Assembly (NCBI GenBank): GCA_000934665.2
Contig: KZ538893.1
Span: forward strand, 1-41,809
DNA: 41,809 nt
Origin: Catajapyx aquilonaris
Taxonomy: Eukaryota
Direction: 5' to 3'
The notes under the pieces are model-generated. The model made no database searches and was not told the origin of the DNA. It was given only the letters and a program-made list of their open reading frames with translations. Both the position numbers and the translations under genes were made by a program. Below are positions 1 to 41,809 of the stretch, one piece after another. Numbering within the stretch: position 1 is the first letter of the stretch; each line of letters starts with the position of its first letter.

Positions 1-68
1 GGGGGAGGCGTGAGTGTATGGTGAAAACGAAAAGGGGGGCGTCATGACGAAAAGGTTGGGAACCACTG
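1..68. mobile_element. Right end of a hAT-like non-autonomous DNA transposon, truncated by the window edge
   Basis: Ends AAAAGGTTGGGAACCACTG, the reverse complement of the CAGTGGTTCCCAACC hAT/Charlie-type TIR. It is followed by TTCTAATG, which resembles the NTCTAGAN Charlie target. Confidence 0.55.
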
Positions 69-117
69 TTCTAATGTGAAATGACAAATGAGTAAGTTGT
101 ATGGATACAGTTTATTC

Positions 118-205
118 GGGCCCCCTTAGGTCGGTTCCAGCCCGGGCCCTTGACCCCCCAGACCGCCCTGCTGGGGGTGCGGGCACCCCAGGCTAGGAAC
201 CCCTG
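118..205. mobile_element. Right end of a second hAT-like element
   Basis: GC-rich tract ending GGCTAGGAACCCCTG (reverse complement CAGGGGTTCCTAGCC), followed by CTCTATAG. No matching left end was seen. Confidence 0.4.
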
Positions 206-713
206 CTCTATAGCAATCACACAGTGTCTTGCAGAGCAGTCCTAATAATCATGAATATGGTGTGATGGCACCATCGAATGTTGTATAATTTCAGTCCTGA
301 AAGGTGGCATTTTCGGCTAGAAGATGGAAGGCAGACTGTTTGTCCCATGAATTCAATTTTCAGGACGATTCCGAGCGGTCAGTAGGCCTAGCCATTATTG
401 TAATTCTGGAGCAAGTAATAATTTTATGGGCTGGTATACTTGTTTACTAGTAACCTCATGACTTTTTGATTTGATTGCAAAGTGGAATTCCTTAATTTGA
501 GTGCGGAAGGGGAGTACGGACTTTTTCATTTCATTTGGCCCAGGATAATAATATGACAATAATATGGCAAGTTGATAAACAGGAATTGGCGTTGCTATAG
601 GTGATGGCATCATGTCAAAATAGGGTAATTAGGGAAAAAATAAGAGGAAAAAAATCATAACTTCTATCCTATACCAGAGGGAACTGTGAGGTTTTGAACA
701 CAGATCCACAATT

Positions 714-895
714 GAGGGAGGTGAAGTGGCGCTGCGGTAACGTATGCGCCAACGGATGTTAAGGTCCCGGGTTCGATCCCAGCCCGGGGACACCCCCTTC
801 ATCTCGTGCAGAGTTTGGTCGTCTCTGGCTTCGTCTCGGGTGGAATTTCCTTACACTAATCCACCCAGGGGAGTTCACAAAATGACCTGGCCACC
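714..895 (+). mobile_element. tRNA-derived SINE, family A (5' part)
   Basis: A-box-like TGGCGCTGCGGT and B-box GGTTCGATCCC (770-780). About 180 bp are highly similar to the reverse complement of 33050-33230. Confidence 0.85.
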
Positions 896-1976
896 CGGTT
901 TGGGGAGATGACACCAAAGTTTTTTGTGCGGCAAGATTGCTATGGCTACTTTTGGAACTAAGCTGCTTATTTTAAGCAGCTGCTTTTGTATAGTTACTTT
1001 TAATGGTCATTGAAGGCATTACCTACTAATAATACACCAAACTGTATCATCCATCCAAGCTCTGAACTGCAAAGTACGTATTTCCAATTAGGAATTGCCC
1101 ATTGGAACAATTGGCATGCCACGCACGTCAATTGCAGAACCCACTCTGTGCATGCCAGACCCCCATGCAGGGTTTTTAAAAAAGGACGGGTACTTGTAAC
1201 CTAATATTAACAGCTAATACTTTTGATAACCATTTGTGGAAGCCACGTAAAGTAACTGCTAATATAAGTAGCTTAGTGCCAACAAATAACCATATTAGTC
1301 GTACAAGTATTTTGGATCACCCTGTGCTACTCTATGTTACTAGAATTTTTGACTATTTCAGAATTTGTAACATACGCAGTATGCATAATATTAGTGTCAG
1401 AGGATGAAAATGGGTAGATTCTGTACCCAATGTATGTGATCCATGTTGCAGTTGGAAATGCTACTTATCTATGCTACTTGCCTTTTGCTGTGTGACAGGT
1501 CCAGTGTCCCTCGAATTTTTGGTCTTTGCTCGGTTTGACTCCTGCACTACCCGAAGATTTGCAAAAAGCTCTTACAAACGCTGGAATACTGCAGCAGAGA
1601 CTGAATTTGCTTTATTGCTTCTTATAGAATGGACATGAAGCATAAGGGGTTTGAAAAAACACACCCATGCACAATTAATTTCCAGAAAGTAAACTAGATA
1701 TTTTTTTAATGATTGGTGGTACTAAAATCTTGCACAATCGTTCTGTGGAGATGGAATGACAATCCGTCAGTTTTATGCAAAGAAAACAGCCATAAATAGA
1801 TTTTATTAGAGAGACGGGCTTGTGATTTTTCCACCCACAGCTCATCCAGAATGTCCATTGTTCATTAGACTTAATTAAAACGGGCTTGTGTACTTCTGTT
1901 CCACACTGCGTTAGTGAACATGATGTATAAAGCCACTACAGGGAAAGAATCCCCAGGATATCAAGCCAAGAATATA

Positions 1977-2221
1977 TGAGGGGTATCACATCAAAAGTGG
2001 CCAAGTCCAAAAAAAAGGGTCGTAAAATGAACAAAAACTGCTGATTACGTAACTTTCACGTGTACAATCTTGAAACTTTTTACGGCCATATGTTGCCACG
2101 GCTCAGCTACATACACAAATGTGCAATTAATACCCAATGATATTAAAATACATTATTGCTGGACGTATTTGTGTTACACCCCCCAAAATGGACTTGGCCA
2201 CTTTTGATGTGATACCCCTCA
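1977..2221. mobile_element. Tc1/mariner-type MITE
   Basis: Perfect 33-bp TIRs TGAGGGGTATCACATCAAAAGTGGCCAAGTCCA (1977-2009 / 2189-2221), flanked by TA on both sides. Confidence 0.9.
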
Positions 2222-2283
2222 TATATTTTTAAAGAATGAGAAGCTGCAGAATACGTCGATGAAACGCAATTGGGTAAGCAATT

Positions 2284-2893
2284 AGGTCATTCCACGCGAA
2301 AAGGGACATTTTGGTGAAAAGTCAAGTTTTAAAAGCAATTTTTGTTTTGCTTTTTAAACTCCCATGTCAACCACAATTTTGGTGTTTCTGTGGAATGACC
2401 GTCATGAAGAATAGATGAATGCTACTTCAGACCCATTCTCTTAACCCATTTTTATCCTAGGACAAACATGTCGGGTCAGTTATATGTGCTTTGTCCCGTC
2501 CGTTACCCACATTAAATTATAACAACTATACCAATTACATGCAACAACTTAATTATTATGAATGAACCTATTCTGTTGATAATTATTATGATAGTCTTCT
2601 ACAACATACAGAAAAATTTATTTCTGAAATGTTCAAGAGAACTGAGTTTTGCTATTATGTGTGCGACAATTAGTATATGCATGTTCATTTCATGTCCTGT
2701 CCATTAGCCGACTAAATGTAATTAAATCACCATGTTAAAACATACCAACATCTGATGTTTCATAAATCTTAACACCATCAGTATGTTGCTGTTGCAATGT
2801 TACATAACATTCAAAAACACTATACCTACACAATTTATATTTGAAAAAGGAAAATCCATTAATTTTGCCCCGTCCGTTACCGTGGAATGACCC
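2284..2893. mobile_element. Non-autonomous DNA transposon with AATT TSD (Sola1-like)
   Basis: TIRs AGGTCATTCCACG / CGTGGAATGACCC, with a 4-bp AATT duplication at 2280-2283 and 2894-2897. Confidence 0.65.
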
Positions 2894-4190
2894 AATTCCA
2901 TTTGTCTTGTCACATCATCGTCGCAGCTTGTAGCCAATCATGGTACTCTTTGCAGAGTTTTAAATATTACGTACATTTTAAAATATACTTAAGTATAATT
3001 TAAAAATACAATAGACCGTTTTAAACTATTGCTTGATTAATGACCTTTATTTAGAAAATAAATACTTCTAATTAGGTGTGATAAACACATTTTAAAAATC
3101 ACATGCCGACAATTTTAATGAAGTGCCCAATAACTGTATACTTTCCCCTACTCAGTGTCAGAATATTTAGGCCCAATATGGATGAAATGTGCAGTCTCCC
3201 GTATAATACAGTGCTAATGATTGGTCGATAGGTATGGTTGTTCGTGTTAGTTATTATCAGACCAAAATGTTGGCATAAAGCTGTTTGTTGTTACGAATTC
3301 CTAACAGCTCATATTTTTACGGGAAAATATAATATTTAGTCGATTGTAGGTCTACTGAAAGATTATTATTTCAAGGCCCTCCTTTCCGATACTACTGTAC
3401 GATATTGGCAAGACTCACTTGGAATTTGACATTATTGATGCAGGGTGTGCCAAGCCCAAGCACCCATGTAGTGAAACAATGACAGTTCATTTAACCTGTA
3501 AGCACCAAATCTATTTGCTGGGCTTAGAAGTATTTGTTCCAGAGTAGCTGATCAATAAAACAGATTGGCGCTTTTTTTACTCTAGCTAATACAGATTAAG
3601 CGTATATTGTTTATCAGTTTAATAATTAACCTATAAATTGTGGTACTAATATTAATAGCGGATATTAATATTACAAACTAGTCCTGACACCTCGGTCAAG
3701 AGCTCATACCTAATTAATTAATTATCAATCATAACAATATGCAGCCTCCTTGACAACATCCATGGGAAAGGCCCGTGCGGACCGTCACACCTCACGTAAC
3801 ACTATCGCTATAATTCACATAGTCCCCTATTTTCCAAACATTGAAAATCAAAAGAACATTTTCAGAAAAAACCAAATTGGCCTGGGTGTCCCAAACCTCC
3901 ACTAGCTATGGCTACACATATTATCCAATCGAACTGTTCACCACATGATCTAAATGGTGAAGAGTACGTAACACCACGTTCTTGAAAAGTGGTTTACGTG
4001 CCCTGCAGCGGTGCTATCGCAGGAAGGTTGGGTTGGGTTGAAAGGAGCCTGGGGGTGGAGGCGGTAGGTAGGTAGTCTTGGATGGAAGTGACAGGAACAA
4101 TCCCGATTCGTGGTTCGCCGGTTCACCTCGCGGCTGCGGCGCCGTCTGGCATCTGTCTTTGTCAACCTTTTGCAGCCGGGTTTTACGGAG

Positions 4191-4320
4191 CTCTCTCTCT
4201 CTCTCTCTTTTCCGTCTCCGGGGGTGGAGGCCCCAGGAAGGTGGGCTTGTATGGGGGGGGGGGGTACTTGGCATTGATTTCTGTGTTGCATTTCTCCTCC
4301 GGGGCTTTGATAACAAAAAA

Positions 4321-4356
<36 letters not shown>
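4191..4356. repeat. Simple-repeat cluster: (CT)n 4191-4208, poly-G 4253-4264, (GA)n 4325-4356
   Basis: Visible directly. It explains the SLSLSL and ERERER pseudo-ORFs in the ORF track. Confidence 0.9.
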
Positions 4357-4359
<3 letters not shown>

Positions 4360-4608
4360 AAGAGTAATGATAATCTGCCGTGATGAATCCGACATAGGGT
4401 TGTGTTCCAAGGAAATAGGTGGATTCATAATGTATTGGCATCTGCAGTCCCAAAATTGAACATATGTCATAGGGAATGTGTATGATAGGACATGCAAACC
4501 TGACGGTTGCTTCAGCTTGACACGTGCTGGACTTTATGATATTATATGATGTACTGGAGAAGTTGGAACTTTCTATTGAAAGAATGCAATTTTTACAACA
4601 TACCGGTA

Positions 4609-4750
4609 CTATCTGGTTCAAATACTTTTGGCCACTTTATCCTGGTCTTGAAGCAACCCTTCGCACAGACCCCACGTTAAGGAGGTGAGTGTGTGTGACG
4701 GGTTCCGTCAAGACCAGGATAAAGTGGCCAAAAGTATTTGAACCCGATAG
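4609..4750. mobile_element. Palindromic MITE family M, copy 1
   Basis: Inverted repeats CTATCTGGTTCAAATACTTTTGGCCACTTTATCCTGGTCTTGA / TCAAGACCAGGATAAAGTGGCCAAAAGTATTTGAACCCGATAG, TA-flanked. The core is shared with the copies at 25583, 35607 and 40423. Confidence 0.9.
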
Positions 4751-7244
4751 TACGTTTACATGTGAGCGATTTGACGAGCGAAGTCTTCGCCGAGGCTGAT
4801 TAACCAAAGTTACTAATATTGTTTGAGGCGAAAATAGATTGTTAATTTCAGCCTCGGCGAAGATTTCGCTTGTCAAATAAATCTCTCACAAAAACGCACC
4901 TTTATGGTGATCCTTTTATATATTTTTTAAATTATTTTTTGTATACCCCGTGATAGGGCGGAGCCCTTTTAGGGGGGAAGGGGAGGTTCCCTAGGGAGGG
5001 AGCTGTAATTATAGTCNCCCCCCCCCCCCCCGGTTGGGAACCAGGGCATTATAACATATTTATTTCAAGAATTGCCATCGACGATCGACGCACCAAATAT
5101 TTGCAAAATAGGCACACGATGCTTAAACACCCCCCGGAGATGGAGCCAAATACCCCAAACTTTTACAAAGAGAGGGCCCGCCGCATGCGAAAATTTTTTG
5201 GGGGTTCAAGTAACACTTTTAAAAAAAAGTTGCGCACTTGCATGGGCGATGGGCCCCTGCTTTTGGTGGGCCCCTATATAGGCTTCAGCCTATTTAAGCC
5301 ATGGATAATGCGGCCCTGCGCGACACGCGTTCTGGGTTGGGTATGAGGGTAACATGGGACAAATTCATGGGGACGTAGGAGGCTTGAACCGTATTCAGGC
5401 CCGAGCCCTGCCTTGGCTGGTGCCATCCTCTGCCAGTCTGCCTATACGGGACTGTTGTTGAGTTTAGGCGTGTTAAAACTGTTTCAGTTACCCCCTCATC
5501 TCTCTCCTCTTCCTCGCTCACTCTTAAGTCTTACCTGCACTTCCTTTCACATATCACATTTTTTCTCACTGTCTATGGGGGCCCCCAACCGGGGGGGCCC
5601 GGGTTGGTTTTCCAACCCTGCAACCCCTGCCAGGCCGCCCCTGACCCCCAGGGGGTGCGAGCACCTGGATTTACAACCAAAGTAACTCTTCTTACCCTCC
5701 TGAATTTTGAAAATCTTTTGATTTTCTAAATCTGCTTGGCCTATAGTGTTGAGAAAACATCACCTCCGCTGCTAATTTCCACGTTAGCAGGGTGAAAATA
5801 CAGCCAAAAGGCGATATTCCGAAGCCACAACACCTGCATCAGGTCGCGAGTCGCCGGTCCCGGCTGCCCGGTGGCGGTTGCGCATTTCACCTCAGGTCAA
5901 ATTATCTTGCCCACGTACAAAAATGTTCCTGCAGTATGACAATATTGACAAACAAATACAGTAATACTCTATACAATTCAGATGATATCTCTCCTTCACA
6001 ATAGACAGCAACAGCTTCAAAGGAGTCCCCCTGGTCACGAAATACAATATGTATAGGATGGATATTTTTTTAAAAGTTCCCTCGCCCCTCCATAACTTTT
6101 CGACTAGTCCAGATAGAAGCAACGAATTAAAGTTGCCACTTGCTAAGGACACATGCAACCTCTTGATCATGAGTTGCTTGTGTAGCTATCAGCTGTGATG
6201 TGCATTTAGCAGTCGCTTCTGTCATCTCGCGTTTTACATGCGACAACATTGCGGTATTCAGTTTTGCTAACGATGCTGGCAGGGTAAACAACATGGGCCA
6301 GTTTACTTGGAGCGAGAAGCGCACGATCGAAGAAGTTGTGCTGTACCGTGTCATTTGGAACCCTGCTGCAGGTAGAATTCGTAGTGTGGAGCAAGTACAG
6401 TGCCACCTGGAGGCTCATAAGCGGCCAGAAACAGTAGCCGTTTTGCCCCCAGAAAGTACAAGATTCGAGCCTCGAGCCTCTCCGTGTGCTAAATTTTCTC
6501 AGTAATGCTGGGTGCTCCTATGGCAAGTGATTGTTATTCGTGACTAGAAGTGGTTCTTTTTTGTTTCATTATTCTGGTGACCATGGGTGACCATGAAATT
6601 AAATAATAAGACTAATAATAAATGTTACAATACCGTTTCAATTTTTACTGCTGATACCTGCTTCACTCACCGGCAGAGAATGCCTGTAGTTTCAGAGCCC
6701 ACGTGTGGTCGGGTGAAAACTTTTCAGTGTATGCTACACTACATGATAAATAGCCAATTAAGTTATCTCGGATATAAGGCTGCAAAGACCAAATGACACC
6801 CCTACATAAAGTGAGCGTCTGGACCACAGTAATTTACCCCAGAAGTTTGTGGGTATCAATACGGAACACCCTGTACATTTTGTTCCATAATGCCTACTAC
6901 TGTGTGACTGACGTGACCCATCTTCCAAAGATTTTGGAATTAATTAATGAACCATGCTGCTAAGGAACCAAATCGGTAAAATTAAACCTGAATTTTGATA
7001 TTGCCTTTACATCAACATTGCAATACTGTACTACACAGTAAATAAACGATGCCACTTCTCTAGATGGTAGGCTACAGTATTTCATCCAGTTAATCAGATT
7101 TCCCGAACAATCAAGGTGAATTTTCGCATACAACTCTTTTACTTTCTCAATAATATCCAAGTAGCTGTAGAGTACGTATAATGCCAAAAAGAGCTATTCC
7201 GGATAATCCATATCCGACGAGCGTACAGTATAATGTACTTATTC

Positions 7245-7576
7245 GGGGGAGGCACGGTGGCCGAGATGGTAACGTCTCGGCTTGCTATGCGAAAGGTCCC
7301 GGGTTCAAATCCCCTCCCGGGAGTAAACCTTTCGCTTGCGTCATTGGGTCGTGACCCGCGCCTAAGGAGGCGTCTTGGCAACCTGACCTCCTGGGGGACT
7401 GCACCTGGCCCACCGCTGGACAATGCACCTGCACATGTGTCCCCTCCCCAAATCCCCCTACCCTTACCCCATTTCCTAGTAATCCTCGCACCGGTGTTCG
7501 AAGAAAAAGTAATTAGAAAAACTGTATGGTGGTTGCCACCCCCCTATAACGACCAAAGTGTTGTATCACGGGGTAA

Positions 7577-7640
<64 letters not shown>
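7245..7640 (+). mobile_element. tRNA-derived SINE, family B (full length)
   Basis: tRNA-like head (TGGCCGAGATGG ... GGTTCAAATCCC), long (AAT)n tail at 7577-7645, and a 15-bp TSD ATAATGTACTTATTC at 7230-7244 and 7641-7655. A homologue lies at 23615-23975. Confidence 0.9.
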
Positions 7641-7646
<6 letters not shown>

Positions 7647-8085
7647 TACTTATTCATATGCAAGTAAGAACAAACTGCTGCTAAATATCAAGGGTATCAC
7701 AGCTATCGTCCAAATTACCCTCTCATTTTACATAATATTATGAATGTCATTATTTCGGTAATTAAACCAGAAAATGAGCTGCCAGGGTTTCTCAGCCAAG
7801 TAAAAATACCGGTACATATTTTAACGAATAATAACGCGTAGTATATATAGTTCCTCACAGCAATTATAACGCTTATGAAAGTTTGCAAATCAACATTCCC
7901 TGCTTCATTATGTACCCATTTAATGCAAAATTGATTAACATGAACGTTAAAGCATTAAATGGCACCCAGTGTTCCGTGAACAACCCAGACATAGCTGAAT
8001 GGCTTTAGAGGGGAGGACTTACTGAACTCATGTCTCTGCTACATTATAGCCTGCAACCATAATAAGCTCCATGTCCTTCCAACAG

Positions 8086-8258
8086 GAGAGACCCTGAGCA
8101 TGGAGTCTGTGCGCAACTGCCTGAAGCTGCTGGAGCAGTGGCACATTGTGGACGTCTACTGCCACGAAGGGATGCGAGTTGTCTACCTGAATGAATCTTA
8201 CGACGTTGAAGACGGTTTACAGCCATTGATAGAGAAATGGCACCATTTTAGAAAATGA
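8086..8258 (+). CDS. GPAM: Terminal coding exon of mitochondrial glycerol-3-phosphate acyltransferase 1 (GPAT1/GPAM, Drosophila mino-like)
   Basis: Acceptor ATGTCCTTCCAACAG, then (G)ETLSMESVRNCLKLLEQWHIVDVYCHEGMRVVYLNESYDVEDGLQPLIEKWHHFRK*. This matches the remembered arthropod GPAT C-terminal motif 'GEs.s.d.irNclKLLE.W'. AATAAA at 8766-8771. Upstream exons were not found in the window. Confidence 0.72.
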
Positions 8259-8765
8259 AATGCACTGTAGGAAAAAAAAAAAAGAAGAAACAAGCACTTC
8301 AACTGGTGACCTGTGATTTTTTTTTGGTTCGTTTGTTGCTTCAGCAGTCTGAAGAATGGTTGGACTGAGTGTTTAGTTGTGTACAGCTTTGTATAGGACA
8401 GCACCATATTTTTTAAATAGTGTCCTAGCGATGTTTTTGAATGATCATGTTGTCCGGAAATCGGAATGGAAAGCTGTGCACAACCAGAGGAAGTGGATGT
8501 CTCACAGTGCATCAAATTATTATTATTATTATTTGGTGTCATGTAGCGTGCTCAGCAAATTTTTCTGTTGTTGTTACAACGTTTTTTTTTTTGTAGACAT
8601 GATCAGATTACCTTTTTAGAGCCTATGTTTACGTACGAGTTAATTTTTGTTATAAAGAAAAATCATGAAAATGTGATGAAATTGAAAAGTTTATTGCCAA
8701 CGTACATGCTGGAAAACCCACAGTATTTTATTGAGAAATTTCATATTATTTTTATTCAGATTTAA

Positions 8766-8771
8766 AATAAA
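8766..8771 (+). terminator. Candidate polyadenylation signal of the GPAT gene
   Basis: AATAAA at the end of an AU-rich tract about 500 nt after the stop codon. Confidence 0.4.
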
Positions 8772-8821
8772 GTCACTGGCAACAGTGAAATTAATGGTTG
8801 ATTTTTTTAAAGTGTTTGCAA

Positions 8822-8846
8822 TATATATATATATATATATATATAT
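8822..8846. repeat. (TA)n microsatellite
   Basis: Visible directly. Confidence 0.9.
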
Positions 8847-8857
8847 TTTTACGTTCG

Positions 8858-9033
8858 AATCCGTGTTCGAATCGAACGTCACGTGAAACCCAAGGGTGCC
8901 AATCCGTGTGCGAATCGAACGTCACGTGACATCCAAGGGTGCCAATCCGTGTTCGAATCGAACATCACGTGACATCCAAGGGTGCCAATCTGTGTGCGAA
9001 TCGAACGTCACGTGACATCCAAGGGTGCCAATC
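8858..9033. repeat. Tandem repeat, 4 x 43 bp
   Basis: Unit AATCCGTGT(T/G)CGAATCGAACGTCACGTGACATCCAAGGGTGCC starts at 8858, 8901, 8944 and 8987. Confidence 0.95.
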
Positions 9034-9036
9034 ATA

Positions 9037-9250
9037 TTTTCCCGCGCAAAATACCCACGCGCAACCTGTCTGCGCATCCTTCGTTTACACACTTCATTAT
9101 CAGGAAAGTTGACCAATAAAATCTCAGCACCAAGTCCTGGTAGCCAATAACACACGCGCTTCTTCCAGTAGCTAGATCATGTAAACCGAAGCCTTGAAAT
9201 GTAACGCGTGCTGTGATTGGCCAGTTTCCAAGTCGGCCATATTGGAATCG
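9037..9250 (+). promoter_or_regulatory. Putative cell-cycle (E2F/NF-Y/CHR-type) promoter of the small ORF/Cap-G unit
   Basis: TTTCCCGC at 9038-9045; CCAAT at 9113 and 9144 (31 bp apart); ATTGG at 9216 and 9241; CTTGAA at 9193-9198. Confidence 0.5.
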
Positions 9251-9347
9251 CCTGTTGTAGTTCTAAAGCCGCCAAAAAAAAAGGGAGCCGGAAAAGTTCT
9301 TATTCCAAGTTTCCAACATTTCGAACAGTTTTTTTTAGAATCAGTGC

Positions 9348-9744
9348 ATGGTCGTGTTGCCGTCACTGCATCGGTACCATCAGCTGCCAGGGCGGATGAA
9401 GCGGAAGCAGCCCGACTGGAGGAACTACTGCATACGAACACATCCAGGGGAACTGGATCTGGAGCCTCTATTGAAAATACCAAAGCTTGAGACGCCTCAG
9501 AAGCCTGACTCTGTAAGAACAACAACAATATATTGCTTCTTTAATAATTGTTGGCGGACAATGTCGGCATGCACTAATAATGATAATTATTATAATAATG
9601 ATTTGTCAGGTTCTGGAAGATTGTTCAAACGAGGAAATTCTGGCCGACTTTAACTCGTATCAGTTCTGGAGAGAGCTGCTTCCGGTTGTGGATCCAAACC
9701 CTATTCTGTTCCCGATTGAGCCCATGCTGGTGGAGGAGCCATGA
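9348..9744 (+). CDS. Spliced small ORF (99 aa; 83 aa from ATG 9396) with an AF1q/C9orf40 WRNPLPNID-like motif; stop overlaps the Cap-G start
   Basis: Exons 9348-9512 and 9610-9744, joined by a 97-bp phase-0 intron (GTAAGA...CACTAAT...TTTGTCAG). Product: MVVLPSLHRYHQLPGRMKRKQPDWRNYCIRTHPGELDLEPLLKIPKLETPQKPDS/VLEDCSNEEILADFNSYQFWRELLPVVDPNPILFPIEPMLVEEP*. Confidence 0.65.
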
Positions 9745-12700
9745 TTAACGTGCCGATGAAGCTGGAGGTGGTGAAGGCCTTAGCTGGCTCACAGTGCATA
9801 ATGGAAGCGCTGGAGAAATGCCAGGACGGAGCGGCAACACATCCGAAGCTAGTCGTCAAGCTTAGAAAACTTTATACATCGGTAACGGGTTTGTTCCGTG
9901 TTACGTCGACCATTTACGATAAGATCCCATATTTTTCAGATTGGCTTGACTACCTTCGCAAAGTCAGTTTTCTTCTACCTGGCTGTTGGGATGAATAAGC
10001 AAGAAAAGCATCCTCGTTTAGAGTGTTTGTGGGAATTTGTGGCCAAAGTTGCTGCCCTGAATATGAAGGAGGAGGAGAAGGAGGAGGAGAAGCCGGAGAC
10101 AGAGGATGACGAATTGGATGATTTGATGGCTCCTTTTCTGAAGGAACTGGTCTGGTTTTTAAGCGAAATGTCACGCTCCACGATCACCCATGTGCGTTTG
10201 CACGCATGTGAGATTGCGAATTGCCTACTGGATGTGTCGAAAAGTGATGGGTTTGACACGGAACTGTTCGATCAGCTGGTGGAAATGATGCTGACTAAAT
10301 TAAAGGACAAGGTATGAAAGTATGGTTCAAATATGGGTCAAAAATGGTCTAAATATTCAGTATTTCGATAGTACTGACATCACAAACTAGCAATTATGAT
10401 TGCCAAACATTAACTGCAATGTAACTAGCAGCTTATGACATTAGAGCTGATCAGTAGTTTGATCATGCTCCTTTCCCTTCGGAGTCACTTTTATCCTGAT
10501 TTATGAGCTCTTAATGACCCACACTCGAGAACGTAACGTATCATTTTATGCCGCAGTTACTTCATTGTATATTCTTTACCAATAGATGGCTTCTGTCCGG
10601 GCGAAGGCCGCCTTAGCCTTGAAACGCCTGCAGATTCCGAGCGACAGAGATTGCCCGGTTACCACGCAGTACTTGTTCCACCTAAGTAATGATCCAAGTG
10701 TTGAAGTTCGTACGGCTATCTTGACGTGCTTGGTGGCCACTGTCCGTGCCCTTCCGCATGTTGTAGATCGCACTAGGGACACAAGTGACGCAATTAGGTG
10801 CAAGGCCTTCACCTTCATATCCAAAAAGGTTCACTTCAGGGCACTCACCATCTCTTCAAGAAACAGGCTGCTCAAGGAAGGACTTAAAGATCCTGGTAAT
10901 ATTTTTATTGCTTTTGTGTGTGGATGGGTGTGTTTGTGTGCGCATGTCTGCTGTAGTGAGCAATGTTAGGGATAATCATTGTTAGACTTTGAGAGATACT
11001 GACTAATATTTTATTGCCGTCCAGTTGAGAATGTGCGTAAGACTGTGGAGGTGGAACTGATTCCGGCTTGGCTTCGCAACTTTGATGACAACATTGTGCA
11101 ATTTTTGGAGGGCTTTCGTGTGGACATCAACACTGAAGTTGGGGTCCATGTTCTCAACGCCATTTTGATGTGAGTCTTGCTAATCACTCTTATTGTCTTG
11201 CAAAGTAAATGTGATTTTGGGAGAATTAATTGTGATTTTATTATTGCGTACCAAACGTGGCTGGATTTGTGCTAGTTACTGACAAATTAAAAGCATGTTC
11301 CAACACCTGTCCTGCTGGAATTTTTAAAATTACATTGTTTATGTCTTGTGTCGTCCTGTTCGCTTGCTGTTGTGGCAGATGTAATCTTAGTTTTTCATTA
11401 TTATATGCGTAGGCGTGTGCCAACGAAAGAGCTGCTGGAAAAATTTAACTTGTTGGATCCTGCAACGAAGCTGATTCCCAAGGAAGAACTAGGCCCGGAA
11501 AACGCATTGTACTGGAGGGTCCTGTGCGAGTGCCTGTGCAAAAAGGAGGGAGAACAAGCCATTGAAGAGATCATGCCAGAACTTTCCAAGTATTGCAATT
11601 ACCTGAAAAGGTAAGTGATAGCTCATTGTATACTAGGCAATGGAGACAGTCTAACAAATTTTTTCCCATAGCATTTTCCATGACTTGCCAGCCATTGAAG
11701 GTGAGAGAGAACAGCAAAAGGCCGAATTTGTTGCTGAGCAGCTTCTCATTATGGCCAAAATGTTTGACATGTCGGATGAAGTTGGAAGGTAATCCTGTTT
11801 TCTTTTAAGGATAGGAAGGTATTAATATCTCAGCTTGACAATTTTAGTTGATTAAACATTTTAGTGTCCCCACATAATGGGGAAGGTGTTATAGTTTTTA
11901 TAATTTGTTGTATGTGTCACTTCAGAAATCATCTGGAGATGCTGATCGGGACATTGCTGGCCTCGGTGACTCTCCCAATATCACTGGTGTCTTCCCTTGT
12001 ATCATGCATGGACCGTGTGATCCCAAATCCTACTCAGCGCCTGTGCAAGCTGGCTGAAATAGTGGCAGACATCCGTGAGCCATTGACACAGGTGGTCCAG
12101 GTGGATAGCGAGGAGGACGTGAGAAAAAAGAAGCTGGCGCAGGCAGAATTGCGCGTGAAGTATCAGCTGCTCAGAGATGATTTGGAGATGGCTGTGGAGC
12201 GACAAAATTTTGGGGAAGCCCAGGAGCTGAAGGATAAGATCAAAGAAATTGAAAATGAGTTGCAGGATATGGAGCAAAGCTGTACTCCAATGGTCACAGA
12301 GGTGGGCGCACATCTTCCGCTTGAAATTCCCCATGGACGGTGCTCCTAGGTAAAAATGACAATCAGAAATATTTTTCTTTTAGATGCGCACACTTCGCAA
12401 GGATGACGAGACAACCATCAAGAGCCTGAAGATCGTGTGCTGCATGCTTGAAGGCTCTAAAGTGAATTCTCTCAGCTCCACCATCTGCTCCCTGAAGGAC
12501 AACTTTATCACTGAATGCTTGCAGGTGAGCATGATGCGGTTTCTTCTAAACGTGCAGGAGAGTTTGTACGTCTTTAATTACCTTCCAGAGTGACAATGAA
12601 GATATTCGCTACTGGTGTTTTAAGGCCCTGGGTCTCTGCTGCCTCCTTAAGAGAGATGTTGCCAAGGAGCATTTCCCACTTTTTAAACAGGTCATGAGTT

Positions 12701-13863
12701 GCCCTTGCATTTATAAGTTGCATGGCCAGACCCGAACTGAACCAAAGAATGCCTGATGTTTTTCATTTCCCGCAGGCCATGTACATTGAGGGGAATGATC
12801 TCATACTCATGTGCGTGAAAATCGTCTGCGACTTGATTATTGTGTTTGGTTTGGATGCCTTTGACATCAAGTGCACTGAAGACATGTTTGAAGAGGAGGT
12901 GACGGAAGCCAATGCGGAGGCCAATTGCGTTGTGTTCATTTATCAGCTGATGCTCACCTGTAAGGCGGAGGTAAGCAAGTGGTATGCGCGTCAACTTGCA
13001 CTTGGTATAAGCCAGTGCTTCCCTTCTAGGATGTCGACATTCAACAGTATGCTGCTAGGAGCCTGTGCAAGATGCTTTTGTTTAAGCGCCTCCATTCCTT
13101 GGCCTTGCTCAAGAAGCTGCTGCTCATGTGGCACGACCCTCAATATAGTAGGTGTTTAACAGTAGTCATGAAAGTAGTGTGTGCAGCATGAATGCAATTT
13201 AATGCGCATTTTACGTAGTGTGAAGTCGCTGTGAACTGGCCAGAAATACATAATTAACACCATGTTTTCACATCCCTTAGAAGACGACAAGGAGCTGATC
13301 TACACATTGGGCACATTTTTCGGCATGTACGGACAGAAGTATGGCAATCAGTGTGCTGTGGCGGATGTTTTCTTTCCCGTTCTGGAAGAGGTGGAGTCTG
13401 CCCCAGAGGCCTCGACACTCTGCTCTGTGGATGTGCCCGCTATGATCAAGACCTTGGCTGGCTTGACCTACCGTGGCAACTGCAGGGAAAATGATGATAG
13501 TGGTTCTAAACCCTGCCTTCATGCCAAATTGGCCTTAGCTGCTTTGGAAAAGGTGCGGAACAGACCAAGAGATTGTTCGATGTGGGTTAAGGTGGTCAGC
13601 AACATGCATATCGACACTGATGACCAGGCAGTTACTCGGCAAATCCATGATATGGCACAGGTCTGCCTGAAGGTACGGCGTTATTTCCTTGTCACGACAT
13701 TGTCAATGCTATTGCAATGCACGTGTGACTAATTTTTAATCCCTCTCTTTTGTCCATTCAGAGTGTGATGGAAAGAGGCTTGTGTAGAACCCTGACTGTA
13801 TTCATTGGCCGCTTGCCTGATTTTGATGATGAGATGGATAAAGAAGGGAAAGGTGAAGGATGA
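9741..13863 (+). CDS. NCAPG: Condensin complex subunit 3 (Cap-G/NCAPG), 13 exons, about 902 aa
   Basis: Exons 9741-9881, 9940-10311, 10586-10895, 11025-11169, 11413-11610, 11672-11788, 11926-12301, 12384-12524, 12589-12690, 12776-12970, 13030-13147, 13281-13672 and 13762-13863. All introns are GT-AG with consistent phases (2709 nt in total). Cap-G HEAT motifs include KLVVKLRKLY, LKDKMASVRAKAALALKRLQ, NDPSVEVRTAIL, RTRDTSDAIR, PENALYWR, EFVAEQLL..FDMSDEVGR and KALGLCCLL. An in-frame TGA at 9717 lies upstream of the ATG. Confidence 0.95.
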
Positions 13864-13953
13864 CGAGATGAGTCTCACCGACCTCTCCGTAGCTAGTCCA
13901 GCTCGTAAGCTTGCGAAAGAATGACTGGAGAGAAGTTTTAATGTCTTTGCTGA

Positions 13954-13959
13954 AATAAA
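13954..13959 (+). terminator. Candidate polyadenylation signal of Cap-G
   Basis: AATAAA shortly after the end of the last coding exon. Confidence 0.55.
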
Positions 13960-15029
13960 AATCACCTTATAGCAGCTTATACTAGGAAAGTACAGTATGC
14001 TCTGGTTTATGCAAGTAACCGCAATAATATCCCTGCGATCTACAGTAATAACTTCGGGGAAGTCTTTTGGGAGAGGGAGATGTGTACTGTGTGTGGAGAG
14101 GCTACTTGTACTGTACAGTGTATTACAATATGGAGGGAAGTAGGGGGTGGTTGGAGCAGTGGTACTACTGTACGAGGTCAAGGCTGATTTTATAAGGGTA
14201 GGCTGGATGCAAATGTTATTATGGGTTTTGAAATTGCCATTCGGAGGATACAGAAATCGCATTTTGCTAACTCCATTTTACTCGTAAAACTGGTCAACAA
14301 CTTCCATATTTTTTACTTCCTTGTTCCATGTGATGCCAAAAATAGTAACTGAATTTCTCTAAGGACCGAAGATGGCTAGCCTAGAAAAATGGTGACGCAG
14401 GATGATTTTATAAAAATAAAAATATATTCACTTGCTGATACTCCACACTCAATATACACATGAAATCCTCAAAGTAAAGCGAAGGACTAAAATGTTAAAA
14501 TTTGCACATATACAGTACCATCATGACTTGTAGTTAAGCAACCATTCATCGTAGGGACGAACAAAGTTGGTGCACAGGCAGCACATACTCGGTTGGTCAA
14601 TATCGGACAAGATCATGTCAAAAGGCAGGACAATTGTTGCAGTGAATGCCATCCTCCTTCAAAAGCTCATTTATTTCTATGTAGGATGGTGCTATCAACT
14701 ACAATATTGACCAGGTAAGCTCGAAACATGGTCTCTATGACTAAGGTCCGATGTCCAGTGTGTCCGATCAAATCAGTCATAGCGGGAAGTCGTACGTATA
14801 TATACCAAGGTCATTATGCCAGATGCACGCTTATGCAGCATTCTATTATTCACAAAGCTGTAATATTGGCTGGTCTTTACGACTCAACAGAAACAAGTAT
14901 GCCATTACCCTCTTCAATACAGTATACAGCATTCCTCTTGGGTAGCGTGTTTATGAATAAAGGATCCCTGCCTGGATCGGTTGGTTTCATCCGACCGCCA
15001 CAATTTTCGGTGAAAGTTGTTCATAATAA

Positions 15030-15503
15030 TGTGAAAAGTGAAACTTAGTTTTGTCCATATTCCGGTTTTGTAAAAATCCGCATTTTAAATTCACAATTTT
15101 GCATTTTTTTCAATGTTAAAATCTCTTAAAGAGATAGTAGAAATGTAGATATTTTTCATTTTATTATTTTAAACAATAGTATAACTTACAACTCCCAATT
15201 TTTAGAGCAGTATATGGATCACTAAACATACATTCAATGAATTAAAAATGAATTTTCACTGCTGGTTACACAGGTTGATATTGGTGAACATATGGACTCA
15301 TTAATATCATTAATTACATATCAATGGACAATTTTGACATATAAAAATTAATAAGTCACACTTTACCATTGCTTGAACATTTAATATCCAATTATGAAAT
15401 GTTTCTGGCCCCTCCTATCGTGATTTTTAAAAATTGAAAATAATGATGAAAAGCTGATTTTCGCAATACCAGAATAGAGAGAACAAATGAGTTTCAATTT
15501 TGG
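15030..15503. mobile_element. Old, degenerate MITE-like element
   Basis: Imperfect inverted repeats of about 50 bp (AAAAGTGAAACTTAG...GTAAAAATCCGC versus GCTGATTTTCGCAATACC...GAGTTTCAATTTT) around an AT-rich core. The boundaries are uncertain. Confidence 0.4.
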
Positions 15504-18332
15504 TTATACGACCGACTACGACGAAAATTTAACTTATGACAATCCACTCCCGAATCTACAGTCAGTTAATTACCAGCTGTTGCCGTCAAAATTATTTACT
15601 GAGCAATAATTGGCTTGAAAGAAACAACACTCCATTGTGCGTGAGTATATTCGCTTGCCCAGTAAATATACAACAGTAATAATGTTGTGTCCAAGACGAC
15701 TTCCTGAACGCCCCTCGTAATTCGTCCCACTTGGCAACCACTTAGCATTCTTTAATCATTTCTTATTGTTGGAGATAGGAAAGGAGAGGCGTTCTAAACT
15801 TAGATTGTTCTGAGTAAAGCGACTGCAGTCGTAGCATTGGGGGCTGCGTGATTGCCAACCATTACCCAGCATGCGCCCTTGATGCAATAATGCGTGGCTT
15901 TAGCACTCATCATGTGGCACTTTTTATTCCCTCCACTCTGCTTATCTTGGCCTTATCGTGACTAAATAATTCTACTCCACTTGGAATAAGTGATTGGTCA
16001 AAGTCATCCCTTCCGAATAGATTGGAATAAAATATGTGACGACCGTTCCTGCTTTCATCGACTCAAAAAGAGATATCCCAGACAACGTTTTATTGCCAAA
16101 CATACTACATGCAATGGTTCCCAATAGAACAAGCTCTCTCCTGACCTCAAGCTCAACCAACTAGCCACTGATAAATTCGCACTGCACGAAAAGGAAAATG
16201 GACGCTTGCTATTTCTGGATGCAATTTGACTCATTAGTACGCAATGTTGGGCTCCACATAGAACAATTAACAGACCAGGGTAATATTGTGAAAATGGCGG
16301 AATGTCAGCAAGTACCAGCATGAACATGCGTTGCTAAACAGACGCCTTGCCATTTTCATTGTGCCATACCGCCATTTTCAACTGAAATATCTAGGCCCAG
16401 AAATACCCAACGTAGACTTATCCTACTTGATGCCATCGCTTCCTGTCATACCTATCCAGCCGCCTTTTTGTCTCAGATAAATGTCGGCCTTTTGATGCGC
16501 AATGCGAGCGGCAGACAAATCGAAAAGCACGCCGGGCTTTCTGAATAGAACATTATGCCTAGGCGCGCTGAAGCAGCACATTTTCAAACATTGCCTGGTC
16601 GTCCAATACATCTGTCACTGTCTCAGTTCTGACAATCTTCACGTGGTAGAGGCTCCTCTCACATTCCCCTTGCATCTCATTCCTCCCATCCCTGTAGTTG
16701 AGGATTTTATGGCTTAGTCGGCCATTTTGTTGTTGCATGAATGTGATTCGCATGGTAATTCTAGCAACATCTGTACTGCATGCGAAAGAAGGATCCGGAT
16801 GCACTTGTGCGCTAGAAGTCCCTAATTTTTTCCGTCGTGGGCGGCGCGGCGTCGCGTCGGTGTTGATGGTGCTGGCACCTGGCAACCTCGCCGCAGCGCC
16901 GGCCACGCCGCGCCGGCGCGGCGCGGCGCGGCGGGCGGAGGAGCGCGAATTCAAACATCAGTACGTGATGGGCGCTTAGAGTGTCCTTGCCATTGTTGCC
17001 ACTGTTTGCACGGAGCGAGTGATTCTGGGCGACCCAGCGACGGGATAAGCTATAGTGACTAATATCAACACTCATAATATTATGCAGACATGTTATTTCG
17101 TAGTGTTCAATTCCTCTAAAGCAGCTATCATTCAAGACATAGTTGCCTATCTCCACTTGACCATTTTATTATAAGATCATAAGTTCTTGTCGGGGGCCAA
17201 GAGACTAATATGATTAAAATTCGGTTTCCAGCCCCCCTTTGGAGCCTTATCGGGAGGGATTGGGGCTCCAAACACTTGCGTGTCTCCGATGGGACTAAGA
17301 GTGTCCCATTATCAAGCCATTCTTAATTTTAACTTCACGACGAGTCCGATAAAGCCTCATTAGTTCCAAATAATGTTGTTTCGTGAAGTGGAAGGTGCTT
17401 TCGCTAGGATCGTTCAAGCACTAATTCCTGCATTTACATTTACCTTCGAAGAGGGTAGGGAGAGATGTAATTGGTAGCAAACTAGCAACAACAGCAAAGC
17501 TTTGGAAGCCTCAGAAAGTGCAACCATATTTTGTAAGCTTCACATGACAGGGTATCAAGTTATTAGTGGCTCGATACAGCACTGCAGTTGACAGAGTATA
17601 TTAAATCCTTAGCACATATGTACACAGCTTCGTAAAGACAAGCAGGTATACCATAGCTTTAGAAATTAATAGGCAATCAGGGAGCAGTGACTTATACTAT
17701 CAACTCTTCACTTTTCCGCCTTTCGCCGTAAACCTAAAGATTGCCTAAAGAGGCAGTATATTCCAGCTAAAAAGGAAGCCTAATAATTATTGAATATGGG
17801 CATTCTAATATCAATCCACATATATGTACCGTATGTAAGTCGACCCAGAACTATATTGTAAAACTGAAGGTTTTCTTAAAATGTGTTATAAAAATATATC
17901 TGCCTTAACTGACTAGTGTTCAGTCGTTGCTTTTTCGCGAAACTTACAACAATTGTGTGTCCCGCAATGTTAAACATAATTTATATAGAACCTTAAACAT
18001 TTGCAGTAGGCAAATCTACAGTAGGTAAAAGCTATAAAGAGAATATCGGAAAAGGACTTACATTCAGAAGCAGTTTCGAATACTTCCATTTTTCCTAGGG
18101 GTATACTCACCATATTATCAGACACCAAGTAATCCGATCTCTCTCAACAAAAAAGCACGTCGCTTCTATAGTGATTTTAAAACCCAAGGATTAGACATGA
18201 AAGTAGAGTAATCAGGAAGTTTCTTGGTAATTTTTACAAAATACAAAACCTGTCTGTAACAGGTCCTGGAAACAGCGAAAACTTTTCCATTGTAAAACTT
18301 TTGCTTGCTACCAGCGCAGCATATTGAATGTA

Positions 18333-18700
18333 CAGGGTGACCCAAAAGTCTGCACACGGCTACAGCGTCCCTTATGCGTATCAGTTCTTTCCTTGGCTTG
18401 GTAGGTTGTTCACATGACCTCTTAAGAACCAATATTTCGCGAGGTAATGTGAGACCTTGAGAAACCCGTGAAATTGCCCCCTCTGTCGATCCATAACCCC
18501 CCCTCCCCCCCATGCAACTCGCTATTCAGATGAAGCCTGATGATGAAGCTGTATTGCGGTGGTACATCATCTTGTTGGAAGGCAGTTGTATCTGGTAACT
18601 GGAGAAGATCGTCATTCTCCAGCATGTCCGGGTACAAGTCCCCATCAGTCATGGAGGATCGGTACAGGTGGGACAATTGCAAAACCTCCTACAGTAGGCT
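18333..18700 (-). pseudogene. Decayed Tc1/mariner (DDD/E) transposase fragment with its 3' TIR
   Basis: GDLYPDMLEN...AFQQDDVPPQY..IIRLHLN...WIDRGG and KPRKELIRIRDAVA resemble the 'YLdMLe...FQQDGAPPHy..VR.fL....WIGRGG...eL..rIr.a' motifs. The fragment is frameshifted, and a TA+CAGGGTG terminus lies at 18331-18339. Confidence 0.8.
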
Positions 18701-21700
18701 ACTTCAGACTTAATCCCAATAATTTCTTCTGCAGGTTCGTGTGAAAACATCTGTCAGGACAAGGTCAGAAATTACCTTCGGCATAAGGGAAGCGGTAATA
18801 TATTGTGCAGTGCCGTCCTCGAAGTGTCCTTTCTGATGGTCATGCCTGTTTTCTTCTAGAGACATTATAACCCCCTTCATAATTTAAACTTGCAACATTA
18901 CTATTCGCTCTCCGGCTTCAAGGTCTCCGTGCTAACATACGAGTCAAAGGTCAAAGTCTATAAACACGGTTTTTATAGCTTTAGGGCAGCTTTTTTCTAT
19001 ACAGTGCAGTGGCTTCAATAGCCTATAGGCCTACTGTACATGTATGTTATGTTCCTAAAATACACTGCCTTTCAATTAGCGATCACTTTCTCATCACTAT
19101 TACATGCCTAATTACTCTCCCGGCTCCATGCATACCACAATGCAGTATACGCTGTGCAATTAGTGATTTTTCTTAATAGAATTTTCAGCACAGTTCTTTT
19201 CCGCGTGAACCGTTATGGAGTGCATCAAATCCTATTTTTAAACCACATCTGGGAAGGAAATGAGAGCGATAACTACGTACAAACAGACTGCAATAATCCC
19301 CAGCAAAATTACAGTAATGGAGCGCATAAACATTAGACAAAAAAGTTACATCTCAGTACCCAATGCATTGGCAGGAAGTTAATGGTCACATTAAATCTGA
19401 ACTAAACTGCTCAAAACACGTCAAGCAGCAATATTGCACATTTAATAACCCGAATGATCACCCGTTTTGAAAATGACAGATACATAAACAGGCTCTATAT
19501 ACCTTTACATTTAGTTTGCCAACAATACACATGTATTGGTTATCGCCTGACGGGAATGCACTGGCACCATTGTTTTCTTCCAATTTGGCTCCCTATTTGT
19601 TGTGCGAGTATCGCGTTGGGAGAGAATACATTTCCATAACTGTGCAGCAGAAAAGCTTTGAAGATCACTATCACCATTCCCCCAACCCCCCCTTTAATGG
19701 TAGCCGGGGATCTACCCAAAATTATGCGGCCATACAGGCGCGGGTTATGACCCTCTTCCAATGATTACTATTGGGCGTCCTGCGGCGATCATAGACTCAT
19801 TTCTAAATGCGGCGAAGTCTGCAGGCTAAAATGCATTCCCAGCCATTAGATTAGCTGATTTGTCGATCGGATGTGAGATTTTTTTCCTATGGGCCCTAGG
19901 GAACTAGGACCAGACGTATTTTTCATGCAGGCTTTGCCTCCAAACCACTTGTTTCACCAGCAATTTTGAGCGTGTAAGGCGAACCAAGTGGGCCTGCAGG
20001 ACATCAAATCCAGAATCTCATATGAGCATAATTATATTTACAAAAAACATATTACATGCTAGTGAAGCCTCCTGGCTCATTACGACTCTTTAGGTCTAAT
20101 GGACTTCAGGCAGAAAAATGCTATTTACTTTTCTCCTGTATATTATTTTTCCCATTTTGGTACCTGCGCCCTTGTTGCACGCAAGCCCCTTAATTATTGT
20201 AAGAAGACGTAAAAAAACAGGTTGATGATAATGGCTGAATGGAAGAGAAACGAGCTGCAGCGACTCTTGGAATTATTTGCCTTCAAACCGCAAATCCGGG
20301 GTTGGTAATTTGTAGGCACTTCTCTTTCGCTCCCGGAGAAGAACACTAGAACGAGGTTCCCCGTCACGCCTTTCCAATTTCCTCCAATTCAATTTCCGCT
20401 TCCCACTCCTTCCTCCTTCATTTCCTCATCGCCACGAGGGCCGGCCAAACGCAAGAAAGCCCCCGCAGGACGTGGATAATCATTCTTTACACCTGAATGT
20501 TTGAGGTCATTTAACTATACGTTCTATGCAATCAAGACAGGCCCGCGCTGCTCTAAACAATTAATATGTCGAAATTTTTTTGAATGAAGTCATGGGGTTA
20601 ATTTGGACACAAATTTTAGGTGAATATAGGACTGAAGATTTATTATTGAGTAGTCAGTAAAACAGAAATGGTTGAAGACATAATATGCAAAACGATTAGT
20701 CACAATCGAATAATTCGAGAGTATTTGAAGCTTGAAATTTACAAAAAAAATTATATGCTGTTTGTTTTGCATGTGTCACTTATTTTTCGACCAGCAGAAA
20801 CTGCCTATACCACATTGTTGCTAAAAATGTTGCCAAATTAGCATTGCTCCTTTTTTTAAAAAAATCCTCTGGCACTTACCCCTATCCAAACCCTTCTCTT
20901 GAATCTTCAAACAGCACGAGCCGCCTCAAAACTCTCACTGTGTGGCCCTTAATGACGAGCAGCCCCACACTCAGCTTCCCAAATATTCCTGGAACAGCGC
21001 CTGAGAAGCATTGTTATTGCAAAAAGATGCCAAGAAAATTCCATCCCCCCCCCTCAGGCCTAGTAGGTAGAACGTAGAAGGATCCATTCGTACTTCAATA
21101 AGCTAATTAGTAAACAAAAGCAGGCTTTACTTGAATTCTGGCAAGATTCCTCACAGGCAACAAAATCTAGTACCGCTCATTAGGTAGCAGCAAAGCCTCT
21201 CTCACGCAGACAAAAAGAAGTCCCTAATAAATTTTTTTTCTTCCACTCTCTTTCTCCACACTCGTCTTTTAGGCCATGGCCCTCAGCCAAGAAAATCTGA
21301 GAGCTGAAAAATGACTTCGATATCCCCCAGCTCGTTTCTCTCCTGCTGGCTTCCTCTTGTTGCCTGTTGGTGGCTGCATATTAAATAACTGGGGAGGAGA
21401 GAGAAGCCTTGAAGAAAACGTGCTCCCTTTCTTCTTTTCCACCTACTTTAACCGCTCACAAGACTCATTTATTTTTACACGCCCTTTATCTTGCGTTACC
21501 CCCCCCCCTCCTCCTCCTCCTCCCACTCCATACCCCCCTAGAGAAGAACCAAGTTCTTGCCTTTTCATGAGCAGTAATAGAGAAGGTAGTGGAATAATGG
21601 CTGGGGATAATGAAGTGCTACAATTTTTTTGAGTTGTCTAAAAGGAGATGTTTATTTAACTTGTAAGAGTTATTGGGGGGCTTCAAGTACCAAGTCAGTT

Positions 21701-23614
21701 GTTTCAATGTAGCCAGGTACAAATTGTCAATAAGCAGAAGAGTTGGTGTAATAGGGATGGGCAGATGTCCAAAATTGCTGTAGTTGTGAGTGAGAAACTC
21801 GTCAGGTATCCTACTCAAGAGGGCTGAAGTGATGACAGTTACATGCGTGAAAATATTTGTGAGACAATGCAACGACAGAGGGATCAAGATGAAGGGGTGA
21901 GAGAAAGAGGTCACTGCTTTCCTCTCTTTCGCACTTTAATTCGTCAGAAATATATTGTGCCTGACGTGCTTTTTGAGATACTAAACAGCTGAAGAGGCGA
22001 CTGTTGGAAATTTACATCAAAAAAGTAAGTTTATTAACTTTGGAAAGCCACAGTGAGAAACACTTGTAATGAATTTTTGTACATACCCTATGCTCCTCAA
22101 CAGAAATCTATAGCAGACTATAGTCGCTCATGTATAATGTTCGTCAGGCACTTTGGTTTAATATTGCTTCTGATATTACACTACAGCAATTAGTTCCCAC
22201 ATTGTTGGCATAGTTATGGAAGCTATTTTCCAAGCAAGTTTGAACTAAATTCATAGAGGTGATGTGGAAATAAGCCGTACAGCATCCACCCATCAACCAC
22301 TTCAATGCACTGTACAGTGTCTTACATACCTGACTGCGTCTGAAGTCGGTCTAGAGAAATGTAATTGTTGGGGCGGCAATGGTTTGTAGTGGTTAATGTC
22401 ACGGCCTTCCACCTTTGATGTCGCGAATTAAGAAAAAAAGTCCATACCAGTGGAGAAGGTACTTATAATTAGGAAAAGCCAGGGCTGGCTGGTAACACGG
22501 ATTGCCACACTCTGATGTATGACAATAATTTTAAAACGTATTCTTCCTGAAGATATTGTACATTAAATATTCCCAAGTATTATCACCTTTGCTTTAATCC
22601 ATGTAAGTTGCTCGGTCTTGGGAAACATATTTAGGGTGATCCTGGTTGATGGCACAACTTCACAGCTTCTCACGCTTACTTCCTAATTCCATGAACTTGT
22701 GAAACTATGCCTAACAAACTTGGGGCCCAACCTACTACTAGAACCAGCCACAACTACATCCTCCGGTGTTTGTACAGTAGCCTACAGCATGAGGTGAAAG
22801 TATTGCTACTAGTTTATATCCAGGCCTCGTATTACTCAAGCATCAAAAATGACATTAGAATTATACAAATTTACACTTCAGTTTATTACTATCACGGATT
22901 AGGGTGGACAATCTAAAATCAATAGTGTATATTGATATACTATGCAGTGAAGGCAACATTTTCACTAAACGATAAAGTCTAGAACTTGGGACATGAACTC
23001 ACCCTTTACCAGATCACCCTCGTTAGCACTGAGGATGAAGTTGTTGTTTTCGAAGCATAGGCCTCTAGAGGGACCATTTCAAGAATAATAGTGGTTAATT
23101 TTGAAGTGCTCCTAGTCAAAATGTCATTTTACATATATCAACAATTTGTACTTTTACTCCCTTGCTTCCTTAAATTGCACATCTGAGTCTGAAAGATTCT
23201 ACCTCGTCACAACTAAGCACCGCACTAATTGTCAACGCTAGCAGTAATCAGTCTATTTAACAGCACAGTAATAAAGACGTACAGGAAAGTACAGTGACTG
23301 TAAGGTCATACAGTTCACTGAGCTTTTATAAGCTGACACCTTCCATTTTGCTCACACTTGCTACCCTTTTACGTTCTGCTATTATGTATTACCACTGTTT
23401 CAAATACCACTTTGCGTCATTCAAACTCATTAACATCTCTCATAATAATTCATTTCTATAAAATTTGAAGTTGTATGCAATCAGTGGCGGTGTACGAGCC
23501 TACACACATAAGGTTTATCCTGGAGGATAGGCCATCCGCAACACAAACAGGCTTGGAAATGAAGACGCTCTCGGAAACAAACTCCACGTGATTCTACTAA
23601 TTCCAACCGTCCAC

Positions 23615-23975
23615 CCCTCTTTCTATTATTATTATGTATTTGTTCTTTTTATCCCATTAGAGGGAGCTGAGCCCTTTTTAGGGGGGTGGATTACCACCGG
23701 TTGAATTTTCTCAGAATTTATCTGTTTTTTTTCAAACTCCGTTGCAGGGAAATCAATGACAATGGGTAATAATAGGGATTGTTGAGGAGGGAACGTATGT
23801 GCAAGTGTAATACCGATAAATGGGTCATGCGCTGTTCCCCAGGAGGTCAGGTTGCCGGACACCTCCAAGGTGCGGGTCCCGACGCAGGTGAAAGGGAACT
23901 CCCAGGCGGGAATCGAACCAGGGACCTTTCACTCAGCAAGCCGAGACGTTACCATCTCGGCCACCACACCTCCCC
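23615..23975 (-). mobile_element. tRNA-derived SINE, family B (diverged copy)
   Basis: Head matches the reverse complement of 7245-7320, and the body shares CAACCTGACCTCCTGGGG. It has a short (TAA) tail and a TSD CCAACCGTCCAC at 23603-23614 and 23974-23985. Confidence 0.85.
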
Positions 23976-24544
23976 AACCGTCCACTTTCAACAATGTTTT
24001 TCCCACTGGCGCCCACAATCTTAAGCACAAAATTCGACCAACCCGATTCAGAATCTCCCCAATGTCCCTCCACTTTCCATCCACCTCACTCCCCCCCCCC
24101 CCCCCTCCATCCCATTTCCAAATTCGCAAAGTTGTCTCCTGCAGGTTCGGACATTTTTCTACAGTGCTTACTTTGCGTCCTGCTTGTCATACGTTCAAAA
24201 TCAATAGGAATATAATATCCCTAAAAGGTTTTTGCCTCTTTACGTAGTGGGCCCCATCCAGAAGCCTGCCAATTTCCATCCACTTTGTTAGCTAACTTGA
24301 GAAATGAATTTACAAGACGCCGTTGTTGACAATCCATACCGAACACTCGAAAGTGTGAGAGCAAGATTCAATTTTCATTAAGTTGGTTTCCAACAGGCAA
24401 TTGATTATTCTGCAACGCTAGAGGACCCACGTCACTTCAATTAGCACCCTTCCTAATTTGCACAAGTTATCATAGCTACAGGCTGAATCCGCTTGACAAA
24501 GAAGCGCTTTTTTTCTTTTTCTTTTTTTTTTTGGGGGGGGGGGG

Positions 24545-24584
24545 NNNNNNNNNNNNNNNNNNNNNNNNNNNNNNNNNNNNNNNN
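24545..24584. other. Assembly gap (40 N) after a poly-G run
   Basis: Run of N. Confidence 0.99.
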
Positions 24585-24823
24585 GATCTTTTCACGATCC
24601 GTTATTTTCTTATCGTGCTGCTGGCATTACGGCTTAGCCGGCGCGACTTTCTCATCTGCATTCACCTATCGCAGACTAATTAAAACCGAGCGGGTAATGT
24701 CCATTCACATGGCTACAAAAAGAGGGGGGAGCCAGAGGAATATGTACAAGCTTGAAGAGTATGAAGGGAGGGAAAAGACTTGCGAAGTGATGCAGCAAAC
24801 TCTGTTCTCTTCGCATGGTAGAA

Positions 24824-24826
<3 letters not shown>

Positions 24827-24857
<31 letters not shown>
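24827..24857. repeat. (CT)n microsatellite
   Basis: Visible directly. Confidence 0.9.
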
Positions 24858-25582
24858 NGAGGAGGTTCTAGACTGTAAAATAGGTGGGATTATTTCTAGG
24901 AGTGGAAGTAAAAAAAATTTTTTGTAAGAGTTAAAATTTTGTTCGCCTGTATGCAGTAGTTTTTTTCCCAGCATTTCTCTCCAACATCTACAGCACTCTC
25001 TGACATCGGTGTCACGTGACTAGAGCCATGTCAGGGGCACTCCAGCCTCCGGGGCCTTCCAGCCCTGTTGAGACTTGTCAAATGCATACGGGACTTGGTG
25101 CTCGGACCCAGCAGGAAAAGAGGACGAGTAAATTACCAAGCTAAAAAGCCTCGCACTACTATGGTGTTCTCTAGGAAAATAAAGATCTGTTTTTTTTTAT
25201 ATAGACTGGAGCACACTTAGAAATTCTCTGTTTGGAACTATTCTTTTGAGGTCCAAATGTGTGTCGCATAAGGCTTCCATTATCAACCCGCAGTGTCAGT
25301 CTTTGTCTGGCATCAGTCCAACCATGCGTTCATTGAATTTGCATACACTGCATCAGAACTATGTATTCATATATCGACTGATAGTAGTGGGAAAATTTTG
25401 TGATTTTACCTTCACAATATTGAGTATTGAAGCTGATGTCCAATGTCTAAATTGGCCAATTGAGGTGTACACGGCGTGGGAGAAATTGTCACGGGGGCGA
25501 ATACGCCGGGGGCGAAAAGTCCAGGAGGCCCATTCAGTATCTGAAATTAAATGGTTAGAAGTTAATTACGTAGCAGGATGTA

Positions 25583-25720
25583 CTATGGGGCTCAAATGGT
25601 TTTGGCCTCTTTATCCTGGTCTTGAAGCAACCCTTCACACATACCTCCTCACCGTCGGGCCTGTTAGAAGGGTTACTTGAAGACCAGGATAAAGTGGCCA
25701 AATCAATTTGAGCCCCATAG
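25583..25720. mobile_element. Palindromic MITE family M, copy 2 (opposite orientation)
   Basis: CTATGGGGCTCAAAT...TTATCCTGGTCTTGAAGCAACCCTTC...AAGACCAGGATAAAGTGGCCAAATCAATTTGAGCCCCATAG, TA-flanked. Confidence 0.9.
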
Positions 25721-27245
25721 TACTCTCAATAGCAACAATGTCATGCAATTTTGCAAGCTGCAACAATATTGAAGCTTCTCATGAGGAATTAGCAACATAA
25801 AATATTGCCTCTGTTGGACTATTATTGCCTTAACAGTTACAGTATTGTAAATTCATACCCGACATGTTATTCTCTCCCAGCAGTCAGCTGATTTACAATC
25901 ATACACTGTATCACATGCCTCTGTATGCCTAAACTTCTACAACCTGTCTAAAATATTTAAAAATTAAAATTTATCTCAAGACACGGTCATCCAGTCGCGG
26001 ATTGGTTAATAGGCGACTCTTTAAGCAAGGTGAAGTGACTCTCTCCTGATGAGTCAGCACATTCGAGACCGAGCGGAATTGAAGTGGAGGAAGTGCAGGA
26101 CTTGGCAAACGAGCCAAATAATTTTCATATCTACACTCAAAGTCTTGATAATCTGTATTTTTACGAGGTTCTTCGCCAACTTTCAAGTTCTTTTTTTACT
26201 GCTCTTCATCAGTCCTTAATTAAACCTGGAGATATTTTTACAGATAACTTTTTTTACAGCATCATTTTGACATTTTGTGGCTGCCCGCTTTTGAAGCGTC
26301 GTAAATCACGTCGCCGCTTTTTCTTTTCACTCTAAAAAACACGCATCTAAGAAAGGTCCCGATTAAATGTCTCATGTTTACAACAGGATACAAAATGTCT
26401 CGCAGGACATATTTTAAGAATAATGGGCTTATAACTCACATTTAAGCATCGCACTCGAAAGTGTAAAAAAACCTAATGAGCAAAATCTACTCATCTCATG
26501 TAGTACACTTTACAATACCCGCCTAGAAATTAGCAACAATTGTCACTCGCGAGGAACAATTCAGCTCCTTGAGCATTGAGGCCAATTTATTTCAAGTTAG
26601 TGTAGGCTAATTTGATCTGTTCGCTTCCAGGCTCTTTCAAAAGGCAAAGGCAAGATCCCGGACTTTTTGGCTCTGTTTATTATCGCCTGGCGAGCAAAGT
26701 AAATTGAATGACACTTTTACTGTCGAAAGACGACTCCTCTGAGGATAGCCCGAAATTGATAGCCTCCAAAATAGACTTTCTGCCTCTCGGCTGTCCTTCG
26801 CGCTCAAAATTGCTGCTGAATTTTGATTTTAGCCGACTAAATAATGCATATCACAAGTGTTACGCCCTGCGCGATTACTCTCTATCTACCTGCACCCAAC
26901 ACTTCAAACGCGAAGCATCTGAGCATAATGACACAAATTGAAGCCATATACAGTACAACATGATTTTATCGAAACCAATATTTCCGCCTATGAAAGAGAC
27001 AATCTCTGGAACTACAAAAAAAAACCAAAGAATGTTTATTTATTTGTTTGCTCGTTTATTTGCCGGTTTATTACTGTTTATTAGGCCTACAACTATTTAA
27101 GGATTATTCTTTTTATTATTGTCATTATTTATTAGGCCTATACTGTTTATGAATGATTTTTGTTTGTTTATTACTCTTTATTGCAATTTATTAATTATTA
27201 AGTATTTGTTTATTATTTATTGTTGTTAACTCTCAATATGTAGGC

Positions 27246-28653
27246 CAGGGGTGGGCAAATTACGGCCCGCGAAGACAATTTGTGCGGCCCGCGCATAAAG
27301 GACCTGTTCAAGGTTACCCTGAGCAGCCCCCAGCCCACGGACACTACCCCTACGTTCTGGGCTTATCACCTGCCGAGGGGTTTTGCAGTGGGTGCTCACT
27401 TGAGAGCGCCATGAGACATTTCCCAGAGCATTTATGTGGCGCCCCTACCGAAGGCTGAACTTTATAGGTACGAAAGGGGAGGGCTACATTGGGGAGCCCA
27501 ACATGGCCGCCGGCGGCCATGTTGGGCCAGCATGTAGCGCTTCCCTTTCGTACCTATAAAATTCAGCCTAGTCCGGTAGGGGCGCCACATAAATGCTCTG
27601 GGAAATGTCTCATGGCGCTCTCAAGTGAGCACCCACTGCAAAACCCCTCGGCAGGGGGTGGGTGGGGAGTGACCTAACCTGAGTCTTCTATAACCATGGT
27701 AGCCCCGATACCTAAACGGCAACCACCTTGCGCATCTTGTAGTGTATAATCTATGCACCTAGGTTTACGCTAAAGGCCGCTGTGTTCGCCACTGACTGTA
27801 TCTTTGATGTGGTAGGGGTTGCTACCTAGCGGCCTTGGTAGGAATCAAAACATGTTGTCACGTGGTGAACTGTTTTTTATTAGTTGATTTAGAGGCAGGA
27901 AAACTTGTGTGGTTTTTCCCCCGTAAAAATGTTGTAAGAATATTCGTGTGAGACAAATGCCGCCTCAGGGAACCAATATGCGAAATGCAAGCCCCATCGC
28001 GATATCACGCGTTTGCCCAATCGCGTATCTCTCCCTCACTCCCTCTCCTCTCTCTCTCTCTCACTCTCCCCTAAAAGAGAGACAGGTGAGAGAGGGGCGG
28101 ACTCAAGATGGCGTTCGTTGGCAAAGCAAGGCTGAACTCTTTCTCCAAACTGATGAAGGTCACCCTTTAGAAGCATTCTTCCATTGAATGACATATATTA
28201 GAGTGGCTGGACAGCAACATTTTGATCCAACTCCTCTGCGTTGCCAAGTTTCAGTGATCTGCTCCAATCTAATGACACGAATCATTGAGCCATGTGGGTG
28301 GCCTTTCTTTGCCAGGATAACCTTGAGCAGGTCCTTTCGGTATTCTTGAAAATATTGAAAAATTAAAAGTTCGAAATTTTATGCCTGTGCCTTTCTTTTT
28401 AATGCGTTTAAATTCACAACAATATTGTTTTTTATTTATGCAGGCCATTTTCATTGATATACAGTATTTAGCTAATTTTATCGATTTTCATAGAATTTAA
28501 TTAGAATTTATGCAATTAATGGAAGTTCATATAAAACGATGGATATATCATTGTAAACTTTTTTATAAGTTGAAATTTCTTTTGTTAGATGCGGTCCGGC
28601 AATTTTTTTAAATCTCTATGTGGCCCAAGGAGAAAAATATTTGCCCACCCCTG
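27246..28653. mobile_element. hAT (Charlie-like) non-autonomous element
   Basis: TIRs CAGGGGTGGGCAAAT / ATTTGCCCACCCCTG, subterminal (T)GCGGCCC motifs at both ends, and partly matching 8-bp flanks ATGTAGGC / ATTGAAGC. Confidence 0.8.
27369..27655. repeat. 287-bp near-perfect palindrome (foldback element) inside the hAT element
   Basis: CCTGCCGAGGGGTTTTGCAGTGGGTGCTCACTTGAGAGCGCCATGAGACATTTCCCAGAGCATTTATGTGGCGCCCCTACCG pairs with 27574-27655. The centre GCCCAACATGGCCGCCGGCGGCCATGTTGGGC has no spacer. Confidence 0.95.
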
Positions 28654-29569
28654 ATTGAAGCAGCTTTCTGATATTAATGTCTGGGATGATTTTACCCTCT
28701 TTACTTACTGACCCCTTGAGGTGCACTACGTGCAAACTATAACTCGCTTATTTGTGCAAACATATTTTTTTCCAAGTGTTGCAATATTGTCAGAGTAATT
28801 CCGGCGAATAAAAAAGAGACATCGTTTCCTACATCTAGCATGACTTTGTACGCATGAAAACGAACAGATTTGTCTCTCCTCAAGTCAAGAGTGGCACTTC
28901 TTCTACTATTCTATTCAGCCTTCCACTTTATAAGACTGACGTGAAAAAAAAACCGTTATCATCTGACGTGCCTTGTTGAGAATGCAGTAAGCTCCCCCAC
29001 CACTCCCACCTTCTCAACCTGTGCCCCCTCCCCCTTCCCCTATACTCTTTCCACTATACCCCCTACCCATAAATTATCCAGGTTATGCTCAGGGGAAGAG
29101 CCTGCGACGCTAGCTCTCCTGCCAAGCCAGCTAACAGACAGGTAGACATGTCTTACTTGCAGAAAACGAAAAGTACAGAAAACACTTTGGCTACATGTGC
29201 CAGAACCAAGGCCGAATGGTTTTTCTGGAGCGTTACGACAGCGCCATCTGCTCTAATTATTCTCCTTCTTCTTTCATTCTTCCAGGCCTTCTTAGGGCTA
29301 AAGGGCAGGTGTCACACTAAGGGGTTGTTACATGTATAGAGCAGATAAATTATTGCTAGGCGTATTGTTTCATAATGTTTGCATTAATTAACGTCGCGTT
29401 TCTTTCCAGCATGTGACGTTTAATAATTGGGAGGCCATTAATCGCGTTATTCGATGTTGCTAGATTTGCATGTAATTGGGCCCGATTTTAATAATTTGGG
29501 CTTGCAGGTTGGCACAGTGTGAAGTGACAATTTCGAGCGGGTTGTGTGTGAAGAAAAAAAAAGTGCGAA

Positions 29570-29935
29570 TATGTCCAAAGGGCCAGCCGGTACAGTCCAG
29601 ATTAGAAACGCGAATGACCCAGACACAATATGGTGCAAATTCTGCGACTTACAGGGTGTCAGCTGTATGCCGGATTCGAAGGAAAATGTCAGAAAAATAA
29701 AGCACATCCAGAGCCAGAAATCTGAAGGGCCTGGTGTGCCAATAGAACGAAATAGAGACTGCTGAGAGGGGAAGAGGTGCGATTCAAAGGATTTGGATCC
29801 TTTTCTTCTGGACTCATGCAAACGTCTAGTGTCGCCAAGGGAAATCTTTTGGAGGAGGTTCCATCGATCAAATCGATACAGTTTGTCTACGAGACTTGTT
29901 TCTGATTGAACAGCGAGACGGTCACTTCTCTCTGG
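29570..29935 (+). pseudogene. Possible decayed hAT-type (CGGBP1-like zinc finger) transposase N-terminus
   Basis: DTIWCKFCD..VSC..DSKENVRKIKHIQSQK resembles the 'lfCkvC...vs...k..i.qHi.t.kH' finger. Downstream, DPFLLDSCKRLVS resembles 'F..DLc.alvs'. Stops are present. Confidence 0.4.
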
Positions 29936-32381
29936 GGAATTCTTTCATTGATGTTTTCTAGGCGCCAAGGCTGTGACTCACTGTCACCAAAACGATCAGA
30001 TAATTGCATCAAATAAGGTTGATGGTGCGATGCTGATTCAGTAGGGGAACACTTGCCAACAGGCTTCTAGCTTCTAGCTTCTAGGACTTGTGTGTATAGA
30101 GTTAGACAAATTTTCTGGTGCTTTCTAATTCATGCTGTTCTGTAGGTTATACAGGTCACTTCCGCAACTGAGGGTTGTAAATAAAATATTACATGCTGTA
30201 TTACGGACGTGTTTACAACACAACTGTTTTGCAATGTGCAAAATGTTTTTATGAGTTCTTGACGTCGTGCACTAGTTGCAATCTTCTCCATTCCTCCCCT
30301 GGTTTCGAAAACTTTAAAAGAACTGCACTACACCATGAGCCATTCATGTACTAAATCCTTCTATATACCCTGTTACTTTGGAAGTAATGTTACTCAACAA
30401 AATGAACCATGAAAAGTGCAACTTTTGTGCTTAGAGTGCAATGACACGTGCGTAGGCTACTTCTTGCAGGCATGGTAGTTGGGCAAGAAGTCCAAACAAA
30501 GTCCATTAAATGTGTCGCACTATGTATCTGAATCTATTGTTTCTAGCCCTTCTCGCAGACAATCCCAGCTGAAAAATGACATTTTTTTTTGCTCTTTTAC
30601 CAGCGTAGAAGTGAAATGGCAAAATCTGGCGAGGAAACAATGCCAGGCCTGTTTGATTTCAACAGTTTAATTAATCAAAACCTACTCTATAGGGTATGAT
30701 AACAGCGATGCAAGTTAATATTTAATTTCGAAAATAATTATTTTATAAAACTGCCATATCATTTGAGAGCGCTAGCTGCAAGTACCATAGTATATGAATA
30801 ATTATTGCATTTATTAGCATTAGCAATATGTACAGTATATTATAGCTCCAAATTGTAGCATTTCGAGGGTTCGTTGAATCGCTCTCTATGTGACATGCCC
30901 AATTAAACAAGTTCAGCATCAATCCTACCCGCCGATGATTATTATTGGTACCCACTGTATTTTGCATTAGTACCATACATTCATCATTCATGTCCATTAC
31001 CCCGCATTTAGACATTCTGTCCGACTATCCTTTTTGCACCCCTGCAGTGTTAATATTGTAAGAACATTCACCTCTAATCAAATCTTCATGACAGCGACTA
31101 ATAACACACCAAATAGCGAAATAACCATCCTGTCAAAATACATTGGCTCTCAGGATTTTTCCAACCGAGCTCACGGGTCCTGAAGGAATCCCTAACATCT
31201 ACGTCAAGCTCAAATTTGAACACTGAAAAGTAAGGAAATGGCTGAGCTCATTAGTCGTAAAGTGCCGCCATGTTTGGCTTCCAAATGCATCATTGTTCGC
31301 AGTACCTGTCTCGTCATCCTTAGCGCCAGCTAAAAAAAAAAAAAAAGCGAAGAAGTAAAAGGAGAGAAGCGAAAAAGGGTCGAGCGAGCGAGAACGCCGT
31401 TCTGCATTCAAGTCGAGAGTTATTTGGGAAGAAACTATGCAGCGTGAAAGTTGGTGGGTACACATCCGAGATCATGGGGAAATTGCCTTCATCCGTGCAG
31501 CAGAATGTCAGACGGTAACGAACAGAATCCTCTGCAATTTCCTGCCTTACGTCGGCCAATTCCTTTCAAAGACGCATGCCGCACTGCACGTCCTCAAATC
31601 CCACCGCAGCACTACCATTATTCCACTCACTCCCCAACAAACACAAGATCATGCCTACTCAATAAACAACACACACCTGTATTTTTTTGTTTTTTGTTTT
31701 TAAAGGAAGATTGAGCAGGGAACTGGTGATACGTTTGCTGTCCCATGCTGCCATTGTTGGAAATGCTACCCGCTCATCCACAACAATCACAGCAGTGTAA
31801 ATTCAGATAAGGTTGGTGAATCAGTTCTGCCATATGTGATCTTGGCAGATTAATTTTAAACACTTGAATATAATAATTTATTGCAATATATTACTCTCAG
31901 TTCTACAATAGTGTGCACAGTATAGATTAGACTAGGCAATAACTTGCCAAAATTAGGCAAAAAATTAGGCAAATTTGCGAAAGTGGAGAGAGAGAGAGAC
32001 ACACAGAGAGGAGGACCAGGCAGCGACATCCGACGGTGAAGTGCCGAAGTAAGACGGTGCAGAAGCGAGCCGCCACCCAGGAGGTGGCACCCCGCGCCTG
32101 GAACGGCGGAAATGGTAATTCCGTGGAAAGGTCGCGATCGTTTTTTAGGCGGTCGGCGTTATTTGCGTTTTATAAATTCCCTGGACACTATTTCCCAAAA
32201 AAACAACAAAAGTTTATTACAGATATAGAAAACGCGGACTAAATTTTGACAGAACTCCCAATGCTGTATGCCGTAAGGTGCGGGAGGAGTTGTGGGAACA
32301 GTCGGATATTAATAATATAGAAAATGTAGGGTCCCATAAAAGAATCAGAATATGTTACACTATATTAAATAAATGGTTCTT

Positions 32382-32545
32382 GGTATCATGGTGGCTTAGG
32401 GATTATGGCCACAACCTTCTACCTCTAAGGTCTGGAGGTTGAGCCCCGGGTCAGGATTTCCTAATGTGCAAAAGTTTCCGATGGATTCTCTTCATATTTG
32501 CGTGGATTTTCTCGGGGTTCTCCCGTTCCTCACACAATCAAAACT
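32382..32545 (+). mobile_element. Old SINE relic with a V-domain-like core
   Basis: Degenerate tRNA head (GTGGCTTAGGG...GGTTGAGCCCCGG), followed by GCGTGGATTTTCTCGGGGTTCTCCCGTTCCTCACACA, which resembles the V-SINE core GCGTGGGTTTTCTCCGGGTACTCCGGTTTCCTCCCACA. Confidence 0.45.
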
Positions 32546-32879
32546 CATCATCGATTAGATCGCTAAGATGTGAATTAATAAAATTGGGGATTTAAAAGAG
32601 GATTCCTTAAAGGCCATTGGTAATCATTATGAAATACGCGGTTCTTGTACGTTGAGGTCAATCAATTGTAAATATACCCCCATAACTCCATTGCGATAGA
32701 ATTGATTGTTATAAATAGCAAATGTTTGCTTTCATTAGTACAACTTCGGTGAGAAAGTGTTTAAAATACTGTACAGTATTATATTGATCCTTGTGATGAA
32801 ACACAGAGCGAACAAAGGGAAAGGCCGCCGCGCCGTTACAAGCACGTCAGCAAGATTGTTGTATCATTTTGTATCATAT

Positions 32880-33230
32880 AATAATAATTGATAATAATAA
32901 TTGATTGGGTATTCGGCTAGCCCCAGAGGGGCCTTCTGCCAGACCTTTATTTCGATGGTACAATTTTTGGGAATCCTATTTTTGAAGCGCCCGGGCCCAC
33001 GGGCAGGATGACAGGAGGGGATGTGCAAAGTGCAGTGAATCTGACGCTGTGGCCATTTTTAGTGAACTCCCCCGGGTGGTCTAGTCTGTAGGATATACCA
33101 CCCGAGACGAAGCCAGAGGTGACCCTGAACTCTGCACGAGATGAAGGGGGTGTCCCCGGGCTGGGATCGAACCCGGGACCTTAACATCCGTGGGCGCGCA
33201 CGTTACCGCGGCGCCACTCCGTCTCCCCTC
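32880..33230 (-). mobile_element. tRNA-derived SINE, family A (full length)
   Basis: Reverse-complement homologue of 714-895. It has an ATT-rich repeated tail at 32880-32905 and a TSD (TC)ATTTTGTATCATAT at 32864-32879 and 33229-33244. Confidence 0.9.
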
Positions 33231-35606
33231 ATTTTGTATCATATTCGCTACCGGTACACTCCACTGCTTAAGTATATTATAATATAATGGAAAAACGTGC
33301 TACATTATTTTGTATCGCTATTCCGGCTCAATTGGATCAACCCTTCAAGTACTGTACGGTACATAGGGCATGAAACCAAAGGATTTTTGGATACAACTTT
33401 AAAAATATAATCATATGCATGCCATAGTTTCAGAATATACACCTTCACACTGCCAGTTTTCCACAACTCTCGCGAGGATATAAACATTAGACCTTATCCT
33501 GTGTGCTTCGTAATGCTTCAACAGCTTCCAATAACTACCTGTAGCAGCCCGGGGGGAAAAAACATCCCCGAATATTTTGGCCTCCCGATTTTGCTTATTG
33601 AAAGTCATGCCGAGCCGGAGCGTATGGAACATTGCGGTCAAATGGCGACACTTTGAAGGGACGGTGGAGCAGATGCTCCGGATGAGAAAGTGATGGTTGC
33701 GCAGTGTCATCCGGGACATCTGTGCCATTTCATTCCGATTTCTCTCCACGTGAAAGGAGGAACCGCTCCAGCCTTCCGACTAATGTTACACACTTCAGCA
33801 TTCCGCGACGATTTCATCCCTTCCCTTTCACGCACACTGGAATTCATTTCATGCCAACCTTCGCTTCATTTGCAATTCTCAAGTTGATTAAACTCTATTC
33901 CCTCGGAGATGAATACGAATACAATCTTGCACAAAAATGACTCTGACATTGCCATTATACATTATAATTCGCTAAGTACAAGGGGGGAGGTAGAATCCAA
34001 GTTTTCCATTCGGACTGTACTAGAGGGTAGAGTTGGCAAAAATCGATGTTCAGTCAAAGTTCAATTTGGCGCACGGACTTCAGGAGCTGTCCAAATAGTA
34101 ATGATCATAGGCTTTCAGAATTCAGACATACATTATTCACTAGTTGTGCCGGTCTTCCGGCACTTTGGTAGACATTTTCGTAGGTATATGTGATTAGTTT
34201 TGCTTAACTTCTGCAATGGTTATGCAATGTCCAACAATGATACTGTAAAAGTCATAAAAAAGGCTGTTCCATGCTTCGTATTATCTTAAGTTAATTAAAA
34301 GGTTTTACTGCCAGTGGAAAAAATAACACTGGCTTTTAGATTTGTACAAATTACTTCAGTAAATACACACAACAATGCCAACTCTAAAAGCGAATGTGTC
34401 CCAAACAATTGGACAGACAGACTGCCAACTTGATGTAAGTTGAGAGGGTGCCAGAAGTGAGCAGTATCTAGGCACACCGTTTGTTTCTGTCGAGTTCTTT
34501 AGATACAATATGCAGATCCTTTTTTGTTATCTTGTGTATGCTAAGAATGTAGCGTGCGGTGATCAAATGTCCCTTTGATTTCAGTGCGGTACTGAAGATA
34601 GACATGGCAGTACCTCAGTGGTTCATGGTCGAAAAAAACTATTTGCAACCATATCATTTTCGCACATAAGTTATACCAATCACTGCCAGAAAAAAAATTA
34701 AGCACTGCAACTTTATCTTTTCAAATTTTTTTTGCATACTTTAGCATATTCAACAGTCTTTAAATTACTGACTCAAAATACATAACGTTATTTATTCTAG
34801 ATCGCGACGTGCTTTTAGGCAGCAAAAAATCTACTAGGAGGTTCTTTGTATGTAAAACTTTTCCGATTGATTCACCTGCTCTGGCTCACCTCACCCTGCC
34901 TTACAGGACAAACTGCTGGAGCCAGATACCCCATGAAATTTTATAAAGAAAAATGAGAGGCTTATTAGATGCCTGAGATACTCCCGAGACTTTATATGAA
35001 GAAGCTGACAAAATTATCATTGGATTCCGATACCGGATGGAACCCAATTCCAAGGATTAATAGCCTCATTTCCATGCCAAAATTTGCTCTCAAAATCGCA
35101 ATAGATTGTTAATATAAGGCTATCGACAACTCAGGCGCCAATTACAAGCATCTAAGGAATAAATGGATATTAATTTCACAAAAGTGGCAAAATCATGCTT
35201 TGTTGTTAGTCAACAGACACTCCCCTAATAACGACATAAGTTCATTCCGCCACTTGCAGCCGGAATTTCATTAGTTCTATCGGCCTCCTTCCACAGTTTG
35301 GAGTAAAGGTGACAAATGAAGTGCAAACAAGGTACTGTTAGAGCTCATTATTTTATTCCCACCATAATGGAAAGTGCAACCACTCTGCCTTAGGCCTACT
35401 AAGAGCAGCTTACGCATTTAATTACCGCACGCAAGGCCGGACAACGCTGGTGTAATAACAACACTGCATCACTTGACATGGCCTGAAGTTGCTCCTGTAA
35501 GTTATGCCGCATATGCTACAAAGGTGTGGTTACATAGCTGGTCAGGATGAAGAGTTGCAGTTTCAGCCTGACATGGGACAACATGCTATTCATTTGACAC
35601 AAAGTA

Positions 35607-36558
35607 CTATCGGTCTCAATAATATTAGTTTCGGCCACTTTATCCTGTAGTCAGGACGTTAAGGGACTAAACTGTGCATTTGGTGAGGAGAGCATGAAAT
35701 TCGGTACAAAATTAATGTCCCTGAGACCATACTCTTCAAATTCAGATATGGCGCCATGCCCGGAGGCCCGTAATTTCGGGTTGGCTACCTTGAAGCGAAT
35801 GAAAAGTCTTTTTCTGACCGAACTATGCTTCTCAGGCGGAACAGGCCAAACAGAGGTTATTGTAGAGAAACATGTATTGAGTTTACAGAAAAGTACAAAG
35901 TACCTTTTCCACGTGTGGTCCGTATTTTCGGAGCTACAGCGACTTGAAAAAGACTTTTCACTCACTGAAGTGTAGCCAACCCGAAATTACGGGCCTCCGG
36001 GACGAAAACGGCCGTGGCGACATATCTGAATTTGAAGAGTATGGTCCCTAGGACATTCCTACCCAATTTCATGCTTTTATCACCAAAGTGCACGGTTGGT
36101 CCCTTTTTTCGTCCCTTAATTCCATGACTATGAGTTCAAGTCACTGTAGCTCTGAAAATAAGGACTGTAAGTGGAAAAGGTACTCCATACCTTTTGTAGA
36201 ATACATGCTTCTCTACAACATTTGTTTGGCACATATCCGCCAGAGAAGCATAGTTCGCTCAGAAGAAGACGTTTCACTCGCTTCAAGGTAGCCAACCCGC
36301 AATTACGGGCTTCCCGGGCCAAAACGGGCATGGCGCCATATCTGAATTTGAAGAGTATGGTCTGAGGGACCCTTGTACCAAATTTCATGCTCTCCTCACC
36401 AAATTCACAGTTGACACATTATTCGTCCCTTAACGTCCGGACTACTGGTATTGAAGCAACCCTTCGCACAGGCCCCACGGTGAGGAGGTGTGATGTGTGT
36501 GTGTGAAGGGTTGCTTCAAGACCAAGATAAAGTGGCCGAAACTAATTGAGACCGATAG
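35607..36558. mobile_element. Palindromic MITE family M, copy 3, split by a nested insertion
   Basis: Left part 35607-35647 (CTATCGGTCTCAAT...GGCCACTTTATCCTG) and right part 36445-36558 (CTGGTATTGAAGCAACCC...ATTGAGACCGATAG). Confidence 0.9.
35648..36444. mobile_element. Nested 797-bp non-autonomous DNA transposon with TAGT termini, ~300-bp inverted arms and a 3-bp CTG TSD
   Basis: TIRs TAGTCAGGACGTTAAGGGAC / GTCCCTTAACGTCCGGACTA. CTG is duplicated at 35645-35647 and 36445-36447 relative to the uninterrupted MITE copies. Arms at 35648-35948 and 36134-36444. Confidence 0.9.
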
Positions 36559-36572
36559 TTGGCCCTACATCC

Positions 36573-36713
36573 CTTTAAACGAGAGAATGGTCTGACCTCT
36601 CAACAGCCGTGTTTTCTGAGCATGCGCAGCGGATGTATTCGGGGACATGATAGGAGGGAAGAGCCGAGTGGAGGCGGGCTGAACGTGACGTCAGACCATT
36701 CTCTCGTTTAAAG
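36573..36713. mobile_element. Small MITE
   Basis: Perfect 24-bp inverted repeats CTTTAAACGAGAGAATGGTCTGAC (36573-36596 / 36690-36713), which extend imperfectly to flanking TA. Confidence 0.75.
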
Positions 36714-37494
36714 AACGTATCTCAGAAATTACTGTATGCAAGACATGACAACACCGCGACTTTTCAAGTCTCTATTAGCCCAAGTGATCACGTTTGGGTA
36801 GGGATGCTGCATAACTGTAGGCCCAAAATATAGGCTGGCAACTGCAGTCACAAAAGTGCTTATTTGAAACGGATGTAATGCATACGCCTAAATGTCACGT
36901 GCTTTGTAACGGGAACCCCCACTGGTTAGGCTCCGTCAACTGCCGGAATGAGGTCCTGCTCACGCAGATCACGTGCATTGTATTTATCCCGGCCACATGG
37001 GTATCGATCCAGCACGGTCTTTGCAATGCACATATCGCCATGAAAGTGTTGTGGTCCACGTGAGGCAGCTCGGCTGATCAGCAGGCAACATCTGCCTTCT
37101 GGTCGCAGTTTCTCTGTTCTGACCATTCGAGTAGCCGGTGGCCATCATTTCCAATAGTACACCTGGGACAGGAGGCTTCAATCGGCATAATGTCCTGCCA
37201 GTTCGCGGAAGTTGTACCCTTTTTGTTGGCCACAGCATGAGCAGTGAATAGGGCGACTGTCACCTCTCATTTGGCTACTGTTAATAGAAGCTAATCATAC
37301 ATGATGCGGAAAACAAGGATAAATTTTCAGGATGGGGAAGGCCTCCCAGCTCAGCAGTGTATGCAGGGTCTATTCTTGAACTGATCAATCTATGCGGTAG
37401 ATTTTCCAGGTGACTTACAGCATACTGTACAGTACAATATGTAACTCTATCGGAAAATATTTCTGCGAACTATTTTCTTCCAAGCTCCTGAGTA

Positions 37495-37880
37495 CCAGTC
37501 TCGTTCATAAAGAATGAGTACGACTTTATGGACGAAATGTTTATCCCGATTATCCAGCATTATTCCCAACCTTATTTCGATGAAGCCCTATAGACAACCT
37601 TTTCTGGACCTCTGGTGACTCGTATGACCCATCCCGATTTTTAAATAAAATTTTCAATTGCCAAAATGTTCATCCAGGTGCAACGCTTCGCTTACATAGA
37701 TTTGATGTGAATTTCCCCTCTGAAATTTTCCTACTTTGCTTTTTTCTATTTTTTATTTTATTGTGATTCCTTTTTCCCGGACTTCCTCATGACCCCTAAA
37801 AACATGCTGGATACCCACGGGCTGAGAACAGCATGAACATTTCGTCCATATAGAGTCGTACCATTCTTTATGAATGCTGG
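37495..37880. mobile_element. TA-flanked MITE
   Basis: Imperfect TIRs of about 50 bp: CCAG...TTCATAAAGAATGAGTACGACTTTATGGACGAAATGTT / AACATTTCGTCCATATAGAGTCGTACCATTCTTTATGAATGCTGG. Confidence 0.75.
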
Positions 37881-39336
37881 TAGGCCTACTGTACAGTATA
37901 AGTGACCGAAAACTCAAGGGACTTTTAAACAAAAAGCCATGCCGGTTACCTATTTTCAGCGAAAAACAATGGCGTTATGTCAGATGTATAGCATGCAATG
38001 ATACAGTTGTAGCAAGTTCTCAGATCCTCACGTCATTTTTCTCTTTTTTTCAGATTTTTTTTTGTTTTAGAATGGCTTAAGGCTATCTCCGATATTCTTT
38101 TGTACGTGAGATGCTGTAAACTATCCCAGCAAATTCCTTATATATTGTCTTTAATTGAAGGCAGCCCACGGTATTAAAGTTACACTCTCGCTTCTTTCAG
38201 AGAACCTCAAAAATTTGTTCCCTCAAAAATCTCATAGCGTAAAGGAAAATTCAATCTAGTTCATTCACCACACCCAGAGGTAACCAGCCACAACAGCAAA
38301 GTCAATGCAACACACCTTCCATCAAAAACGGGGATAAACCACTTGAATGTGCCATGGCTTCATAATTTATTCCTGCATTTTTAAATACCATCTAATTAGA
38401 GCAATGCATTTTGCCCAAAATTAAATACAAATTTCATTAACCTATGTGATGCCTGCCTAAAAGCCGCACAAAAGTTCGATGTAATTATGTTAAAACGCCA
38501 GAAGCACATTCATTAAGAGAGCACAAGAGGAATTCGAGAGAGTTTTTTTGAGCAAGATTACAGAGTTATAAAAATGCCAGAATTCCATACCAGCACCCAC
38601 AACACTTAATTTCAATGCTATATTGTATCAACTGTCGCTAAGGAATAGCTGAGGTAATGTCTGCAAATGCCAAAACAGTAATGACAAAATGGGAGCTAAT
38701 CAAATTCCTCCTATGCACAACTGAGGTATGAAAAGTCAGAAAGGCACGTACTGTACTGCATAAATTCTTCAGAGTCTTATCATTACAAAAATTACAGCAG
38801 GAGTCAACTAGGTCCAAGCCTCGGTTCTATAAAAGCATCAGGTTCTCAGAACAGTTTAGTGGACAGTATATTGCGTAATTCAAGAACTTGTCTGGTAACT
38901 TTTGCACCAGCAGGTTACATCTCAAGGGATCCCAGTGTCTTCTTTGGACCTGGAATCAGTGAGGTTTCTCCCAAAGATAGGCGCAAAGATCCATAATGAA
39001 CAGACTGAATGGCGTTTGATGGAGAAAGAGGTGTAGAAAATGAGGGAAGAAAAGATCTCAGGGAATCATTTGAATCACGTTCATTCGTGCCTGGATTTCA
39101 ATTGGTAGGGAGCAGCAATGTCCTATCCAATCCCACTGCACTCACATCCGACCCATTGTCATCTTCAAATGAAATCCTGGTGAAGCCGCTTCTGTGACAG
39201 CAAATTCATAGTCAGTAGCCTTCCATTCTAAGATAGGCTGTCACGTGCGTCTCTTTCCCTTCTGGCCTCTGCTGTCGACATATCCACAAGCACTTACCTG
39301 CGGATTCGGGGGTGTTTAAAGTACCGGTACCATATA

Positions 39337-39565
39337 CAGGGCGTTCCAAAAAATCTTGGGTCGTTTTTTTATAACTGTTATCGCCCGAAGTAGTAATTTT
39401 TATAACTTGTTGTATAGGCTACCCCTCACCAGGTGCCCCATTCTATAACAACTGCTATATTCGAACCCCTGGGGATCCTGGATCGAAGCACAACAAGCTA
39501 CACAAAAATAACTACTTCGGGTGATATCAGTTATAAAAAACGACCCACGAATTTGGAACACCCTG
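39337..39565. mobile_element. Tc1/mariner-type MITE
   Basis: Imperfect TIRs of about 65 bp starting TA-CAGGGCGTTCCAAA and ending TTTGGAACACCCTG. Confidence 0.85.
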
Positions 39566-40422
39566 GTATAATATTCAAACCTTCACAAAAATTTCTCTAA
39601 AAGAAGTCGACATTGAGAACCGAGAAGTACCGTAAATATTGCACGGTGGTTGTGAGCATTGCAGTATACCATTACAATAACACACATCCCCACAGGACTT
39701 CTTATACTAGAATAAGTTACCTCCTTCTCGTGAATAATCATGAGTTGCGAGATGTTACTATTCATGTGTCGTGTATTCCCAACTCCACAATAAAGATTTT
39801 GCTAATAATTACATGAAGGAATAACCCACTGCGGGCAATTGCATTTACATCGCATTAGTCTTGGACACCGTAGCTATTTGCAAAATTAATTACGCCCGTG
39901 ATTGTTTACATTACTCTGTGTACTGTACACTATACACACCATAAATATTCAAAAAGTGGTGTGTATCATGAGATGGTGTATATCTTGAAATTCGCGATAG
40001 CAGCTGGTTTATTCCCACACGACATGGTAGTACGCCGCGTATTGTAGGTAAGACTATAACATACGTACAGGGCCTACTTGCCGAATAATAGAGCAGTTGA
40101 ATAAACATTCAGCTTGTCTTCAAATTAAGCAGGATAATCCAGGCTTTCCAACTCCTGTAATGCCTGAACCAAAAGTTTCCTTATTTATTTCCTTTTCTGC
40201 ATTTTTTGGACAGCTGGACATCAGCATAAGTGATATTGTAGCCGACATATCAAATACCGGGATAACTCGTACATATCTAGCAAATAACACTTGTATACAA
40301 GTGTATAATTTGCTAGATATGTACGAGTTATACTCATCACTAAAACGGTGCACGTCTTTAAATTTAAAAAGACGCCCAATGATTATTATTCTAACCCACG
40401 TATAGAGGTAAAATGGGTAAAA

Positions 40423-40564
40423 TAGTCGGGTTCAACTAGTTCCGGCCAGTTTATCCTGGTCTTGAAGCAACCCTTCGCACAGGCCCCAGGGTGAGGAAGT
40501 GTGTGTGTGTGAAGGGTTGCTTCGAGATCAGGATAAAGTGGCCGGAACTAATTAAACCCGACTG
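40423..40564. mobile_element. Palindromic MITE family M, copy 4
   Basis: TAGTCGGGTTCAACTAGTTCCGGCCAGTTTATCCTGGTCTTGAAGCAACCCTTC...GAAGGGTTGCTTCGAGATCAGGATAAAGTGGCCGGAACTAATTAAACCCGACTG-TA. Confidence 0.9.
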
Positions 40565-40634
40565 TACAGTACGTACAATACATATCTGGGGTAGCCTGCT
40601 TCATGCTTTGTGCAGTGATGCACATATTGCGTAT

Positions 40635-41772
40635 TAGTCCGGGTGCTAAGGGGTTGAACTTTGCATTTTGTGACAAAAGTATGAAACTCGGTACACTTGT
40701 CCTTTGGACACTTCTGATCATATCTGGACGTGGAGCCACGATGACCCACCCCGGTGGTGGTCCATTTCGCAGGGTTTCCATAACTACCAGATGCAGCATC
40801 CTTTTAGGACCTTGTATTGGGTGACAAAAACATTAAACTCGCCACAATTGTTTCTTTGGACACTTCTGAACATGTCTGGATGTGGGCCCATGATGACTGA
40901 CCCCGCTGTGGGTCACTTGCAGGGTTGCCAGATGTAACGGACCAAACATACATCTCTGCGAGGATCATGTGAATTGGGAGCTTGCATTCGGTGATAAAAA
41001 CGTGAAACGCGGTACGGTAGTTCTTCGAACACATCTCAACATATCTGGACGTGGGGTCACGGTGGGTGACCCCTGGTGGCCTCGCCAGGGGTCACTATCG
41101 CGGAGTTCCCAAATCGAACATGTGTTGCACACCTTTACTTGGAAAAGGGCCTTGCATTCGGTGATAAAACACTGATAAAACATGAAACTCGCCCCAATTG
41201 GTCTTCGGACACTACTGAACATGTCTGTAAGTGAGGCCACTATGGATGACCCCGCTGGGGGTCACTCGCAGGGTTGCCAGATCTAATGGGCTCTCTAAGT
41301 AAACTATGTGAATAGGGAGCTTGCATTCGGTGACGAAGACGTGAAACTCGGTACAATATAGTTCTTTGCACACTTCCGAACATATCTGGGCGTGGGGACA
41401 CGATGACCCACCCCGGTGGAGGGCACTATCATGGTGTTGCCAAATCTAACAGACTGTGCAGCATGCGTTTATATTTGGATAGGGAGCTTGCATTTGGTGA
41501 CAAAGACGTGAAACTTGGTAGAATTGTTCTTTGGACACGTCCGAACATATCTGGACGTGGAGCCACGATGACCCACCCTGATGGAGGGCACTATTGCAGG
41601 GTTGCCATATCTAACAGAATGTGCAAAATGTGTTTATTTTTGAATAATGAGCTTGCATTCGGTGACAAAGCCATAAAACTTGGTATGTTAGTTCTCTGCA
41701 CACTTCCGAACGTATCTGGACGTGGGGCCACGATGACCCACCCCGAGGGAGGGCACTATCGCGGCGTTGCCG
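40635..41772. repeat. About 7 tandem units of 150-170 bp following a TAGT-type transposon end
   Basis: Unit CTTGCATTCGGTGACAAAGACGTGAAACTCGGTAC...GAACATATCTGGACGTGG...CACGATGACCCACCCC...AGGGTTGCC starts near 40660, 40811, 40981, 41151, 41320, 41487 and 41652. It is preceded by TAGTCCGGGTGCTAAGGGG at 40635. Confidence 0.9.
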
Positions 41773-41809
41773 TATATAGTCGGGGCAATCTAGGAATTCT
41801 CCATATGAA

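Follow-up and report, generated by a model that had tools for sequence, protein, structure and literature searches.

Within the 41,809-nt window analysed here (the whole stretch of Catajapyx aquilonaris DNA, contig KZ538893.1 of assembly GCA_000934665.2), a short spliced open reading frame (ORF) lies immediately upstream of a gene that is, on its domains, the condensin I subunit Cap-G/NCAPG. Judged by homology and codon usage, this small ORF is a real and conserved coding sequence, and its stop codon overlaps the Cap-G start codon. From the layout of the two coding regions, both proteins are probably made from one mRNA, the Cap-G transcription unit having the small-ORF exons at its 5' end. The best explanation of the locus as a whole, which we consider rather likely, is a dicistronic unit encoding the small protein and Cap-G, in which Cap-G would be translated by leaky scanning.

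The small ORF lies on the forward strand and opens at an ATG at 9348-9350, with T at position -3, in a frame that runs to 9512. Its first coding exon, as delimited by the match to a related protein (P0004, described below) and by codon score, begins with MKRKQPDWR at a second in-frame ATG and comprises 39 codons (9396-9512); the 16 codons that precede it from the first ATG (9348-9395) form an optional N-terminal extension whose counterpart is absent from P0004. A phase-0 intron of 97 nt follows (9513-9609), with a GTAAGA donor, a branch-like CTAAT at 9574 and an acceptor, TTTGTCAG, that ends at 9609, and its GC content is 0.289 as against 0.545 and 0.496 in the flanking coding parts. Coding exon 2 (9610-9744) supplies 44 codons and a TGA, and is the same exon in which Cap-G starts. 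Once spliced, the ORF has 99 codons from the ATG at 9348 or 83 from that at 9396. Read directly from the sequence, its TGA (9742-9744) and the Cap-G ATG (9741-9743) have TG in common (ccATGAtt), forming an ATGA at 9741-9744 on the forward strand and a coding overlap of 4 nt. An N-terminal extension of Cap-G into the small ORF is impossible, because a further TGA sits in the Cap-G frame at 9717-9719, eight codons before the Cap-G ATG. The sequence-only reading had described the two-exon ORF, the intron, the overlap and this upstream TGA, and all were found again at the same positions when the sequence was re-read; the peptide likewise contains MKRK, TPQK and DFNSYQFWRELLPVVD (9646-9693), as had been claimed. 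Taken alone, the exact ATGA overlap is statistically unremarkable, since every ORF in frame +1 must stop at an ATG that is followed by A.

The case for a genuine coding sequence is built on a protein from another organism together with frame-specific codon usage. P0004, an 86-aa predicted protein from a 1485-nt contig, which was compared at the protein level, is colinear with both exon halves of the small ORF. Like it, P0004 begins with MKRK and closes with EPMLVE, and the ends of the two proteins differ by no more than two codons. Exon 2 retrieved it with an E value of 8.7e-5 from a library of 1.84 billion proteins and aligns to its residues 45-86 with 60% identity (pairwise E 7e-14), while exon 1 (9396-9512) aligns to residues 1-30, from the first residue, with 47% identity (pairwise BLASTP, E 2e-4). 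The two matching halves lie in different genomic frames and join only after removal of the 97-nt intron, which is needed to restore one frame because 97 mod 3 = 1. The basic N-terminus MKRK-PDWR is conserved in P0004, and the terminal residues P[IT]EPMLVE are among the best conserved between both proteins. In line with this comparison, Cap-G-like codon usage gives the whole small ORF +37.8 bits in its own frame versus -14.3 and -12.0 in the other frames, with +14.3 versus -11.0 and +2.7 for exon 1 and +23.5 versus -4.9 and -14.3 for exon 2; for the optional extension (9348-9395) the three frames are not separated (7.9, 5.0 and 3.9 bits). At 0.455 bits per codon, the small ORF ranks first among the 218 stop-free segments of the window, and none of 200 segments outside Cap-G scores higher. 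Colinearity and codon usage together thus back the proposal that the two-exon ORF is genuinely coding.

P0004 is the only orthologue found among the 1.84 billion cluster representatives, and a homologous-protein search for its own relatives gave P0004 itself alone among 3 candidates. Four other matches from the search of 1.84 billion proteins (P0003, P0005, P0006 and P0008) were set aside after inspection as repetitive, unrelated proteins. Among 253 matched stretches on metagenome contigs, three loci (L001-L003) were attributed to chance, for they share LAGFNSYQFWR only, followed by unrelated sequence and nearby stops. The sole locus from the scan of prokaryote-genome contigs (L004, ADFNSYQFYRSPVV, in a bacterial metagenome-assembled genome) was rejected as chance as well, and when viral contigs were scanned with the small-protein alignment, none of the 227 stretches that matched was a relative. 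Judging by an AlphaFold2 model of P0004 (pLDDT 54, pTM 0.16), the small protein is probably intrinsically disordered, with a short helix predicted at YQFWRE, the equivalent of the window motif.

That motif, DFNSYQFWRELLPVVD (9646-9693), had been likened to the WRNPLPNID motif (PF15017), and the likeness holds through an intermediate, although the window peptide itself fails the Pfam model: an HMM search of the kind proposed for this comparison gave no match of the window exon peptides to PF15017 even at E<=10. P0004 reaches 20.8 bits (E 7e-4), under the curated gathering cutoff of 27 bits that defines membership, whereas a second protein, P0007, passes with 36 bits and is a bona fide member. 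The small protein retrieves P0007 among 1.84 billion proteins with an E value of 2.1e-4; its motif aligns with P0007 by hhalign (probability 94.7%, E 6e-8) and with the two motif copies of P0007 by BLASTP (E 7e-8 and 3e-7). On these alignments, the short linear motif of the small protein is related to PF15017 via P0007. Human NOB1 (PDB 6g18_y) carries the name-giving motif as EFSSFMFWRNPLPNID, and the core read from P0007 and NOB1 is aromatic-N/S-S/T-x-x-F-W-R/K-x-P-L-P-x-I/V-D; DFNSYQFWRELLPVVD fits every position save for a Leu that replaces the first Pro of PLP, a Pro that P0004 keeps (REPLPSVD). P0007, NOB1 and the window peptide are further alike in that an acidic run precedes [FY]N[ST]xQFW[RK]xxLPx[IV]D. 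They differ in that the window peptide has one clear copy of the motif as against two in P0007, has LLP for PLP and misses the Pfam model, and is encoded as an upstream cistron rather than as a stand-alone gene. Among human proteins, NOB1 is the one shown here to carry the motif; PPP4R1, which had been named as another carrier, found no support in any search, and AF1q/MLLT11 and C9orf40 we take to be PF15017 members. Of the two further features singled out at first, MKRK is conserved in P0004 but the CDK site TPQK is not. Full-text literature searches found no described partner of the WRNPLPNID motif, and nothing on C9orf40, MLLT11 and the motif together or on AF1q together with NOB1; C9orf40 and NOB1 are both named in a Turner-syndrome hub-gene study, which was set aside as irrelevant, and PMC10298883 contains nothing on C9orf40 domains.

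The identification of the downstream gene as Cap-G, and the placement of its N-terminus in the shared exon, stand on the HEAT and Cnd3 domains and on an alignment that spans NCAPG residues 56-270. The coding exons placed here are on the forward strand. Exon 1 (9741-9881, 47 codons, phase-0 donor at 9882) has by itself no match in the PDB. Exon 2 (9940-10311) aligns with residues 56-168 of human condensin subunit 3 (6igx_B, E 0.0035), and exon 3 (10586-10895), with HEAT repeats, aligns with residues 171-270 (E 6e-23; Pfam HEAT, E 1.1e-7). Further downstream, the exons with the Cnd3 domain (PF12719) lie within 12698-13732, with approximate limits drawn from open frames only; 13235-13732 scores 44.3 bits against a cutoff of 25.8, and 12698-13159 gives a weaker match. 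About 50 residues are to be expected from exon 1, because exon 2 aligns from human NCAPG residue 56, and the start was placed in the shared exon because of the TGA at 9717. In a homologous-protein search for longer proteins, none was found among 128 candidates for exon 2, nor among 763 for exon 3, the latter reflecting a limit of the search, since human NCAPG matches that exon at E 6e-23. Apart from parts of Cap-G, a Pfam scan of 57 further open frames of the window gave only a match to UVR and a weak one to DUF3671.

Small ORF and Cap-G share a strand and are each conserved in their own right, and they lie too close together for either to have its own promoter or poly(A) site between them. 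No AATAAA occurs between 9116 and 11700, so that any mRNA of the small ORF would have to continue into the Cap-G exons. Before the small ORF lie a putative E2F-like site, TTTCCCGCGC, on the forward strand (9038-9047; the pattern TTTSSCGC occurs 3 times in the 41.8-kb window), and a CCAAT-box cluster that may constitute the core promoter (9113-9245; forward at 9113 and 9144, inverted at 9216 and 9241). CCAAT/ATTGG occurs 8 times between 8899 and 9245, four occurrences in a tandem repeat included, and 101 times in the whole window. Lastly, a TTCGAA at 9320-9325, 23 nt before the first ATG, resembles what we take to be the consensus of the cell-cycle homology region (CHR), TTYGAA. E2F, CCAAT and E-box motifs, which cluster at 9038-9325, were all absent from 9400-9760, and an Rfam scan of 8800-10400 gave two sub-threshold chance matches and nothing else.

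Several other readings of the locus were weighed against this arrangement. That there is no separate gene at all, the small ORF being either a frame left open by chance in the 5' UTR of Cap-G or the N-terminus of Cap-G split by a one-base assembly error, is scarcely credible to us: the window peptide has no Pfam match and a single orthologue was found, but an independent protein agrees with it across both exons, first and last residues included, codon usage resembles that of Cap-G in no frame but the proposed one, and the agreement of the P0004 end with the window stop indicates that the stop is not an artefact. Nor does Cap-G have room for a 99-aa extension, given that its exon 2 aligns from NCAPG residue 56. 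More weight, if still of an improbable kind, goes to the idea that the small ORF acts mainly in cis, as a conserved-peptide upstream ORF whose nascent C-terminus would slow termination and tune Cap-G translation, the released peptide being functionless. The strong conservation just before the stop and the Pro-stop ending of the window ORF (PIEPMLVEEP-stop) are what such an element might display; conservation, however, extends to the N-terminal MKRK-PDWR and to the WRNPLPNID-like motif, and 83-99 codons is long for a stalling upstream ORF. In addition, the occurrence of the motif in the free-standing P0007 and in human NOB1 points to a function in trans.

A further alternative is that of two overlapping, separately transcribed genes, the small protein having an mRNA of its own and most Cap-G being made from monocistronic mRNAs that start in the intron or exon 2 or use another 5' exon, in which case translation would not really be coupled. 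Among the 159 dicistronic loci of D. melanogaster, only 45 are exclusively so (PMC4528330), and an Inr-like TCAGTT is present at 9660. This TCAGTT, however, falls within the conserved YQFW codons, and its DPE-like match is displaced by 5 nt from the proper register. For a cell-cycle gene such as Cap-G one would expect E2F-like, CCAAT and CHR-like motifs, and these sit upstream of the small ORF and not within 9400-9760; the lack of an AATAAA between the small ORF and 11700 further argues against separate transcripts, a reading that we regard as quite unlikely.

The model we infer comprises a shared transcript, its promoter, a route for Cap-G translation and an action of the peptide in trans. 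In the dicistronic reading that we prefer, a single mRNA is most likely transcribed from a promoter that lies upstream of 9348 and contains the E2F-like, CCAAT and CHR-like elements. The small protein would be made by ribosomes that initiate at the upstream AUGs, in weak context, and Cap-G by those that scan past them to its better-context AUG at 9741, that is, by leaky scanning. The small protein may then work in trans, its motif serving as an adaptor in proliferating cells. In this regard, the base at position -3 is T at the ATG at 9348 and C at those at 9396 and 9724, versus G at the Cap-G ATG, and each of the three upstream ATGs shares the frame of the small ORF, the leader containing no out-of-frame AUG besides the Cap-G start itself. 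Three AUGs are found in the leader where 6.9 would be expected, a depletion that is not significant (shuffles, P 0.07 and 0.22). Measured against what we take to be the insect start-context consensus, no start here, whether upstream or of Cap-G, fits well.

Termination-reinitiation at the AUGA, which the sequence-only reading had put first, would be a second, less likely route to Cap-G from the same dicistronic mRNA, with ribosomes finishing the small ORF and restarting one base upstream. The exact stop/start overlap at 9741-9744 is what this route would use, and P0004 ends within two codons of the small ORF, as might be expected if the position of the stop were constrained. Without a tethering element, however, eukaryotic reinitiation drops steeply once the first ORF exceeds about 30 codons, and the small ORF is long (83-99 codons). 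Caliciviruses and the influenza B M2 gene reinitiate at AUGA or UAAUG with the help of a TURBS element; they share with the window the overlap of stop and start codons, but the window has no UGGGA upstream, the TURBS-type motif being absent from 9610-9760, and the gene is nuclear with a spliced upstream ORF. The RNA fold of 9660-9820 is ordinary (z -0.60), no Rfam element is present, and the weak upstream AUG contexts suit leaky scanning equally or better. We consider reinitiation unlikely on this evidence, and favour leaky scanning over it.

Leaky scanning has been described for bicistronic mRNAs such as that of Sloth1/Sloth2 in Drosophila (PMC9681215) and those of bicistronic loci in green algae (PMC11892635). 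The window resembles them in the weak start contexts of the upstream small ORF and in having no out-of-frame AUG before the downstream start. It differs in that its two products are not paralogues, in that leaky scanning is here deduced, and in that the scarcity of AUGs is not statistically significant. As to the overlap itself, which had been held to be rare in animal nuclear genes, uncommon seems the better word: FlyBase annotates 159 dicistronic pairs in D. melanogaster, short coding overlaps within pairs included (PMC4528330). The insect pairs are like the window unit in having two conserved coding regions on one strand, shared exons and a small ORF before a larger one, and unlike it in that the shared transcript is here deduced from the genomic sequence. 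A point against the dicistronic reading is that D. melanogaster Cap-G (CG34438) is absent from the FlyBase 2015 polycistronic list in File S1 and from the other supplement files of PMC4528330 that were searched. A literature search for Cap-G as a bicistronic or dicistronic condensin gene found nothing relevant.

What the small protein might do next to Cap-G can be approached from two sides. If C9orf40 carries the motif, as we assume, its cell-cycle profile would fit a partner of Cap-G expression. Human C9orf40 is an uncharacterised gene co-expressed with S and G2-M genes (PMC6788831, PMC5217208), and its knock-down leads to senescence markers (PMC7333371). On the other side, PMC11790958 describes short linear motifs that dock on NCAPG/Ycg1, from KIF4A, the NCAPH N-terminus, the NCAPD2 C-terminus, Sgo1 and Lrs4. 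In these disordered peptides, hydrophobic or aromatic residues come after a basic patch, much as YQFW comes after MKRK-PDW in the small protein, whose ORF moreover belongs to the Cap-G unit itself; unlike them, it shows no sequence alignment to those motifs, and its docking is an idea rather than a finding. A predicted complex of P0004 with three chains encoded by Cap-G exons scored 0.00, which carries no weight either way. A highly speculative reading, and to us a very improbable one, would make the small protein the arthropod counterpart of vertebrate WRNPLPNID cell-cycle proteins of the C9orf40/AF1q type, captured as the upstream cistron of Cap-G for constant joint production. Through its basic N-terminus and aromatic motif it would dock where the motifs of KIF4A, NCAPH and NCAPD2 bind Cap-G, and so act on condensin I as a co-translated activator or inhibitor. 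Were that reading true, it would give the orphan WRNPLPNID motif its first function.

Since insect dicistronic pairs with short coding overlaps are already established (PMC4528330), what is new here is this pair and its motif, not the principle. The small protein also illustrates how small upstream cistrons escape annotation, a single orthologue having emerged from 1.84 billion cluster representatives. Should the shared mRNA be confirmed, the locus would offer a clear-cut example, in an animal, of one message encoding both a conserved small protein and a core subunit of the chromosome-condensation machinery. It would also provide a handle on the WRNPLPNID motif, which is common to human NOB1 and presumably to AF1q and the cell-cycle gene C9orf40.

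Reading and translating positions 8800-10400 bore out every coordinate that the sequence-only reading had assigned to the two-exon frame upstream of Cap-G. On the forward strand, this small ORF opens with an ATG at 9348-9350, stays open through 9512, is interrupted by a phase-0 intron of 97 nt at 9513-9609 (GTAAGA ... CTAAT at 9574 ... TTTGTCAG) and continues in exon 2 (9610-9744), whose terminal TGA at 9742-9744 overlaps the Cap-G ATG at 9741-9743. Splicing gives 99 codons when counted from 9348 and 83 when counted from the second in-frame ATG (9396), and the GC content is 0.289 in the intron versus 0.545 and 0.496 in the coding parts on either side. When GT-AG pairs were enumerated (donors 9470-9559, acceptors ending at 9570-9649), three left the small-ORF frame open, and 9513/9609 is the one among them whose exon 2 start aligns to P0004, an independent 86-aa protein. 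A pyrimidine-rich tract at 9700-9721, with an AG at 9719-9720, forms a possible alternative in-frame acceptor; from the sequence, use of this candidate would remove 37 codons including the WRNPLPNID-like motif and leave the stop and the Cap-G start unchanged.

With the 44-aa exon 2 peptide as query, an exhaustive HMMER search of 1.84 billion cluster representatives returned six matches at E<=0.001, four of which were set aside as repetitive, unrelated proteins. P0004, encoded on an assembled contig of 1485 nt, is a singleton and, as protein, the single orthologue known; by sequence comparison it is clearly the same protein as the small-ORF product: exon 2 aligns to its residues 45-86 (BLASTP E 7e-14, 60% identity), and exon 1, taken from the second ATG, to residues 1-30 (E 2e-4, 47% identity), in an alignment that opens Met-to-Met with MKRK-PDW. 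The two halves of the window that match P0004 sit in different genomic frames (97 mod 3 = 1), and since this independent protein has both in one frame, the splice 9513-9609 is supported. An assembly frameshift that severed an extension of Cap-G is disfavoured by the near-identical ends of P0004 (EPMLVE-stop) and of the window ORF (EPMLVEEP-stop). As P0004 begins at MKRK and the codon usage of the 16 codons from 9348 has no frame preference, the 83-aa form is the most likely one for the conserved protein.

Codon usage lends intrinsic support to the small ORF as coding sequence. Under a model built on 713 Cap-G codons versus the local non-coding composition, the reading frame of the small ORF reaches +37.8 bits and the two alternatives -14.3 and -12.0. 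Per codon this amounts to 0.455 bits, the highest value among the 218 stop-free segments of at least 60 codons in the window, and none of the 200 segments outside Cap-G outscores the small ORF. The claim that the upstream two-exon ORF is coding sequence thus holds, on the P0004 match over both exons and on frame-specific codon usage, and the small ORF is very probably a real, conserved gene for a small motif-bearing protein.

The sequence-only reading had also likened the peptide to the WRNPLPNID motif (Pfam PF15017) and proposed a profile search as a check. In that search the window peptides had no Pfam match even at E<=10; the likeness stands by way of P0007, the remaining match of the HMMER search and a 174-aa family member with two motif copies that scores 36 bits against PF15017, above the cutoff of 27, with P0004 under it at 20.8 bits (E 7e-4). 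Exon 2 matches both P0007 copies (E 7e-8 and 3e-7), and hhalign of a two-sequence profile (window and P0004) against P0007 gives a probability of 94.7%. The motif itself, DFNSYQFWRELLPVVD at 9646-9693 on the forward strand, departs from the core by a Leu for the first Pro of PLP. As for its carriers, we take AF1q and C9orf40 to be among them; a PDB search by P0007 matched human NOB1 residues 146-187 (EFSSFMFWRNPLPNID, E 0.059), so that at least one named carrier is NOB1, and no support was found for PPP4R1, which had been listed as another. Of the short motifs proposed, MKRK is kept in P0004 and the TPQK CDK site is absent from it. The small-ORF N-terminus (9411-9470) reads PDWRNYCIRTHPGELDLEPL and its P0004 counterpart PDWRTRSDQPDLREP; judged by eye, the stretch may represent a first, degenerate copy of W-R...P-x-x-D, P0007 having two copies. 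The AlphaFold2 model of P0004, of low confidence (pLDDT 54, pTM 0.16), has just two short helices, one spanning YQFWRE, which would fit a disordered protein that carries short linear motifs.

Pfam matches in open frames 3' of 9741 are to HEAT and Cnd3 (44.3 bits for 13235-13732; cutoff 25.8), and the Cap-G exons 9940-10311 and 10586-10894 align to residues 56-168 (E 0.0035) and 171-270 (E 6e-23) of human condensin subunit 3 (NCAPG, PDB 6igx_B). The 47 codons from the ATG at 9741 to the donor at 9882 have no PDB match by themselves; because exon 9940-10311 matches from residue 56, they would correspond approximately to the first 50 NCAPG residues. As had been argued, the small ORF is ruled out as an N-terminal extension of Cap-G by the in-frame TGA at 9717-9719 on the forward strand, eight codons 5' of the ATG at 9741. 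This stop places the Cap-G start at 9741, or five codons further at 9756, in either case within the exon that carries the last 44 small-ORF codons. In a large protein database, none of 763 candidates among longer proteins matched exon 10586-10894; in view of the PDB match at E 6e-23, we attribute the blanks for this exon and for 9940-10311 to a word index effect, uninformative on lineage. Additionally, an open frame at 11852-12349 within Cap-G matches Pfam UVR (UvrB/UvrC motif; E 3.8e-5, 23.7 bits, cutoff 21.5), probably reflecting a helical-hairpin or coiled segment and no true UVR domain. Scanned open frames of at least 90 aa outside Cap-G (1-9000 and 14000-41809) gave no Pfam match at E<=0.001; the frame 7182-7667 has a weak, sub-threshold DUF3671 match (E 0.0011). 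A run of 40 N at 24545-24584 and single N at 5017 and 24858, far from the small ORF, are assembly gaps or ambiguities.

E2F, NF-Y and CHR sites are established cell-cycle promoter elements. An E2F-like TTTCCCGCGC at 9038 (one of three TTTSSCGC matches in 41.8 kb), CCAAT boxes at 9113, 9144, 9216 and 9241 and a TTCGAA at 9320 all lie 5' of the small ORF and by analogy may constitute a cell-cycle promoter; positions 9400-9760 hold no E2F, CCAAT or E-box motif. There is no AATAAA from 9116 to 11700, and therefore a small-ORF transcript must extend into Cap-G exons. The sequence features favour one shared unit, and it is likely that the small ORF and Cap-G reside on one mRNA. Immediately 5' of the E2F-like site lies a 43-bp tandem repeat (8858-9033; 4.1 copies, 93% matches) with an E-box CACGTG and a CCAAT per copy, which may serve the unit as a repeated enhancer or promoter module; an (AT)13 microsatellite (8821-8846) comes right before the array.

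In the spliced leader, the ATGs 5' of 9741 (9348, 9396 and 9724) are all in the small-ORF frame, and the base at -3 is T, C and C for these and G for the Cap-G ATG, the pattern expected of leaky scanning; ATG depletion in the leader is not significant (3 observed versus 6.9 expected, P 0.07; out-of-frame ATGs, P 0.22). Reinitiation after the small ORF could also deliver Cap-G, but the small ORF is long for this (83-99 codons), UGGGA and Rfam elements are absent, and the local RNA structure is unremarkable (z -0.60). It is on these points that leaky scanning would rank ahead of reinitiation.

In NCAPG, an acidic patch (D136, D137, D141) together with a hydrophobic pocket is described as the docking site for disordered motifs of KIF4A, NCAPH and NCAPD2 (PMC11790958). 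Given its conserved basic N-terminus, its aromatic motif and its encoding on the Cap-G unit, the small protein might, with low probability, dock on Cap-G at this same site. A complex prediction with three exon-encoded Cap-G chains and P0004 gave no verdict and counts neither way.

For D. melanogaster, the FlyBase annotation as reported in PMC4528330 includes 159 dicistronic pairs, only 45 exclusively dicistronic loci, and 18 gene pairs with coding sequence common to both in different frames, mostly <40 nt; dicistronic and overlapping pairs are therefore an established kind. Cap-G/CG34438 is absent from supplement files 2-12 of that source, including the polycistronic list in File S1, and a literature search for Cap-G as bicistronic or dicistronic returned nothing relevant. 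Human C9orf40 is described as uncharacterised and co-expressed with S/G2-M genes (PMC6788831, PMC5217208), and its knock-down as leading to senescence markers (PMC7333371). 'WRNPLPNID' was unmentioned in the literature searched. If C9orf40 is a WRNPLPNID protein, as we presume, an arthropod relative would gain the same cell-cycle expression by sharing the Cap-G transcript.
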